Of a DNA stretch of 64,000 nucleotides, positions 1 to 64,000 are shown piece after piece. How positions within the stretch are numbered: the first letter of the stretch is position 1; every line of letters begins with the position of its first letter. The notes under the pieces are model-generated. The model saw only the letters and a list, made by a program, of their open reading frames with translations. It made no database searches and had not been told where the DNA came from. The stretch spans positions 11,118-75,117 of the forward strand of contig JBAXLJ010000003.1 in the NCBI GenBank assembly GCA_037134915.1. The letters run 5' to 3'. The DNA is from Candidatus Falkowbacteria bacterium. GTDB taxonomy: Bacteria > Patescibacteriota > Patescibacteriia > Patescibacteriales > UBA12465. A program made the translations under genes and the position numbers.

Positions 1-31
1 TAAAACCTGCCCTAAGGCAGATTCAAACTTT

Positions 32-769
32 ATGAAAAAATCTCAATTAGCTCTAGCGATCTTAATAATTTTGGCCGTTACCGCCATTGTTATTTACGCT
101 CTTTTCACGGTTAAACAAAACAATAGCCAGGATCGTTTTTCCGTAGTCGGTTCTGGTACGGTTTACGCCAAAGCCGACATTGCCAACATTGAAGTCGGGC
201 TCAAAACCGATACCAAAAAGACCGCGGCTGAGGCGACCACTGAAAGTAATGACAAAATGAATAAAATCGTTAACGAGCTTAAGAAACTAAATATTGAAGA
301 TAAAGATATTAAAACTTCTAATTACAGCTTGAACCCCGTTTATAATTGGACCAACGTTAAAGGTCAGGAACTAGTGGGCTATGAAGTTACTCAAACCCTA
401 ACTTTAAAAATTAGAGATCTCAACCGAATTGGCGACGTAATCGCTAAAACCACTGAGCAGGGAGCCAATCAAATCGGTAATATTAATTTTACTATTGATG
501 ATGAATTTGCTTTAAAGAATCAAGCTAGGGAACTCGCTATTGCTAAAGCTCAAGAGAAAGCGATGTTAATCGCTAAACAATCCGGCATGAAACTAGGTGA
601 AGTTAAAAGTGTTTATGAAAACGCCGAACCAGTCGTTAGTCCAATAATGTACTCTAATGCCAAAATGGATGCTAGTGTTGGCGGCGCAATATCGGTCTCA
701 ACACCAGATATTCAGTCCGGGCAAAATGAAATAAAAGTTGATGTTACCTTAGTTTATGAAGTAAAATAG
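32..769 (+). CDS. SIMPL/DUF541-family membrane-anchored or secreted protein
   Basis: 245-aa ORF. N-terminal hydrophobic anchor (LALAILIILAVTAIVIYALF), then the pattern I recognise from DUF541/SIMPL proteins (GTVYAKADIANIEVGL, NINFTIDD, ARELAIAKAQEKA, IKVDVTLVYEV). Confidence 0.7.
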   Translation: MKKSQLALAILIILAVTAIVIYALFTVKQNNSQDRFSVVGSGTVYAKADIANIEVGLKTDTKKTAAEATTESNDKMNKIVNELKKLNIEDKDIKTSNYSLNPVYNWTNVKGQELVGYEVTQTLTLKIRDLNRIGDVIAKTTEQGANQIGNINFTIDDEFALKNQARELAIAKAQEKAMLIAKQSGMKLGEVKSVYENAEPVVSPIMYSNAKMDASVGGAISVSTPDIQSGQNEIKVDVTLVYEVK

Positions 770-814
770 AAAGACTAACTTGCCTTTTTTGCGTTTTTGT
801 GTTAGATTCTGCTT

Positions 815-2185
815 ATGTTAAAGAAAGCTGCTAAAATAAAAAAAAATCGGGATTCAGATGGCGATGGGCTATCCGATTTTGATGAAATTAATTATTTTGG
901 TTCTGACCCCTATAATGCCGATTCTGATGGTGACGGAATTGAAGACGGGGAAGCAGTTTTAAATGGCCAAGACCCTGTCGGTGGTGGATACTTGAAGGAT
1001 TTTTTTATTCCTCATCAGGGCAACAATTATAAACCCAAGTCTCTCCATCCTAAAAGATTATTGTTTCACGCTGGCGGCGCTTTGCTAGTCAAGTTAATTG
1101 TGATTTTACTAGTGGTTTTTTATCCCTTGGCCGCTTGGATGACCCCCGATATTTCTAAAGAAGAGGGTGCTAAAATAATTGCTCTAACAAATAATTTAAG
1201 GGCTAGCCTATCTTTGGATGCCTTAAAGGAAAATTCTAAATTAGACCAAGCCGCTAGCGGTAAAGTTGAGGACATGTTAATTAATCAGTACTTCGCTCAT
1301 TTAAGTCCCCAGGGTTTCAATTTAGAGTATTTTCTAAAATTAGCAGCTTACAATAATTACGCGGCGGTTGGAGAAAATTTGGCCATGGGTTACAGTAATG
1401 CAAGTGACGTGATGTCAGCCTGGGAAAAAAGCCCCACTCATTATAGTAATTTAGTGGATACTAACTTTAAAGAAATCGGCGTTGCCTTAGCTGGTGGCCC
1501 ATATTCAGGACGAGATACAATCTTTATTGCTCAGTACTTTGGCTTACTAAAAGAAGGTAATCAGCCGGAGACTAAAAAAATAGAAACAACTAGACTGGCG
1601 GATAAAATCTCCACCCCCGGAACGCCAACTGTTTTATCTGATAAGATCGAAGAGAAGCCTGTTTTAATCGCCAAGAATACTAAAGTTATCGTTAATAAGC
1701 CGGCTGGAGTTAAAAATGAACAAATAGTTAAAGTTGAGGCTACTTTACCACCTGATACCAAAACCGCCAGCCTTGAGGTATTAAACAACCAAATATCATT
1801 AACTCCCAGCGTTCAAGTCAGCTCTACCACCGAAACTAAATGGACCGGTCAAGCGGTTATCCAAAACAGTGGCCAGTCCGTAACTCCACCGATAATCACA
1901 ATTAGCCGTACCAGTGGGGAAATACAAAAAACTGAGGTTCCAAATAATAATATCAGCCCTCAAAAAACTTCAATTGCGAGTCAGTATTGGCTGTTTAAAA
2001 ACCACCCCCACAATGGCTTAGAAAAAGTTTTTGACATCAGTTCAATATATTTTAAAATCCTTTTAGCCTTAACTATTTTGGCTTTATTATTAAATATTTT
2101 CATTAAAATTAAGAAGCAACATCCTCGACTTATTTTCTCGGGCCTCGGTTTAATTCTGCTCTTAATTATTATGATTATCTTCTAA
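815..2185 (+). CDS. CAP/SCP (YkwD-like) domain protein with N-terminal thrombospondin-type-3-like Ca-binding repeats and C-terminal TM helices
   Basis: 456-aa ORF. DSDGDGLSDFDE / DSDGDGIEDGE acidic repeats. CAP-domain motifs (YFAHLSPQG, GENLAMGY, AWEKSPTHYSNL, EIGVA). Hydrophobic C-terminus (ILLALTILALLLNIF, GLGLILLLIIMIIF). Confidence 0.7.
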   Translation: MLKKAAKIKKNRDSDGDGLSDFDEINYFGSDPYNADSDGDGIEDGEAVLNGQDPVGGGYLKDFFIPHQGNNYKPKSLHPKRLLFHAGGALLVKLIVILLVVFYPLAAWMTPDISKEEGAKIIALTNNLRASLSLDALKENSKLDQAASGKVEDMLINQYFAHLSPQGFNLEYFLKLAAYNNYAAVGENLAMGYSNASDVMSAWEKSPTHYSNLVDTNFKEIGVALAGGPYSGRDTIFIAQYFGLLKEGNQPETKKIETTRLADKISTPGTPTVLSDKIEEKPVLIAKNTKVIVNKPAGVKNEQIVKVEATLPPDTKTASLEVLNNQISLTPSVQVSSTTETKWTGQAVIQNSGQSVTPPIITISRTSGEIQKTEVPNNNISPQKTSIASQYWLFKNHPHNGLEKVFDISSIYFKILLALTILALLLNIFIKIKKQHPRLIFSGLGLILLLIIMIIF

Positions 2186-2208
2186 AGAAACTAAAATTTC
2201 CTCAAAAA

Positions 2209-2238
2209 ATTGCCACCTCAAAAATGGCGATTTTTTTT
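2209..2238 (+). terminator. Rho-independent terminator after the CAP-domain gene
   Basis: attgcca (2209-2215) pairs with tggcgat (2225-2231), including one G-U. Followed by T8 (2231-2238). Confidence 0.55.
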
Positions 2239-2613
2239 ATTTTAATTAGATAGACTATTTACTTTTTTTTAATTTGGGTGTAATATTAAAGTCCGCTTGA
2301 GACGGTTATCAATTCTGATTCGGCAAACAAAATTACATTTTTACAAATTTATATATCTTAATTTAGTTAACAACCTTGCACTTCACAAAATAATTTATTT
2401 CATTGTATGGTCCAGCGTTTACGGAAAAACGCTCCGGAATCCGGTTTAGAAATCTTAAATTTCTAACGACAATTTTAAATAAAGTTTTGGACAAAAAAAG
2501 TCGTAATGGTTAGATCTAAAAGTGGTTCTTTAAAAATAAAAAAGCTGTAATTAACTTAATGGGTATCTCTAATATTATCCAATAAATTTATTAGAAAATA
2601 CCCCCAAAATATT

Positions 2614-5600
2614 ATGAAAAAAAATAAAACAGTTGGTTTTACAACCATACTGCTTCTGCTCGGGCTAATTGTGTCAAGCAGTGCTTTAGCTGTTGTCCCG
2701 CCACCGCCTTCGCAGGGGCCAAATAACGGTTCAAGTTTTGCTGGCAATATTTCAGCTCCATCGGGAAATGCCGATTGGGCTAATGCCAACCGCGTAGCAA
2801 CCTCGGATAATAGTTACGCCACTGTAACTATTACGAGTTCAGGCGATGTGAGTAATTATTTGCGAGTCAGTGGCTTTAATTTTAATATTCCCGCTGGAGC
2901 AACCATTAAAGGTATTTTAGCCAATATCGAAAAAAGTGATTTTAGTACTGTTGGGACCTCCCATATTACCGATCACGTCGTTAGCTTGGTTAAAAATAAC
3001 GTCGTCACCGGTAACAATAAAGCTAGTCTGTCTAATTGGACCGGATCCGATGCTACCTCAACTTATGGCAGCACATCTGATCTTTGGGGAAGCACTTGGA
3101 CACCATCTGACATAAATAATGCCAATTTCGGCCTGGTTTTGTCGGTCGGTCGAACTTCAGGAGGAGATAAACAAGCCCGAGTTGATCATGTTAGCTTAGT
3201 TGTTTATTATACACCTGACACCACCGCTCCAACTTCAACAATTACTGCTCCGGAAACTGGTAGCCTGCTTAAAGGAGTTGTTAATTTAACGGCCACTTCC
3301 AGCGATAGTGAGTCGGGGGTAGCCAAAGTTGAATTTTGGCACGCTAGCCCAGTAAATGTAAAAATTGGGGAAGCGACCACTTCGCCTTATTCTATTAATT
3401 TAGATACTAGTACCATGACCGATGGTGCTCACGACATTTGGGTTGAAGCTTATGATAAAGCCGGAAACCACGCCACCTCGGCCGCCATTTCAGTCACCAT
3501 TGATAATACGGCGCCCACTCTGCATCTGCCGGAAAATATTAGCCTGGAGGCTACTAATCATGACGGAGAACTGATAAACTTCGAAACTAGCGCCTCTGAC
3601 GTTAATCCTGAAAGTCCCGCTGTAACCTGCGACCCGATATCTGGTTCAACTTTTAAGGTTGGCACCACGACTATTAGTTGTATGGCCACTGATACCGCCG
3701 GAAATGTTGCTACTGGAACTTTTACAATTGAAGTCAAAGACACCACTAAACCAATTATCACTCCCCCTGAAAATCAAACTTTTGAAGCCACTGGACCCTT
3801 AACTACTCCAATTGGTTTGATTCAAGCTACTTCCACCGATATTGCTGACATCAATCCGGTAATTAACCACACCCCCACCGAATTTCCATTGGGTGACACT
3901 GAGGTCACTTGGACAGCAACAGACGCTTCCGGAAACCAAGCCAGCGCCACTTCCTCAGTAACCATTACCGACACCACGGCGCCACTTATTAGTTTAATCG
4001 GTAATAATCCTTTTGATATGTATATTAATAAGGATTATTCAGTCTTAAATCCAGAACCGGATTATACCGTTTCTGATTTAGTAGACGGTGACAATATTAC
4101 TGGACACGTAGCAGTCACTGTAACCGGAAAAGATTTTGACAATACGGTTTTAGGTTCTCACGCAATAACTTATAGTGCCGTTGATTTATCAGGTAACAGG
4201 ACTACAAGCACCCGAATTGTTAATATCGTTAATACTGATCGACCAATTATCTATCGTAAAGGTTTAAGTCCGGTGACTGTAGAAAGAGGCACAACTTATG
4301 TTGATGCCGGCGCCACCGCAACCGATAGAGATGGTTCCGATATTACTTCACTTATCAAGACCAATATCGAAACTGCGCCGATAGACACTAGTGTCGTTGG
4401 GACTTCAACCGTAACCTACGATGTCACTGGAGCCGATTTAGGCGAATACACCGGCACCTCAACGGCTGACCAAGCCAAGAGAATTGTCCGGGTGATTGAT
4501 ACGACTGCCCCAACAGCGACAGTTGATTATTCGCCAGCCACTCCGACCAACGGCCATGTTACGGCAACTATTACTCCTGACGAACCAGTAACAATTACTA
4601 ATAACGAGGGGTCAAACACTTATACTTTTACAGATAACGGCTCTTTCACTTTCAATTTTGTTGATCCTTCAGGAAACACCGGTAGCACAACCGCAACCGT
4701 TACTAATATTGATAGAGAAAGTCCAACCATTAATTCTGTTCAAGCTATTAGTTCTACGACCGTTGAGGTTATCTTTAATGAGGACTTGCAAAATAACTTA
4801 GAGGGGCACCACCCCGCCATCTCTGATTTCAACATCTATAATGATTTAGATAAATCAAATAATTTAGATGAAGGCGATGCGTCTTACGGAATTAGTAATG
4901 TAAGTTATGATCTAAAAAAAGCCACGCTAACGCTAACCGAACCTCTAAAACCAGGCGATACTCCAAGACTATATGTTACCCCTGAAGACACCACTCTAAT
5001 TGATATTGCGGGCAACTTATTCAATCACGGAGCTAGTTTTGACACCAGCGTGAGCGACAAAATCATTCCCGTTTTAACTTTAATCGGAAATAATCCAATT
5101 AATCTAACGGTGGGTGATACTTACACCGAACAAGGGGCCACTTCGACTGATATCTTTAGCGGCGTCACGGAACCAATCAATATTTCTGGTACCGTCAACA
5201 CTAACACCGCTGGAGTTTATACGATCACCTATAGCGTCGCTGATACGGCCAGTAACACCGCAGCGGAAATAACCAGAACGATTAATGTGGCCGCAAGAAT
5301 ACCTTCTGGCGGGGGCGGAGGCGGCGGCGGAGGAGGAAGCTCCTTTGTGTCAACTTTCAATGCTCCAACCGGCGGATTTCAGATTGTTATCAACAATGGT
5401 GATTTAGATACCAACGCCACTAGTGTGAATCTGAAATTAAACGGCGGCACAGCGACTCGAATGTCTATCTCTAATATCAATGATTTTAGTAATAGCTCTC
5501 AAGAAGCCTACGCTGACACTAAATCCTGGCAATTACTACCTGGGGCAGGCCTAAAAACAGTCTACGCTAAATTCTTTGATTTAAATGGCACGGCTTCGGC

Positions 5601-5994
5601 GGTGGTAAAAGATGATATCTTGCTAAACGATAATAGTAATCCCATAATTACTACTCCTCCGACACAACAAGTCTTAGGAGAGAAGAAATATGCCGACGGC
5701 ACACTGCTTAAAAATCATAACCGAATTTATGTAGTTACCGGTGGCAAATTATTATACATCCCTAACTTAAAAGAATTGGCTAAATATCACGGCCCAATTC
5801 TTAAAGTTGACGATTCGGTAATTAATTCTTTTGTTCAGCTTTATCCTAACGGCACCTTACTTCGTGCCCAAGACGATGTTAAAATTTATGTCATTTTAAA
5901 TGGTCATAAAGTGCATCTAAAAACGATGGCTGAATTAAGAAAATATCGAGGCCCAATAATTGTCGTCACCCCTGACGAGCTAAATAATTATTAA
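2614..5994 (+). CDS. Giant secreted surface protein with tandem Ig-like/HYR/DUF5011-like modules (putative adhesin or S-layer-associated)
   Basis: 1126-aa ORF. Signal peptide (TTILLLLGLIVSSSALA). Repeated DTTAP/DNTAP/DTTKP module boundaries. HYR-like blocks (TCDPISGSTFKVGTTTISCMATDTAGNVATGTFTIEV; GDTEVTWTATDASGNQASAT). DUF5011-like blocks (LIGNNPINLTVGDTYTEQGATSTD ... AGVYTITYSVADTASN). Gly10 linker. Duplicated ~50-aa C-terminal module. Confidence 0.75.
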   Translation: MKKNKTVGFTTILLLLGLIVSSSALAVVPPPPSQGPNNGSSFAGNISAPSGNADWANANRVATSDNSYATVTITSSGDVSNYLRVSGFNFNIPAGATIKGILANIEKSDFSTVGTSHITDHVVSLVKNNVVTGNNKASLSNWTGSDATSTYGSTSDLWGSTWTPSDINNANFGLVLSVGRTSGGDKQARVDHVSLVVYYTPDTTAPTSTITAPETGSLLKGVVNLTATSSDSESGVAKVEFWHASPVNVKIGEATTSPYSINLDTSTMTDGAHDIWVEAYDKAGNHATSAAISVTIDNTAPTLHLPENISLEATNHDGELINFETSASDVNPESPAVTCDPISGSTFKVGTTTISCMATDTAGNVATGTFTIEVKDTTKPIITPPENQTFEATGPLTTPIGLIQATSTDIADINPVINHTPTEFPLGDTEVTWTATDASGNQASATSSVTITDTTAPLISLIGNNPFDMYINKDYSVLNPEPDYTVSDLVDGDNITGHVAVTVTGKDFDNTVLGSHAITYSAVDLSGNRTTSTRIVNIVNTDRPIIYRKGLSPVTVERGTTYVDAGATATDRDGSDITSLIKTNIETAPIDTSVVGTSTVTYDVTGADLGEYTGTSTADQAKRIVRVIDTTAPTATVDYSPATPTNGHVTATITPDEPVTITNNEGSNTYTFTDNGSFTFNFVDPSGNTGSTTATVTNIDRESPTINSVQAISSTTVEVIFNEDLQNNLEGHHPAISDFNIYNDLDKSNNLDEGDASYGISNVSYDLKKATLTLTEPLKPGDTPRLYVTPEDTTLIDIAGNLFNHGASFDTSVSDKIIPVLTLIGNNPINLTVGDTYTEQGATSTDIFSGVTEPINISGTVNTNTAGVYTITYSVADTASNTAAEITRTINVAARIPSGGGGGGGGGGSSFVSTFNAPTGGFQIVINNGDLDTNATSVNLKLNGGTATRMSISNINDFSNSSQEAYADTKSWQLLPGAGLKTVYAKFFDLNGTASAVVKDDILLNDNSNPIITTPPTQQVLGEKKYADGTLLKNHNRIYVVTGGKLLYIPNLKELAKYHGPILKVDDSVINSFVQLYPNGTLLRAQDDVKIYVILNGHKVHLKTMAELRKYRGPIIVVTPDELNNY
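5308..5337 (+). repeat. In-frame run of 10 glycine codons (low-complexity linker) in the giant surface protein
   Basis: ggc ggg ggc gga ggc ggc ggc gga gga gga, read in the gene's frame (5308-2614 is divisible by 3). Confidence 0.9.
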
Positions 5995-6010
5995 GCTAAA
6001 GATAAAACAA

Positions 6011-6040
6011 AAAACCGTCTCTTAACTGGACGGTTTTTTG
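6011..6040 (+). terminator. Rho-independent terminator after the giant surface-protein gene
   Basis: accgtc (6014-6019) pairs with gacggt (6029-6034). Followed by a T-run to 6039. Confidence 0.7.
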
Positions 6041-6054
6041 TTTTAAAACGGGTA

Positions 6055-6083
6055 TTGACAGTTAACCATAAGTTAGCTAATAT
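6055..6083 (+). promoter_or_regulatory. Sigma70-type promoter for rplJ-rplL
   Basis: TTGACA (6055-6060), 17-nt spacer, TAATAT (6078-6083). Confidence 0.6.
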
Positions 6084-6089
6084 ATTATC

Positions 6090-6196
6090 AACTTAATAAG
6101 CCACAGACCGCAAGCATTCAAATAAGTCTCGCGATAGGCCAAATCAATAATCTCTTTGGATTATCTTGGAAATCTGTGTCTTAGCACAGTTTTTTT
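6090..6196 (+). ncRNA. Candidate ribosomal-protein L10 leader (attenuator) upstream of rplJ
   Basis: ~130-nt untranslated leader between promoter and rplJ. Terminator-like hairpin ctgtg/cacag (6174-6189) plus T7 (6190-6196). Upstream cacaga (about 6102-6107) can instead pair with tctgtg (6173-6178), which would give an antiterminator. Confidence 0.4.
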
Positions 6197-6222
6197 ATTT
6201 ATAGCTAATTAAAATAAAAAGT

Positions 6223-6747
6223 ATGCCTAAAAGTAAGATTCAAAAACAAGAAATCTTGCGAAATCTAACGGAGCGGATTAAAAAGTCCAAATCTATTGTT
6301 TTCGCGGGTTTCAATGCTTTAGGGGTTCATGACAACGAGGCTTTACGCGCCAAATTACGCGACGTAAATGGCGAATACTATGTCGCCAAAAAAACCTTAT
6401 TAGAACGAGCTCTTAAAGAACAGGGAACCTTAAATTTAGACACCAAAACCCTTGATGGTAAGTTGGCAGTAATCTTCTCTTATGAAGACGAAGTCTCCCC
6501 AGCTAAAGCGGTTGACGCTTTCCGTAAAGATAAAGAAGATAAAATCTTTTTCTTAGGCGGCATCTTAGAAGGTAAATTACTTTCTAAGACAGAAGTCGAA
6601 GCTCTAGCCAAACTTCCTAGCAAGCAAGAATTGTTGTCCAGATTGGTTGGTACTCTTAATGCGCCTGTTTCCGGTTTTGTTAACGTTTTAGCCGGTAACT
6701 TACGTGGCCTGGTCACGGTGCTTAAAGCGATCGAAGAAAAAAAATAA
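6223..6747 (+). CDS. rplJ: 50S ribosomal protein L10
   Basis: 174-aa ORF with typical L10 sequence ([34 protein letters not shown]). Lies immediately upstream of L7/L12. Confidence 0.95.
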
Positions 6748-6772
6748 TTTATTAAAATTTAATTTTAAAACT

Positions 6773-7168
6773 ATGGAAGATCAAAAAGAAGTTGTAGTAC
6801 CTGAAAAATTTCAGGACTTAGTAAGCAAAATCGAAAAAATGAGTGTTTTAGATTTAGCTGAACTTGTAAAAATCTTAGAAGAGAAATTTGGTGTTTCTGC
6901 TTCTGCTCCAGCTATGATGATGGCTGCTGCTCCAGCAGCTGCCGAAGCTGAAGTAAAAGACAGCTTTGATGTAGAACTCACTGATGGTGGCGCAACTAAA
7001 ATTGCGGTTATCAAAGTTGTTCGTTCAATCACTGAATTAGGTCTTAAAGAAGCTAAAGATTTAGTTGATGGTGCTCCAAAAATCGTTCGCGAAGGCTTAA
7101 AGAAAGATGAAGCCGAAAAGATTAAGAAAGAATTAGAAGAAGCGGGCGCTAAAGTAACTTTGAAGTAA
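6773..7168 (+). CDS. rplL: 50S ribosomal protein L7/L12
   Basis: Start moved to the ATG at 6773 (MEDQKEVV...). The track's 6704 start overlaps the rplJ end. Ala-rich hinge ([10 protein letters not shown]) and conserved C-terminal domain ([27 protein letters not shown]...EAGAKVTLK). Confidence 0.95.
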
Positions 7169-7190
7169 AATACTCCTGACTATAAATAAA

Positions 7191-7216
7191 AAACACGGTT
7201 AACGCCGTGTTTTTTA
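7191..7216. terminator. Bidirectional terminator between convergent rplL and the 776-aa gene
   Basis: A-run, acacgg (7193-7198) pairs with ccgtgt (7205-7210), T-run 7211-7216. Confidence 0.7.
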
Positions 7217-7237
7217 TTATGCAAATTTTAAGATAAA

Positions 7238-9568
7238 TTATAAACCAAACTTGTAGACTGTATTAGCGGCTAAAATATAAACTGACTTAGTGGTCTCATC
7301 AATGGCGAAATCTTTTAAGTCATCCTTAACTAAACGATATTGCTTAATTAAAACACCATTCTTAGTTAAGCTAATTAGACGCTTATTGTTTAAATCTAAT
7401 AAATAAATATTGTTAGTCGTCATCAAGATTTTATCCGCTCTAATTTCTGGACTAAGCGCGGCTGTTTTATAATCCACTTTCTGCCCTTTATTAAATTTAA
7501 GCAAATCGCCGGCACTCTGACTTACTGTTACTTTTCCGTCAATTTTAAAATCGGAAGCCAAAGATAAGTCAGCGGGCGCTTTAAGCCAATTACTGCGATT
7601 TGAAAAACTACTTGAACCGGAATATCTGTAAATCTGATTATCACTCTTACTTAACAAATACAAGGCCCCATTATAGATCTGTGTCATATTGTCGCCCTGC
7701 AGTTTTTCGGGACCAATAGTTAAAGTAGCAACAGTTTCGCCATTTATTTTGACAATCTTTTGACCAGCCAAATAATAGATGATGGAATCACTAATGGCCG
7801 GGGAACTAAGCGTTACAGAATCATTAAGGGTTAACTGACTGCGGCTAGAATCTTTTAAATTGAAGTTATAAATTGACTTATGAACCCCGTCGCTAAGATA
7901 TAATTTGTCGTTTAGCAAAACCAAATTATCCGCCCCAGCTTGAGCATTCCAAGCGCTCGCACTAACAATTTCTTGAAAATTACTCACCTTGGTAATCTTT
8001 TGAATTTTATCACTTTCATCGGTAAGTTTTATTAGCAATTCAGCTTTTTGGGCAATTTGCTCCTTAGTTAGAGGTAAACTATTCTGTAAAGCATTAGTAG
8101 CCTCCATTAAGACGGCTTCAGCGGCGCTTTCATTATTATATAAGAGATAAGAGTCAATTTGCGCTTGTTTATTATTAATATCGGTGGCTATCTGATTAAA
8201 TTGTTCAACCGCTAAGCGAGTTTTCTTATTAAAAGAGGTAAAAATCAAAGAAACAATTAAAACTAAGAAGCAAACCAGAAGGGCGCCAACTAAAACTTTA
8301 TCTTTTTTACCAAGAGTTTTTAGCCAAGACCTTAAACCTTGATAAATGCCCACCCAAAAACGAGGCAAGAAAATAACGCTAAAAGCCTGCAGAACGCTAA
8401 ATATCTTAGGAAAAACATTATAACTCTTCTTCTTAAAAATTAATTTATCTTTAATTATAAAAGATTTCTGACTCACTAGATCAACTCTTTTGGTCTCTCT
8501 GGCTGGAGCTTGGGTGATAATGGTCTCGTCGGTTTCTTCATAAAATTTAACCACTTTTCGATTCTCGGGAATTTCTACTTTAAATTTAGAGGCCAGCTCA
8601 AGGGTCCATTTAGCAATTTTCTTTAAACTAATAATACCGGCCGGAGCCAACATTCTTTCAGTTTTCTGTTCGGTATAATTTAAATGAGAAATCGAACTAT
8701 GAGCATTGCGAGAAGCGCCTCTTGGCGACTGGCTCACTCCAGCTACTTGATGAGCTTCATTTTCTTCCAGGTTTTCATGAATTTCATTTAAACCAGTGCC
8801 CAAGGTGCTTTTTACAATTATGCCCAGAAATGGAGCAAAAGAATTTATTTTTTGTAGAAGATTTTTTATTTGCTCAGCGGCGACCATTGGCGGCAATTTA
8901 GTAATCACCCCAATTAGTTCTCGATTAGACAAATATTCTGGCAGAGCCTCGTTAGTAAATAAGAAATAAGAATGAGCCGGAATCTCACCGTTTATTACGG
9001 CCGAAAATATTTTAGAACTCGACGGTTCATGATTTTCTACTAATTGAACCGTATCTTCCTCGGTCACATTAGACTCAATATTTATCATATCGTAGTCACC
9101 CTGGCGCCTAAATATTAAAAAAGCTTTATTTTTTCCATAGCTAGAAAAATAAAGCTTATTTTCATAAACCACTCCCAAAGTTAGATTAGTGCTACTGGGA
9201 TTAATTTTCAAATGTTCCTCTTGTAAAAAATCCACCAGCCCCTGATTAACTCGAGCTAGAACCAATTCAAAAATATTTTCAATTTTAAGACCATCAACTT
9301 TATCGCGAAGCAATATTTTTTCATCTCCGTAATAATTATAATCAAAAATATTGACTAAAAAATTGATAATTTTCTGGGTCTCATTTTTTTTACCCTCAAT
9401 TTCAGCCAGAACGAAAATCTTGCCAGCAAGACGTTCTTTTTCGGCATCTGGCTGTGAGACAAAAACCTGCCCGGCATAGTTTAGGTTCTTACCGGAATTT
9501 AAAATAATAGAGGCTATTTTATTATACATACGTTGAAAAAAATCAAGCTGATTTTCCTGATTTTTCAA
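7238..9568 (-). CDS. Hypothetical single-pass membrane protein: cytoplasmic N-domain, TM helix, coiled-coil, extracytoplasmic beta-propeller-like repeats
   Basis: 776-aa ORF. One strong TM (VLVGALLVCFLVLIVSLIFTSF). The C-terminal half has recurring beta-strand blades (KLYLSDGVHKSIYNF, IIYYLAGQKIVKING, ALYLLSKSDNQIYRY, NIYLLDLNNKRLISL, SVYILAANTVYKF). No family recognised. Confidence 0.5.
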   Translation of the reverse strand: MKNQENQLDFFQRMYNKIASIILNSGKNLNYAGQVFVSQPDAEKERLAGKIFVLAEIEGKKNETQKIINFLVNIFDYNYYGDEKILLRDKVDGLKIENIFELVLARVNQGLVDFLQEEHLKINPSSTNLTLGVVYENKLYFSSYGKNKAFLIFRRQGDYDMINIESNVTEEDTVQLVENHEPSSSKIFSAVINGEIPAHSYFLFTNEALPEYLSNRELIGVITKLPPMVAAEQIKNLLQKINSFAPFLGIIVKSTLGTGLNEIHENLEENEAHQVAGVSQSPRGASRNAHSSISHLNYTEQKTERMLAPAGIISLKKIAKWTLELASKFKVEIPENRKVVKFYEETDETIITQAPARETKRVDLVSQKSFIIKDKLIFKKKSYNVFPKIFSVLQAFSVIFLPRFWVGIYQGLRSWLKTLGKKDKVLVGALLVCFLVLIVSLIFTSFNKKTRLAVEQFNQIATDINNKQAQIDSYLLYNNESAAEAVLMEATNALQNSLPLTKEQIAQKAELLIKLTDESDKIQKITKVSNFQEIVSASAWNAQAGADNLVLLNDKLYLSDGVHKSIYNFNLKDSSRSQLTLNDSVTLSSPAISDSIIYYLAGQKIVKINGETVATLTIGPEKLQGDNMTQIYNGALYLLSKSDNQIYRYSGSSSFSNRSNWLKAPADLSLASDFKIDGKVTVSQSAGDLLKFNKGQKVDYKTAALSPEIRADKILMTTNNIYLLDLNNKRLISLTKNGVLIKQYRLVKDDLKDFAIDETTKSVYILAANTVYKFGL

Positions 9569-9578
9569 TTTTTTTTGT

Positions 9579-9607
9579 TTGACTATTTGCTTTTTCTATT
9601 ATACTAT
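9579..9607 (+). promoter_or_regulatory. Putative promoter for the wHTH regulator / DUF4012 pair
   Basis: TTGACT (9579-9584), 17-nt spacer, TACTAT (9602-9607). Confidence 0.4.
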
Positions 9608-9629
9608 AAAGTCATAAATAGATAAAGCT

Positions 9630-10208
9630 ATGCTAAGCAAACTCTTTGGTTCCGAAGCCAGAGTTAAAATATTAAATATATTTTTAACCAAACCTGATGG
9701 CAATTATTACCTACGCCAACTGGCCAGAGATTTAGATCTTCAGGTTAATTCTGTCAGACGAGAACTTCTAAATTTAGAAACCCTCGGCCTAATTATTCAG
9801 ATAACCGGAGCTATCAAAGATAAAGAAAAAAAATATTATACTGTTAATCGTGACTTTCTCCTTTTCGATGAGATTAAGTCACTTTTTATAAAAGCCCAAA
9901 TGTTAAGCACTAAAGAATTTTCCGAGAATGTTCAAAAGATTTGCACGCCTAAATTACTGATACTGACCGGTTTCTTTACCGGAGAATCTGATTCTAAAAC
10001 CGACATCTTAATTGTCGGTAAAATTAATAAAGATAAATTGCTTAAATTAATCAGAGAACTGGAAAACTCCATTAACCGGGAAATAAATTATACCATCATG
10101 GACGAGAAAGAATTTATCTACCGCAAAGAAATCTTTGATGTTTTCTTGCACAAAATAATGGAAGGGAAGAAGCTGGTAATTAGCGATAGCCTGTCATCAC
10201 CTAAATAG
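9630..10208 (+). CDS. ArsR-like winged-helix transcriptional regulator with C-terminal nucleotidyltransferase-like fold
   Basis: 192 aa. N-terminal wHTH pattern (SEARVKILNIFLTKPDGNYYLRQLARDLDLQVNSVRRELLNLETLGLI). Confidence 0.6.
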   Translation: MLSKLFGSEARVKILNIFLTKPDGNYYLRQLARDLDLQVNSVRRELLNLETLGLIIQITGAIKDKEKKYYTVNRDFLLFDEIKSLFIKAQMLSTKEFSENVQKICTPKLLILTGFFTGESDSKTDILIVGKINKDKLLKLIRELENSINREINYTIMDEKEFIYRKEIFDVFLHKIMEGKKLVISDSLSSPK

Positions 10209-10210
10209 TT

Positions 10211-12061
10211 ATGTTAAAACCAACCCTTAAAACTGGCTGGCGCTTGTTAAAATATACTCTCGCTATTATAGTCGGTTTCTTTGTCTTAATCTTGATCCTT
10301 CTAAGTAATAAATTGACTGACTCCCAAAAATATTACAGCCAAATGGTTAGCGGTAAAACTAAGTTGGAAGCCGCTATTAACTCAGCCAAAACTCAAAAAT
10401 ATTCTCAGGCCCAGCAACAAGCTAGCGAAGCTACTTATCAATTTAATGCCGCTCTAAGTACCTTGTCCGACATTAGAAATAATAAAGTGGCTGCTTATTT
10501 TAGCCCAATTACAGCCTCGGTAAATGATTTAGAATATTTAACTCAAACCGCTGAAGTCCTGGGTAAATCTATAGAAAGATCAACAGCGGTGTTAGCTAAA
10601 TTAGACCAAATAAGTGGTGGTCGTTTTACTGGAACCTTTTCTGATTTGTCGACCGCAGACAGACAACAAATTTTAGCCACTATTTATGAGTCCGCTCCGG
10701 AACTAAATGGTTTAAAAGCGAACTTAGAATTATCTCTTGATAATTTAAATAAAATTCATCGAATTGGCATCCTCTTGCCAATTAACTCTCAACTGACAAA
10801 TATTAAGAATCAGCTAGCCACCGCCACCAATCTTTTGAATCAAGTAGTACCCTTAACACAACTACTACCTTCTTTATCTGGCTATCCTCAAGAAAGCCAA
10901 TTTTTAGTGTTACTGCAAAATAATGACGAGCTTCGGCCTACGGGCGGATTTATTGGTACCTATGGCCTAATGAATGTTAAAGACGGTAAAGCCGGAAGCA
11001 TTATAACTGAAGACGTTTATCATCTAGACATGCCCTGCATTGGTAAATTAACCCAGGTACCACCAGAACCCATAAAAAAATACATGAAAGTTGATTATTG
11101 GTGGTTGCGCGATGCTAATTTCTCGCCAGACTTTCCAACTTCGGCCAAACAAGTGGAGGCAATGTTTATGGCTGAGAGTGCCTGTGCTCTAAAACCAACT
11201 GCTAAACCAACCGCTATTATTGCCATTAATCCCGATTTAATCGTTGATTTATTAGGGCTAGTCGGACCGATCACTATTGATGGCACCACTTATGATCGTA
11301 ATAATTTTCAACCCCTGCTTCAATATAATGTCGAGGTCGGTTATGTTGATAAAAATATCACTTCTTGGAATCGAAAAGATATTATAAATTCCGTCGTCTC
11401 TGAACTCGAAAAACGTTTAATGTCGCTGCCGACTAAACGTTGGCCGGAAATCTTAAATGTCATCCAAGAAAATATCGCTAAAAGAAATTTACAAATTTAT
11501 TTTGATAATAACGAACAAGAAGGTGTTGCTCGCAGCCTTAATCTAACCGGAGAGATTAAAAATTCAAACAATGATTACTTAATGGTCGTTGACGCTAATT
11601 TAGCGGCTTTTAAGAGTGATTCCGTGATGAGAAAGAATATTACTTATAAGTTAAGCCAGGATAATAGTCCAACCAGAATTACGGCCGAGGTTAAGCTAAG
11701 CTACAGCCACGAGGGGGGATTTGATTGGCGCACCACGCGTTATCGAAGTTATACGAGAATCTACGCTCCTTTAGGCAGTAAACTACTAGATAGCGGCGAT
11801 CTAGAGGATTTCTCAGCAACCGACGACACCGCGCTTAATAAAACTGTCTTTGGATTTTTTTGGACCATTGAACCGGGACAAACAAAAACCGCTTCAGTTA
11901 AATATTCTTTACCAGAATATATAAAAACTGATAACTATAATTTATATTTTCAGAAGCAATCCGGTAGCCGTTTAAATAATTTCCAATTAGACAAAGCTTT
12001 CAAACCCAAAAACACCAACATCTGGTCCGGAACCTTGGATCGAGATAAAATCTTCAACTAA
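10211..12061 (+). CDS. DUF4012 domain-containing membrane-anchored protein
   Basis: 616 aa. N-terminal TM. The hallmark LLQNNDELRPTGGFIGTYG motif of DUF4012. Start lies 2 nt after the regulator's stop. Confidence 0.75.
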   Translation: MLKPTLKTGWRLLKYTLAIIVGFFVLILILLSNKLTDSQKYYSQMVSGKTKLEAAINSAKTQKYSQAQQQASEATYQFNAALSTLSDIRNNKVAAYFSPITASVNDLEYLTQTAEVLGKSIERSTAVLAKLDQISGGRFTGTFSDLSTADRQQILATIYESAPELNGLKANLELSLDNLNKIHRIGILLPINSQLTNIKNQLATATNLLNQVVPLTQLLPSLSGYPQESQFLVLLQNNDELRPTGGFIGTYGLMNVKDGKAGSIITEDVYHLDMPCIGKLTQVPPEPIKKYMKVDYWWLRDANFSPDFPTSAKQVEAMFMAESACALKPTAKPTAIIAINPDLIVDLLGLVGPITIDGTTYDRNNFQPLLQYNVEVGYVDKNITSWNRKDIINSVVSELEKRLMSLPTKRWPEILNVIQENIAKRNLQIYFDNNEQEGVARSLNLTGEIKNSNNDYLMVVDANLAAFKSDSVMRKNITYKLSQDNSPTRITAEVKLSYSHEGGFDWRTTRYRSYTRIYAPLGSKLLDSGDLEDFSATDDTALNKTVFGFFWTIEPGQTKTASVKYSLPEYIKTDNYNLYFQKQSGSRLNNFQLDKAFKPKNTNIWSGTLDRDKIFN

Positions 12062-12074
12062 AAAAATACAAAAA

Positions 12075-12102
12075 AAACTCCACTAAAGTAGTGGAGTTTT
12101 TT
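12075..12102. terminator. Bidirectional terminator
   Basis: A-run, ctccac (12078-12083) pairs with gtggag (12091-12096), T-run 12097-12102. Lies between convergent genes. Confidence 0.75.
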
Positions 12103-12120
12103 AAATAGGTAGTTATCTAA

Positions 12121-13428
12121 TTATTTTACAATACTGAAGCTAATACTATAAGTTAAACCGGAGTTTAAACCATCAACTCTGGCGTCAACCGCCTTAGTTT
12201 TAGTATCTGGAATGCTAGGCACAAACAAAGTTTGTTTGAAACGGCCATTTGCGTCAGCTACGATATTAGTAATAGAACCGCCAAAATTTATCTTTAAAGG
12301 TTCACCTGGTAAATAGCCGGCTCCAGATAAAATAACACTGGCACCGGGAGTTGCTAAATAATGATCAAAGGCTAAAGCTAAAGACTCTTTAACTTCTGGT
12401 TGATCAGGGATTTCTGAAGCCTGGATGCTAGCAATCTTCTTTAAAGAAGAATTTAACACGGCCACGCCACCGCCATTCCAAACCACCAATCTCTCGCCGT
12501 TATCAGTATTTACATATTTAATATCCAAAGCGTAACCATTTTTAGTTAAACTGGAAGCGGAAATTTTAAGACCGCTACGCAAATTATCCTTAGCTAACTT
12601 CATCACGCTATCACCATTTACGGCATAGATATAGTTGTTATCGCCGGTTGGCTCAACAGCATAACCGTTAGTCGAGCTATTTGGGTAACTAATTAGCAAG
12701 TCTCCATTTAAATCAAAATTCTTCAAATAATAATCATCAAAAACGTATAATTCTTTAGTGATTGGGTCAAAATAAGTTTTTCTTAAACTCTTGCTATCAC
12801 GATAATTAACCGGAAAAGAAGACAAGATGCTTCTAGTTCTAGTATCAAAGATTCTAACTTGATTATCTTGATTAACCGAAATAATATAACGGCCGGAAGC
12901 ATCAAAACGTACCGCGGTGGAGATATCACTGCTGATATTAAAAGAATCAACCACATCTAAGGTATTAGTGTCGACTTTCCAAAGCTTAACACTCTTGTCA
13001 CTTACTGTGGCCATATAAGGTCCAAATTTATCCACCCGGTTATACCATTCGTAGTAAGTGTTTTTCTGCTTCGCAAATAAAACTGGGTGACTTAAATTAC
13101 TTAAATCATACTTATACAAGGTGTAGCCAGAAGTTGCGTAGGCAAATAAACGATTACCTTCTACATTAAGTTTTACGGCTGAAAAATCTTCAGTGTGATC
13201 CAGTGGGGAATTAGGAGCCTTGAATTTCAAAACTCTAAATAAGCTGGAGCCGTTTAGCTTAAAAACCTCCAGGCTACCACTGTTAGTTGAAGCGATGATT
13301 AAATCATTATTATAAGAGACGGCGTCGCCGGAATAATAAGATTTGTAATTAGTGCGACCGATAGTAGTAATAGCTAGAACAGCCATCACGCAAATAACCA
13401 CCAGTCCCATGATTTTTTTCATATTCAT
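12121..13428 (-). CDS. Secreted beta-propeller-like (WD40/YVTN-like) protein with C-terminal Ig-like domain
   Basis: 435 aa. Signal/anchor (MGLVVICVMAVLAITTIG). Repeated blade-like segments (NRLFAYATSGYTLYKYDL, SVKLWKVDT, RYIISVNQDNQVRIFD, NYIYAVNGDSVMKL). Confidence 0.45.
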   Translation of the reverse strand: MNMKKIMGLVVICVMAVLAITTIGRTNYKSYYSGDAVSYNNDLIIASTNSGSLEVFKLNGSSLFRVLKFKAPNSPLDHTEDFSAVKLNVEGNRLFAYATSGYTLYKYDLSNLSHPVLFAKQKNTYYEWYNRVDKFGPYMATVSDKSVKLWKVDTNTLDVVDSFNISSDISTAVRFDASGRYIISVNQDNQVRIFDTRTRSILSSFPVNYRDSKSLRKTYFDPITKELYVFDDYYLKNFDLNGDLLISYPNSSTNGYAVEPTGDNNYIYAVNGDSVMKLAKDNLRSGLKISASSLTKNGYALDIKYVNTDNGERLVVWNGGGVAVLNSSLKKIASIQASEIPDQPEVKESLALAFDHYLATPGASVILSGAGYLPGEPLKINFGGSITNIVADANGRFKQTLFVPSIPDTKTKAVDARVDGLNSGLTYSISFSIVK

Positions 13429-13470
13429 ACACGTTTTACTTTTAGATTTTTTATTTTTAGTTTACCTTTT

Positions 13471-13499
13471 AGTTTACACTTTTTATTTGATTATGTCAA
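13471..13499 (-). promoter_or_regulatory. Putative promoter for the 12121-13428 gene
   Basis: Minus-sense TTGACA (13499-13494), 17-nt spacer, TAAACT (13476-13471). Confidence 0.45.
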
Positions 13500-13542
13500 T
13501 ACTATAATCAAAATTCCTCAAAAATAGGCTTAGCCTGAGTTA

Positions 13543-13571
13543 TTGACAATAATTAATATATTAGTTATAAT
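13543..13571 (+). promoter_or_regulatory. Sigma70-type promoter for the 13612 gene
   Basis: TTGACA (13543-13548), 17-nt spacer, TATAAT (13566-13571). Confidence 0.65.
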
Positions 13572-13611
13572 ATAAAGTCTAAGATCTTTAACAATCAAAA
13601 ACCAAAATATC

Positions 13612-14691
13612 ATGAAAAAACTAATTTTTCTCGCTTTTTTAGCGATTATTAGCTCTTCTTTAGCGGCTCAGCTAAGCGCCGTTCATCACTATCTACCAGT
13701 TTTATCAGCTGAACAGGCCCGGTCTTATAAGGGGTATGATTTTATTATCCCCGACCATGAAGTAATTTTCAATTCGCCAGAAAACCTAAAACTGATGCGA
13801 AAAGACAATCCGGGTTTACAAATCTTGGTCTATGCCAACAAAATTGAATGGCACGAGCCAATGTTCAGCGACAAACCCTGGAGCCTTAAAATGGTGGCTG
13901 AACTTCAAAAATACCCTAAATGGTTTCTTCGAGACCTCTTAGGTTATAAATTAGAATTTTGGCCAGGGACCGTGCTCATGAACTGCCGCCTTGATTGTCC
14001 GCGATATATAATCAACGGTAAAAGTTATTCTTACATTGAATACTTTACTGAAAATTATATTAAGGAAGTAATCGGCGCCTACCGGAAAGCTGGCATTCGT
14101 CTCGATGGTCTGCTAGATGATGAGCTGCTAAAATCAATTAGTTTCATCACTCATTACGGCAAAAACCGTAATAATGTCGATGGCGATGGTGACGGCTTAA
14201 ATGATGACCCTAACGAATTTAATCGTCAGTGGCGACTTGGTAATGCCTATTTTCTAAATAAAGTACGCGAAGCTATGGGACCGGATTTTGTTATCATCGG
14301 TAACGGCGGTCACGGTTATTATCTAGATTACTGCAACGGGAAGATGTTTGAATACTTTCCGGAGGTTTATCTAAATGAAACAGATCAACTAACTGAGGCC
14401 TGGCCAGAAAACATGAACCATGCGGCCGGAATGGAAATCGCTATCTTTAACGCCCGAGCCAACGCTTACGGCAAAAAGGATAACTGGTTATTTACCTTGT
14501 GTTCAGCAATGATGCTGGATCAAGTTATTTTTTCTCATGGACAAAATATGCCCTATGATGAGAAATATAATTTACATTTAGGTAAAGCCCTCGGGAATCA
14601 TTACCAGGTCGGTAATGTTGTCAGCCGAAAATTCGCCAAAGGAATAGTTCATGTCGATCCAGTCGCCAAAAAGGCCTGGATTGAAAGATAA
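13612..14691 (+). CDS. Secreted glycoside-hydrolase-like TIM-barrel protein (GHL15/GH114-like); paralog of the N-domain of 32263-34260
   Basis: 359 aa. Signal peptide (LAFLAIISSSLAA). Colinear similarity to the 665-aa protein: NPGLQILVYANK vs NPRVKIIAYISS, WFLRDLLGYKLEFWP vs WWLRDESGNRLSDWP, VIIGNGGHGYYLDYCNGKMFEYFP vs IIVANGSFIWDYQNYLNGWMLEDFP. DGDGDGLNDD insert. The family name is my recollection, not a search result. Confidence 0.5.
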   Translation: MKKLIFLAFLAIISSSLAAQLSAVHHYLPVLSAEQARSYKGYDFIIPDHEVIFNSPENLKLMRKDNPGLQILVYANKIEWHEPMFSDKPWSLKMVAELQKYPKWFLRDLLGYKLEFWPGTVLMNCRLDCPRYIINGKSYSYIEYFTENYIKEVIGAYRKAGIRLDGLLDDELLKSISFITHYGKNRNNVDGDGDGLNDDPNEFNRQWRLGNAYFLNKVREAMGPDFVIIGNGGHGYYLDYCNGKMFEYFPEVYLNETDQLTEAWPENMNHAAGMEIAIFNARANAYGKKDNWLFTLCSAMMLDQVIFSHGQNMPYDEKYNLHLGKALGNHYQVGNVVSRKFAKGIVHVDPVAKKAWIER

Positions 14692-14706
14692 AAAAGGGGA
14701 GCAGCT

Positions 14707-16083
14707 TTATTTAAGCGGCTCCTTTTTAATTTTATGAATTGAGATTATCATCAGTAGACTGCCCGAGAGCGACCAAAAGATCCACTGCATCACCGCATCC
14801 TTTAAAATATTATCAGTGGCACTCGCCGCCAGTAAGCTAATGGTGAAAAAAAATAAAAACAAAATTAACATTTTAAGGCGTGGTCTAGCTTCTAGTTTAA
14901 AGCCCAGCCACATATTTTTTAAATAAGCCATAAATATCCACACAAAAGCCAGTAGGGCAAAGATGCCTGATTCCAGCCATACTCTCAAGTAATCATTATG
15001 GGGCTCCGTCTCCACTAAAAAGCGAGGAATATTATTTTGAATAAAAATAGAAGCGGTGCCAGGACCATAACCAAACCAAGGACTCGCTTTAATAAAAGAC
15101 CAAATATCGCGCCACAAATCTAAGCGCCAAGTTGAAGAATCGGAAGCACCTAGAGTCATCAAAGTAGAAACTCGATCCTGAAAAAAAGGCGCAAATAAAT
15201 ACAAAACAGCGGCCGCTAAAATTGAAATAAATAATAATTTTCGAAAACGATAGATACCAATACCAAAAAGAATTAAAGCTAAAGCGAGCCAAGCCGCCCG
15301 AGTATAAGTAAAGAGTAAGGCCACTACAAAAAAGATGGCTAAAAGAGCGTAGGGAATTTTTTCAATCACCCCCTTTTTTAAATTTAAAGACACAAATAAA
15401 CTTAAACAAATAACCAAAACTAAATAAAAAGCCAACATATTAGGATGAACAAAGGTGCCCATCAGTCGCCACCTGTCACCGTCAAAAAAACCACCCCGAG
15501 TCAGCAACTGGTACCAGGCGACACTGGCGGGAATAATGGCCGAAAATATTATGGTTTTGATTAAGAAAGTTAATTTTTTAGGCGTGTCATAAATTAAATA
15601 ACCAAAAACAAAAGCTGAGAAAAAACTCAGCAAACGAAAAAAATCAACCGCACTCGCTGATTTACTAAAAGAAAAGAAAGATAGAACAGCTAAAATGCCT
15701 AAAAATGAAAGCCAAGGGAATCGCAATGGTAAATTTTTTAATTTAGACCACTTTAATATAACCGCTAAAACAGCTAGACCGATTAACATCATGCCCAAGA
15801 CAAAAGTGAAGTCTATGGAAATTCCGGAAATATTTATTAGTTCCTGGGTTCCTAAAGAATCAAAAGTCGTTCGAAGCACCAGTAAAGCCAAAAAACCAAT
15901 TTTTAAATCAAACAAGGAGTAAACAAAAATAGCCAAAGCAACCAATAAGAAAATTAAGCCTAAACTGCTACCTGGCCAAATAAAAGACAAGATAATCGAA
16001 AAAAGGGAATAAAGACCGAGGGCTAAGAAAATCAGTTTTAAGCGGCCCGCTGCAGCTTCTTTATTAGGTTTACTTTCTGTCAT
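14707..16083 (-). CDS. O-antigen ligase / Wzy-like polytopic membrane protein
   Basis: 458 aa with about 10-12 TM helices. Wzy_C-like segment (YTRAAWLALALILFGIGIY) and a large loop with HNDYL. Confidence 0.7.
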   Translation of the reverse strand: MTESKPNKEAAAGRLKLIFLALGLYSLFSIILSFIWPGSSLGLIFLLVALAIFVYSLFDLKIGFLALLVLRTTFDSLGTQELINISGISIDFTFVLGMMLIGLAVLAVILKWSKLKNLPLRFPWLSFLGILAVLSFFSFSKSASAVDFFRLLSFFSAFVFGYLIYDTPKKLTFLIKTIIFSAIIPASVAWYQLLTRGGFFDGDRWRLMGTFVHPNMLAFYLVLVICLSLFVSLNLKKGVIEKIPYALLAIFFVVALLFTYTRAAWLALALILFGIGIYRFRKLLFISILAAAVLYLFAPFFQDRVSTLMTLGASDSSTWRLDLWRDIWSFIKASPWFGYGPGTASIFIQNNIPRFLVETEPHNDYLRVWLESGIFALLAFVWIFMAYLKNMWLGFKLEARPRLKMLILFLFFFTISLLAASATDNILKDAVMQWIFWSLSGSLLMIISIHKIKKEPLK

Positions 16084-16130
16084 AAAAAATGATATTATTT
16101 ATATATAAATATTAAGGAAAATTGTCGTTT

Positions 16131-17345
16131 ATGTCAAAGTTAAAAATAATCCAAGTTAATAAATTTTTTTATGCCAAGGGCGGAGCAGACAAATATTTCT
16201 TAACTCTAATTGATAAATTATCAGAATTAGATATTGAAGTCGTCCCCTTTGCGATGGCTGACCCCCGAAACATCGACTCTTCTTGGAATCGGTATTTTTC
16301 GGAAAACATTGATTACCACCAGCCAAAAAATGTTTGGAAAATGGCTTTACGTTTAATTTGGAACCGGGAAGCAGCTAAAAAATTTGGTCAGCTTTTGGAC
16401 GAAACTAAACCCGATTTAGTTCACGCTCATAATATTTATCATCAACTATCGCCAGCGATTCTGCTGGAAGCTAAAAAAAGAAAAATTCCTGTTATCATGA
16501 CGCTTCATGATTATAAACTGATTTGTCCTAATTATTTAATGTTCTCCCATGGCAAACCTTGTAATAAGTGTTTAAAAGGTAATTACCTACACTGCTTAAC
16601 TAGCAACTGCTATAATTCTTATCCGCGTAGCGCTTTAGCGGTGCTAGAAACTTATTTACATAATAAAGTTTGGCATACCTATCAAAATAACGTAGATCTT
16701 TTTATTTCTCCCAGTGAGTATTTAAAACAAATGATGATAAGTGCTGGTTGGCCGGCGGATAAGATTAGAGTATTAATTAATCCGGCGCCCACTTACAAAG
16801 AAACCAGTGATGGTCAAAATTTATTATATTTTGGCCGCTTAGCTGTCGAAAAAGGAGTAGATGTTCTACTGCGCGCTCTAAAGCTAACCAACGAAAAATT
16901 AGATATCGTTGGCACTGGACCCGAAGAAACAAACTTAAAATTACTCACTAAAGAATTAGGCTTAGCGGATCGAGTGGCTTTTCACGGAAATCAAGCCGGG
17001 GAGAATTTGGAAGAATTTAAACGAATAGCAAAGGCAGTAATCTTACCTTCGGTTTGGGCGGAAAATATGTCTTTAGTTTTACTAGAATCTTTAGCTTACG
17101 GAAAATTAATTATTGCTAGCGCTAGTGGCGGCACCCCTGAGCTAATTAAAGATGGGGAAACCGGCTGGCTATTTTCTCCAGGTAATTTCCAAGAACTAGC
17201 TCAAAAGATCAAAGAATTAAACCAGTTAAGCCCAGAAAAAAGAAAAATAATGACTGGTTTAATAAAAGATAAAATAGTGCCCCTGGAGCTAAAAAACCAC
17301 CTAAATAGTCTTATAGACATTTACAAACAAGTAAAAAATCGCTAA
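16131..17345 (+). CDS. Glycosyltransferase family 4 (GT-B)
   Basis: The ATG at 16131 (MSKLKIIQVNKFF) is preferred over the TTG at 16122. GT4 C-terminal motifs (FGRLAVEKGVDVLL, PSVWAENMSLVLLESLAYGKLIIASASGGTPELIKDGETGWLF). Confidence 0.85.
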   Translation: MSKLKIIQVNKFFYAKGGADKYFLTLIDKLSELDIEVVPFAMADPRNIDSSWNRYFSENIDYHQPKNVWKMALRLIWNREAAKKFGQLLDETKPDLVHAHNIYHQLSPAILLEAKKRKIPVIMTLHDYKLICPNYLMFSHGKPCNKCLKGNYLHCLTSNCYNSYPRSALAVLETYLHNKVWHTYQNNVDLFISPSEYLKQMMISAGWPADKIRVLINPAPTYKETSDGQNLLYFGRLAVEKGVDVLLRALKLTNEKLDIVGTGPEETNLKLLTKELGLADRVAFHGNQAGENLEEFKRIAKAVILPSVWAENMSLVLLESLAYGKLIIASASGGTPELIKDGETGWLFSPGNFQELAQKIKELNQLSPEKRKIMTGLIKDKIVPLELKNHLNSLIDIYKQVKNR

Positions 17346-17380
17346 TTAAAGCGATTTTTTGTTTAAAAGCCGGCCTACCA

Positions 17381-17409
17381 TTGACAATTTTTAATTAATG
17401 TATTATAAT
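17381..17409 (+). promoter_or_regulatory. Promoter P1 upstream of the Wzz-like gene
   Basis: TTGACA (17381-17386), 17-nt spacer, TATAAT (17404-17409). Confidence 0.6.
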
Positions 17410-17442
17410 AGAGTTATTACTAAGTCAGACCCGATAAATATA

Positions 17443-17471
17443 TTGACAAATATGTTTATATGTTTTAAAAT
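17443..17471 (+). promoter_or_regulatory. Promoter P2 upstream of the Wzz-like gene
   Basis: TTGACA (17443-17448), 17-nt spacer, TAAAAT (17466-17471). Confidence 0.55.
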
Positions 17472-17507
17472 TAGGGGTCAAGTATTCTAATAAAATATCT
17501 ATTAACT

Positions 17508-18380
17508 ATGGACACTAAAGAATTTATCAAGTTAGCTAAAAAGAGAAAAATGACTGTGATTAGTATCACCTTAATTTTTGTAATCATTGGCTTAATCGTG
17601 ACCTTAGCTCAACCTTTAAAATATCGATCAAAATCAAGATTACTGATTTTACAACCTGACACCGCCGCTGATGCTTACGCTGTAGCCAGATCAAACCAAT
17701 ATGTGGGCGGTTTAATTTCTGAAGTTATTTACTCTGGATCATTCCTAGATTCCTTAAACTCTTCAAGTTATGTTTTTAATCGTAACTATTTTAATGGTAC
17801 CTATAAACAGAATATCAAGGAATGGAAAAAAACTGTGTTTGCTAAATCCGGTGGCGATACGGGAGTGATTGATATTGAAATCTATCATACCGACCCCGAG
17901 GAAGCTAGAAAAATTTCACTAGCCGTTAACCAGTTAATTATTTCCGGACAAAGTCCTTATAAATTTAACGCCAACCAGACCAAAATTAGCGTTATTGATG
18001 AACCAGTAGTTTCCTCTTTTCCAGTTAAACCTAATATTATTCTTAATTTAGGTTTAGGTTTGTTATTCGGTTTTTTATCTGGCTGTTCTTATATTTATTT
18101 ATTTCCTAAAGAAAGGTTATCAGAGAAAATGGCTAAAGAGCTATTTGGCCAAGAAAGGGTTAGTCAGGCACCAAATTTTAAGGTCGCTGAACCCGCTTTT
18201 ATGCCAGAAACTACGGTAAGTAATTATCAACCAGAAATGGTTCCGGTTAATCTACCAATTTATTCTCAAGAAACCGAAGAATTACCTCATATTATTTCTG
18301 AAGTAGCGGAAATTCCACAACCTAGTTTTAAGACATCTTTTAACTTTAAAGGTAATATCAGTAATGTCCTAGGAGAATAA
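17508..18380 (+). CDS. Wzz-like polysaccharide chain-length determinant protein
   Basis: 290 aa. N-terminal Wzz pattern (EFIKLAKKRKMTVISITLIFVIIGLIVTLAQPLKYRSKSRLLI). Second TM near residue 180 (ILNLGLGLLFGFLSGCSYIYLF). Confidence 0.65.
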   Translation: MDTKEFIKLAKKRKMTVISITLIFVIIGLIVTLAQPLKYRSKSRLLILQPDTAADAYAVARSNQYVGGLISEVIYSGSFLDSLNSSSYVFNRNYFNGTYKQNIKEWKKTVFAKSGGDTGVIDIEIYHTDPEEARKISLAVNQLIISGQSPYKFNANQTKISVIDEPVVSSFPVKPNIILNLGLGLLFGFLSGCSYIYLFPKERLSEKMAKELFGQERVSQAPNFKVAEPAFMPETTVSNYQPEMVPVNLPIYSQETEELPHIISEVAEIPQPSFKTSFNFKGNISNVLGE

Positions 18381-18468
18381 TTTATTCTCCTTAAGACTTG
18401 AGCGCCGAAACGAAATTTCGACCCTCGAATCTTAAAACGTAATTTAACAACTAAAAAAATAATAAATC
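18371..18468 (+). promoter_or_regulatory. Left copy of a ~100-nt two-hairpin leader element, preceding the 18469 gene
   Basis: Palindrome AGGAGAA-N7-TTCTCCT (18371-18391). It shares TTCTCCTTAAGACTT (18385-18399), a 27-nt hairpin (18400-18426), GAATCTTAAAA (18427-18437) and TTTAACAA (18443-18450) with the reverse complement of 21517-21619, in the same order and nearly the same spacing. Confidence 0.7.
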
Positions 18469-19305
18469 ATGAAAAAAACTCTCGTTTTTGCGTTTTTAAT
18501 GGTCCTAGTATTAGGTGCCAGCGCTCAAGAATTAATTCTGATTGGTGGTGGCGGTTTAAGTAAAACTGATACTATCTCGACCGGGAATTACGGCTTTGCG
18601 CAAGCACGGCTAATGATTCCTCTTGCTGCCGGACTGAGAATCGGCCCTTACCTGGGCTACGTCCAATATGGTGGTACTGAACTCAACAAAACTCCGCACT
18701 CCGCTTTTTTGGGAAAAGAGTTGAGTTATGGAATATCGTTCGACTCTTACGGGCATCTTTCGTATGCCACGTCGTATTATTTCTGGTTGAATACCGGTGC
18801 GAAACAAGTGTCTGATAAGTTTGAAGACAACTTGTATAAGTCCGACACTAAAACTAAAGAGTTCTTTGCTTCCGGTGGTTTCTTTCTGACCGATGATTGG
18901 TTGGGCTGGTTCGGTAACAACCGCATCATGTTCGACTACCAAAAACCCAGTAGCGCCAAAATTAGCGCGACCTGGAAAGGATCAGCGGTTGCTAGCACTC
19001 CTTATAACAAAGAATCCTTAAGATTATTTTTAGAAAGTGGGGTCAAACGCTTTGGGAATGAAAATTCTCTCAACGTTGAACCATTAATCCACTTGGGTTA
19101 TGGTCAAGATTTTGGTCGCAGCCAAAATTACTACGAAATAGGTGGAGGTCTCGATCTCGGCTTATTCAAGGAATACTATCGGGATGTTTTGAAAGTTAAA
19201 GTTTTTTATCGTAAAGACTTTAGTGGCCAAATACCCGGAACTTTATGCGGGGAGCTAGTTTTCAACGCCTCTTCACTGATACAAGCAATTAGAAAAAACA
19301 AATAA
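18469..19305 (+). CDS. Hypothetical exported protein with outer-membrane beta-barrel-like sequence character
   Basis: 278 aa. Signal peptide ending ASA|QE. Gly/aromatic-rich alternating strands (RIGPYLGYVQYGG, ELSYGISFDSYG, YYFWLNTG, GGFFLTDDWLGWFG, IMFDYQ, YYEIGGGLDLGLF, LKVKVFYRKDF). Local GC is clearly above the window background. No family recognised. Confidence 0.45.
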   Translation: MKKTLVFAFLMVLVLGASAQELILIGGGGLSKTDTISTGNYGFAQARLMIPLAAGLRIGPYLGYVQYGGTELNKTPHSAFLGKELSYGISFDSYGHLSYATSYYFWLNTGAKQVSDKFEDNLYKSDTKTKEFFASGGFFLTDDWLGWFGNNRIMFDYQKPSSAKISATWKGSAVASTPYNKESLRLFLESGVKRFGNENSLNVEPLIHLGYGQDFGRSQNYYEIGGGLDLGLFKEYYRDVLKVKVFYRKDFSGQIPGTLCGELVFNASSLIQAIRKNK

Positions 19306-19321
19306 AAGGAGGGAAAAAGTC

Positions 19322-20266
19322 ATGAAAAAATGGTATGTTATTTTTACAGCAATTATGCTGGTTATTGCATCTGTATTTATTATCAAACAGTGTTCTAATA
19401 CAGATGTTACAGAAAAACAAAAAACCGTCACCGAAGATCCCTGTGCCAAAGAAAAGGCCAGGGCCGACAGTTTACAAGCCGAACTCGACAAGTGTCCTGG
19501 CCGAGTTAAACCAAAGACCGATAAGGAAAGAATAGCTGAACTTGAGAAACAATTAAAGAATTTATCTGGCCGAGGTGGCAGCCGATCTAAAACTGTTAAA
19601 GTTAAAGTGCCAACTGGCGACCTTACTGAAAAAAACTTTAGCAGCGGCGGTTTTGCACCGATTAACTCATCTAAAAGTACAGAAATTATTCCCGGTGGCA
19701 ACGCTACCTTATCGACCACCTTATACGAAGGTGGACTCGAAGGTGACTTTTGCACCACCATTGATGCTACTGGCCACATTGTTTACGCCATGAAAAATAG
19801 CGTTTTCTTAGCCGGTAAGCCAAGTATTCCAGCGCCAAGGTTAAATGGTGAAAATGGTCAGGAAATGCAGTTAGACAAAGAAAGTGGTTGGTGGTTCTAT
19901 GCCGATGGTCGTTTGATTTCTGTTCAAGAAATCAACAATTATCAATACGCCGTGGAATGGAATGTCTATATTGGACAGACCAATTACGGTTCCGGCTCGT
20001 ACCCCACCTACCTCCCACACCAAATGCTGAAGCCTCTCATTAACAAAACAAGAGGTAAAGAATGGGGAGAAATCTCCGATGAAGATCTGACTAAAATGCG
20101 GGCCGAAAATCCCAATATCTGGACAGCCAGTTCTGAAGGTGGTTTACGCCCATTTAGATTAGATAGCGAAAACGGACGCGCTCTGGGCAAAGAAGATCGT
20201 AACCTTTACCAAGGTTGGAACTTCCGGACCCGGATATACGCGCAGAAGAAGACAACAATCAACTAA
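19322..20266 (+). CDS. Hypothetical membrane-anchored protein: N-terminal TM, coiled-coil/basic linker, globular C-domain
   Basis: 314 aa. TM (WYVIFTAIMLVIASVFII). Charged coiled-coil (AKEKARADSLQAELDK...KERIAELEKQLKNL). One of only three strong SD sequences I noted among the start sites I checked in this window (AAGGAGGG, 7 nt before the ATG). No family recognised. Confidence 0.45.
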   Translation: MKKWYVIFTAIMLVIASVFIIKQCSNTDVTEKQKTVTEDPCAKEKARADSLQAELDKCPGRVKPKTDKERIAELEKQLKNLSGRGGSRSKTVKVKVPTGDLTEKNFSSGGFAPINSSKSTEIIPGGNATLSTTLYEGGLEGDFCTTIDATGHIVYAMKNSVFLAGKPSIPAPRLNGENGQEMQLDKESGWWFYADGRLISVQEINNYQYAVEWNVYIGQTNYGSGSYPTYLPHQMLKPLINKTRGKEWGEISDEDLTKMRAENPNIWTASSEGGLRPFRLDSENGRALGKEDRNLYQGWNFRTRIYAQKKTTIN

Positions 20267-20287
20267 TTGATTTAGTCTTCAAATATA

Positions 20288-20317
20288 GGGGCTTCGACAA
20301 TCGAAGCCTCTTTTTTT
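20288..20317 (+). terminator. Rho-independent terminator of the 18469-20266 unit
   Basis: ggcttcga (20290-20297), loop caa, tcgaagcc (20301-20308), then T7 (20311-20317). Confidence 0.8.
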
Positions 20318-20341
20318 ATATAAAAAATAATTTAAGCTATT

Positions 20342-20371
20342 AAAAAACCCCTACTTCTTGCGAAATAAGGG
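20342..20371 (-). terminator. Rho-independent terminator of the 21516-20398 gene
   Basis: Minus-sense 10-bp stem (20371-20348, with G-U pairs) closed by a GCAA tetraloop. Followed by a U-run (plus-strand A-run 20342-20347). Confidence 0.7.
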
Positions 20372-20397
20372 TCTTTCCAGCATTAGGCTGAATTTTT

Positions 20398-21516
20398 TTA
20401 TCCAAGCTTGACGGTAAAGCCTCCGATTTGAGCTGACTTCAGATTCAAAATCTGGAGTCGTCCACATAATTTATCGGTACTCCAGACAACCGAACCGCTA
20501 ATATCAACACTACCCGATGTACTTAGGGGCCAGAAATCAATTTCCTGACCGTTCGCCATCACTATGTTTACCGTGTAATAATTAGCATCCGAGGAAGCTA
20601 CTAAAGCCACGTTCTGCTGAGTTCCGGAATCAATGGTGTACTTTAAAGTGGCGGTTCCAGAGTTAAATAAGGTTTTCTGAAAATATAAAACCAAATTTTG
20701 AACCCCAGAAACAGTCGTTAAGGTTCCGCGAACTTTAGTATCGCCAAATGAGCCGGGAAGCGAAGCCGTAATCACGTCCTTCGAAATAGCTCCGTCTTTA
20801 ACATATAAGGCATAAAGACCATCAGATTGACGATAAATACTGCTAAGATCATAAGCCCAAACGCTACCGATTAACCAACCAAAACGAACCTTCTGACCAT
20901 TACTTGCAATAAAACTCCACTTGTAATATTTAAGGCCATTTATAGTCGCAATATCCGAAGCTAGTAAAGGGGCATTAGTCCAGGCAATGCTTGGCAGCAT
21001 TTCGTACTGCACCTGAGCATTCTGAGGCGTCGTCGCATTAAAACCGTTAATAATATCAGCTCTTAAACCGAGGGTAATAGTATTAACCCCGGCGCTGGTA
21101 AAAGTGCTGGAAATTACCACAATCGCGGTTTCGCCACTGGGTGTTACCACTACGGCATTTTGAGCTTTTAGATTAAAGGTTTTTGTGACAGCCGGGCTGA
21201 CAGTGTTGTCAACCGCTTTAACTATATAAACTCCTTTAAGAAATTTAGCGGTAACCACATCGCCAGTTACGATCGGCGAATTATTACCAAAATCGAAAGT
21301 AGCCGCTATCTTGGTGCCATTTTTTTCTAAAGTGAAAACCACTAAAGTATTAATAGGCACCATCAGGGTATCACCAGCCAGCGTCGCGCTCGCTGATTTC
21401 AGTTGGTAAACGCCCGTCGCCGGACTTACCGGATCCGGGGTAGTTACACTTTGCGGCCACTTTGTGCAGGAGGCCAACATAACCAAAGACAATAACAAAA
21501 ACAGAAAATTTCTCAT
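20398..21516 (-). CDS. Hypothetical lipoprotein, beta-rich (Ig-like/beta-sandwich character)
   Basis: The ATG at 21516 (MRNFLFLLLSLVMLASC) is preferred over the track's TTG at 21546. Lipobox LASC. T/V/S-rich beta-strand composition. No family recognised. Confidence 0.5.
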   Translation of the reverse strand: MRNFLFLLLSLVMLASCTKWPQSVTTPDPVSPATGVYQLKSASATLAGDTLMVPINTLVVFTLEKNGTKIAATFDFGNNSPIVTGDVVTAKFLKGVYIVKAVDNTVSPAVTKTFNLKAQNAVVVTPSGETAIVVISSTFTSAGVNTITLGLRADIINGFNATTPQNAQVQYEMLPSIAWTNAPLLASDIATINGLKYYKWSFIASNGQKVRFGWLIGSVWAYDLSSIYRQSDGLYALYVKDGAISKDVITASLPGSFGDTKVRGTLTTVSGVQNLVLYFQKTLFNSGTATLKYTIDSGTQQNVALVASSDANYYTVNIVMANGQEIDFWPLSTSGSVDISGSVVWSTDKLCGRLQILNLKSAQIGGFTVKLG

Positions 21517-21619
21517 GATACAAATTTTTATTAAATTGTTAAACAATACTTTTAAGATTCAAGAACCCGAATTTCCTTCCGATTCTTAAGTCTTAAGGAG
21601 AACGAGTCGTTCTCCTTAA
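21517..21619 (-). promoter_or_regulatory. Right (inverted) copy of the two-hairpin leader element, preceding the 21516 gene
   Basis: Palindrome with 13-bp arms at 21593-21619 (core AGGAGAA...TTCTCCT). Blocks aagtcttaaggagaa (21588-21602), ttttaagattc (21550-21560) and ttgttaaa (21536-21543) are reverse complements of the left-copy blocks. 27-nt hairpin at 21561-21587. Confidence 0.7.
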
Positions 21620-21628
21620 AGATAGAAA

Positions 21629-22735
21629 TTATTTTAAAACCTCTTGATACAAGTTAATGGTTTGTTGAGCAATATTATCAGCGTCGTATTCCGTTTTCAC
21701 CCGAGCTAAGGCCTTGGCGCCTAGAGCCGCTAAATCATTGGGGCGGCTTAACATGTCTTGAAGTTTAGCTTTTAAATCTAAGTAATCACCGCTTTTAAAA
21801 GAAACACCGGTGTCACCTAAGGCTTCTAGGTTAGGTTCGATGTCAGAGACTAAGCAAGGCCGGGCGTAAGCCATCCCCTCAAGCAAGGCAAAAGATAAGC
21901 CTTCAGATTCTGAGGGCTGAACAAAGATGGCGGTGTTAGAAAATAATTCTTTAAGAACCGGGCCATTTTGATTACCAGTAAAGATAATATTGGGATTATT
22001 CTGAGCTAAATCATGCAATTCTTTAACATAGTCATCGGTATAAGAACCATCACCGACAATAACTAATTTTTTATCGGTGGTAATTTCCTGATAAGCTTTA
22101 ATTAAGAAATGCACCCCTTTATGTCTGACTAAACGGCCGATATAAGAAATGTAATTATCTTTTGTTAAACCCCACTTAGCTATTTCTTGAGCTGGCACCA
22201 AATCATTTAACTTAGCTGAAGAAGGAATATATACCGGATCGTTATTATATTTTTTCTTGGCATATTTGAGTAGGGAATGAGATGTGATAATCACTTTATC
22301 AGAGAGTAGATTGCCAACTTTCTCACCAAACTTTAAATAGGCTTTAGCAAAAGAGCCCCATTTTTGATGGTAGTAATCCTGACAATGAAAAGTAAAGACA
22401 ATTTTAGTTCGAGGATTCAAAATTCTAGCTAGCCACAACATGGAAGCTGGTCCAATCGATTGGAAATGAATCACGTCATATTTGCGACGCACCAAATCAA
22501 GACAAGCAAAGAGAGTGGCGGTAATAGCATCTAAATTTTTAGAAGGTATGCTCGGCACTGTAATAATTTTAACACCCTGCCATTCCTTTAAATTTTCTGG
22601 ATTATAACTTGAACGGGCATAAACAAAAACTTCATGGCCATTTTTTACCAAGTTAACAGCCAAATCCTCAACCTGGCGTTCAACACCGCCAGTCTTGGTA
22701 GGAATTCCTTTTTGTCCAATAAAAGCAATTTTCAT
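21629..22735 (-). CDS. Glycosyltransferase family 4 (GT-B)
   Basis: 368 aa. MKIAFIGQKGIPTKTGGVERQVEDLA N-terminus. C-terminal EGLSFALLEGMAYARPCLVSD motif. Confidence 0.85.
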   Translation of the reverse strand: MKIAFIGQKGIPTKTGGVERQVEDLAVNLVKNGHEVFVYARSSYNPENLKEWQGVKIITVPSIPSKNLDAITATLFACLDLVRRKYDVIHFQSIGPASMLWLARILNPRTKIVFTFHCQDYYHQKWGSFAKAYLKFGEKVGNLLSDKVIITSHSLLKYAKKKYNNDPVYIPSSAKLNDLVPAQEIAKWGLTKDNYISYIGRLVRHKGVHFLIKAYQEITTDKKLVIVGDGSYTDDYVKELHDLAQNNPNIIFTGNQNGPVLKELFSNTAIFVQPSESEGLSFALLEGMAYARPCLVSDIEPNLEALGDTGVSFKSGDYLDLKAKLQDMLSRPNDLAALGAKALARVKTEYDADNIAQQTINLYQEVLK

Positions 22736-22836
22736 AAGATATAATCTATTTTCTTTCTAATTTATAACTTTATAGTTTAAAACTTTAACTATATTTTGTC
22801 AATAGAACTATATCATAATATACTAATATTGTCAAG

Positions 22837-22861
22837 TAAAAAGCCCCGGGACTCCGAGGCT
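22837..22861 (-). terminator. Terminator downstream of corA
   Basis: Minus-sense agcctcgg/ccggggct, an 8-bp stem (22861-22842) with a 4-nt loop, followed by a short U-run. Confidence 0.55.
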
Positions 22862-22905
22862 ATAAATATACTAATATTAAACAATTTAGCTAACAAAGAC
22901 TGGGA

Positions 22906-23874
22906 TTATATCCATTTCTTTTGATAAAAGATGGAAAGCAAGGATATTAAACCAGCAAACATAATACCTAAAATAATCCAAAAACCATAAGGACTATCAA
23001 TAAAGGGCATGTTCTTAATAGTATTCATGCCAAAAATACCAGCCAGTAAATTCAAAGGTAAAACTAAAACTGAAAAAACAGTTAGAGTTTTCATAATAAT
23101 ATTCATCTTATCATTAAGTAATGATTCATTGGTATCATTTAAGACTTCAACCATTTCTTTTTGTAAATCTAAAATTTCCCAAATCCTCCGAGAATGCTCC
23201 GCCAAGCTTTCGTAATATTTTTTAATGACTTGAGACGAGACTACGCTGCTTTTCATTTCTTGCAAACGCTTTAAAACATTAGTATGATTTTGCATTATCT
23301 TTCGGATATTGATAATATTCCGACGAAGCTCTAAAATCTTGCTCACCGCGTGCTTCTGACTGCCGGAAAAAATAATTTCCTCAACTTCATTAATGTTTAT
23401 ACTATTTTGATCCAAAATATTATAACAATCCTTAATCAAGCGACCAAGTAATTCGTAAAGCAGGACACTGGAGCTTTCATTTTTGTAGGAGAGAAGTAAG
23501 TGAGGATTGTCTTGGCAATAACTATAGAAGTCATTAAGCGGTTTTAGGTTGCCATTGTGTAAAGTGATTAAATAACCATGACCGACAAAAAATTCGATTT
23601 CTCCGGGAACAATTTTATCACCTTTAAAGGTGGGGAAGTGTAAAATTAAAAATAAATAATCTTTTTCGTTTTCTACCATGGGGCGCTGAGCAAAAACAGT
23701 CGCGACTGAGGCTTGGAGATGAGCAATATTGAAACCAAATTTGCTCTGTAAATAATCAATTTCCTTCTTGCCCGCATTAGAAACATTAACCCATGACAGA
23801 GAATAGCTTTTGGTTTTAGGATTATCAATTTTTATTTCCTGGATTTTGTCAGGAATTTTTAAAACTTTAGGCAT
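22906..23874 (-). CDS. corA: CorA-family Mg2+/Co2+ transporter
   Basis: 322 aa. Two C-terminal TM helices with the GMN signature (LLAGIFGMNTIKNMPF). Confidence 0.9.
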   Translation of the reverse strand: MPKVLKIPDKIQEIKIDNPKTKSYSLSWVNVSNAGKKEIDYLQSKFGFNIAHLQASVATVFAQRPMVENEKDYLFLILHFPTFKGDKIVPGEIEFFVGHGYLITLHNGNLKPLNDFYSYCQDNPHLLLSYKNESSSVLLYELLGRLIKDCYNILDQNSININEVEEIIFSGSQKHAVSKILELRRNIINIRKIMQNHTNVLKRLQEMKSSVVSSQVIKKYYESLAEHSRRIWEILDLQKEMVEVLNDTNESLLNDKMNIIMKTLTVFSVLVLPLNLLAGIFGMNTIKNMPFIDSPYGFWIILGIMFAGLISLLSIFYQKKWI

Positions 23875-23933
23875 AATTCTTTTTGACTAAATGCTTTTTT
23901 TATAATAAAATAAGGCTATAAGAAGTATATCAT

Positions 23934-25118
23934 ATGGTAAATATTTTGGGAATAAAATTATCAACTTTAAATCAAACTGAGCTGCTAAGTCGCTTAGATT
24001 CTTTTTTAAATGGCCCCGGTCAGCATTTTTTAGTCACTCCAAATCCGGAAATAATTTTGCGCGCCGGTTCTGATGAAGAATATTTTTATATTTTAAACGC
24101 CGCCGACTTAGCCGTCGCCGATGGTTTTGGTTTAGTTTTAGCCGGACTGTTAAGTGGACAGAAGATTCCCAGAATTACCGGTTCGGATTTAACCCCGATA
24201 CTGCTTAAAAAAGCCGAAGACGGGCAAATTAGAACCTTAATCATTAATTGGTCGGGGGGCTTATCAAAAGCTAAAGATATCCAAGCGACTTTAAAAAATA
24301 ATTTTCCCAAATTAATTTTAGAAGTCTTAGATACTGAGAAAAAAAATCATTTGCAGGCGGAAGAGAATCTTAAAATAAATCAATTTAAACCTCAATTAGT
24401 CTTTGTTGCCTTAGGAGCGCCTAATCAAGAAAAATTAATTTGGCACGAACTTAAAAACTGGCCGAGTGTAAAATTGGCCTTAGCGGTTGGTGGTTCTTTT
24501 GATTTTTTAACCGGCAAAACAACTCGGGCCCCAAAGATAATGCGACAACTGGGAATTGAGTGGTTATGGCGCCTCACTTTACAACCACAAAGAATTAACA
24601 GAATCTGGCAAGCAACCGTAGTCTTCGGTTTAAAAGTTTTAAAAAGCCGCTTCATTGAACCCATGTTGTATCGTAAGAATGTGGCCATTATGCTCTACAA
24701 AAAAACCGACAATGGCTTTAAAATCTTAGTTGTCGCCCGAACTGACAATTCAAAACACTGGCAAATACCTCAGGGCGGCACTGACGGTGAAGCAATTAAA
24801 GTGGCCGGGGCCAGGGAAGCCAGGGAAGAACTAGGAACTGATAAATTTGTAATCAAAGAATCTTTTAAAAATATTTACACTTATAATTTTAAGAAACTCG
24901 GCAAAGAAAGAACTCACAAAAAACACGGCTATAGAGGGCAAAGACAAAGTTTAATAATCGCTGAATTTATTGGAGAAGACTCAGATATCAAAATTAACTA
25001 TTGGGATCATGTTGCCTGGCAATGGATAAGCCCCGATAGAATAATGGAGACGGTTCATCCTTACAGGCAAGAAGCTATGAAAACTTTTCTGCCTTATTTC
25101 CTAAAAACTATTAAATAA
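23934..25118 (+). CDS. WecB/TagA/CpsF (GT26) glycosyltransferase fused to a C-terminal NUDIX hydrolase domain
   Basis: 394 aa. GT26 part (ILGIKLSTL...HFLVTPNPEIILRA...LAVADGFGLV...VFVALGAPNQEKLI...IEWLWRL). NUDIX part from about residue 245 (WQIPQGGTDGEAIKVAGAREAREELG, RppH-like). One continuous frame with no stop. Confidence 0.75.
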   Translation: MVNILGIKLSTLNQTELLSRLDSFLNGPGQHFLVTPNPEIILRAGSDEEYFYILNAADLAVADGFGLVLAGLLSGQKIPRITGSDLTPILLKKAEDGQIRTLIINWSGGLSKAKDIQATLKNNFPKLILEVLDTEKKNHLQAEENLKINQFKPQLVFVALGAPNQEKLIWHELKNWPSVKLALAVGGSFDFLTGKTTRAPKIMRQLGIEWLWRLTLQPQRINRIWQATVVFGLKVLKSRFIEPMLYRKNVAIMLYKKTDNGFKILVVARTDNSKHWQIPQGGTDGEAIKVAGAREAREELGTDKFVIKESFKNIYTYNFKKLGKERTHKKHGYRGQRQSLIIAEFIGEDSDIKINYWDHVAWQWISPDRIMETVHPYRQEAMKTFLPYFLKTIK

Positions 25119-25125
25119 AAATATT

Positions 25126-26571
25126 ATGACTGACAAAATTAGAATTCGTTTTGCTCCCTCACCAACCGGTTTTTTACACATCGGTAATTTTCGCGTGGCT
25201 CTGTTTGATTATTTAATTGCTAAAAATTTAAAAGGTAAATTTATTTTGCGCATTGAAGATACTGACTCTAAAAGAGAAGTGGCTGGGGCTGCCGATAAAC
25301 TAATCAAAATTCTCGACTCTTTTGGTTTGGATTTTGATGAAGGCCCGCATAAAGGCGGCGACTTCGGACCCTACATTCAATCACAGCGCTTAGATATTTA
25401 TAAAAAATACTCTGATAAACTCCTGTTAGAAGATAAGGCCTATCGTTGTTTCTGTACCGAAGAAAGGCTGACCGAAATGCGCGCTAACCAAGAGTTAAAT
25501 AAACAAGCACCTCGTTATGACCGTTTGTGCCGAGATTTATCCGAAGCGGAAAGCACTAAGAGAGCTAGTAACGGCGAGCCTTATGTTATTCGCCAAAAAA
25601 TGCCACTTGAGGGTGAAATAAAAGTTCACGACGAACTGAGAGGTGAAATTACTTTTCAGACCCATGATTTAGACGATCAGGTTTTAATTAAATCAAATGG
25701 CGTACCGACTTATCAATTTGCCAGTGTCGTCGATGATCATCTTATGGAAATATCCCATGTTACCCGCGGTGATGAATGGCTACCCTCGTTTCCTAAAAAT
25801 ATTTTACTATATCAGGCTTTTGGCTGGACACCACCAAAATTTATTCACTTTCCTTTAATTCTTAACAAGGAAGGCGGAAAATTATCCAAGCGCAAAGGCG
25901 ATGTGTTTGTGGAAGATTATTTAGCCCGCGGCTATTTACCAGAAGCCATTATTAATTTTTGCGCTTTGCTCGGTTGGCACCCTAAAGGTGATAACGAAAT
26001 CTTGTCGCTAGAAGAATTAACTAGAGAATTTTTTATTTCCGGAATTGGAATTTCGCCCGCTGTTTTTGATTTAGAAAAATTAAACTATTACAACGGCCAC
26101 TATATCAGAGCCAAAAAACCCGAAGACTTAGTTAATCTTTGTCGCCCTTATCTAGAAGCGGCTGGTTACGATTTAAAAACTAGCAATTTAGAAAAAATAA
26201 TTGCCATTGGTGCTGATCGCCTAAAAACCCTTGAAGAAATAGCCAGTGTTTCAGTTTTCTTTTTTAAGGACCCGGAGTATCTACCAGAATTATTGCTTTG
26301 GAAAAATTTAACCGCTTCCGAAATGAAAAATAATTTGCAGGAGCTAAGCAATGTTCTAGAAAATATTGCCGACGATAATTGGACTAAAGAAATTTTAGAG
26401 GAAGAAGTTTTTATGTACTTAAAGAGTCACGACAAAAAAAATGGTGATTATCTTTGGCCTTGGCGAGTGGCGGTTACCGGGCTTAAAAATAGTCCCAACC
26501 CTTTTGAAGTTTCCGGGGCGCTAGGAAAAATAAAAACTTTAAAGAGAATTAAAGCCGCCATTAATCTATAA
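25126..26571 (+). CDS. gltX: Glutamyl-tRNA synthetase
   Basis: 481 aa. RFAPSPTGFLHIGNFRVAL (HIGH-type motif) and KLSKRKG (KMSKS-type motif). Confidence 0.95.
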   Translation: MTDKIRIRFAPSPTGFLHIGNFRVALFDYLIAKNLKGKFILRIEDTDSKREVAGAADKLIKILDSFGLDFDEGPHKGGDFGPYIQSQRLDIYKKYSDKLLLEDKAYRCFCTEERLTEMRANQELNKQAPRYDRLCRDLSEAESTKRASNGEPYVIRQKMPLEGEIKVHDELRGEITFQTHDLDDQVLIKSNGVPTYQFASVVDDHLMEISHVTRGDEWLPSFPKNILLYQAFGWTPPKFIHFPLILNKEGGKLSKRKGDVFVEDYLARGYLPEAIINFCALLGWHPKGDNEILSLEELTREFFISGIGISPAVFDLEKLNYYNGHYIRAKKPEDLVNLCRPYLEAAGYDLKTSNLEKIIAIGADRLKTLEEIASVSVFFFKDPEYLPELLLWKNLTASEMKNNLQELSNVLENIADDNWTKEILEEEVFMYLKSHDKKNGDYLWPWRVAVTGLKNSPNPFEVSGALGKIKTLKRIKAAINL

Positions 26572-26613
26572 ATTTTGTTTTACACAAAAGGCAAAAAATG
26601 GTATAGTTAAATT

Positions 26614-27843
26614 ATGAAAAAATTCTCGATTATTTTATTACTTCTGATCGTAGGAGGTTTACTGCAGACCTCTGTTTCTGTTTTTGGACAATACGGATCA
26701 GTGGATGAGGAAATTAAAGCTCTAAATGATAAAATCCAGGAACAGAAGAAACAGATGGATAGTCTAACGGAAAAACAGAAAGCCTACCAGGTGATGATTG
26801 AAAAAAAACGCCAGGATCAAAATAGCTTAGTTAATCAATTATCTATTTTAGGTGACCAAACCGATAAAACTAAGTTAGATATCGACAGTGCCAATATTAA
26901 TATCGATAAAACTAACCTAGAAATAAAAAAGATCCAATTAGACATGGAAAATGTTGACACCGAAATCAACACCGAGAAAGATCATATTAGCAACTTGCTA
27001 CGCTTAGCTTATAAGCAGGACCAAGTTTCGACTTTGGAAATGCTGCTGCTTAACAATTCCTTAGCTGAATTTTTAAATCAAGCAAAATATTTAGAAAACA
27101 CCGATAGCAAAATTAAAGAAAGTTTAGACTCTTTAAAAAATAAAAAAGACCAGCTAGAAAAGAGCCAAGAAAGTCTTGACGCTAAAAACAAAGATCTGGC
27201 CTCATTAAAACTGGAGTTGGAAAAGAAAGTTGATAACTTACAATACGAACAAGATAGTAAGGGTATAATTTTGGAGGAAACTAAATCATCTGAAGCTGAA
27301 TATCAGAATTTACTGGCCGAAGCCAAAAAACAACAATTGCAAGCGGAAGCGGAGGTTTATAGTTTAGAAAAAACTATCCGTCAGAAAATGTCAGAAAAAG
27401 ATAAGGTTAAATTAGAAAGTGGTTCTTCTGATATCGCCTGGCCCATTAGCGGTCGTACCATCACCACCGGCTTCCATGACCCTGATTATCCTTATCGTAA
27501 GATCATCGGCGAACATCCCGCCATCGATATCCGTTCACCTCAAGGCAGTACTTTACGTGCCGCTGCCGATGGTTATGTGGCCCGAGTTAAATTCGATGGC
27601 AGCACTAACTACGCTTACATCATGATTATTCATAATAACGGCTTATCTACTGTCTATGGTCACGTTTCGGCCGTGTCAGTGGTCGCTGATCAATATGTCC
27701 ATCAAGGAGATGTTATTGGCCGAACGGGCGGAGCGCCTCATGGAGTCGGTTCCGGACCTTTTACCACTGGTGCTCATTTACACTTTGAAGTTAGAAAAGA
27801 TGGAATTCCGGTTAACCCCGTTGGCTATTTGCCACAAAATTAA
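26614..27843 (+). CDS. M23 (LytM) peptidase with long N-terminal coiled-coil (EnvC-like)
   Basis: 409 aa. Signal peptide and ~250-aa coiled-coil. M23 motifs HPAIDI and GAHLHFEV. Confidence 0.85.
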   Translation: MKKFSIILLLLIVGGLLQTSVSVFGQYGSVDEEIKALNDKIQEQKKQMDSLTEKQKAYQVMIEKKRQDQNSLVNQLSILGDQTDKTKLDIDSANINIDKTNLEIKKIQLDMENVDTEINTEKDHISNLLRLAYKQDQVSTLEMLLLNNSLAEFLNQAKYLENTDSKIKESLDSLKNKKDQLEKSQESLDAKNKDLASLKLELEKKVDNLQYEQDSKGIILEETKSSEAEYQNLLAEAKKQQLQAEAEVYSLEKTIRQKMSEKDKVKLESGSSDIAWPISGRTITTGFHDPDYPYRKIIGEHPAIDIRSPQGSTLRAAADGYVARVKFDGSTNYAYIMIIHNNGLSTVYGHVSAVSVVADQYVHQGDVIGRTGGAPHGVGSGPFTTGAHLHFEVRKDGIPVNPVGYLPQN

Positions 27844-27851
27844 AAAAAATA

Positions 27852-27882
27852 AAAAAGGACCTATTAATTTAGGTCTTTTTTT
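27852..27882. terminator. Bidirectional terminator between the M23 peptidase and xerC/D-like genes
   Basis: A-run, gaccta (27858-27863) pairs with taggtc (27870-27875), T-run 27876-27882. Confidence 0.65.
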
Positions 27883-27903
27883 ATAACCAAACAGGGAACC
27901 AAG

Positions 27904-28842
27904 CTAATCTTTTAAGGGGTGAAATTGTTTTTGAGTTTTTTGAGCATAAGAATCGGAGGCATGAACATAACGAGTGGTGGTCTCTAGCGATTCATGCCCC
28001 AGAAGAACCTGAATTGCCGCCGGATTAGCGCCCGCCTCAGCCAAATAGGTAGCAAAACCATGCCTTAAAGAGTGAGCCGAAATCGGCAAGTTAATATCTA
28101 ATAATTCGCGATATTTTTTAATCGTATTTTGTAAATAAACCGGGGAAATTTTTCGATCTTTAGCCGTCGCATTTTGACCACGATAAGGAATGAAGGCAAA
28201 GAGGGAATCATCAGTCCTAGTGACTAAATAAGCCTCTAAATGGCCCCTAGCACGTGGCGTTAAGTAGACAAAGCGCTCCTTCTTGCCTTTACCCAAAACA
28301 AAGATTCGCCCGGCTTTATCAATCTGTTTTATTTTTAAATTTATGAGCTCAGAAATTCTCATTCCGGTGGAGAAGAGGACCTCAAGCATGGCTCGGTTCC
28401 TTAGACCGATTAAACGGTTCTTTTCAAAACTCGAGGGAAACTGCAATAATTTAACAAATTCGTCAAGTTCGGCAATTTGTGCATTTTTTTTAGTAGTTTT
28501 GAGCATTTTAATCATATCCGGAGCAATCGGTGAAGGGTAGTCCATTTCAATTAAATAACGGAAATAAGAACGCAAAACTGACAACATGCGGTTAATTGAA
28601 TAAGCATTTAAACGCGTTTTAGATTCTTGAGCTAAAGCCGTCTTACGATCAACTGAAGTTAGTAGCGCCTTATAGTTTAAAATATCTTTTTTGGAAAGTT
28701 TTTTAAAACTAATAGAATTATCAAACAAAAAATCTTCAAAGACCTTAAGGTCACGCTCATAATTATAATGGGTTTCCGGGGAATAGTTATTAACTTTCAA
28801 ATTGAGCAGAAAGTCATCAAACAGTGGTAAATTTTCACTCAT
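27904..28842 (-). CDS. Tyrosine recombinase XerC/XerD family
   Basis: 312 aa. N-terminal SAM-like domain. C-terminal catalytic motifs (GMRISEL, HSLRHGFATYLAEAGANPAAIQVLLGHESLETTTRYVH). Confidence 0.85.
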   Translation of the reverse strand: MSENLPLFDDFLLNLKVNNYSPETHYNYERDLKVFEDFLFDNSISFKKLSKKDILNYKALLTSVDRKTALAQESKTRLNAYSINRMLSVLRSYFRYLIEMDYPSPIAPDMIKMLKTTKKNAQIAELDEFVKLLQFPSSFEKNRLIGLRNRAMLEVLFSTGMRISELINLKIKQIDKAGRIFVLGKGKKERFVYLTPRARGHLEAYLVTRTDDSLFAFIPYRGQNATAKDRKISPVYLQNTIKKYRELLDINLPISAHSLRHGFATYLAEAGANPAAIQVLLGHESLETTTRYVHASDSYAQKTQKQFHPLKD

Positions 28843-28907
28843 ATTAGTATAAGTATTGGGTTAATGATAACTGTGTATAATAATTCTTACACTTAGTTTA
28901 TAGCTTA

Positions 28908-28936
28908 ATAATATCATAAAGCGCGTCTAGTATCAA
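28908..28936 (-). promoter_or_regulatory. Putative promoter for the xerC/D-like gene
   Basis: Minus-sense TTGATA (28936-28931), 17-nt spacer, TATTAT (28913-28908). The -35 sits within the palindrome agtatcaagatact. Confidence 0.45.
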
Positions 28937-28965
28937 GATACTGGTCCCAGCTAAAAATTAAGCAG

Positions 28966-29106
28966 TTATTGAATCAGGAGGCCTAAAATGCTTACTGTCG
29001 GTGTAAACATTAGGACGATTTTAATAATGAGTAAGAAGACTCCAATAAATAATAAGCCAAAGATTATAACAGCGGCCGTAAATAAAGTTTTAAATAGTTG
29101 TTCCAT
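28966..29106 (-). CDS. Possible 46-aa single/double-TM micro-protein (below the ORF-track cutoff)
   Basis: My hand translation: MEQLFKTLFTAAVIIFGLLFIGVFLLIIKIVLMFTPTVSILGLLIQ*. GGAGG-like SD (ggcggaggcgg) about 9 nt upstream. Sits in the same-strand gene array between ftsQ-like and xerC/D-like. Confidence 0.4.
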   Translation of the reverse strand: MEQLFKTLFTAAVIIFGLLFIGVFLLIIKIVLMFTPTVSILGLLIQ

Positions 29107-29142
29107 ATATTTTTTCCGCCTCCGCCAACTGGCAGATATCGA

Positions 29143-30006
29143 TTATTTATTACCAATATAAACTTTGTCACCGTATCTTAAATCAATATAATTTACGCTA
29201 CCTATATTATCCTTTATTTTTTCTCGTTTGACAACTAAAAACTTTTCTAGTTGTTTATTTATATCATCTTTGACGTTAAAAAAAGCCAGCAAGCCATTTT
29301 TAAAGACAACTTTAATTGTATTTAATTCTTGACTAATCAAGTATCTTGAGATCGCGGTCTCCGGGCTCTTCTCTGCTTCATTTTTAAGAGCAAAGATGAA
29401 ACTTAAGTAATCGGGATTAATTTTTAAATAATCATTTTCAATTAAGGAATCTGGAGTTTGATTTTCAATGATCGGAAATTTATTTAAATCATCAGGGGTA
29501 ACGACACTGTCTCTAATAATAAATCCTTTGGAATCGCTATAATAGCTCTGCCCTGCTTCCTGCCAAATAAAAGCGTAGGGTCGCTCCTCAATATCGATTG
29601 AAAGTGAGTGGAATAATTTTTTGCTAATTTTTATTTTAGAAAAATTAAAGCTACTTAGAAGTTCAGCCTCAGCGGCTTTCTTATTAAATAATAAGAGATT
29701 TTTTTGTTTCAGTGGCCAAATGCTTTTTTTATCTGTTTGCTGCCAAATGTGTTCTGAAATAGCTGATTCTGGCAGACGCCCTAAACCGTTAATTTTTATA
29801 TTACGGATTTCAAACAGTGGTGAAGCTAAAAAACCATAGAGGATGAAGAAAATGATTCCCAAAATACCAATAGCATAAAAACCCAATCCCAAGGTTCTTT
29901 TTTTCTTACTCACGTGATGAGTTCTGAAAAAAGGATTTTTTAAATTTTTGGTTTGATAATCTTTTTTAATTCGACAATATTTTAGTTTTCTCTTCCCTGT
30001 TGACAT
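29143..30006 (-). CDS. FtsQ/DivIB-like cell-division protein (POTRA domain)
   Basis: 287 aa. Basic N-terminus, one TM (LGFYAIGILGIIFFILYGFLA), then a POTRA-like IRNIKINGLGRLPESAISEHI segment. Confidence 0.65.
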   Translation of the reverse strand: MSTGKRKLKYCRIKKDYQTKNLKNPFFRTHHVSKKKRTLGLGFYAIGILGIIFFILYGFLASPLFEIRNIKINGLGRLPESAISEHIWQQTDKKSIWPLKQKNLLLFNKKAAEAELLSSFNFSKIKISKKLFHSLSIDIEERPYAFIWQEAGQSYYSDSKGFIIRDSVVTPDDLNKFPIIENQTPDSLIENDYLKINPDYLSFIFALKNEAEKSPETAISRYLISQELNTIKVVFKNGLLAFFNVKDDINKQLEKFLVVKREKIKDNIGSVNYIDLRYGDKVYIGNK

Positions 30007-30030
30007 ATTTTAACTTTTATATTAGTTAAA

Positions 30031-31188
30031 TTAAACGATAATCCGACGGATATTAGATTGAAGTCCTACGAGCAGTTCGTAAGGAATGTGCCCTGAGATT
30101 TTAGATAAATTATTCAAAGAATTTTTATCAAGATTGTTCCCAGAGATTATCTCAATTTCATCTCCTATTTTAACATCTAAATCTCCAACCGCCAAACAAC
30201 ATAAATTCATACAAATCCGACCAGCAATCTTTAAATACTCTCGACGTCCAGATTTTTCCCAAATTAAGCTCGCCAAATTTGATAAACCTCGGTTTAAGCC
30301 TTCATAATAACCAAAAGGAATAACCGCTATTTTGCCCTCAGCCTGAGCCTGATAGGTGCCGTTGTAAGAAACCACATCATTTACTCTTAAAGACTGCAGA
30401 GAGACTACTGTTGAACTCAGTCGAAGGGCTGGTTTGAGATTACTTGTTTTACTAAAATAAACACTATCTTCACCGTAAGGACTATAGCCATACAAAGCTA
30501 AGCCGCTACGATAAGCCGTTAAAGCCGGATGGTTAAAAGAAAAAATCGCGGCGGAATTACCAAGGTGCACCCATTTAGGATTAAAGCCTTTTGAACGTAA
30601 AATATTTAAATCATCTAAAAATTTCTCTAGTTGTTGATGATTTAGGTTACTGACTTCTTCAGAGGCAGCCAAATGAGAACACAGACCGGTAATCTCAACC
30701 CTCTTAAGAAGCTCAGCGTTTTCCATCAAAAAACTTTCCAAATCTTTAATCCCCTCACGATTCATACCGGAGTTAACAAAGAGGTGAACCCGAGCTCGGC
30801 CGAGCTCGGCCAAGGCTGATAGCGATTCTTTATTATAAATACAAAATTCACTTCTCTTTAAATTACAATAAGAATAAGCCTTAGCCGGCATTTCGCCCAA
30901 AATTAAAACTTTTCTTTTGAAATAATGATAGACGATTTGTGCTTCCGGAAAAGAATCAACAATTACAAACGGTGCCCGAGAGTCATTTAAGATCAGACAT
31001 AATTCCTTTAAACCATGCCCATAGGCATTGGATTTTAAAACCGGAAAAATAGCTGCCTGAGGCTGACTAGCTTCAAGGACTTTATAATTATCCAAAATCT
31101 GCTGACGCCCGATTCTAATTTCATTTAAGGTCTGGTATCTTGGTTTAATAAATTGTTTTAATTTGTTTATCATGTGATTATTTAACAA
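30031..31188 (-). CDS. alr: Alanine racemase
   Basis: 385 aa. PLP-lysine motif VLKSNAYGHG and C-terminal GYYEGL...YELL pattern. The alternative start at 31173 (MINKLKQ) would remove the 11-nt overlap with the upstream gene. Confidence 0.9.
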   Translation of the reverse strand: MLNNHMINKLKQFIKPRYQTLNEIRIGRQQILDNYKVLEASQPQAAIFPVLKSNAYGHGLKELCLILNDSRAPFVIVDSFPEAQIVYHYFKRKVLILGEMPAKAYSYCNLKRSEFCIYNKESLSALAELGRARVHLFVNSGMNREGIKDLESFLMENAELLKRVEITGLCSHLAASEEVSNLNHQQLEKFLDDLNILRSKGFNPKWVHLGNSAAIFSFNHPALTAYRSGLALYGYSPYGEDSVYFSKTSNLKPALRLSSTVVSLQSLRVNDVVSYNGTYQAQAEGKIAVIPFGYYEGLNRGLSNLASLIWEKSGRREYLKIAGRICMNLCCLAVGDLDVKIGDEIEIISGNNLDKNSLNNLSKISGHIPYELLVGLQSNIRRIIV

Positions 31189-32245
31189 CTACCCCCTGCC
31201 CTTTATTAAGGGTATCCTGAGGCAAGGTAGTATCAATAGACGGTAATTTACCGCTTAACTTTTCACCAGTATAACTATCAGTCGCCAAATAAGAAATATT
31301 ATTAACGAGTACGGGGTTAGTACCTAGCTGCTTAGCTAGTGGCAAGAGTTCAACCTCGAAACCAATTTGATAAGTACCATTTTTTACACTCACTTCTTTA
31401 ACCGTCCAAGTTAAACGCTTTTGACTTTCGTTATAACTAAATTCGCCGGCACTTAAAGTTTTATGATTAGACAAGGTAACTCCTGTCGGCAATTTAGCGC
31501 TAAAAGTAAGGTTAGTTAAGTCATTACCTTGATTATTAACTTCAAAAAAAATCCAATAATTAGTGGGCAGGCCAAGCTTCGGGGGAATTGGTCCGCTACC
31601 CAATTGATCGCCAAAGGGGCTATTATAATAAGCTATAGCCTCCGGTTTTAAATCGGTGATTAATTTTAAGTCTGGACAATCATAATCACTAGTATAAGAC
31701 TGGCCATCCGTTTGATAAGTAGCCTTAATAGACCAAGCGATATTTCTCGGGGAGTTGGTTCCATTATTTAAGGTCACTTTAATATTAAATTCCTTCGTTT
31801 CCCCTGCTACCAGTTTTGTTAACCAAAGTTTATGGTCCTTAACAGTTACCGTTGAAGAGGCTTCAACTTTTTCTAACTGTTTAACTGAAAAATCTTTACT
31901 TAAAAATTGGGGACTGAGAATTAAATTATTAAGATCATTTTGGCCGTTATTTTCTAAAGTAATTTTAACAATAAAGGTTTCTCCGGCATAAATATTACTT
32001 TTAGTCATTGATGTTTTAATAAGCAATATTTTATCGGCAGTCGTGGTTGCTATTGGACTTTTGTCGACATGACTTATCGGCTCATTGACAATTTTAGTTT
32101 GCGGATAATAGCTGATAATAATTAAGGTCAGGCCTAAAGCCAGAATAATTAAAACTAAGATAATATCCGCGATTAAATGCCAGTGATGATTTAAATAGTG
32201 TTTAGCCTGACGATTCTTCCACCATTTTTTTAAATCGTAAATCAT
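31178..32245 (-). CDS. Membrane-anchored protein with DUF11/CARDB-like beta-sandwich repeats
   Basis: 355 aa. N-terminal TM (LIADIILVLIILALGLTLIIISYY). Two similar modules (GETFIVKITLENNGQNDLNNLIL; YWIFFEVNNQGNDLTNLTF). Confidence 0.5.
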   Translation of the reverse strand: MIYDLKKWWKNRQAKHYLNHHWHLIADIILVLIILALGLTLIIISYYPQTKIVNEPISHVDKSPIATTTADKILLIKTSMTKSNIYAGETFIVKITLENNGQNDLNNLILSPQFLSKDFSVKQLEKVEASSTVTVKDHKLWLTKLVAGETKEFNIKVTLNNGTNSPRNIAWSIKATYQTDGQSYTSDYDCPDLKLITDLKPEAIAYYNSPFGDQLGSGPIPPKLGLPTNYWIFFEVNNQGNDLTNLTFSAKLPTGVTLSNHKTLSAGEFSYNESQKRLTWTVKEVSVKNGTYQIGFEVELLPLAKQLGTNPVLVNNISYLATDSYTGEKLSGKLPSIDTTLPQDTLNKGQGVVVK

Positions 32246-32262
32246 ATATTTAAATTAATATT

Positions 32263-34260
32263 TTAAAAACCAGAAATACCCGTTAAAATTTCCGCTTTAC
32301 TATCATTATTAATATCCGAAGCGGCCACAAAAACGCCATTTCGATAAGTTTTATCATAAGCCATAAAGCTAGACTTAAGCTGACCGGAACCACTCCAGAT
32401 TTTTACTTGAGAATCGCCGCCTTTCCCCTCACCGGTTATTATTTCATTTTGCCCGTCACCGTCAACATCGCCAACCGCCACGTTAACACCGCCTTTAAAA
32501 TTTTGGCTATAAGCCATAAAACTTGTCTTGGCCTTGCCGCTAGCATCAAAGATTCTTACTTGAGGTCCGCCGCCAGCCCCAGCGCCAGTTACAATTTCCG
32601 CCTTAGAATCCCCATTTAAATCACCAACGGCAATATTTACTCCGCCTCGGAAGTTTTTATCATAGGCCATGAAACTGAATTTAAGCTTGCCCTTCAAATC
32701 AAAAACCATTACTTGAGGGCCACCACCAGCTCCAGCACCGGTAATTATTTCTTCTTGCTCATCGCCACGAGTGTCACCAGCTGCTATTGAAAAGTTACCC
32801 TTAAAGGCTCCATAGGGTTTAAAAGACAAAGTTTTTTTACCGTTACTAATAAGAGTTAAGATACCCTTTGAAACAGAAATTATCTGTTCTTCACCGCGGC
32901 CAGAAAAGTCATGAAATAAAAGCGGCTGGCTGCCTTGATAACTATCTACGTAAGCAAAAAAACCATTTCTAATTTGGCTACCGGAATCATTAAAGATTCT
33001 AAAAAAATTACCATTAACAAACCAATTATTTCTGATGACCGTCGGTCGTTTTAATAAAATTAAGCCGTCGTGAGGTAAAATTTTAACTGAGTTCACCTTC
33101 TGACCGTTATTTACGGCGGGGTCTTGAGTGCCACGAATGCGATCAAACTCTTCTTTAGTAAAAACGTAGGACTGCTCTTTATCAGTGGAGTTAACAATCG
33201 CTATTCCGCCGGTGTAATCCCGTCGCCATAAACCCGGCTTAATCGTGGCGTTGGTTTTATCCAAAAGATTGTAAGCGACTGATTGTTTGCTACCTAAATC
33301 ATTGTCATATTCATCATACCACCAAAATTGCGCATGATTTTGCGAGCCATAATCAAAACTATAATAAGCATCGCCAAGCAATGCGCTAGCTAGCCCGTAA
33401 CGAAAACGGGTGTAATCATTAGGATTACTGGCAACTGCATTTATAATATGATAACTTTGAGAATTATTTGATAACTTAAGATAAGATTGCATCACTCCTG
33501 ACCAAGTGCCGCCATTTTCCCAAGGAGTCGGAAAATCTTCCAACATCCAGCCGTTTAGATAATTCTGATAATCCCAAATGAAACTGCCATTAGCGACAAT
33601 TATGGCTTTAGGTAGAAGTTTTCGGGTTCGATTTAAAATACTTCTAACTCCATTTCTCCAGGCTGTATCCAATTCACTGGTGGAGTTCCGCTTGCCGTTA
33701 CCGGCTAAAGAAACATTTCCCTGATTAAACCAACTAGCCCCACTCCAAACGTTGTCATAAAAAACTCCATCCCACAAACCGGTACCCATAATATTACTGG
33801 ACACAAATTCCGGTAAGTATTCATTGAATTTTTGACCGTTTGAATTACTACCGCAAAAATCGGTAATATTTAAAACGTAAGCGTTAGGCCAATCAGATAA
33901 ACGATTACCAGACTCATCTCTTAGCCACCAAGAATCAGCCACTCCTTCTGCTAATTTTTTTCGCAAAACCGATTCATTGGAATTAAAATCCGCATCAAAC
34001 AAATTTTGTGAAGAGATGTAAGCGATAATCTTTACTCGAGGATTGAGTTGTCTGATTAAACGTAACTCGCTGGGGCTGTTTTCCTGGACTTCCATATCTA
34101 AAACTAGAAAATCCCATTTAGAGAGCTCCCGAGCTTCACTTTCAGTAATCGACCAATGCAAAAAATAATTTATTAGTTTAGGATTTTTATCACTCGCTAA
34201 ACCAGTAAAACTTGGTATCAAAAGACAGAATAAGATTAAGATGGTCGCTACTTTTTTCAT
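32263..34260 (-). CDS. Secreted GHL-type TIM-barrel domain fused to C-terminal FG-GAP/VCBS repeats
   Basis: 665 aa. Signal peptide. N-domain paralogous to 13612-14691. C-terminal repeats GDxxGDxxxEIxTGAGAGGGPQV. Confidence 0.6.
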   Translation of the reverse strand: MKKVATILILFCLLIPSFTGLASDKNPKLINYFLHWSITESEARELSKWDFLVLDMEVQENSPSELRLIRQLNPRVKIIAYISSQNLFDADFNSNESVLRKKLAEGVADSWWLRDESGNRLSDWPNAYVLNITDFCGSNSNGQKFNEYLPEFVSSNIMGTGLWDGVFYDNVWSGASWFNQGNVSLAGNGKRNSTSELDTAWRNGVRSILNRTRKLLPKAIIVANGSFIWDYQNYLNGWMLEDFPTPWENGGTWSGVMQSYLKLSNNSQSYHIINAVASNPNDYTRFRYGLASALLGDAYYSFDYGSQNHAQFWWYDEYDNDLGSKQSVAYNLLDKTNATIKPGLWRRDYTGGIAIVNSTDKEQSYVFTKEEFDRIRGTQDPAVNNGQKVNSVKILPHDGLILLKRPTVIRNNWFVNGNFFRIFNDSGSQIRNGFFAYVDSYQGSQPLLFHDFSGRGEEQIISVSKGILTLISNGKKTLSFKPYGAFKGNFSIAAGDTRGDEQEEIITGAGAGGGPQVMVFDLKGKLKFSFMAYDKNFRGGVNIAVGDLNGDSKAEIVTGAGAGGGPQVRIFDASGKAKTSFMAYSQNFKGGVNVAVGDVDGDGQNEIITGEGKGGDSQVKIWSGSGQLKSSFMAYDKTYRNGVFVAASDINNDSKAEILTGISGF
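32266..32808 (-). repeat. Tandem ~51-codon FG-GAP repeats (3 full plus 1 partial) within the CDS
   Basis: Protein-level repeats FKGNFSIAAGDTRGDEQEEIITGAGAGGGPQVMVFD..., FRGGVNIAVGDLNGDSKAEIVTGAGAGGGPQVRIFD..., FKGGVNVAVGDVDGDGQNEIITGEGKGGDSQVKIW..., YRNGVFVAASDINNDSKAEILTG. Confidence 0.8.
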
Positions 34261-35519
34261 TACTTTATGATGGGCTTTATTACAGTTTCCTTAAATGGTA
34301 AGTATTTCTGCAAAACCTCGGGAATTAGGACCGAGCCGTCAGCTTGTTGGAATTGTTCTAAAATAGCGGGCAGTAAACGACTAGTAGCGAGACCAGAGGC
34401 ATTTAACGTGTGAACAAATTCTGTTGTTACCGCTGTTTTATCCTTAAAGCGCGTATCGCCGCGCCTAGCTTGATAGTCTAAAGCATTAGAAATAGAAGAA
34501 ACTTCTTTATAAATATTCATACTAGGAATCCAAACTTCAACGTCATAAGTTTTAGCCATGGCCGCACTACAATCTTGCGCCGCTAATTTTGATAATTGAT
34601 AATGTAGACCCAAACCTTCAACTAACTTTTGAGCATTAGCCGTAATTTCATCAAACATCTTCCAAGATTCCTCGGGACGGCAAAAAATAAACATTTCTAC
34701 TTTATTAAATTGATGACCGCGAATCATCCCGCGTTCTTCTTGGCGATAAGAACCAGCCTCACGGCGGAAACAAGCGGAATAAGCACAATACTTATAAGGT
34801 AAATCTTCACCGCGCAAAATTTCTTCACGATGGTAATTACCCATCATCATTTCTGAAGTGGCATTTAAGCAAGTTCCGTCTTGAGTCCAAAATAATTCAT
34901 CCCTGAATTTAGGCAGATGACCAGAGGTGTAGGCTGATTTCTCAGACAGTAAAAATGGTGGAATCATAAAACGATAACCATTTTTAGTGTGAAAATCGAT
35001 AAAGTATGATAAGAGAGCCCACTCAATAAGGGCACCTAGTCCAGTGTAACACCAGAAACCGGCACCAGACATTTTAGTCGCCCGTTCGTAATCAATTAAA
35101 CCTAAAGAAGTAGCTAGTTCCACGTGATCCTTTGGTTCAAAGACAAACTCTGGCTTAGTGCCGTACGTATAAGTGACTTCATTGTTTTCTTTGCCACCAG
35201 GGGCGACGTCATCAGCCGGAGTATTTGGCAGGGCGCCCAACTTTTCCAAGAGGTCGGCTTCAACTTTTTCCAACTCTTCTTTCTTAGCAGAAATTTTTGG
35301 ACCTAACTCTTTTACTTGAGCGATAATCTCAGGAGTTGGTTTAGTTTTCGACACTTTATTACGATAAGCCAACATTTCCTCAAGCTCGCTAGTCAGCGTT
35401 CGGCGACTATCATCTAAGCTAATAATAAAATCTAAATCAAAATCTTCAGCCGCTATCTTTTTGAGTAAGGCATGCTGAACCTCGTCTTTATGTTCCCTAA
35501 TTCGTTTGATATCTAACAT
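34260..35519 (-). CDS. serS: Seryl-tRNA synthetase
   Basis: 419 aa. N-terminal coiled-coil arm. Class II motifs (FRREAGS, GHQFNKVEMF, TLNASGLATSRLL). The stop overlaps the next start by 1 nt (TAATG). Confidence 0.95.
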   Translation of the reverse strand: MLDIKRIREHKDEVQHALLKKIAAEDFDLDFIISLDDSRRTLTSELEEMLAYRNKVSKTKPTPEIIAQVKELGPKISAKKEELEKVEADLLEKLGALPNTPADDVAPGGKENNEVTYTYGTKPEFVFEPKDHVELATSLGLIDYERATKMSGAGFWCYTGLGALIEWALLSYFIDFHTKNGYRFMIPPFLLSEKSAYTSGHLPKFRDELFWTQDGTCLNATSEMMMGNYHREEILRGEDLPYKYCAYSACFRREAGSYRQEERGMIRGHQFNKVEMFIFCRPEESWKMFDEITANAQKLVEGLGLHYQLSKLAAQDCSAAMAKTYDVEVWIPSMNIYKEVSSISNALDYQARRGDTRFKDKTAVTTEFVHTLNASGLATSRLLPAILEQFQQADGSVLIPEVLQKYLPFKETVIKPIIK

Positions 35520-35544
35520 ATATTTTTATTTTAAAAGGTTTGTT

Positions 35545-37170
35545 CTAACTAATGACTTCACCGCCAAAAGTTTGTAATAAATTATTTAATAAATTGTTAG
35601 GTTCTTCATTTTTAATATCAGAAATTTTATCCGCCGGAGCGGAGACTGGCGCTACTGATTCAGAGATAGCGGCTACCGCGGCTAGCTCCAGATTCTCATC
35701 AATCAAAAGATCTAAATTAACTGACCCACCATAGACCTCAGCTAAAGTACTCTCCACTAAAGGTCTGATACTAGCGTCATTTATTCGATCACGATGAAAT
35801 TTATATTTAAAAATTAATGATAATTTATTACTTAAAATCGCGCCTACTTGGCAATTTTGCAAAATAAAAGATAAGGAATGATTTTGCTGGCGCAATCTGG
35901 CTAAAAATTCGGGCCATTTAGCCGCCGCTTCGCTTTGTGAAAAATTAATTACCGAAGTGTTTGTTTTAAGGTCTGGAGTTTTAGCGGCCACACTCTTCTT
36001 TGGTAAACTGCTAGAAACTGGTTTAGGTGACGAGGCGTTAGAGACACTATCTGGTAAAGACATCGATACAAACGGTGCTTCTAGACAAAGTTCAACAATT
36101 TTCATTTCTAGAGGTAATTGAACAATAAAAGATGAATTTAAATTGTTATAAACTGCTAAAAATGATTCCAGATATAAAATTATTTGTTCGATCTTGAGCT
36201 CGGAGGCTAAAGCGGAAATTCTAATCTCTAAAGTATCGCCCAAATCCAGTCCCAGGCTCTCCGCCAAACCAGAGTTAGCTTTACTTAGAAGTATTTTTCG
36301 AAGAACCACGATACCTTCACCGACAAAATTTTTCAAATTAAGACCGCTATCGACAATGGTATTAATTAATTTAATTGAGCGACTAACATCTTTTTTAGAA
36401 ATAAATTCTAGCAAGTCAATAATTTCATTGTGGTGATGGCGCGGAACAATCAGTTCCGCTTGATCCCAGGTAATTTTACCTTCGCCCAAAGATAAAACCT
36501 GCCCCAAAAGACTCTCCGCATCACGCAGATGGCCGCCTGACTGCCGGGCAATTGCTTCTAAAACTTCCGTTTCAACTTCAACTTTTTCCTGACTGATAAT
36601 ATTTTGCAACTTACTTACAATATCTGAGACGCTAATTCTTTTAAAATCATAACGTTCGCAACGAGAAATAATAGTCGCCGGTACTTTATGAATCTCAGTT
36701 GTACATAAAATAAAAATAACATTTTTCGGGGGTTCCTCTAAAGTTTTAAGTAAAGCATTCCAGGCCGAGATTGAGAGCATGTGAACTTCGTCAATAATAA
36801 AAACTCGGTATTTAACGCTACTTGAAACAATTCGGGCTGAAGCAATAATATTTTCTCGAACATTATCGACGCCAGTATTAGAAGCGGCATCAATCTCAAT
36901 AATATCTAAATTGCTACCCGCCGAGATACTAAGACAGCTAGCGCAACTATTACAAGGCTCGCTGTCAGTTTCGGTGCGATTAGTGCAATTAACCGCTTTA
37001 GCTAAAACTCGAGCCAAAGTTGTTTTACCAACCGCTCTTGGTCCGCAGAATAAATAAGCGTGGGCTAATTTATTATTAGCTATTTCGTTTTGCAGAGTTA
37101 TTTTAACATGATTCTGCCCAAAAACTTGGGAAAAATTACTCGGCCGATAATCGCGGTATAAAGTAGACAT
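35545..37170 (-). CDS. dnaX: DNA polymerase III subunit gamma/tau
   Basis: 541 aa. YRPSNFSQVFGQNHV, Walker A GPRAVGKTT, Zn module CNSCASC, DEVHMLS, SRC motif. Confidence 0.95.
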   Translation of the reverse strand: MSTLYRDYRPSNFSQVFGQNHVKITLQNEIANNKLAHAYLFCGPRAVGKTTLARVLAKAVNCTNRTETDSEPCNSCASCLSISAGSNLDIIEIDAASNTGVDNVRENIIASARIVSSSVKYRVFIIDEVHMLSISAWNALLKTLEEPPKNVIFILCTTEIHKVPATIISRCERYDFKRISVSDIVSKLQNIISQEKVEVETEVLEAIARQSGGHLRDAESLLGQVLSLGEGKITWDQAELIVPRHHHNEIIDLLEFISKKDVSRSIKLINTIVDSGLNLKNFVGEGIVVLRKILLSKANSGLAESLGLDLGDTLEIRISALASELKIEQIILYLESFLAVYNNLNSSFIVQLPLEMKIVELCLEAPFVSMSLPDSVSNASSPKPVSSSLPKKSVAAKTPDLKTNTSVINFSQSEAAAKWPEFLARLRQQNHSLSFILQNCQVGAILSNKLSLIFKYKFHRDRINDASIRPLVESTLAEVYGGSVNLDLLIDENLELAAVAAISESVAPVSAPADKISDIKNEEPNNLLNNLLQTFGGEVIS

Positions 37171-37188
37171 AAAATCAAGGTTTTTTAA

Positions 37189-39690
37189 TTAATCTAACGG
37201 ACTTTTCTCCTTCTGTAAAGGATTATCGCTGCGTCGGTTTATTTCCAATTCCACTAAGCGGCGATCTTGGCCAAATTTAAGGCGAGACAGGGTTTTAATC
37301 TTAGCAACCATTTCTTTTCGAGAAACACCTAAAATCGGCCAAATGGTTTTAATAGAAAAGGGACGAGTCGCCGAATTATCAACCAAAAGTTTTAAACAAG
37401 CCGCCCCTTTATCAACATTTATCAAATCAAATTGATTAAAAACCGGAGTAAACTCTTTGACTAAAAACTCAGCATCCTCCGAGCCAACCTTAAAACTTAG
37501 CATCGTACCCACGTTACCAAAGACGGCGTCTTTAATGGTGTGATCTTGCCCCTTGGATAACTGACCTATATATTGATGAGCAATAATTAAATTTAAGCCA
37601 TATTTTCTCGCCTCCGATAAGATTTGGCAAACTGAGTTAGTTGTAAAATTCTGAAACTCATCAATATACAAATAAAAATCTTTACGTTTGTCAGCGGACA
37701 TATCAGTGCGTGATAAAGCGGACATTAAAATTTTACCCACAATAATCATCCCTAATAAATAGGCATTCATTTCTCCAACCACCCCCTTTGACAAATCAAC
37801 TAATAATATCTTCTGATTATCCATCAAATCTCGAAAATTAAAAGAACTATCTTGCTGGCCAATAATCGGCCGCATCATATCATTAGAAATAAAGGAGGTT
37901 AACTTAGAAGTAATATAAGGGACAATGTTAGCTAAAGCTGCTTCCCCGCCCGCTTTTTCAGCTTCATTATGCCAGAAATCAACCACTGTTTTATTCTTGC
38001 AACGTGATAGTTTAAACCGTCTAAAATTTTCATCAGCGAGCACCTTAGGGATCTCCATCAGCGTCGAGCCGCTTTCAGGGTCATCCATAACCAGTAACAT
38101 GGCGTTTCTCATATACTGTTCAAACATCGGACCGCCGGTCGCCTTTAAATCATAGAGCTTATCTAAAATACCAATCATTTCGTTGATTACAAAACTCTTC
38201 TGTTCCGGATAGCGTTCATCAAATTCTAATAAATTTAAAGCGAGTGGTCTTTCCAAATCAGCTGGTGAAAACACAATCACATCCTCGGCTCGTTCCGGCG
38301 GAATCCGTTCCAAAATATCAGTAATTAAATCGCCGTGCGGATCCATAACACAGACGCCTTCGCCATTTACGATATCTTGAACAGCCATATTAGTCAGTAA
38401 AACCGATTTACCAACACCAGATTTACCAACAATATACATATGGCGACGACGATCGGAGCGCGTAATCCGAATATCTTTCTTGACACCGCGATAAACATTT
38501 TCCCCTAGCAACAGGCCTTCATTAGGAATCTCCGCGGGTGCGGGTGCAGTTTTGGCGTGCAGCCATAAGATATTAGGCGTCTCCGTATTTTTCAGAGGAA
38601 AATGAAAAATACTGGCCAGTTCTTCGGTATTAAGCAAAAAACCAATTCGGTCGCGATATCTTCTATAAATAAAATCCGAAATTAAATGATCGCCGCACTC
38701 CTCGACCCGAGTGAAATTATTACCATAAGTGAAATTATTATATTCTCCGTAAGCACTGGCAATATTTTCTAAATACATTTTGGCTTGAACCTTAGTCTTT
38801 GAACAAGCCACCACTCGGATATTAACGTCGAGGCCGGATTTAGAATTCTTTTGCTCCATCGCTTTTAACATCTCTCGTTCCACTTCAGTTAAGGCCCTAG
38901 AAGATTCTTTGTTTTTCTTATCAAAAATTAAATAAAAAAAGTACCAAAAATTACTAGCCACTTTTACGCCTTGATAAACCGAATTTTTTTCCATAATCTT
39001 TCTCACCACTCTTTTAACTTTACGATGCCAACCCGGTAAAGCGCTTCTTACAATATACTGAATCGCGATACTTTCATCCTTAGAAAGCTTGGACATAACG
39101 TTAATCAGCGAATTCATAGGATCAACTTCCATTTTCTGATAAGTTTTAAGCGGAAAGAAAAAACTTTTTTTAGTTTTCAAATAACCCGAGGCCACCTGAT
39201 TAGTAGCCGAGAAAGAATTATAGTCATCTATTTCTTCAATTGAAGCTTCAGGATAATGAGCGTGAATTTGCTGTTCTAAATACCGGGCGTTATTTTTAGG
39301 GGCAGCCACATAAAAGGCGATTTTATTTTGGCTCGCCACCACTTCAAAAGAAAAATGATCCTGACGGCCAAATAACCAAGAAATTAGGCTGCGATCGGCT
39401 CTTAAGCCGCCGATACTAGCGAAGATAGTTTCACCTTTGGCAATTTCCTCGTGCATTTGCTGAACCATAAACCGAGCATCTTCGCTGTCCTTAGGTTTTT
39501 CCTTGGGTAATTTAACTAAGAATAATTGATGTTCTAGATAAGTGTTGTTAGTAGCTATAGTTCTTAGTATCTGACGGATAAATAAAACCAGAACTGGAAC
39601 AAAAAATAAAATTAACAAAGCAACAAACAGCCAAAGAGGGCTGTTTGTATTCTGACTCATCGACTGAGAATAGATTAGCAAATCGGTCAT
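37189..39690 (-). CDS. Membrane-anchored P-loop ATPase of the TraD/VirD4 (T4CP) or HerA/FtsK type
   Basis: 833 aa. N-terminal TM (LWLFVALLILFFVPVLVLF). Walker A (VGKSGVGKS). Walker B-like (FYLYIDEFQNF). IIAHQYIGQL segment. Confidence 0.6.
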   Translation of the reverse strand: MTDLLIYSQSMSQNTNSPLWLFVALLILFFVPVLVLFIRQILRTIATNNTYLEHQLFLVKLPKEKPKDSEDARFMVQQMHEEIAKGETIFASIGGLRADRSLISWLFGRQDHFSFEVVASQNKIAFYVAAPKNNARYLEQQIHAHYPEASIEEIDDYNSFSATNQVASGYLKTKKSFFFPLKTYQKMEVDPMNSLINVMSKLSKDESIAIQYIVRSALPGWHRKVKRVVRKIMEKNSVYQGVKVASNFWYFFYLIFDKKNKESSRALTEVEREMLKAMEQKNSKSGLDVNIRVVACSKTKVQAKMYLENIASAYGEYNNFTYGNNFTRVEECGDHLISDFIYRRYRDRIGFLLNTEELASIFHFPLKNTETPNILWLHAKTAPAPAEIPNEGLLLGENVYRGVKKDIRITRSDRRRHMYIVGKSGVGKSVLLTNMAVQDIVNGEGVCVMDPHGDLITDILERIPPERAEDVIVFSPADLERPLALNLLEFDERYPEQKSFVINEMIGILDKLYDLKATGGPMFEQYMRNAMLLVMDDPESGSTLMEIPKVLADENFRRFKLSRCKNKTVVDFWHNEAEKAGGEAALANIVPYITSKLTSFISNDMMRPIIGQQDSSFNFRDLMDNQKILLVDLSKGVVGEMNAYLLGMIIVGKILMSALSRTDMSADKRKDFYLYIDEFQNFTTNSVCQILSEARKYGLNLIIAHQYIGQLSKGQDHTIKDAVFGNVGTMLSFKVGSEDAEFLVKEFTPVFNQFDLINVDKGAACLKLLVDNSATRPFSIKTIWPILGVSRKEMVAKIKTLSRLKFGQDRRLVELEINRRSDNPLQKEKSPLD

Positions 39691-39696
39691 AAAAAA

Positions 39697-40191
39697 TTAA
39701 AACTTATTTTTCATCTTAACGATTTTATCAGCTTTTATTTTCGTTTCTTGATCTAAAAAAAAGCGATTAACTCCAGCAATCAGGCTCAGCCAATGACGAA
39801 TCAATTTTACTATTTTATTAATATTAATTTTAGCGGCATCAAGTAAAATATTGATTTTTTTGGCAGTCTTTTCCCCCTCCTCTTTAAATTCTTTTTGCTT
39901 AGCAGGAGACATCGCCAAAAAAGTTTCATTTAAACCATCGGACAGATAGGCTTCAATTTCTTGTTCGCGTTTAACATGATAATCATCGGCCACAACAGCT
40001 ACAGAAGAGCCAGGCGAAGCGTTAACATTTTTTTCCTTAGCCACCAGACTTTCTTTTTCTGGGTTTTTATCTGGCGAAACTGCCTCCACCTTATTTTCAG
40101 GTTTCTTCTCAGCGGCGCCACCAACTATAACTTCAACCTTAGGAGTCAAAATAATTTGTTCGATCTTTTTTGCGACATTTTCGTTAGCCAT
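39697..40191 (-). CDS. Hypothetical K/E-rich protein with C-terminal amphipathic/hydrophobic helix
   Basis: 164-aa ORF ending 6 nt before the ATPase start. No family recognised. Confidence 0.4.
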   Translation of the reverse strand: MANENVAKKIEQIILTPKVEVIVGGAAEKKPENKVEAVSPDKNPEKESLVAKEKNVNASPGSSVAVVADDYHVKREQEIEAYLSDGLNETFLAMSPAKQKEFKEEGEKTAKKINILLDAAKININKIVKLIRHWLSLIAGVNRFFLDQETKIKADKIVKMKNKF

Positions 40192-40198
40192 AACTATT

Positions 40199-40372
40199 TT
40201 ATTCGACTGAGATAGCGTTAACGGGACAAGCGGTCACCGCTTCTTTGGCACAATCCTCATTAGTTTGCGAAATAACCTCAGACTTACCATCAAGGTTCAT
40301 AGCAAAGACGTCCGGGCACATACCGGCGCACATCCCACAACCAATACAAGTATTTTGATCTACTTTTATCAT
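40199..40372 (-). CDS. Small 4Fe-4S ferredoxin (57 aa; below the ORF-track cutoff)
   Basis: My hand translation: MIKVDQNTCIGCGMCAGMCPDVFAMNLDGKSEVISQTNEDCAKEAVTACPVNAISVE*. CxxCxxCxxxCP ... CP cluster-ligand pattern. Confidence 0.75.
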   Translation of the reverse strand: MIKVDQNTCIGCGMCAGMCPDVFAMNLDGKSEVISQTNEDCAKEAVTACPVNAISVE

Positions 40373-40498
40373 ATTTTTGTTTAATTTAAATTAATTAAAT
40401 ATATGAGATAATTATAACATATTTTATAAATAAATACAGAGGAAATTAGCCAATTATTTGGGCTTTGATGACTCAAAATTCACTCTTTATTTGTTCTG

Positions 40499-40527
40499 TT
40501 GACAGTTTTACCTACCTTTGTTATTAT
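40499..40527 (+). promoter_or_regulatory. Sigma70-type promoter for rpmA
   Basis: TTGACA (40499-40504), 17-nt spacer, TATTAT (40522-40527). Confidence 0.6.
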
Positions 40528-40612
40528 AAAGCCAAGAATAACAAAGTAAGGACAAGTGTGCCAGGCATTTACGCCTCTTTTTTTGGTTAAAGCTCTGGCC
40601 CATTATAAATTT

Positions 40613-40918
40613 ATGGCTCATAAGAAAGCGGCGGGGTCAACCTCGCTTGGCCGTGATTCAGAAAGTAAGCGTTTAGGCGTTAAACTCTCCGATGGCCAAA
40701 TTGCTAAAGCTGGCAATATCATTATCAGACAGCGTGGCACTAAATATTACCCAGGTGCTGGTGTAAGACGTGGCAATGACGACACTCTTTACGCCGTAAC
40801 TAACGGTTTTATCAAATTCACTACCAAAAAATTAATTAAGTTTGATGGTAATTTAAAGACGGCTAAGGTGGTTAATATTGTAGCAACTCGAGAAGTTACT
40901 CCAAAAGTTACAAAATAA
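40613..40918 (+). CDS. rpmA: 50S ribosomal protein L27
   Basis: Start moved to the ATG at 40613 ([24 protein letters not shown]...), the canonical L27 N-terminus. The track's GTG extension is not L27-like. Confidence 0.93.
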
Positions 40919-40935
40919 TTACTTCATTTTTCAAA

Positions 40936-40973
40936 TAAAAAAGACCTAGGATTAAATTCTTGGGTCTTTTTTT
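40936..40973. terminator. Bidirectional terminator between rpmA and the NUDIX gene
   Basis: A-run, agaccta (40942-40948) pairs with tgggtct (40961-40967) including one G-U, then a T-run to 40973. Confidence 0.65.
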
Positions 40974-40979
40974 ATCTAA

Positions 40980-41372
40980 TTACAAATTAGCAAACTCTTT
41001 TTTAATCCACTTCGGATAATCGCCTTCTATAATTTCTTCCTTAGTCACCCAAAGATAAGAGTTATGCTCAGTACTTAAATTGATAGAGCCTTCGACATAA
41101 GTGGCTAAAAAAGTAATTCCCACTAAATGCAAATCATCTTTTAGCAAAGTCCAAACTCTTAAAGGCTTTTCAATATTTATACTTAAGTTAAGCTCCTCAT
41201 TAATCTCTCGCTTTAAACCTTCCTCTGGATTTTCGCCAAACTCCAATCGGCCGCCCGGAATATCTATTTCATTAGGACCTATGTCCTCGATTTCACTTTT
41301 GAATAAGACTAGGTACTTCCCCTCTTGGTTTTTGATGATTGCCTTAGTGGCCACGCCAAAGTGATTTTCCAT
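40980..41372 (-). CDS. NUDIX hydrolase
   Basis: 130 aa. Nudix box GGRLEFGENPEEGLKREINEELN. Confidence 0.85.
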   Translation of the reverse strand: MENHFGVATKAIIKNQEGKYLVLFKSEIEDIGPNEIDIPGGRLEFGENPEEGLKREINEELNLSINIEKPLRVWTLLKDDLHLVGITFLATYVEGSINLSTEHNSYLWVTKEEIIEGDYPKWIKKEFANL

Positions 41373-41384
41373 ATTTTTATATGA

Positions 41385-43499
41385 TTAAGCGCGAAGTAAA
41401 ACTCGCACTAATTTAAGCTCGTCATAATTATACTTTCCACCTAAATATTCAAAAACTGGCTTTAATTTTTCATCGCCACATTTGAGGTAGGCCTTTCTCA
41501 TTGCATCAAACCGGTCTCGCGGTAACTTTAGATATTCCAAATCTAAGATCTCGCCCGCATCAATCATTTTTTCAATATGATTAATAATGGTGTCTTGGCT
41601 CAATTTTTCATGCTTAGCAATTCTAGCAATTGGCACCTTTTTTTGAATCAACTCTTTAGTTTTTAAAAAATAGGTTGGTTGTTTAACTTTAATATCAATG
41701 GTTTCAGTCTTTTCTGGTGAAACTAGATTATTAGTTTTAGTAAAATAATTAATCACTTCTAAAAAGATATCTCCATATTGCTCTAACTTTTTAGCGCCAA
41801 CGCCAGTAATTTTAGAAAAGCTCCTAATATCCTTAGGAAAATAATAAGCCATTTCGCGCAGCGAGACGTCACCAAAGATCACAAATGGCGGTACACCGGC
41901 TTCTTCGGCTAATTTTCGTCTAAGTTCCCGTAAGATACCAAATAATTCCCCGTTATAATCCAGTTCGCCTTTTTTAAGGAGCACATCTTTATCGGGCTTA
42001 CTAAGTTCTAAAGTTTCATCACTGTTTAAAAATTTCAAACCTTTACCAGAAATACTTAAAATCGGATACTGGCCATCGGTCTTATTAATATAGCCCAAAC
42101 TAATTAATTGCGAAATAATACTAGTTAGTTCACTGGCTGAATAATCTTTAACAATACCATAAACACTAAGTTTATTATGATGATTAATTTTTATTTTCTG
42201 AGTTTTTTTACCCAGCAAAACTTCGATAATATAATTCTTGCCGTAGTGACTATCACAGCGGATAACCGCTGACATTATTTTTTTAGCAATTTCCGAAGAA
42301 TTAAAAACTTCGTGAACCGTGTTACAACAATCACAAGCCTGACAATAATCATTTTTTAAGTCTTCCCCAAAATATTTTAATAAATATTTACGGCGACAAG
42401 TAGTAAGTTCACAATAATTTAAAACTTCATCGAGTTTTTCTTGGGCGGTGTCGTGAAGTTTTTTATCACTAATTTGATTAATAAAAAATTCATGTTTGCG
42501 AGTATCCGCGTAAGTATAGAATAAAACGCAGTCACTTTTGAGACCGTCACGCCCGGCCCGACCGATTTCTTGATAATAACCTTCCAGTGTCTTAGGAAAA
42601 GTATAATGAACCACTAAACGCACATCCGGCTTATCAATTCCCATGCCAAAAGCGATGGTGGCAACAATGATATTTACCTTATCTTTAATAAATAATTCCT
42701 GAGCCAACTTTCTTTGACTGGCTTCGAGTCCTGCGTGATAAGCGCCAGCGTTAAAACCGTTTAGCTTTAGATTTTCAGCAATTTCCTCAGTTTCTTTGCG
42801 GGAATAGCAATAAATAATTACCGAATCATTTTTATATTTTTGTAGCAAGTGAACCAATTTCGGAAAAGCTTGTTTTTTACTGACCACGCTTAAATTTAAA
42901 TTATCCCGATTAAAACTGGAAATAAAAACCGGGGCCTTAGTTAAATTGAGATGTAAAATAATATCTTCCCGCACTTTCTCGGTGGCAGTGGCTGTTAAGG
43001 CAATCACAGGTACCTGAGGAAATAATTTTTTAAGTAGCCCTAAATTGCGGTAATCAGGACGGAAGTCGTGACCCCACTCCGAAATACAATGCGCTTCATC
43101 AACCGCAATCAAACTAATATCTAATTTAAGTAAAAATTCTTGAAAATCCGGCAAAGCAAAACGTTCTGGGGCTAGATATAATATTTTTACATCCTTATTT
43201 ATCACGCGATTTTTTATCTCTTCAATTTTAGCTGGCATTAGCGATGAGTTGATAAACTCAGCTTTAATACCATTGGCGTTTAAAGCATCTACCTGATCTT
43301 TCATTAAAGCGATAAGCGGCGAGATAACAATTGTTAGCCCTGGCAACTTTAAGGCTGGCAACTGGTAACACATGGATTTACCACCACCGGTCGGCATCAG
43401 CACAAAAGAGTCCTTGCCCTGTAAAACATTAGAAATCACCTCCTCTTGTAAAGGGCGAAAAGTGTCATAGCCAAAGTATTTCTTGAGAAGAGTTTTCAT
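41385..43499 (-). CDS. recQ: ATP-dependent DNA helicase RecQ (with RQC, HRDC and an extra C-terminal HTH-like domain)
   Basis: The start at 43499 ([18 protein letters not shown]) is preferred. Motifs [40 protein letters not shown], Zn-finger CxxCDxC. HRDC-like [20 protein letters not shown]. Confidence 0.92.
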
Positions 43500-43585
43500 A
43501 ATTTTACAACAGAAATTATAGTATATCACATCCAAGCAGATACAAAAAATAAGGTTTTTAGCCTTATTATTTGATTTATCTAGTC

Positions 43586-44275
43586 TTATATTTCTCCAAT
43601 TACTTCCTTATCCATCCTATCTAAGAAATCTTTAAAATAAACCATTCTCTCTTCACCTATCTTTTTGGCGGTAGCGGTATAAAGATTGCTAACTAAAAAC
43701 TTTTCTTTAGTTTCATAGTTAATATGAACGCTGTGTTTTGACTTATCCATAATTCGTCCATTAATTTTGCCATTTGCTAGATTAGCTTTAGCGTAGTCTT
43801 CAATATTGTCTACTTTTTTATAAATTTTAGCTTGATGCTTCCCTATCCAGGCAAAGGCTCTAGCTAAACCAATAGCTCCAGCCGCATCTAGTTTATCAGC
43901 ATCATGAACAATCTTGGCTTCAATAGTTTCTGGTTTATAATTAGTCCGATAACGGTGAGATAAAATACAAGCTTGAACATGTTTAATATCTTCAGCGGAA
44001 AAACCAAAACTTTCCAAAATTGGTTTGGCCATCAGAGCGCCCGCCACCGCATGATCAGTTTGGCCACTGGAATCAGAAGATTCTTTAAAGCCGCCAATAT
44101 CGTGAAGTAAAACAGCCGCCTGCAAAATATCTAAATTAACATTGGGCTCTGTTTTAGCTATCGTCAGAGCTAGATTATAGACTCGCATAATATGATCAAT
44201 ATCATGAGTGGAATCTTTCCCCTGTTTTAATTCTTGCTCTACAATGTCTTTAATTTTCTGAAATTTTTCGGTCAT
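43586..44275 (-). CDS. HD-domain metal-dependent phosphohydrolase
   Basis: 229 aa. HDIDHIMRV ... LLHDIG ... [11 protein letters not shown] motifs. Confidence 0.8.
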
Positions 44276-44286
44276 ACTATAAAAAC

Positions 44287-44805
44287 TTATTTACTGATAA
44301 ATTTTAAATAAACTTCTCTTAACATTCTGGCGTCATCTAAAGCATTATGTTGATTAAACTTTGAAGAATCAATTTTTAATTTATCTAAAAAATTATTGTT
44401 CCAGTCAACCAAAACATCCGGATTAATTCCGAAACTAAAAAGTATAGAGGCAAAATCTATAGGTATCCAATGAAAGTGATTGTTAAAATTATCTAAACCT
44501 AGCAATTTATAGAAATACACCATATCAAATTGATTAATATAAGCCACAACGTAGGGATTTTCGGTACCAACAAAATCTTTTATCAACTCAATGGCTTTGT
44601 CTTTGCTGACTTTTTCTTGTTTTAATGAAGGTAAAATATTTTCCCGGGGCCACTTATCAATCTCCCCATTATAGTCCAATTCTAAATATAATTCCTCGCC
44701 ATTATATTTTACCAAGCCTAATGACAATATCTCTCCTTTATGCGAATCCAATGAAGAAAATTCTGTATCAAAGAATATTATATTTTGCGAATATGGTTTA
44801 ATCAT
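44287..44805 (-). CDS. DEDDh-type 3'-5' exonuclease (DnaQ-like fold)
   Basis: 172 aa. Exo I IIFFDTEFSSLD and Exo III HNALDDARMLREVY. Confidence 0.7.
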   Translation of the reverse strand: MIKPYSQNIIFFDTEFSSLDSHKGEILSLGLVKYNGEELYLELDYNGEIDKWPRENILPSLKQEKVSKDKAIELIKDFVGTENPYVVAYINQFDMVYFYKLLGLDNFNNHFHWIPIDFASILFSFGINPDVLVDWNNNFLDKLKIDSSKFNQHNALDDARMLREVYLKFISK

Positions 44806-44816
44806 AAATATTAGAA

Positions 44817-45371
44817 CTATTTACCAAAATAATTAGCTTCTATAAAATCTAGGGCTTGGAGATTTGCTTCATCGGTCACCAGCTGTCTAGCCCTTGTTAA
44901 GTCCATCCACTCCGCCGAGTAAAATTCTTCCGCTATTTTTAATGGATCAGGATTAAATTCATCCTGATTAACATTGATAAAATGCCAAATATCGAGATGC
45001 AGTCGACACTTTTGCTTAGTTGGATTATTAATCTCGGCCAAAGTTAGCAAAGCAGGCTTGTTTACTTGTAAATTGTCAGCTTTTAAACCCCACTCTTCTT
45101 CAATTTCTCTTGCCACTGTTTCAGCTAAATTTTCACCCTCATCAATGTGACCGCCATTAAAAAGCCATAAACCAGATTTGATATGATGACCAATAAATAA
45201 TTGTTTATTTTTATAATCACAAGCGGCAAAATAAGCGCAGAAATGGCTTTCAGCGTTTTCATCTCTAGTTAAATCACCTTCTTTTAATCTATTTTTAAAT
45301 ATCAAAGCAATTTCTTTAGAAGCAGCTTTATCTAATAATCCTTCTATTTCTTGTGTTAATTTATTTTTCAT
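44817..45371 (-). CDS. NUDIX hydrolase
   Basis: 184 aa. Nudix box GGHIDEGENLAETVAREIEEEWG. Confidence 0.85.
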   Translation of the reverse strand: MKNKLTQEIEGLLDKAASKEIALIFKNRLKEGDLTRDENAESHFCAYFAACDYKNKQLFIGHHIKSGLWLFNGGHIDEGENLAETVAREIEEEWGLKADNLQVNKPALLTLAEINNPTKQKCRLHLDIWHFINVNQDEFNPDPLKIAEEFYSAEWMDLTRARQLVTDEANLQALDFIEANYFGK

Positions 45372-45376
45372 ATAGC

Positions 45377-45709
45377 TTATAGATAATCGACTATTTTTTC
45401 CAAATCACCGTTTAAAGCGATTGGCTTCATATCAATTATTTCATCAACGTAATGAATTCTTTCGCTTCTCTCTGGTATTTGGTTGTATAAGAATATTTTC
45501 TTATCATGGCCATAAGCAAAACCCATTTCCATCAAGGTGCTGCCACCAATATAATTATCTATTCCCTTTTTGGTTAAATTTAAAACCAAGATAGCGTCAG
45601 AATTTTTAATAAAATTCCAATATCTTTTTATCATATCAACTGACTCTAACTCTCGTAATAAAATATCACCGGCCTCGGCTTTTATTTTAAGAAATTCTTC
45701 GTAAGACAT
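45377..45709 (-). CDS. C-terminal ~110 aa of a nucleoside 2-deoxyribosyltransferase-like (NDT-like Rossmannoid) protein
   Basis: SDAILVLNLTKKGIDNYIGGSTLMEMGFAYGHDKKIFLYN...ALNGDL matches the small NDT-like proteins I recall from archaea/CPR. The frame stays open upstream to 45784, and the family's N-terminal strand is encoded in another frame (see next feature). Confidence 0.6.
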   Translation of the reverse strand: MSYEEFLKIKAEAGDILLRELESVDMIKRYWNFIKNSDAILVLNLTKKGIDNYIGGSTLMEMGFAYGHDKKIFLYNQIPERSERIHYVDEIIDMKPIALNGDLEKIVDYL

Positions 45710-45720
45710 TTCACCATCAG

Positions 45721-45834
45721 CTATTTTTTGAGTAAAATATGGAATATTAACAGAGTGTCCTTTTTTTCTAACTCGTTTTTTATTTTAAGGATTTCTGGCG
45801 TAAAGTCTATACTAGAACAAATAGTAATTATCAT
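45721..45834 (-). pseudogene. Out-of-frame N-terminal fragment of the NDT-like gene (MIITICSSIDFTPEILKIKNELEKK...)
   Basis: ATG at 45834. After 25 codons the frame hits GAA AAA AAG (heptamer A_AAA_AAG, 45766-45760). The 0 frame stops at TAG 45723-45721. The -1 frame continues GHSVNIPYFTQKIADGEMSYEEF into the 45709 ORF, for 152 aa in total. Confidence 0.65.
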
Positions 45835-45838
45835 ATTA

Positions 45839-47545
45839 TTATTTTTTTTTACCATCCAAACAAACTTTAACAAACTCTACAAATAAAGGGTGTGGGGCCA
45901 AAGGGCGAGAAATATATTCTGGATGGAATTGCACACCAATGAAAAATGGGTGATTTTTAAGTTCAATGGCTTCCACGATTTCGCCATCCGGTGAAGTACC
46001 GGCAATAACGAGCCCTAGATTTTCAAACATGGAACGATAATCATTATTAAATTCGTAGCGATGACGATGTCGTTCGCTAACTACTTTATCTTTGGTAAAT
46101 TTTGCATAAGCCGCAGCTAAATGAGTTCCAGCCTGAAGCTGACAAGGCCAACCACCTAAGCGAATAGTACCACCATAGCCCTTCTCCGCAATAATTTTTT
46201 CTTGCCCCGGCATAATATGAATAACTGGATTTTTGGTCTTAGCATCACATTCAGCGGAGTTAGCATCTTTTAGTCCGGCTACATTGCGTGCAAACTCAAT
46301 TACCGCCATTTGCATGCCATAACATAAACCAAAATAAGGAATACCCTTTTCACGGCAATACTTAATGGTCGCAATTTTGCCTTCAGAGCCACGTCCACCC
46401 CAACCTTGGGGCACAATAATGCCATCTAAACCTTTTAAAATTTTAACACCATCACGTTCCACATCTTCCGCATTTAACCAATGCAAATTAACCTTGGTTT
46501 GATTTTCCGCCCCCGCATGCTTCACCGCTTCAATCACCGAAATATAGGAATCAGTTAAAGAAAAATCGCCACTCGAAAAATACTTACCCACAATACCAAT
46601 TTCGACATGATGTTTTGGATGTTTGATGATTGAAACCATCTTTTTCCACTCCGCGTTTTGAATTTCTTTATTTCTAAGGGGCAAGGACAACTTAGCTAAA
46701 AGTCTTTCACTAATATTATCTTTCTCAAAGTTCAAAGGAATATCATAAATTGAATCCGCATCAGGCGCACTAATTACATCTTCCATGGCTACATTACAAT
46801 TAAGGGCTAACTTTTCTTTACGGTGATTATCCAGGGGTTTTTCGCTACGAGCGACAATCATATCGGGTTGAATACCAGCCCCCTGAAGATTACGAACCGC
46901 GTGCTGCGTCGGTTTAGTTTTCATTTCCCCAATCATGTTTGGTACCGGTAAATAAGATACTATAACTGTCAGCACATCTTTGGGATGATAAAACTTCATC
47001 ATTCTCGCCGCTTCTAAAAATAGTAGATTTTCATATTCCCCAACGGTGCCACCAATTTCAATAATCATAATCTCGGCCCCAGTCTTATCAACTGCTTTAT
47101 TAATCCGGTCGCAGATTTCCATTGGAATATGAGGCACTACTTGGACACATTTACCTTTATACTCTAAATTTCTTTCTTTCTGAATAACACTTTGATAGAC
47201 ACGACCAGTCGTCATGTAATTTATTTTATAGATATTGGTGTTTAAAAAACGTTCGTAGTTTCCTAAGTCTTGATCAGTTTCATCACCATCTTCGGTCACA
47301 AAAACTTCGCCGTGCTCAATCGGATTCATCGTGCCGGCGTCAATGTTAATATATGGGTCCATTTTCACCGCACTCACTTTATAACCGCGACTCTGCAGAA
47401 TTTGACCAATCGAAGCAGCGGTAATTCCTTTACCAACGCCAGACATCACCCCGCCAACCACAAAAATATATTTAGTATCTAAGGGTTTAGCTTTTTTTAC
47501 TTTAAGATTTTTTTTAGTGACGCTTGGCTTGTTTAATTTTGGCAT
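45839..47545 (-). CDS. pyrG: CTP synthase
   Basis: 568 aa. GGVMSGVGKGITAAS. Glutamine amidotransferase domain GLCYGMQ ... HRHRYEFN ... QFHPE. Confidence 0.95.
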   Translation of the reverse strand: MPKLNKPSVTKKNLKVKKAKPLDTKYIFVVGGVMSGVGKGITAASIGQILQSRGYKVSAVKMDPYINIDAGTMNPIEHGEVFVTEDGDETDQDLGNYERFLNTNIYKINYMTTGRVYQSVIQKERNLEYKGKCVQVVPHIPMEICDRINKAVDKTGAEIMIIEIGGTVGEYENLLFLEAARMMKFYHPKDVLTVIVSYLPVPNMIGEMKTKPTQHAVRNLQGAGIQPDMIVARSEKPLDNHRKEKLALNCNVAMEDVISAPDADSIYDIPLNFEKDNISERLLAKLSLPLRNKEIQNAEWKKMVSIIKHPKHHVEIGIVGKYFSSGDFSLTDSYISVIEAVKHAGAENQTKVNLHWLNAEDVERDGVKILKGLDGIIVPQGWGGRGSEGKIATIKYCREKGIPYFGLCYGMQMAVIEFARNVAGLKDANSAECDAKTKNPVIHIMPGQEKIIAEKGYGGTIRLGGWPCQLQAGTHLAAAYAKFTKDKVVSERHRHRYEFNNDYRSMFENLGLVIAGTSPDGEIVEAIELKNHPFFIGVQFHPEYISRPLAPHPLFVEFVKVCLDGKKK

Positions 47546-47549
47546 AGGG

Positions 47550-47578
47550 TTGACAAAGATTAATTTAAGTTGTATATA
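47550..47578 (+). promoter_or_regulatory. Putative promoter for the 47629 gene
   Basis: TTGACA (47550-47555), 17-nt spacer, TATATA (47573-47578). Confidence 0.5.
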
Positions 47579-47628
47579 TAAAATATCAAATTATTAGTTC
47601 ATTTAATCTAATTTTGGAGGGGAAAATT

Positions 47629-47907
47629 ATGACGTTTATTAATGAAACAAACTACACGATTTTAAAAATCGGAATTTGGTTTATGGTTGTGGCTGACATC
47701 CAGGACACCGAGGTTAAAACCAAGAACTTTGATGATTTTGTTCGGAAGATTTCAGAGAAGAACGAAATTATGGAGGCTTATCACGATGGTTCACTGGAAT
47801 TTGATGAGAGCGTCTCGACCGAATTACAGGAAGAGATAAAAACCGCTCTCGACAACGTCATGTTTGACGAAAGCATTATGTCAGACATTTCGGAAAACGC
47901 CGATTAA
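47629..47907 (+). CDS. Hypothetical small acidic protein
   Basis: The ATG at 47629, preceded by GGAGGGG, is preferred over the TTG at 47614. 92 aa with an acidic C-terminal half. No family recognised. Confidence 0.45.
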   Translation: MTFINETNYTILKIGIWFMVVADIQDTEVKTKNFDDFVRKISEKNEIMEAYHDGSLEFDESVSTELQEEIKTALDNVMFDESIMSDISENAD

Positions 47908-47940
47908 AAAAGAACACAAAAAAACAAGTAGTCGCAAAGA

Positions 47941-49257
47941 CTACTTGATTTTTTTTACAGGAACTTTAGCTGGTGCGACCGCTGGCTTTAGCAATAAATC
48001 AACCGCCTTCTGTAATTGTGGATCCTTATTCTTTTCAACATCAGCCGCGGTTAGTTTAACTTCAACCTGGGGCGCCAAGCCCTTTTCGTTGATGAAATCT
48101 CCATTAGGCGTCATCCAGGTGGCAATAGTAATCTTGATCGAAGAACCATCGCTTAAATCACGAACTGTTTGAACTGAACCTTTACCAAAAGTCTGTTCAC
48201 CGACTAAGGTCGCTTTCTTATAATCACGCAAAGCACCGGAAACAATTTCTGAGGCCGAAGCGCTGCCGCCATTAACTAAAACTATAGTTTTAAATGAATC
48301 TAAACGAGGATTACCTAAGGCTGGATATTCGTTACGCTTACCATCACCAAACTGCTCCAAAACGACCGGACCGGCTTTAACCCACTCACTAGCCATGGCC
48401 ACGGCTGTGTCTAGATAGCCGCCCGGATTATTTCTTAAATCTAAGATTATACCCTTAGGTTTCTTAGCCACTATTTCCTTAACGGCCGCCTGAAATAACG
48501 ACAAAGTATCGTCATTAAAGTTACTAACCTTAATTAAAACTAAACCATCTGGTCGGTAAGTGACATTAACGCTTTTAACAACAATTGTACCGCGAACAAT
48601 TTTAATTTCTCGAGGGTTCGTTTCTTTGTCTCGAATGATAGTTAAAGAAACCGTAGTACCTTTAGTGCCTCTAATTTTTTTAACCGCCTCGTCGACAGTT
48701 AGACCTAAAGCACTTTTACCATCAATGGCATAAACTTTGTCCCCTGCTTTAAGACCAGCTTTTTCAGCGGGCATCCCAGAAAGAGGAGCGATAACCGTTA
48801 CAATATTATTTCTCATGCCAATTTCGGCACCAATACCTTCAAAAGTACCCGCTAAATCATTAGAAAATTCTTTGGTTTCAGATGGGGTCATAAAAACTGT
48901 ATAAGGATCATTCATGGAAGCGGCTAAACCTTTAATAGAGCCGTAAAACATATCCTTGTCTTTGATTTTATTCTTATAAACAAAATCTGAGCGCAGGGAG
49001 TCCCAAGCTTCTAAATAAACATTAAAATCAAAAGCATCTTCGCTTTTAACCGTTGTACTGGTATCCCCTAGGGCTACAGGTCGATCTTTAGCCGACTTTC
49101 CCTGCCCTAAGTAAAAACCGCCACCAAAAGAAACCAAAACCAATAAGATCAAAAGAATACCTAAAAAACTACGACGCTTATTTTTTTTCTTTCCTGAAAT
49201 AATTGGATAAGAAGCGGCGACATTTTCTTCTTCAGTTTTGTTTAAATTATTTTCCAT
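47941..49257 (-). CDS. S41 carboxy-terminal processing peptidase (PDZ-containing)
   Basis: 438 aa. N-terminal TM. PDZ (GMPAEKAGLKAGDKVYAIDG). Catalytic region (LVNGGSASASEI ... GKGS). Confidence 0.9.
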   Translation of the reverse strand: MENNLNKTEEENVAASYPIISGKKKNKRRSFLGILLILLVLVSFGGGFYLGQGKSAKDRPVALGDTSTTVKSEDAFDFNVYLEAWDSLRSDFVYKNKIKDKDMFYGSIKGLAASMNDPYTVFMTPSETKEFSNDLAGTFEGIGAEIGMRNNIVTVIAPLSGMPAEKAGLKAGDKVYAIDGKSALGLTVDEAVKKIRGTKGTTVSLTIIRDKETNPREIKIVRGTIVVKSVNVTYRPDGLVLIKVSNFNDDTLSLFQAAVKEIVAKKPKGIILDLRNNPGGYLDTAVAMASEWVKAGPVVLEQFGDGKRNEYPALGNPRLDSFKTIVLVNGGSASASEIVSGALRDYKKATLVGEQTFGKGSVQTVRDLSDGSSIKITIATWMTPNGDFINEKGLAPQVEVKLTAADVEKNKDPQLQKAVDLLLKPAVAPAKVPVKKIK

Positions 49258-49261
49258 ACAA

Positions 49262-49855
49262 TTATTGTCTTACAATTATTAATTCTCCGCTCATTAAATC
49301 AACTATTTTTGAAGCTTGATTGTTTAAGGTTCCGCTATCTACAATCAGATTCGGATCATTCTTAGTTAAAATATGATTAGCAAAAAAATCGACTTGACTG
49401 AGCACCGGTTCACCGCTCAAATTAAAACTAGTAGAGACGATGGGGACCCGGACCATCCTTATTATTTTACGCAAAAAATCACTTTTAGGCAAACGGATTG
49501 CTAGCCCTTTCTGATCGGGCGCCAGTTCTTTAGCTAAAAGATTGCGCTGTTTTAGAATAACCGAGGTGGGACGATTATTAGCCCAAACTTTTTTCAAAAT
49601 AATTTCTTGTTTCTTAGAAATAAAACAATACTTCTTGGCCATATTAAGACTGGAAACCAGAATTAGAAGCGGTTTACTTGCCTCTCTTTTTTTAATAGCC
49701 TTAATTTTTTTAATAGCCTTTTCATTGGTCGCCAAGCAACCTAGGCCATAAATGGTGTCCGTTGGATAAACAATGACTTCTCCGGCCATTAAAGACTTAA
49801 CAATAAGCGCTGTTTCAGCGCCTGTTATTTTTTTAGGGTTAATTTTTAAATACAT
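49262..49855 (-). CDS. tsaC: L-threonylcarbamoyladenylate synthase (YrdC/TsaC family)
   Basis: 197 aa. VIVYPTDTIYGLGC and RLP...PIVSTSFNLSG motifs. Confidence 0.85.
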   Translation of the reverse strand: MYLKINPKKITGAETALIVKSLMAGEVIVYPTDTIYGLGCLATNEKAIKKIKAIKKREASKPLLILVSSLNMAKKYCFISKKQEIILKKVWANNRPTSVILKQRNLLAKELAPDQKGLAIRLPKSDFLRKIIRMVRVPIVSTSFNLSGEPVLSQVDFFANHILTKNDPNLIVDSGTLNNQASKIVDLMSGELIIVRQ

Positions 49856-49856
49856 A

Positions 49857-50375
49857 TTATCCGATAATTGATTTTAAGGTTTTTAGCGCTTCTGGTAAAA
49901 ACGGCATAATAATCGTGGCTACTTTAATAAGCCAAGGGGCTACGTGTGAACTAACTAACTGTCCACCCATTAAACTGCCTATCCAGGCATAACGAGCGGC
50001 TACAAACAAGATTAACCCTAAAGCCAAAGCCCCTTCGATAAAACCCAATATACCCCCGAGTAAACGATTAATTAGCTTAGTAAAAGGAATAATGGATATT
50101 AGGTCAAAAATCTTTTCAATTAAAATAAAGGCGACACTAACTACGCCCGCCACCACTACAAATAGAATCACAAATGACAAAAACTTTTCTGTGCCCATGC
50201 TAAAGCCGGTCCAGTTCTTGGCCCAATCATAAAAGACTAAGTAGAAGTGAGAGGCGACATAGGAAGCGATAATTAAGCCCACTACCTGCCCCAATAATCT
50301 AATTAATCCTTTGGCTAGACCATTACCGATAAACCCCGCCAAGATAACGAGTAGACCGATGTCAAAATATGACAT
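49857..50375 (-). CDS. CvpA-family membrane protein
   Basis: 172 aa with 4 TM helices. MSYFDIGLLVILAGFIGNGLAKGLIR N-terminus, typical of CvpA. Confidence 0.7.
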   Translation of the reverse strand: MSYFDIGLLVILAGFIGNGLAKGLIRLLGQVVGLIIASYVASHFYLVFYDWAKNWTGFSMGTEKFLSFVILFVVVAGVVSVAFILIEKIFDLISIIPFTKLINRLLGGILGFIEGALALGLILFVAARYAWIGSLMGGQLVSSHVAPWLIKVATIIMPFLPEALKTLKSIIG

Positions 50376-50401
50376 AATTATTAAAAATAAATTAATAAAC
50401 T

Positions 50402-51829
50402 TTAAACTAAACGCGGAAATAAAGATTCGCTTTTTTTAATCTGAGGCTCACTAAATTGATTAATTAACTTACTGGCAGTTTCAGGCATAAATATTTGCAA
50501 ATATTTAGCCACATTTAAGATATCCTGGGCAATCGGTGTCAAAACGGTTTTGATTGCCTCTCTGTCAGTCATTTTCCAAGGAGCGGCCGCTGATATTTTT
50601 TCATTACAATTTCTAATTTGATCCCAGAGACACAAGAGAGCTTCATTAAACTTATAAGCATTTATCAGTTTCTCAAAATCACCGGACCAAATGGCGCCAC
50701 CCACCTTTAAATTTGTTTCAATTTCATTCTTTTCTAGCAAAGTGGCGACTCTGGACGCTAAATTACCAAGTCCATTAGCCAGATCGGCATTAAATTTTAA
50801 ACGTAAGCGTTCTTCTGAAAAATCACCGTCCTCAAAAGGCAAGATATCGGATAATAAATAGTAACGCAGGGTGTCGACCCCGTATTTATTAGCAAATTCA
50901 ACCGGATCAACCGTGTTCCCTGAACTCTTAGAAATCTTCTGACCATTAACCGTTAAAAAACCAAAAATTAAAACCTGTTTGGAATTAGGAAGTCCGGCTG
51001 ACATCAGCATCGCTTGCCACATCGCCGTTTGCTGACGCAGATTATCCTTACCGCAGACCTGCATTCCTGGCCAGAATTTCTTATAGTCCCCTTCTGTCTC
51101 CGGCCAACCTAAAGTTGAAATATAATTAACTAAAGCATCAAACCAGACATAGACAACCTGAGTATCATCTCCCGGAACCGGAACGCCATTAGGCATTTTT
51201 GATTTAAGTCGTGAGATACTAAAATCTTGTAAACCGCCAGCAACAAAATTACGAATTTCTTTAAAGCGGTGTTCCGGAATTACAAAATCTGGATTAGCGT
51301 CATAAAATTTTAAAAGCTTCTCGCCATATTTAGAAAAACGAAAAAAATAATTTTCTTCATCAATAATTTCCAGTTCTTGATTGGGGTGAAACTGACAATG
51401 GCCATTTACTAAATCTTGTTCCGTTTTTTCCAGTTCGCACCCGACACAATATTTAATTTGATAATTCTTTTTATAAATATCACCGTTCGCTTCACAGCGC
51501 TTCCAAAATTCTTGAGCTGACGCTACGTGATTTTCATCGGTCGTGCGAATAAAATTAGTAAAGCTTAAATTTAAAAGTTCCTTCAAGGATTTAAATTTAT
51601 CAGCATAAGGCTCACAATAATCCCTCACTGACAGACTGGCTTCTTGAGCCTTTTGATAAATTTTAAGCCCGTGTTCATCGGTGCCGGTATTAAAAAAGAC
51701 TTCCTCGCCTTGCAGAGCGTGTAAGCGAGCAATCACGTCCGCTTTAATAAGTTCGGTTGCAAAACCGATATGCGGATTAGAATTGGTATAAGGTAAGGTA
51801 GTAGTAATGTAAAATGGTTTTTGTGACAT
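50402..51829 (-). CDS. metG: Methionyl-tRNA synthetase (short form)
   Basis: 475 aa. TTTLPYTNSNPHIGFA (HIGH-type motif), KISKSSGN (KMSKS-type motif) and a CxxC...CxxH knuckle. Confidence 0.93.
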   Translation of the reverse strand: MSQKPFYITTTLPYTNSNPHIGFATELIKADVIARLHALQGEEVFFNTGTDEHGLKIYQKAQEASLSVRDYCEPYADKFKSLKELLNLSFTNFIRTTDENHVASAQEFWKRCEANGDIYKKNYQIKYCVGCELEKTEQDLVNGHCQFHPNQELEIIDEENYFFRFSKYGEKLLKFYDANPDFVIPEHRFKEIRNFVAGGLQDFSISRLKSKMPNGVPVPGDDTQVVYVWFDALVNYISTLGWPETEGDYKKFWPGMQVCGKDNLRQQTAMWQAMLMSAGLPNSKQVLIFGFLTVNGQKISKSSGNTVDPVEFANKYGVDTLRYYLLSDILPFEDGDFSEERLRLKFNADLANGLGNLASRVATLLEKNEIETNLKVGGAIWSGDFEKLINAYKFNEALLCLWDQIRNCNEKISAAAPWKMTDREAIKTVLTPIAQDILNVAKYLQIFMPETASKLINQFSEPQIKKSESLFPRLV

Positions 51830-51832
51830 ATT

Positions 51833-52534
51833 TTATTTCTTAATTTTTCTAATTAACACCACGAATTCCCCCTTGCCCATGTCCGTATCTGATTTTAGTT
51901 GGGCGGCTAGTTCAGCTGGGGAGCCAAAATAACAAGTTTCAAACATTTTAGTCAGTTCTCGACCAAGCATTACTTCCAATTTTATTTTAGCGGCCGCGCT
52001 AAACAAATCCAATTCTTCCATAAGCTTTAGGATACGGTGCTTGGATTCATAAACGGCCACCGGATGATCTAAGCTTAAAATGTCTTTAATCATTGTCTGC
52101 CGGCCTTTTTTATGTGGCAAAAAGCCCAAGAAAGAAAAGCGGTCGACTGGCCAACCAGAAATAGATAAAGCCGTAATTATGGCTGAGGCCCCCGGAATGC
52201 CTTCAACTTTAGCCTCCTTGCCAAACTCGCGACGCACGCCTTCAATTAAAAAAGCTCCGGGGTCAGAAATTCCCGGGGTTCCAGCATCAGAAACTAAAGC
52301 GAGGTTCTTGCCATCGCTTAACCAACGAATCAATTGATCAATTTTTCCTGCTCCAGAATATTGATGATAGGAAAAGGTCGAGGTTTTAATCTCATAGCGA
52401 TCAAGCAATTTACGAGTGGTTCGAGTATCTTCACACAAGATATAATCCACTTCTTTAAGAATCCTTAAGGCTCGAGCACTGATATCTTCCAGATTACCAA
52501 TCGGAGTGGCAACTACATAAAGAATACCTGGCAT
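51833..52534 (-). CDS. rsmI: 16S rRNA (cytidine1402-2'-O)-methyltransferase
   Basis: 233 aa. LYVVATPIGNLEDISARALRIL...ILCEDTR, DAGTPGISDPG. Confidence 0.9.
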   Translation of the reverse strand: MPGILYVVATPIGNLEDISARALRILKEVDYILCEDTRTTRKLLDRYEIKTSTFSYHQYSGAGKIDQLIRWLSDGKNLALVSDAGTPGISDPGAFLIEGVRREFGKEAKVEGIPGASAIITALSISGWPVDRFSFLGFLPHKKGRQTMIKDILSLDHPVAVYESKHRILKLMEELDLFSAAAKIKLEVMLGRELTKMFETCYFGSPAELAAQLKSDTDMGKGEFVVLIRKIKK

Positions 52535-52546
52535 AATTTGAATAAT

Positions 52547-54253
52547 TTACATATTATCTTTTCTTTCTTTAACATAACGTGTCCAATCATCGGCCACTTC
52601 AACCAAAACTTTAAATGGCGCTTCAATAATAAAGTCAAAAACAAAAATAAAGATATTAACTTTAGAAACATTATTAGATAGCCACTTACCAATTAAGATA
52701 ATCGGCATATAAAATAAATCTAAAAGTAGGGTGATAAGATTTTCGCGGCGCTCTACGACAATTAAATCCTTCACTCCTTTGGTGGTGATAATACTAAAGA
52801 AACTGACAAAGGCCAAAAAGAATAAGAAAATAATAATACTAACCCAATTAAAATGAATTTTAGTTAGCGCCCAGATAACAAAGTAAATGGAAACAAAAAA
52901 GGTGCCAACATAAATAATATTAAAGATCCAATTAATTAAGAATCCGCGGCGATTTTTGGAGCGCAAAATAATTGGCGACTTACGTTCGCTGCCGACAAAA
53001 AACAACTCTTTGACACCTTTGATTATCTTGTCCGTGTTAGCTTCACCCGGGGTTCGAGTTAGAAAAACAATCAGAAACAGTAAAAAAGCGGGAAAAATCA
53101 CATTAATAGCTAGTGACACTGGATTTAGTGGTTCATGAAACCATTGTGTAGCTGGAATTTCTAGAGCAAAAACAAAAATTGATTTAGTGAGAAAAATATA
53201 GGCAATACTTCTCATCGCCACTCGCCACAAACGACTCTTGGCCTTCTTGTATTTATTATTACAAACTTTTTTAACTAAAGCTAAAAAGGTTTTCTCATTA
53301 TTATAAATTTCATTGTAAACCTTGACCGGGTCTGGCTCAATAGTTTCAGCCATTACCATTGAATAAAGAGCGTATTTTCTTGTCACCCGATCCATTTGTT
53401 TGACCAGAGGGTGTTCTAATTGCCGCCAAGTTTCAGTTTTAAGTTCTCTAGTTACTACCGCCACTTTAGCAATATCATCGTCTGATAAATTTTCACTAGT
53501 CCAATTATCGTTATAATATTTAAACAAAACAAAAGACAACATGTCATTGTCAAATTTCTGGTAAGTCCGACAGATGCTTAAATAGGTTTGAATTTCTAGA
53601 TCAGCTTGAAAATTTAAATCATCCGGCAATTTTAAATTATGACTCAAAAAATCATACAGATTAGCTGTCATCGCCTGCTTAACCTTATTAGAACCTAAAC
53701 TTTCTTCAATTTCACACGCCGCTAAAGATAAGATCCAGTCCGTTAAACTATTTTTTTCATTGATTAAATTTTTAACTCGGTTAACATCCTTTTTTATATT
53801 CATTTCTGAATTAATTTTCAGAACGCAAATATTTCTCAACTTAATATATTTATCGAGCATCTTAGCCACTTCAGCAATTTTGGTTTCAGGAATTTTATCA
53901 TTAGGCAAATAACCACCACGAATCATTTCCGTGATCAGGTGTTTAGAGACATCGCTGACATTAACATTTTTGATAGCACCTTCAATTACCACCTGGCGCT
54001 TTAAAATACGAATAATGGCATTCTTACGTAGTAAATGGTCTTCATCGTAATCGATGACATTACGAATTTTTTCATAGAAAAAAGCCACCTTAGAGATAAC
54101 CGTCGAAACGCTAATTTTAGGCGTATCATCATTGTCCCCAACTACCTTTTTATTTTGGTCGCTATAAATGACTTGGAATAGCCTTTTGGCATTCTCGTTA
54201 ATCTCAGCGGGTTTGACTTCTTGGTTTTTCTTGATAAGATTTGGACTTACCAT
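52547..54253 (-). CDS. Hypothetical protein: ~340-aa soluble N-domain plus multi-pass C-terminal membrane domain
   Basis: 568-aa ORF. C-terminal half has about 5-6 TM helices (IAYIFLTKSIFVFALEI, LAINVIFPAFLLFLIVFL, IFNIIYVGTFFVSIYFVIWAL, VSIIIFLFFLAFVSFFSII). No family confidently recognised. Confidence 0.45.
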   Translation of the reverse strand: MVSPNLIKKNQEVKPAEINENAKRLFQVIYSDQNKKVVGDNDDTPKISVSTVISKVAFFYEKIRNVIDYDEDHLLRKNAIIRILKRQVVIEGAIKNVNVSDVSKHLITEMIRGGYLPNDKIPETKIAEVAKMLDKYIKLRNICVLKINSEMNIKKDVNRVKNLINEKNSLTDWILSLAACEIEESLGSNKVKQAMTANLYDFLSHNLKLPDDLNFQADLEIQTYLSICRTYQKFDNDMLSFVLFKYYNDNWTSENLSDDDIAKVAVVTRELKTETWRQLEHPLVKQMDRVTRKYALYSMVMAETIEPDPVKVYNEIYNNEKTFLALVKKVCNNKYKKAKSRLWRVAMRSIAYIFLTKSIFVFALEIPATQWFHEPLNPVSLAINVIFPAFLLFLIVFLTRTPGEANTDKIIKGVKELFFVGSERKSPIILRSKNRRGFLINWIFNIIYVGTFFVSIYFVIWALTKIHFNWVSIIIFLFFLAFVSFFSIITTKGVKDLIVVERRENLITLLLDLFYMPIILIGKWLSNNVSKVNIFIFVFDFIIEAPFKVLVEVADDWTRYVKERKDNM

Positions 54254-54343
54254 ATATAATAGGCTAAAATTAGCATTTTATAAGTAAAAAATGCTTTACT
54301 TCTTAATTTTACCGTCTTTCACTCTTAAAAGCAAATTAACAAG

Positions 54344-54372
54344 TTGACAAGCGTCCATAAGTTATGTATTAT
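54344..54372 (+). promoter_or_regulatory. Sigma70-type promoter for secE-nusG-rplK-rplA
   Basis: TTGACA (54344-54349), 17-nt spacer, TATTAT (54367-54372). Confidence 0.6.
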
Positions 54373-54463
54373 TTTAGGGTATTATAAGTGGCCGACAAGG
54401 CTATTTTTAAATTAAGCAATTTGGTCTTATTTCAAGATCTGGCCAAAAAATTTTTAGTATTTT

Positions 54464-54652
54464 ATGAACAAACTTAGCACTTACATCAAAGAGTCAATTG
54501 AAGAGATGAAAAAGGTGACTTGGCCAACTAAAAAAGAGACTTATCATTACACCCTGCTTATTATTGGCATCAGTTTAGTGATGGCTTTATTTTTGGGTTT
54601 ACTGGACTATGGTTTCAGTGAAGGCATTAAAGCAATTTTATTCAAAATTTAA
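54464..54652 (+). CDS. secE: Preprotein translocase subunit SecE
   Basis: 62 aa. EEMKKVTWPTKKET followed by one TM. Lies immediately upstream of nusG. Confidence 0.88.
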   Translation: MNKLSTYIKESIEEMKKVTWPTKKETYHYTLLIIGISLVMALFLGLLDYGFSEGIKAILFKI

Positions 54653-54728
54653 TCTATAAAAATAGTACATTAGGAGGTCGCTCCAGCTTTTTAACAAAGC
54701 TTAGACCCCTCCGCATGTTGGTACCTTT

Positions 54729-55274
54729 ATGGCCAAACAACTTTTAAATCAAGGCCGCCGCTGGTATGTTCTTCACACCTATTCGGGATATGAAGAAAAT
54801 GTCGCGCAAAACTTGAAGCAAAGAATCGAGTCGCTCGATATGGAGGATAAGATTTTCAGTATTTTAATCCCGACCGAAAAGAAAGTTAAGATTAAAAATG
54901 GTAAACGTAAAGTCGTGGAAGAAAAAATCTTTCCCGGTTACATTCTCGTAGAAATGATGGTAACTGATGAATCTTGGTATATTGTTCGAAACACCCCTAA
55001 TGTCACTGGCTTTATCGGCACCGGCACAATTCCAACCCCGATTCGCGAAGAAGAGGTTGAAGCTCTTAAAAAGCGTATGGGTGTTGAAGATCCTAAATTC
55101 CAGATTGATATCATTATTGGTTCCCCGGTTAAGATTAATGAAGGACCATTTAAAAATATGGAAGGTAAGGTTACGGCAATTGATGAGGCTAAGGGCAAAG
55201 TTAAAGTTAATGTCAACTTATTTGGCCGCGAAACTCCAGTCGAACTCGATTTCTTACAAGTTAAAAAAGTCTAA
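54729..55274 (+). CDS. nusG: Transcription termination/antitermination factor NusG
   Basis: 181 aa. WYVLHTYSGYEENV, FPGYILVEM, and KOW motif (GSPVKINEGPFKNMEGKV). Confidence 0.95.
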   Translation: MAKQLLNQGRRWYVLHTYSGYEENVAQNLKQRIESLDMEDKIFSILIPTEKKVKIKNGKRKVVEEKIFPGYILVEMMVTDESWYIVRNTPNVTGFIGTGTIPTPIREEEVEALKKRMGVEDPKFQIDIIIGSPVKINEGPFKNMEGKVTAIDEAKGKVKVNVNLFGRETPVELDFLQVKKV

Positions 55275-55327
55275 TATAAAATACACTGTAAGGGGAATGC
55301 TTCTGCCCCAAACTAGTAAACACATTT

Positions 55328-55756
55328 ATGGCTAAGAAAATAAAAACTAAAATAAAATTACAGATTATTGGCGGTCACGCTAATCCAGCCCCACCTATTG
55401 GTCCGGCTTTAGGCCAACACGGTTTAAACATTGCCGAATTCTGTCAGAAATTTAACGACGCCACTCGCGCCGATAAAATGGGCGATGTCGTACCAGTCGA
55501 AATTACCGTTTACGAAGACCGGACTTATGATTTTATCATGAAGACCGCTCCAGCCTCAGAATTAATTAAGAAGGCGGCAAAAATTACCAAAGGATCTGGT
55601 AAACCACTGACTGACAAAGTTGGTTCAATTACTAACGCTCAGTTACGGGAAATTGCTGAAAAGAAAATGACTGATTTAAGCGCTAATTCAGTGGAAGCGG
55701 CGATGAATACTATTGCCGGCACCGCTCGTAATATGGGCGTAACCATTAAAGATTAA
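55328..55756 (+). CDS. rplK: 50S ribosomal protein L11
   Basis: 142 aa. [35 protein letters not shown]. Confidence 0.96.
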
Positions 55757-55808
55757 TAATTTATTTATTGTGGGAGTCTTTTAAGACGTCCGCACCACAA
55801 AAAATCAT

Positions 55809-56552
55809 ATGAAAAAAGAAGAAACCAAGGTTGAAAAAAAGGAAGAAAAAAAAGTTGCAGCAGCTCCTAAAAAAGTAGTTAAGAAAGTTAAAAACTTATC
55901 CGCTATTTATGAGGCCAACAAAACTTACAGTATTGCTGAAGCTTTAGAAATCGTAAAGAAAATTACTACTACTAAATTTGATTCCTCTGTTGAGGTTCAT
56001 TTCCGTTTGGGCATCAACCCTAAAAAAGGTGACCAACAAGTTCGTGGCGCTGTTTCCCTACCTAATGGTACCGGTAAAACCGTTCGTGTTGCTGCCTTTG
56101 TCTCCCCAGAAAACGAAAAGGCCGCTAAAGAAGCGGGGGCTGATTTAGTTGGCAGCGATGAACTGATTGAAGAAATTAAAAAAACTGGTAAGACTGACTT
56201 TGAAGTCGCCGTGGCTGAACCAGCAATGATGAGAAATTTAGCTTCGATTGCTAAAATCTTAGGTACTCGTGGACTCATGCCTTCTCCTAAAAATGACACT
56301 GTGACCCCAAACGTGGCTAATGCTGTCTCCGAACTTAAGAAGGGTAAAATTAGCTACAAGAACGACGACACCGCTAATTTACACTGTTTGATCGGTAAAG
56401 TTAGCTTTGAAACTTCTAAATTGGTTGAGAATTTCACGGTTTTAATTGATAATGTCAGAAAAGCTAAACCGTCCTCCGCTAAAGGTTCTTATATCAAGGC
56501 TGTTAGCATCTGTTCTTCAATGAGCAAAGGAGTTAAGGTTATCGTTTCCTAA
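55809..56552 (+). CDS. rplA: 50S ribosomal protein L1 (with K/E-rich N-terminal extension)
   Basis: 247 aa. FDSSVEVHFRLGINPKKGDQQVRGAVSLPNGTGK. About 25 extra K/E-rich residues at the N-terminus with no internal alternative start. Confidence 0.95.
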   Translation: MKKEETKVEKKEEKKVAAAPKKVVKKVKNLSAIYEANKTYSIAEALEIVKKITTTKFDSSVEVHFRLGINPKKGDQQVRGAVSLPNGTGKTVRVAAFVSPENEKAAKEAGADLVGSDELIEEIKKTGKTDFEVAVAEPAMMRNLASIAKILGTRGLMPSPKNDTVTPNVANAVSELKKGKISYKNDDTANLHCLIGKVSFETSKLVENFTVLIDNVRKAKPSSAKGSYIKAVSICSSMSKGVKVIVS

Positions 56553-56577
56553 TACTTAGATTTACTTCTATATAAAA

Positions 56578-56608
56578 ATAAGCCCCATTAATTTGGGGCT
56601 TATTTTTT
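56578..56608 (+). terminator. Rho-independent terminator after rplA
   Basis: ataagcccca (56578-56587) pairs with tggggcttat (56594-56603), followed by a T-run. Confidence 0.8.
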
Positions 56609-56612
56609 AAAT

Positions 56613-56644
56613 AAAAAACGGTGGACTTTGTGTCGCACCGTTTT
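56613..56644 (-). terminator. Terminator for the 56649-57155 gene
   Basis: Minus-sense acggtg/caccgt stem (56641-56618), followed by a U-run (plus-strand A-run 56613-56618). Confidence 0.6.
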
Positions 56645-56648
56645 ATTA

Positions 56649-57155
56649 TTAAAGCTTCGCAATAAATTCTTTTTTAAATACCATCGGAAAATCATGAGTT
56701 CTCATAAAACTAGGATCATCCTCGTAAGGCATAAATTCAACCTCACGCGAAAAAGGATGAAAAAGGATAAATGAAAAGTGATTAATATCATTTTCATCTC
56801 TCGAAACAGTGTCTCCTAAAAACATGAGTGTTTCCAAGCGATCTTCAGGATAATTCATTTCTAAATCAAAGGCTAATAATTCTAGCTCCCTCAAAGCTAT
56901 CTTATTTTCATAGATAGCTTTAGCGCAATAAGAATCCAAGGGGATTCGACCAGCATCAAGAATCATTTTCTGAAATTCTGAGGCTCGATGGGTAACACTA
57001 GTCCAAACTCTGATAATTTCCAAATCATCTATGGTAAATTCTGAAATTTTAGCTGCAACTTCGTTCGACTGACGAATTTCGAAAGCCCCATACATGGCCA
57101 CCACTTCTTCCGGAAAAGAAAAAGGGGTATTTCTGTCTACAATTATTTTTTCCAT
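56649..57155 (-). CDS. Hypothetical cytosolic protein
   Basis: 168-aa ORF with its own terminator. No family recognised. Confidence 0.4.
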   Translation of the reverse strand: MEKIIVDRNTPFSFPEEVVAMYGAFEIRQSNEVAAKISEFTIDDLEIIRVWTSVTHRASEFQKMILDAGRIPLDSYCAKAIYENKIALRELELLAFDLEMNYPEDRLETLMFLGDTVSRDENDINHFSFILFHPFSREVEFMPYEDDPSFMRTHDFPMVFKKEFIAKL

Positions 57156-57227
57156 TATAATTTTTTTTAATGTTCGGTTTATTTATAGGCACAACTTACC
57201 AAAATTTATTGCGTTTTGTCAATATCG

Positions 57228-57255
57228 TTGACAATCCGACGCCAAATGTTATAAT
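57228..57255 (+). promoter_or_regulatory. Sigma70-type promoter (extended -10) for the RRM protein gene
   Basis: TTGACA (57228-57233), 16-nt spacer, TGtTATAAT (57247-57255). Confidence 0.65.
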
Positions 57256-57384
57256 AATTTTCGTAAGTATTCTAAAAGATATAGAGGTGGTAACACTATC
57301 TATTTATTAACTAGGAAAAGGTCGTCTTACCTTTTTAAACAGAAGTTATTTCCCGTTAAACGGAAATGACTAAGAATAAAAACC

Positions 57385-57642
57385 ATGAAGAAATTATTCG
57401 TTGGCGGATTATCTTGGGGCACTACTGATGAGTCCTTAGCTGCCGCTTTTTCCCAGGCTGGTAGCGTTATGTCCGCGGTTGTTATCAAGGACAAAATGAC
57501 TCACCGCTCCAAGGGTTTTGGTTTCGTTGAAATGACAAATGATGATGAAGCAGATGCTGCTATCTTAATGTGGAACAATCAAGAAATTGATGGTCGCCGC
57601 GTTGTCGTAAACGAAGCTCGCCCTCTTGAAAAGAGATTCTAA
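57385..57642 (+). CDS. RRM-type (RNP-1/RNP-2) RNA-binding protein
   Basis: 85 aa. RNP-2 LFVGGL and RNP-1 KGFGFVEM. Confidence 0.9.
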   Translation: MKKLFVGGLSWGTTDESLAAAFSQAGSVMSAVVIKDKMTHRSKGFGFVEMTNDDEADAAILMWNNQEIDGRRVVVNEARPLEKRF

Positions 57643-57690
57643 CTTTTCAACACTTCAGTCTAAAAAATTCTTTTGAAGATATAGCTGAAT

Positions 57691-57724
57691 AAAAAAACAT
57701 CCGCTACTTAGCGGATGTTTTTTA
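57691..57724. terminator. Bidirectional terminator between the RRM gene and nifU-like gene
   Basis: A7, acatccgc (57697-57704) pairs with gcggatgt (57711-57718), T6. Confidence 0.8.
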
Positions 57725-57735
57725 TATAAAGATAA

Positions 57736-58119
57736 TTATTTTTCTGATTGTTTTTCTTCGTAAGCATCAATTACTTTTTTTAGACCTTCGGAGGCCAGAA
57801 TAGAACAGTGAATCTTTTGCTTAGGTAATCCGCCGAGCTCATCAACAATTTCCTGCCATTTAAAATTCTTAGCTTCCTCTAAAGTCATACCTTTAACTCG
57901 TTCGGTCATAATCGAAGCCGTAGCAATATTAGAGGCACAACCAAAAGATAAGAACTTAATATCTTTAACCTTGCCATCTTTAACTTTTAAAGAAAAAGAT
58001 AGTTGATCGCCGCAGACCATGCTGCCGACATCAGCGGTGGCGTCCGGGTTTTTCATTTCCCCGATATTCTTGGGATGCAAGAAATGCTCCACCGTTTTTT
58101 TAGTATAATTAAGTGACAT
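57736..58119 (-). CDS. Fe-S cluster assembly scaffold (IscU/NifU N-terminal type)
   Basis: 127 aa. Three conserved Cys contexts (GSMVCGD, SFGCASNIATAS, HCSILA). Confidence 0.88.
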   Translation of the reverse strand: MSLNYTKKTVEHFLHPKNIGEMKNPDATADVGSMVCGDQLSFSLKVKDGKVKDIKFLSFGCASNIATASIMTERVKGMTLEEAKNFKWQEIVDELGGLPKQKIHCSILASEGLKKVIDAYEEKQSEK

Positions 58120-58123
58120 ATAG

Positions 58124-59278
58124 TTATTTTTTAATGGGCGTAAATTTTCTCAAACGCCTAATAGTTTTTTTTAAAGCTTCGACCGTGTAGTCGAGTTCTC
58201 TTTTTTCGTTAAATTTTCCTAGGGTAAATCTAATATTACTGTTTAAATTGTCCAGCGTCAAGCCAACCGCCTGCAAGACATAAGAAGTCTTTAAATTATG
58301 TGCGCTGCAAGCTGAGCCTGTGGAGACGCAAATACCTTTCATTGACAAATCCATTAAAATTGCTTCCCCCTCAATTCGAGAAAATAAAATATTTAGATTA
58401 TTGGGTGTACGATATTCTAAGCTGCCATTTAAATGCACTTCTGGTATTTCGGTTTTAATTCTGGACCAGAAATAATCGCGAAGTTCACGAACCTGATTAA
58501 CGCTTTTGTCTCGTTCCTGGTAGGCCAGTTCCAACGCGGAGGCTAACCCCACTATGCCGGCTATATTATAAGTTCCCGCCCTAAAACCATTTTCTTGCTC
58601 GCCACCAATAATCAGGGGTTCAACTTTAATTTTATAATTTAAATAAGCCAGCCCCACCCCCTTTGGTCCGTGAAACTTGTGAGCGCTAAGACTAGCAAAA
58701 TCCAAACCTAAATCTTCAATATTAATATTGAGGTAAGGAATCGCTTGAACAATATCACTGTGAAAATAGGCCCCTTTATCGTGAACCAGCTTGGCAATTG
58801 ACTTAATATCTTGAATCGTCCCAATTTCGTTATTAACCAACATGACCGACACCAAGACCGTGTCCGGACGAATCATTTTTTCTAGGGCGATTAAATCAAT
58901 CAGGCCGTCAGAATTAACGGGAGCAATATCTAACTCAAAACCTAATTTAATCAGCTGCCGGGCGCTCTGTAAGACGCAAGGATGTTCAATCGCTGATACG
59001 ATAAGATGTTTACCTTTATCAGTATTAGCTAACATTACACCTTTAATAATTAAATTATTAGCCTCACTGGCACCACTAGTAAAAATGAAGTTTCGAGCCG
59101 GAGCCCCTAATATTTTGGACACCTTTTCTCGAGCCGCCTCTAAAACTAGATTATTCTTCTGCCCCATATAATGAATCGAGGAAGCGTTACCGTATTCACT
59201 GGTCAAATATGGCTTCATATCAGCTAAAACTCGGGGGTCAAGCCGGGTAGTCGCCGCATTATCTAAATATATTTTCAT
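58124..59278 (-). CDS. Cysteine desulfurase (NifS/IscS class V aminotransferase)
   Basis: 384 aa. YLDNAATT, PLP-lysine SAHKFHGPKGVG, active-site loop SSGSACS-like (STGSACS). Confidence 0.92.
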   Translation of the reverse strand: MKIYLDNAATTRLDPRVLADMKPYLTSEYGNASSIHYMGQKNNLVLEAAREKVSKILGAPARNFIFTSGASEANNLIIKGVMLANTDKGKHLIVSAIEHPCVLQSARQLIKLGFELDIAPVNSDGLIDLIALEKMIRPDTVLVSVMLVNNEIGTIQDIKSIAKLVHDKGAYFHSDIVQAIPYLNINIEDLGLDFASLSAHKFHGPKGVGLAYLNYKIKVEPLIIGGEQENGFRAGTYNIAGIVGLASALELAYQERDKSVNQVRELRDYFWSRIKTEIPEVHLNGSLEYRTPNNLNILFSRIEGEAILMDLSMKGICVSTGSACSAHNLKTSYVLQAVGLTLDNLNSNIRFTLGKFNEKRELDYTVEALKKTIRRLRKFTPIKK

Positions 59279-59340
59279 AAATCTTAAATATTATTATAAG
59301 TTACTTCATTATAGACGATTTGTCTGATTTTGGGGAGATA

Positions 59341-59369
59341 TTGACAAAAACAATATAAAATGATATTAT
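59341..59369 (+). promoter_or_regulatory. Sigma70-type promoter for the 59415 gene
   Basis: TTGACA (59341-59346), 17-nt spacer, TATTAT (59364-59369). Confidence 0.6.
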
Positions 59370-59414
59370 CATCTTACAAACTCGTCCATTAATAACTTAA
59401 AAAATAAATGAATC

Positions 59415-60254
59415 ATGAAAAAACTAGGAGCTTTTTTGATGGCGTTAAGCCTAATTATTATTCTCTTTTCTGGCTGTAATCACCCCAGAGAATTAAAACC
59501 GGAAACTACAAAAATTACTAAATTTGACGGTAATACAATTCATGTATTTACAGAGACCAGCAAAGTTTCCCTGGATTCAAGTCTCTTATGCAGGGCTGAG
59601 AAAAAAGAAAAAATCCTGTGGTCTTACCAAAACCCTGGTAAAAAGATAGAATTCAGTAGCGATATCGATGTGGATTACTTAGCAAAGAGCCTCTGGACAA
59701 AATCAAATATTACCAAAAAATTGACTTTAATTAGTTATGACCAAAAACAAGGGAAAATTATTCCTGAAATTTTTATAGAAAAAAGGGTTCTAATTAACTG
59801 GATTCCAATATCCATGTTCCTAATTCTATTTATTGGTTTGGTAATAAGTGCTCTGGGAAAGGATCCGAAAGGAAACACTTTGATTTTATTTTTTACAGTC
59901 TGTAAGTTCGTGCTATTAATTAATATTTTTCTACCAGACTACGATTCAAATCTAGAAGTTGTTTTAATATCAGCAGCAGGAACTATAATTTTTCTTTTTG
60001 TTTTGATGATTATGGCTTTTGTCATTGAAAGTTTTCAAGGCAACAAAATTCCGATGCCTTATCAGCAAAACAATGGTTCATTGGTTCTCGCTTACGCTTT
60101 TGCTTGCGCCCTTGATTTTGTCAGATTTACCAATTTATCTGGTGCATTACATTATGTGTTTTTAATTTTTTTATCTCCTTATTTAATTGCCTGGTCGGTA
60201 ATGGGGATTAAAACAATAATTAAAAAAAGACCACAGTTAAAACGAGTGAACTAA
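59415..60254 (+). CDS. Hypothetical lipoprotein-like protein with C-terminal multi-TM domain
   Basis: 279 aa. Lipobox-like LFSGC. About 110-aa exported domain followed by about 4-5 TM helices. Confidence 0.45.
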   Translation: MKKLGAFLMALSLIIILFSGCNHPRELKPETTKITKFDGNTIHVFTETSKVSLDSSLLCRAEKKEKILWSYQNPGKKIEFSSDIDVDYLAKSLWTKSNITKKLTLISYDQKQGKIIPEIFIEKRVLINWIPISMFLILFIGLVISALGKDPKGNTLILFFTVCKFVLLINIFLPDYDSNLEVVLISAAGTIIFLFVLMIMAFVIESFQGNKIPMPYQQNNGSLVLAYAFACALDFVRFTNLSGALHYVFLIFLSPYLIAWSVMGIKTIIKKRPQLKRVN

Positions 60255-60255
60255 T

Positions 60256-60287
60256 AAAAAGGCCCGAAAAAAATTCGGGCCTTCTTT
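60256..60287. terminator. Bidirectional terminator
   Basis: aggcccgaa (60260-60268), A5 loop, ttcgggcct (60274-60282). Lies between convergent genes. Confidence 0.7.
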
Positions 60288-60304
60288 GTATCCATTATAT
60301 TTAC

Positions 60305-61066
60305 TTATTTAACTAATTCAATGTTCTTAACAACGATATCTTTAGTTGGTAAATCACGAGCCCCAGTTTCAGTATTACCAATAGTTTGGACAATATCCAT
60401 ACCCTTAACTACTTCCCCGAAATTAGTGTGAACGCCATCAAGCCAAGGAGTTTCGGTGGCAGTGACAATAAAAAATTGAGAACCATTAGTTCCAGGACCA
60501 GAATTAGCCATCGCTAGGCTACCAGCAACTAATTTATGACTATTAAATTCATCAGCAAAACGATAAGCTGGGCCGCCGGTGCCATAAACAGAGGTGTCAG
60601 TCCCCTTAGACAGCGGATCGCCACCCTGAATCATAAAATCTTTAATCACTCGATGAAATTTAGTGTCATTATAGAAGCCTGATTTAGCTAGATTCATAAA
60701 ATTATTCACCGTTATTGGTGATTCGGGATAGAATTTTACTTCAATGTTGCCCTCATTAGTTTTAATAATGGCAGCTGAATAATCTTTAAATAAATCGGTT
60801 TGCCCGTCTAAAGTTCTGGTCATAGTTTTAGTAATAGCTGAACTGGTAGCAATGTCGCTAACGGGTTCAGTCTGATTTATTGTATTAGTTGCTTCGGTAA
60901 TCGGGACCACTGGCGCCTCGGCCAGGTTATCGCCGCTTGCCCCAGTATTATCAGTGGCTCCATAAGAGTCGGTACCATTTAAATTTTCACTATCATTTTT
61001 AGTTCCGCAAGCGGACAGCGTTAGCGCTAGTGCTAAAACGCCAATCATAATTGGAATTTTTTTCAT
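60305..61066 (-). CDS. Cyclophilin-type peptidyl-prolyl isomerase, lipoprotein
   Basis: 253 aa. Lipobox LSACG. FHRVIKDFMIQGGDP ... GSQFFI motifs. Confidence 0.9.
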   Translation of the reverse strand: MKKIPIMIGVLALALTLSACGTKNDSENLNGTDSYGATDNTGASGDNLAEAPVVPITEATNTINQTEPVSDIATSSAITKTMTRTLDGQTDLFKDYSAAIIKTNEGNIEVKFYPESPITVNNFMNLAKSGFYNDTKFHRVIKDFMIQGGDPLSKGTDTSVYGTGGPAYRFADEFNSHKLVAGSLAMANSGPGTNGSQFFIVTATETPWLDGVHTNFGEVVKGMDIVQTIGNTETGARDLPTKDIVVKNIELVK

Positions 61067-61075
61067 ACTGATTAT

Positions 61076-62590
61076 TTATTTATTTTTTAAATATTTACGC
61101 TTAATTCTTTTATCATCTTCCTCCCTTTTTTCTTCAATTACTTCTTTGGCTTGGGCGCGAAGTTCTTCTAAATTAAAATCCTGCAGTTTACCGGCACGAT
61201 CTAGCAAATAATCCCGGTTATTTCTCTCTGGGTCATCTAAAACTTCCGAAAGTAAAACATCGAGCACGGCCCCCATTTTTGGGCTAGGAGCCATTTTTAA
61301 ATCGCGCAACAAATCATCACCATTTATCTTCAACATTTTAACAGAAATCGGATCATTTTGCACCTTCTCCATCATATATTGCAAATGCTGCAATTTATAA
61401 GGCAAGGCCTTAGGTGTCCCGGAACCAACTCGATCAGCCATGCGCAAATGAATTAAATCTTGTAGATTATCTCGCCCCACCTTAACAATTAAACGACGCA
61501 CCGAGGTGGCCGTGACTTCACCGACCTGGTAATAAAACATGTGATTTTTAACCAAATTAACCACTGTCTCTGTGTCATCATTGGAGAATTTTAAACGCTC
61601 CATAATTCGCCGCACCATTTTTGCGCCAACATATTCATGATTATAAAAAGTCGCAATATCATTAATTATCTTGCGAGTTTTTGGCTTGGCGACATCATGA
61701 AGCAGGGCCGCGAAACGAACTTGCCATTTAGCACTCGGGCAATTTTTAAGGGTTAAAACGTTATGCTCGTAAACCTGATAAATATGATGGCGACTCTGTG
61801 CCACTCCTAAACCCTCTTCAAGCTCCGGCAAAATATATTGAAGCAATTTGCATTTATGAAGCAATCTAATACCTTCCGAGGGTTTGTCGGATGACAAAAT
61901 TTTAATTAGCTCATCACGGATTCTCTCCTTGGACACAAATTTTATACTGCCAGCCAGCTTAGTAATCGCTCTCTCAGTCTTAGGTTCTAATTCAAAATCT
62001 AACTGAGATACAAAGCGGACCGCGCGCAGCATCCGCAAGGCGTCTTCTTTAAAACGTAACACCGGTTCGCCCACTGCTCTTAAAACTTTTTTATTAATAT
62101 CTTTTTCCCCGCCGAATAAATCAATCAGTAGATAAATTTGGCCGTTAATTTCCAGATAACGTCGATTGGGTTCGTTAATTTCTTTTTCAGTTTCTGGTGT
62201 TAGGGCTAAAGCGTTAATGGTAAAATCGCGGCGCTCTAAATCCTTATCTATTTCGGTTTCAAAAATAATCTCATCGGGATGACGAGAGTCAGAATAGCCC
62301 TGCTCGCTGCGATAAGTAGTAATTTCCAGAACATCAATCAAATCACCCTTCTCTTGGCCAGCTTTAGCTTCTCCTCTGATTGGCACCATAACCGTGCCGA
62401 AGGTATTTTCATACTTACCCTGCTCAAATATTTTAAGCATTTCTTCGGGTTTGGCATTGGTTGTAATATCCCAATCTTTGGGGGTTTTTTCCATTAAAAA
62501 ATCACGGACGCAGCCGCCGACAATATAAGCTTCAAAACCAGCCTTTTTTAATTTAGTAAGCGCCTCTAAGACGTAATCTGGTATAATCAT
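61076..62590 (-). CDS. cca: CCA-adding tRNA nucleotidyltransferase with HD domain
   Basis: 504 aa. GGCVRDFLMEKTPKDWDITT, RRDFTINAL, and HD region LLHDVAKP. Confidence 0.85.
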   Translation of the reverse strand: MIIPDYVLEALTKLKKAGFEAYIVGGCVRDFLMEKTPKDWDITTNAKPEEMLKIFEQGKYENTFGTVMVPIRGEAKAGQEKGDLIDVLEITTYRSEQGYSDSRHPDEIIFETEIDKDLERRDFTINALALTPETEKEINEPNRRYLEINGQIYLLIDLFGGEKDINKKVLRAVGEPVLRFKEDALRMLRAVRFVSQLDFELEPKTERAITKLAGSIKFVSKERIRDELIKILSSDKPSEGIRLLHKCKLLQYILPELEEGLGVAQSRHHIYQVYEHNVLTLKNCPSAKWQVRFAALLHDVAKPKTRKIINDIATFYNHEYVGAKMVRRIMERLKFSNDDTETVVNLVKNHMFYYQVGEVTATSVRRLIVKVGRDNLQDLIHLRMADRVGSGTPKALPYKLQHLQYMMEKVQNDPISVKMLKINGDDLLRDLKMAPSPKMGAVLDVLLSEVLDDPERNNRDYLLDRAGKLQDFNLEELRAQAKEVIEEKREEDDKRIKRKYLKNK

Positions 62591-62676
62591 AGTGTTTTTA
62601 TTATACCTGATTTGTTTGGTTTAAGTAAACAGTAATAAAAAACCACCCTTAGAGAGTGGTCTTTTTTATCAATCAG

Positions 62677-64000
62677 CTATTTCCTCCCTTTAAAGCTAGT
62701 ATGTAGCACAGCTTCCTCTAAACCAATCTTCTTAACATATTCAACCGCAGCCATCGCTTCTTTATTCTCATGGGCCCGCCTGACTTCCTGGTGGCTATCA
62801 ATAGAATATAAAGCGGCCATGCGTTTAGCTCTTATTTCTGCCGAAACCGGTGACGGTTGTCCACCGCCGCCAATACAGCCACCGGGGCAACTCATTACCT
62901 CGATATAATCATAGTCATTTAAATGACTTAAAACTTTATCAATATTACCTAAGCCGTTAACCACCGCGACTCTTAACTTTTGCCCGGCCACATTAACTAT
63001 ACTTTCTTTAATTCCACTAACGCCTCGAACTTCCTTAAATTCTAATTTAGCTAAACTCTTCTTTTTTTCTAAAGACCAAACAGTGGTTCGCAGGGCTGAC
63101 TCCATCACTCCACCTGAAGCACCATAAATTGCGCCAGCGCCACTACCATCATTCCAAATTAGGTCGCCAGTTTTAGGTGCCAATTTAGCAAAATTTATTT
63201 TGGCATTTTTCATCATGAGGGCAAATTCTCGTGTTGTAATAACCTGATCAACCGGAGTCAGTCCGAGAATTTTAAATTCCGGCCGCGTAATTTCATACTT
63301 TTTAGCAGTACACGGCATTACCGAAACAATAATAATATTTTTAGGATCAATTCCCATCTTATTTGCCCAATAGGTTTTAATGACTCCGCCCAAGTGAATA
63401 TGTGGCGAACGAGCCGAAGTTAGGTGAGGAATTAAATCTGGCTGGCGCGATTCCACGTAACGCACCCAAGCCGGACAACAGGAAGTCATCATCGGAAAAA
63501 CTGCTTTTTTATTTTTAAGTCTTTCAATTAGTTCTTCGGCTTCAACAATGGTCGTGATATCTGCTCCGAAATTAACGTCAAAAACATAGTTAAAACCTAG
63601 TTTTTTAAGTCCGGCAATGACTCGTCCTGTCATTTTATCATCATATGGCAGGCCGAACTCTTCACCAATAGCCGCTCGAATTGAAGGTGCAAATTGAGCA
63701 ATTACAATTTTATTTGGATCGGCTAAAATTTTATTAACAGCCGGATAAGAAACTTGTTCGGAAATCGCATCCACCGGACAATGGGTCACACACTGACCAC
63801 AAAAAGTACAAGGATTTTTAGTAGGCACAATTTCTTGATTAGCTCCGTGACCTTTGAGCGCCAAACAATCCAATTTCTGTAATTTATTACAAGCTTCTAG
63901 ACATAAACGACAGTCGATACACTGCGAACTATCACCTTCAATAGAGGGTGGAAAATTGTGATTTAAACGCTTAGTTTTTCGATCTGGAAATCTAGTAATT
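62677..64000 (-). CDS. [FeFe]-hydrogenase-like protein (H-cluster domain plus N-terminal ferredoxin-like clusters), 5' end outside the window
   Basis: H-cluster motifs MTSCCPAW, MPCTAKK, CPGGCIGGGGQP. The frame stays open upstream of the track's start to the window edge (my translation: ...QCIDCRLCLEACNKLQKLDCLALKG...), adding a further CxxCxxCxxxC motif. Confidence 0.85.
   Translation of the reverse strand, partial: ITRFPDRKTKRLNHNFPPSIEGDSSQCIDCRLCLEACNKLQKLDCLALKGHGANQEIVPTKNPCTFCGQCVTHCPVDAISEQVSYPAVNKILADPNKIVIAQFAPSIRAAIGEEFGLPYDDKMTGRVIAGLKKLGFNYVFDVNFGADITTIVEAEELIERLKNKKAVFPMMTSCCPAWVRYVESRQPDLIPHLTSARSPHIHLGGVIKTYWANKMGIDPKNIIIVSVMPCTAKKYEITRPEFKILGLTPVDQVITTREFALMMKNAKINFAKLAPKTGDLIWNDGSGAGAIYGASGGVMESALRTTVWSLEKKKSLAKLEFKEVRGVSGIKESIVNVAGQKLRVAVVNGLGNIDKVLSHLNDYDYIEVMSCPGGCIGGGGQPSPVSAEIRAKRMAALYSIDSHQEVRRAHENKEAMAAVEYVKKIGLEEAVLHTSFKGRK

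Follow-up and report, generated by a model that had tools for sequence, protein, structure and literature searches.

The question raised by this locus of Candidatus Falkowbacteria, a member of the CPR, is what purpose is served by element E, a sequence of about 100 bases found in two inverted copies (A and B), one at each end of a three-gene envelope-protein cassette (Table 1) within the 64-kb window, the whole stretch of DNA analysed here. That the copies are inverted repeats around this cassette was absent from the initial annotation, which had described a duplicated leader with two hairpins and had read it as a conserved structured RNA (a cis-regulatory leader, processing site or attenuator) or a palindromic operator. 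CPR bacteria (Patescibacteria) are mostly uncultured and, to our knowledge, few of their regulatory RNAs have been described. We propose that E is most likely a real, previously undescribed structured RNA element inside two operons, because relatives keep both hairpins through compensating mutations, and that it is probably cis-acting, serving as a processing, stability or translation-insulation module.

Both copies have a common layout, in which a 9-bp hairpin (H1) abuts a hairpin of ~18–20 bp (H2), followed by a TTTAACAA box and the ATG. All the sequence features listed in the initial annotation are present in both. The identical 15-mer, TTCTCCTTAAGACTT, has just two occurrences, both without mismatch (18385-18399 on the plus strand and 21602-21588 on the minus strand), the switches between G-C and A-T at pairs 1-27, 5-23 and 9-19 of the 27-nt hairpin and between TA and CG in the inner stem of H1 had been read correctly, and the box indeed lies 18–19 nt before the ATG. 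Two descriptions, however, required amendment. The 27-nt hairpin folds as proposed but is only part of a longer H2, as the flanks TTAAGACTT and GAATCTTAA also pair. The view that H1 begins at or just after the upstream stop codon was also amended, as in copy B H1 (21616-21596) lies 12 nt past the GT4 stop (21631-21629) and in copy A the 5' arm of H1 is inside the Wzz-like gene and encodes its final codons (L-G-E-stop), with the TAA (18378-18380) straddling the end of the arm and the loop. H1 can also be viewed as 7-bp arms around a 7-bp spacer, which differs between the copies (TAATTTA in A, CGACTCG in B). The basal stem of H2 in copy A, TTAAGA(C)TT / GA(A)TCTTAA, is identical in copy B, whereas the inner stem, which in copy A comprises 11 bp with two mismatches (C.C and C.A), is different in copy B yet still pairs.

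Table 1. Coordinates of the two copies of E, their component parts and the surrounding genes and transcription signals in the window.
Feature	Position	Strand	Remark
Copy A of E	18371-18468	+	Sequence read directly
Copy A H1	18371-18391	+	AGGAGAATA-ATT-TATTCTCCT, 9-bp stem
Copy A H2	18392-18434	+	Loop CGAAA; adjoins H1 without spacer
Copy A TTTAACAA box	18443-18450	+	18 nt 5' of ATG at 18469
Copy B of E	21619-21517	-	Sequence read directly
Copy B H1	21596-21616	-	AGGAGAACG-ACT-CGTTCTCCT
Copy B H2	21553-21595	-	Loop GGAAA
Copy B TTTAACAA box	21536-21543	-	19 nt 5' of ATG at 21516
Wzz-like chain-length-determinant gene	17508-18380	+	Upstream cistron of copy A
p278, secreted, predicted beta-barrel	18469-19305	+	Cassette gene 1, directly 3' of copy A
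p314, membrane-anchored, no Pfam match	19322-20266	+	Cassette gene 2
Lipoprotein gene, PKD-like and CBM56 domains	20398-21516	-	Cassette gene 3, directly 3' of copy B
GT4 glycosyltransferase (DUF1972 type)	21629-22735	-	Upstream cistron of copy B
Two sigma-70 promoter matches 5' of Wzz-like gene	17381-17471	+	Consensus scan
Two sigma-70 promoter matches 5' of GT4	22774-22835	-	Consensus scan
Canonical GC-rich hairpin and T-tract between convergent cassette genes	20287-20311		Terminator scan

The pair of copies is the longest inverted repeat in the window (I1; 67 nt, 75% complementary, 3112 nt apart), and the pattern TTAAGACTT-N27-GAATCTTAAAA occurs there at just these two sites, even at three mismatches; 0.05 matches are expected in shuffled sequence, and two or more were found in 0 of 100 shuffles. 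The predicted minimum free energies of the two copies are -22.2 and -30.5 kcal/mol (z = -4.4 and -3.9), and none of 200 shuffles folds as well. A covariance model retrieved no copies beyond two per locus from the window and 20 loci (264 kb), and scans of genome and metagenome collections returned this locus alone, plus chance matches; hits to a viral contig (L011) and a metagenome sequence (L005) were rejected as GC-rich chance matches lacking the hairpins. A dispersed repeat of the REP/BIME, MITE or Correia-like type was discarded, as there are two copies per locus instead of many scattered ones. No Rfam 15 family reaches its gathering threshold anywhere in the window. When the two copies were scanned permissively, the best score was that of AgrB, in copy B only (29.7 bits against a threshold of 40), with no family common to both. 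This agrees with the initial annotation, in which E was not recognised as a known riboswitch or leader class, and in the literature we found nothing specific to this element. A riboswitch or other ligand-binding leader was also dismissed, since E consists of two simple hairpins with no conserved unpaired core or multi-helix junction.

From related Patescibacteria loci, 24 distinct homologous copies were recovered. Among them 94.0% of pair cells hold standard pairs, compared with 86.7% in shuffles, and 16 of the 27 pairs display double compensatory changes, part of these covariation cells being inherited rather than independent events. None of 500 shuffles reaches any of five pairing measures, pairing in register-shifted controls is 33–57%, and an independent prediction by RNAalifold yields these two helices as well. 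The helix is nearly invariant in length, its inner part in H2 measuring 27 nt (range 26–28). Pairing is retained through double changes in the spacer-proximal pairs of H1, in the H1 core (L027 and L033), which includes a change from GGAGAA/TTCTCC to GGAAAA/TTTTCC, in the base of H2 (L018, L027 and L033) and likewise throughout the variable 27-nt insert that forms the H2 inner stem. At more distant sites, namely both sides of L033, the GT side of L016 and the outgroup L035, the sequence is unrelated yet two hairpins precede (A/T)TTAACAA (z = -3.1 to -4.4), and in L033 and L035 the hairpins again abut. These comparisons show that the hairpins are under selection for pairing, and the structured RNA proposed initially is thus supported in part.

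The primary sequence of E is also under selection. The core shares 92–95% identity across genomes in which the Wzz, p278 and GT4 genes share only 60–75% at the nucleotide level, and E is the most conserved stretch of the polysaccharide/envelope locus, exceeding the surrounding proteins. Conserved positions are located mostly in stems, the sole conserved loop being YGNAA, and there is almost no variation in the half-sites AGGAGAA/TTCTCCT and TTAAGA/TCTTAA, which are the same at both junctions. Such near-invariant Watson-Crick stems (H1 core and H2 base) are unusual for an RNA in which pairing alone matters, and thus point to a sequence-specific partner. The half-sites may be taken to indicate that E comprises palindromic DNA operators through which a dimeric regulator controls both arms of the cassette. 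An operator, however, does not need pairing to be kept through double changes in H1, the H2 base and the 27-nt insert, or the two-hairpin shape to be retained at distant loci. Furthermore, no promoter overlaps the half-sites, and the 19 proteins scanned around the locus include neither the locus-encoded wHTH regulator that had been assumed nor any other regulator. A pure DNA operator is therefore very improbable.

We infer the transcribed strand of E, and likewise its molecular function and that the hairpins form in RNA rather than in single-stranded DNA. G.U pairs exceed A.C pairs on the sense strand (53 versus 20), the sole strand measure that leans to sense; fold energy does not distinguish the strands, as its mean is -25.4 kcal/mol on the sense and -24.8 kcal/mol on the opposite strand, with the sense strand better in 13 of 24 copies, and the C.A at pair 40-57 in twelve copies would be a U.G if read on the other strand.

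The gene order is Wzz-like, E, beta-barrel protein on one side and GT4, E, lipoprotein on the other. The promoters 5' of the Wzz-like gene, TTGACA-17-TATAAT (12/12) and TTGACA-17-TAAAAT (11/12), are the likely source of the transcript carrying copy A, and GT4 is preceded by TTGACA-17-TATAGT with an extended TG (11/12) and by TTGACA-17-TAAACT. The hairpin and T-tract between the convergent cassette genes is predicted to be a terminator common to both transcription units, and a second T-tract terminator was found at 22861-22842; the promoter/terminator layout of L016 matches that of the window. Within E, in contrast, consensus scanning of both copies for hexamers 16–18 nt apart that would start transcription before the ATG identified no consistent sigma-70 -35/-10 pair, the single match (TTAACA-16-TATCAT) being in copy B, where its -10 overlaps the ATG, and absent from copy A. 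Because E is flanked by canonical promoters and T-tract terminators, with neither inside it, the element is intercistronic, and a leader with its own promoter is not supported. It is from these consensus scans that we infer the transcription start sites, transcription across E and its processing.

It should be considered, nevertheless, whether E is a true 5' leader, transcribed from an unrecognised promoter embedded in the final codons of the preceding gene and starting a few bases before H1, such that the hairpins are 5'-terminal stabilisers or the binding site of a regulator. Hexamers resembling a -10 element, such as TAATAT and AGTAAT, do occur 5–18 nt 5' of H1 at both junctions in several genomes, and the downstream genes of L016 and L033 sit behind terminators and so seem to need their own promoter. 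These hexamers, however, are accompanied by no -35 element, nothing passes the consensus scan although the genome otherwise uses near-perfect -35/-10 promoters, and on the Wzz side they are explained by the conserved GNIxN codons (the C-terminus of the protein, ...GNIxNVLGE*, is conserved across 69 protein clusters). We regard a separate leader as unlikely.

The terminators of L016 and L033 also bear on a different proposal, in which E is a leaky or factor-dependent terminator or attenuator that ends the upstream gene and fixes the ratio of enzyme to envelope-protein transcript. The hairpins begin at or within 12–20 nt of the upstream stop codon, and the GT-side junction contains a canonical terminator in L016/L009 (GAGTGGCGACGCTC followed by a T-tract) and H2' followed by T8 in L033; the position can thus host a terminator, which fits the attenuator reading. 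In contrast, the sequence 3' of H2 is A-rich, with no U-tract, in the 24 copies, making canonical intrinsic attenuation unlikely, and E is not flagged by the same scan that finds clear T-tract terminators elsewhere at the locus. Moreover, a terminator does not require 92–95% sequence conservation, and L028, which has no lipoprotein gene, also lacks the E that would follow GT4, indicating that the element tracks the downstream and not the upstream gene. Termination is thus an unlikely role for E.

With respect to translation, the genome is nearly devoid of Shine-Dalgarno sequences (the core is present in 2 of 52 genes). AGGAG in H1 probably does not serve the downstream gene as a ribosome-binding site because it is ~95 nt before the ATG, is paired and is in a genome that hardly uses such sites. 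Genes 13612 and 59415, each of which has its own canonical promoter, also carry the TTTAACAA box within their predicted 5' UTRs, and it was thus rejected as part of a promoter; it belongs to the A-rich translation-initiation leader. The box is not a genome-wide upstream motif, although 6 of 52 genes have TTAAC at -22 to -26.

The cassette is also flanked by inverted repeats in L008, L012, L018, L020, L022, L025 and L026, and is flipped with respect to its flanks in both L012/L013/L014 and L027, lineages that are set apart in neighbour-joining trees, implying at least two inversion events. Copies of E are homogenised within the genomes of L008 (98%), L025 (90%) and L012 (91%). Both phenomena would be expected of a programmed DNA inversion switch, in which the copies are sites at which a site-specific recombinase flips the 3.1-kb cassette, swapping the pairing of operons and genes. 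The near-invariance of H1, whose arms and spacer have the layout of a tyrosine-recombinase core site, and a conserved gene for a XerC/D-like tyrosine recombinase 6 kb away (27904-28842) are also consistent with this proposal. That gene, however, is not adjacent to the cassette and has FtsQ-like and alanine-racemase genes as neighbours, a cell-division context typical of housekeeping Xer. The different H1 spacers of the window copies would prevent a tyrosine recombinase from exchanging strands, a duplex recombination site needs no compensatory changes in stems, and L016/L009, L033 and L028 keep the hairpins on their remaining junctions with no similar second copy. Inversion has no evident on/off consequence, because both sides have inward promoters and the same E, and in the assembled contigs no sample or species contains both orientations, near-identical contig sets having one orientation each. 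A switch, of which we know of no recombinase-driven example in CPR bacteria, is therefore decidedly unlikely. The inversions and gene conversion would instead arise because the two E modules are inverted repeats and recombine; the pattern resembles occasional homologous recombination, and such events seem to be a by-product rather than the function of E.

The GC content of the cassette is 2–7 points above that of the flanks in all eight genomes examined. It might thus be proposed that the copies of E, which bracket this segment as inverted repeats, are the ends of a cassette of the MITE, REP or attC type that is mobile or was acquired horizontally. No transposase, integron integrase or evident target-site duplication was found, however, and all relatives, the outgroup L035 included, carry the cassette at one and the same place in the chromosome. 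With two copies per locus, collection-wide matches confined to this locus and broadly congruent protein trees for p278, Wzz and GT4, such a cassette is extremely improbable. A foreign origin of the cassette was likewise rejected, as the GC excess is small and common to all the relatives at the same position.

We therefore return to E as a structured RNA. There is, in our judgement, about an even chance that it is a cis-acting processing and stability module in two convergent operons, which would be organised as P-Wzz-like-E-p278-p314-T and P-GT4-E-lipoprotein-T. In each mRNA, the coaxially abutting H1 and H2 would lie just 5' of the unstructured, A-rich and Shine-Dalgarno-less start region of an envelope gene, and the resultant helix of ~30 bp may be the site at which an RNase III-like, double-strand-specific endonuclease, or a dedicated binding protein, sets the enzyme cistron apart from the cistron(s) encoding envelope proteins. 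RNase III sites comprise ~20 bp or more of double-stranded RNA, in many cases with internal loops, and H2 supplies 18 modelled pairs with internal mismatches, stacked on H1. The hairpins would stay behind as protective ends, and the downstream message would retain a leader, GAAUCUUAA...UUUAACAA...AUG, resembling the 5' UTRs of genes in this genome that encode secreted proteins and are transcribed independently. As both arms of the cassette carry the same module, we propose that p278/p314 and the lipoprotein are coordinately expressed. It is improbable that E is instead the binding or cleavage site of a dedicated factor, specific for both sequence and shape, that coordinates the outer-membrane-like beta-barrel and its partner envelope proteins in Falkowbacteria and relatives, or a recombinase-driven inversion switch.

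A structure that is backed by covariation and is the most conserved part of its locus provides a handle on post-transcriptional control in a genome with almost no Shine-Dalgarno sequences. In addition, E marks a small cassette whose first gene encodes a predicted beta-barrel of the outer-membrane type, a surprise in a lineage considered to be monoderm, and the inverted pair is a clean natural case in which repeats mediate both the inversion of a cassette and gene conversion. The discovery of a processing enzyme or a specific protein partner could make E a genetic tool for these organisms.

Several known systems resemble E in part. Similar to integron attC sites, E is an imperfect palindrome with a variable centre but a conserved structure and stem base. 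It lacks, however, the bordering GTTRRRY core, a neighbouring intI and an array of cassettes in the same orientation; E is present as two inverted copies at a fixed chromosomal locus. With fimS, the Bacteroides polysaccharide-promoter switches and inverted rrn or IS copies, the locus shares flanking inverted repeats, both orientations among lineages and concerted repeats. It differs from fimS-type switches in having no adjacent invertase gene, no switchable promoter inside the segment and no within-population heterogeneity in the assembled contigs, and in its repeats, which are ~100 bp and structured. The malE-malF REP and papB-papA processing also place stable hairpins between cistrons that are probably needed in different amounts; here enzymes are upstream and envelope proteins downstream and, in contrast with the hundreds of dispersed REPs, E is limited to two copies per locus. 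The R1.1-type RNase III signals of the phage T7 early mRNA are intercistronic, comprise about two helix turns with internal mismatches, and are not followed by a U-tract. E is like these and other operon-internal RNase III sites in all these respects, including the conservation of its mismatches, and both would leave hairpins on the products. To the T7 design E adds a second abutting hairpin, strong conservation of primary sequence and a deployment as exactly two inverted copies around one cassette.

The two inverted copies of the ~100-base element E, copy A (18371-18468, plus strand) and copy B (21619-21517, minus strand), share the layout that the initial annotation described, and together constitute the longest inverted repeat of the window (I1 in the repeat search). 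The identical 15-mer it had noted, TTCTCCTTAAGACTT, indeed occurs exactly twice in the window, once per strand, and the composite TTAAGACTT-N27-GAATCTTAAAA is confined to these two sites even when three mismatches are tolerated (shuffles expect 0.05). The 27-nt hairpin placed between the blocks is present but is not the whole of the second hairpin (H2); the conserved blocks on either side also pair with each other, and thus H2 is a helix of 18-20 bp. H2 abuts the 9-bp first hairpin (H1) in both copies, which fold far better than shuffles (z = -4.4 and -3.9), and their complementary strands fold equally well.

Coordinates of the element and its neighbours (window positions; boxes and hairpins are read toward the downstream ATG)
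Feature	Position	Strand	Remark
Wzy-type polymerase or ligase	14707-16083	-	
GT4 glycosyltransferase	16122-17345	+	
Wzz-like protein	17508-18380	+	copy A comes next
Copy A H1	18371-18391	+	AGGAGAATA/ATT/TATTCTCCT
Copy A H2	18392-18434	+	abuts H1
Copy A box	18443-18450	+	TTTAACAA
Copy A downstream ATG	18469	+	
p278	18469-19305	+	
p314	19322-20266	+	
PKD/CBM56 lipoprotein	20398-21516	-	next to copy B
Copy B downstream ATG	21516	-	
Copy B box	21543-21536	-	TTTAACAA
Copy B H2	21595-21553	-	
Copy B H1	21616-21596	-	
DUF1972-type GT4	21629-22735	-	beyond copy B
CorA			last listed locus gene, past DUF1972-type GT4
TTAAC / TTAATAAC sites	13588-13595, 18443-18450, 21536-21543, 59399-59406, upstream of 27904 and 29143		

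Copies A and B bracket, as inverted repeats, a 3.1-kb, three-gene cassette at a locus encoding polysaccharide-assembly functions. The window derives from a Candidatus Falkowbacteria MAG, and an NCBI entry of that name matches its Wzz-like protein at 100% identity. Cassette GC in the window is 0.42-0.46 and that of the flanks 0.32-0.38. At window positions 18469-21516 and in seven related loci, the cassette exceeds its flanks by 2-7 points (8/8 genomes examined), and this excess is a stable compositional feature, not a sign of recent transfer. Judged by a consensus scan, promoter and terminator signals in this genome are of textbook type: the Wzz-like gene is preceded by TTGACA-17-TATAAT (12/12) and TTGACA-17-TAAAAT and the second GT4 gene by TTGACA-17-TATAGT, and GC hairpins with T-tracts lie at 20287-20311, between the convergent cassette genes, and 3' of corA. 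The same scan found no consensus promoter or T-tract terminator inside E, and the related locus L016 has the same layout. The simplest reading is of two convergent operons, P-Wzz-E-p278-p314-T and P-GT4-E-lipoprotein-T (P, promoter; T, terminator), in which E would be transcribed in the same direction as the gene that follows it. Elsewhere in the window, two convergent genes, 10211-12061 and 12121-13428, have between them a 40-nt palindrome (AAAAAAAACTCCACTA / TAGTGGAGTTTTTT; 12046-12128, I4) that resembles an intrinsic terminator acting in both directions.

The first cassette gene encodes a protein, p278, with a signal peptide and a predicted all-beta barrel fold (AlphaFold2, 19 sequences, pLDDT 83, pTM 0.80). 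Among PDB structures the model is best matched by outer-membrane barrels of Gram-negative bacteria, namely OpcA (E = 1e-6), autotransporter beta-domains (TM 0.46-0.49) and porins. Such a predicted outer-membrane-type barrel is unexpected in a Patescibacteria genome, which is presumed monoderm.

Pattern scans of genome and metagenome collections located E at this locus only, the true matches being L001-L004 and L006-L010; the hits in L005 and in viral contig L011 were rejected as chance matches. Only 18 clusters homologous to p278 exist in a collection of 5.8 billion protein sequences, and their contigs, with two Wzz-based loci, provided 30 loci of conserved synteny. A covariance-model search, of the kind suggested by the initial annotation, was run alongside nhmmer over 264 kb and recovered exactly one E per junction and none outside the junctions. 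No Rfam family matches E in scans of the window and of both copies. Comparison with the defining features of known kinds places E outside the dispersed repeats, attC sites, riboswitch-like leaders, canonical terminators and promoters. No Rfam L10-leader, other Rfam family or tRNA was detected in the 64 kb, which include rplJ-rplL (ribosomal proteins L10 and L7/L12; 6223-7168, plus strand).

The H1 5' arm is formed by the last codons of the Wzz-like terminus ...GNIxNVLGE*, which is found in 69 protein clusters; thus the distribution of E is probably broader than the fetched loci. The C-terminal motif GNIxN(V/I)L is common to Wzz-like proteins (window 18350-18380 and 103 homologues), farther homologues ending in ...GNIxNIL(K/R/N). 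In the E-bearing clade the motif is prolonged by G-E-stop, encoded by the H1 5' arm, so that an arm of the structured RNA overlaps coding sequence. In L020 (4222-5868), ice-binding-like and sortase genes are inserted ahead of the Wzz-like gene.

The proposal of conserved hairpins with compensatory substitutions held when the two-helix structure was scored against an alignment (A2) of 24 distinct E copies. Standard pairs occupy 94.0% of pair cells compared with 86.7% in shuffles, 16/27 pairs change on both sides, and on each of five measures 0/500 shuffles matched the observed value. Sliding the partner by 1-3 columns reduces pairing to 33-57%, and RNAalifold independently predicted the same two helices. 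In H1, pair 10-20 is A-U, G-C or G-U, and the core GGAGAA/TTCTCC becomes GGAAAA/TTTTCC in L027 and on the GT side of L033. The basal pairs of H2 switch from U-A to G-C in L027 and from G-C to A-U in L018, and inner pairs 38-59, 39-58, 42-55 and 45-52 each display three to five pair types. Also conserved are U.G (or C.A) at 34-63, C.A or C-G at 40-57, and at 38-59 either a standard pair or a mismatch of two pyrimidines, along with the loop YGNAA, unpaired C32/A65 and the length of the inner part of H2 (27 nt, range 26-28). More distant junctions (L033 on both sides, L016 on its GT side, and the outgroup L035, with a Wzz of 42% identity) are unrelated in sequence, and each again folds into two hairpins followed by (A/T)TTAACAA; the hairpins abut in L033 and L035 and are separated by 3-14 nt in L016.

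Comparison of the window with L012, L026 or L007 gives 92-95% identity in the E core against 60-75% nucleotide identity in the Wzz, p278 and GT4 genes, indicating selection on sequence as well as pairing. Such selection implies, on this comparative evidence, a specific partner. Fold energy does not discriminate between strands in the 24 copies (mean -25.4 sense versus -24.8 kcal/mol antisense; sense better in 13/24). Sense-strand G.U (53 cells in 12 columns) exceeds A.C (20 cells), and pairing is 94% when read as sense and ~89% as antisense; these counts and the promoter layout favour, but do not prove, a sense RNA.

The genome is almost devoid of Shine-Dalgarno (SD) sequences, a core (GGAG/GAGG/AGGA at -20 to -4) preceding 2/52 genes. 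One of these is p314 (AAGGAGGG, 19297-19321), whose SD is common to L016 and L009 only, other relatives lacking it. TTAAC or TTAATAAC lies 22-26 nt before the ATG in 6/52 genes. In two of these, the secreted-protein genes 13612 and 59415, canonical promoters predict a transcription start ~35 nt ahead of the ATG, with TTTAACAA or TTAATAAC falling ~10 nt into the predicted 5' UTR. The box is therefore read as belonging to the translation-initiation leader, not to a promoter, and in this SD-less genome it may serve as a signal for the leader or for translation. The 3' part of E resembles the 5' UTR of ordinary genes here.

The order GT4-E-p278 in L012/L013/L014 (three assemblies) and L027, with Wzz-E-lipoprotein at the other L012 junction, indicates that the cassette is inverted relative to the window and all other loci. 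Mis-assembly of L012 is unlikely because the longest identical run between its copies is only ~36 nt. In neighbour-joining trees of p278, GT4 and Wzz, which carry no support values, L012 is nested among the standard-orientation lineages L008, L026 and L007, and L027 branches outside these, implying at least two inversion events. The copies within L008 are 98% identical (best other-genome match 85%), those in L025 and L012 90% and 91%, and those in the window, L026 and L018 only 68-72%; gene conversion is therefore episodic. It could be argued that recombination between copies is the function of E. We do not prefer this explanation. In L033 each side retains two hairpins even though the sides are no longer alike; on the GT side of L016 and L009 a canonical terminator and an AT-rich hairpin replace E; L028 has lost the second copy along with the lipoprotein gene; and the two H1 spacers of the window differ. 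Flipping has no evident regulatory consequence, and the assembled contigs gave no evidence of both orientations in one population. The sole recombinase near the inverted cassette, an XerC/D-like tyrosine recombinase (27904-28842, minus strand; ~6 kb away; conserved in the window, L006 and L012), adjoins FtsQ-like and alanine-racemase genes and is probably housekeeping.

E is a conserved, intercistronic pair of abutting helices under strong sequence constraint, carries no promoter or terminator signal and is associated with a downstream envelope-protein gene. It is real and novel, structurally simple and found at one locus only. Its ~30 bp of helix would act on mRNA, in our preferred version as an RNase III-like processing and stability module. 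E would thereby decouple the cistron for the enzyme from the one or more cistrons for envelope proteins, both cassette arms receiving the same leader. Other possible readings are a leaky attenuator, a separate leader whose promoter went unrecognised, and a translational operator bound by a protein. By analogy, E appears to be a new, narrowly distributed motif of the intercistronic RNase III/stabiliser hairpin kind, most like those of phage and enterobacterial operons but differing from them in that its two inverted copies mediated cassette inversion.
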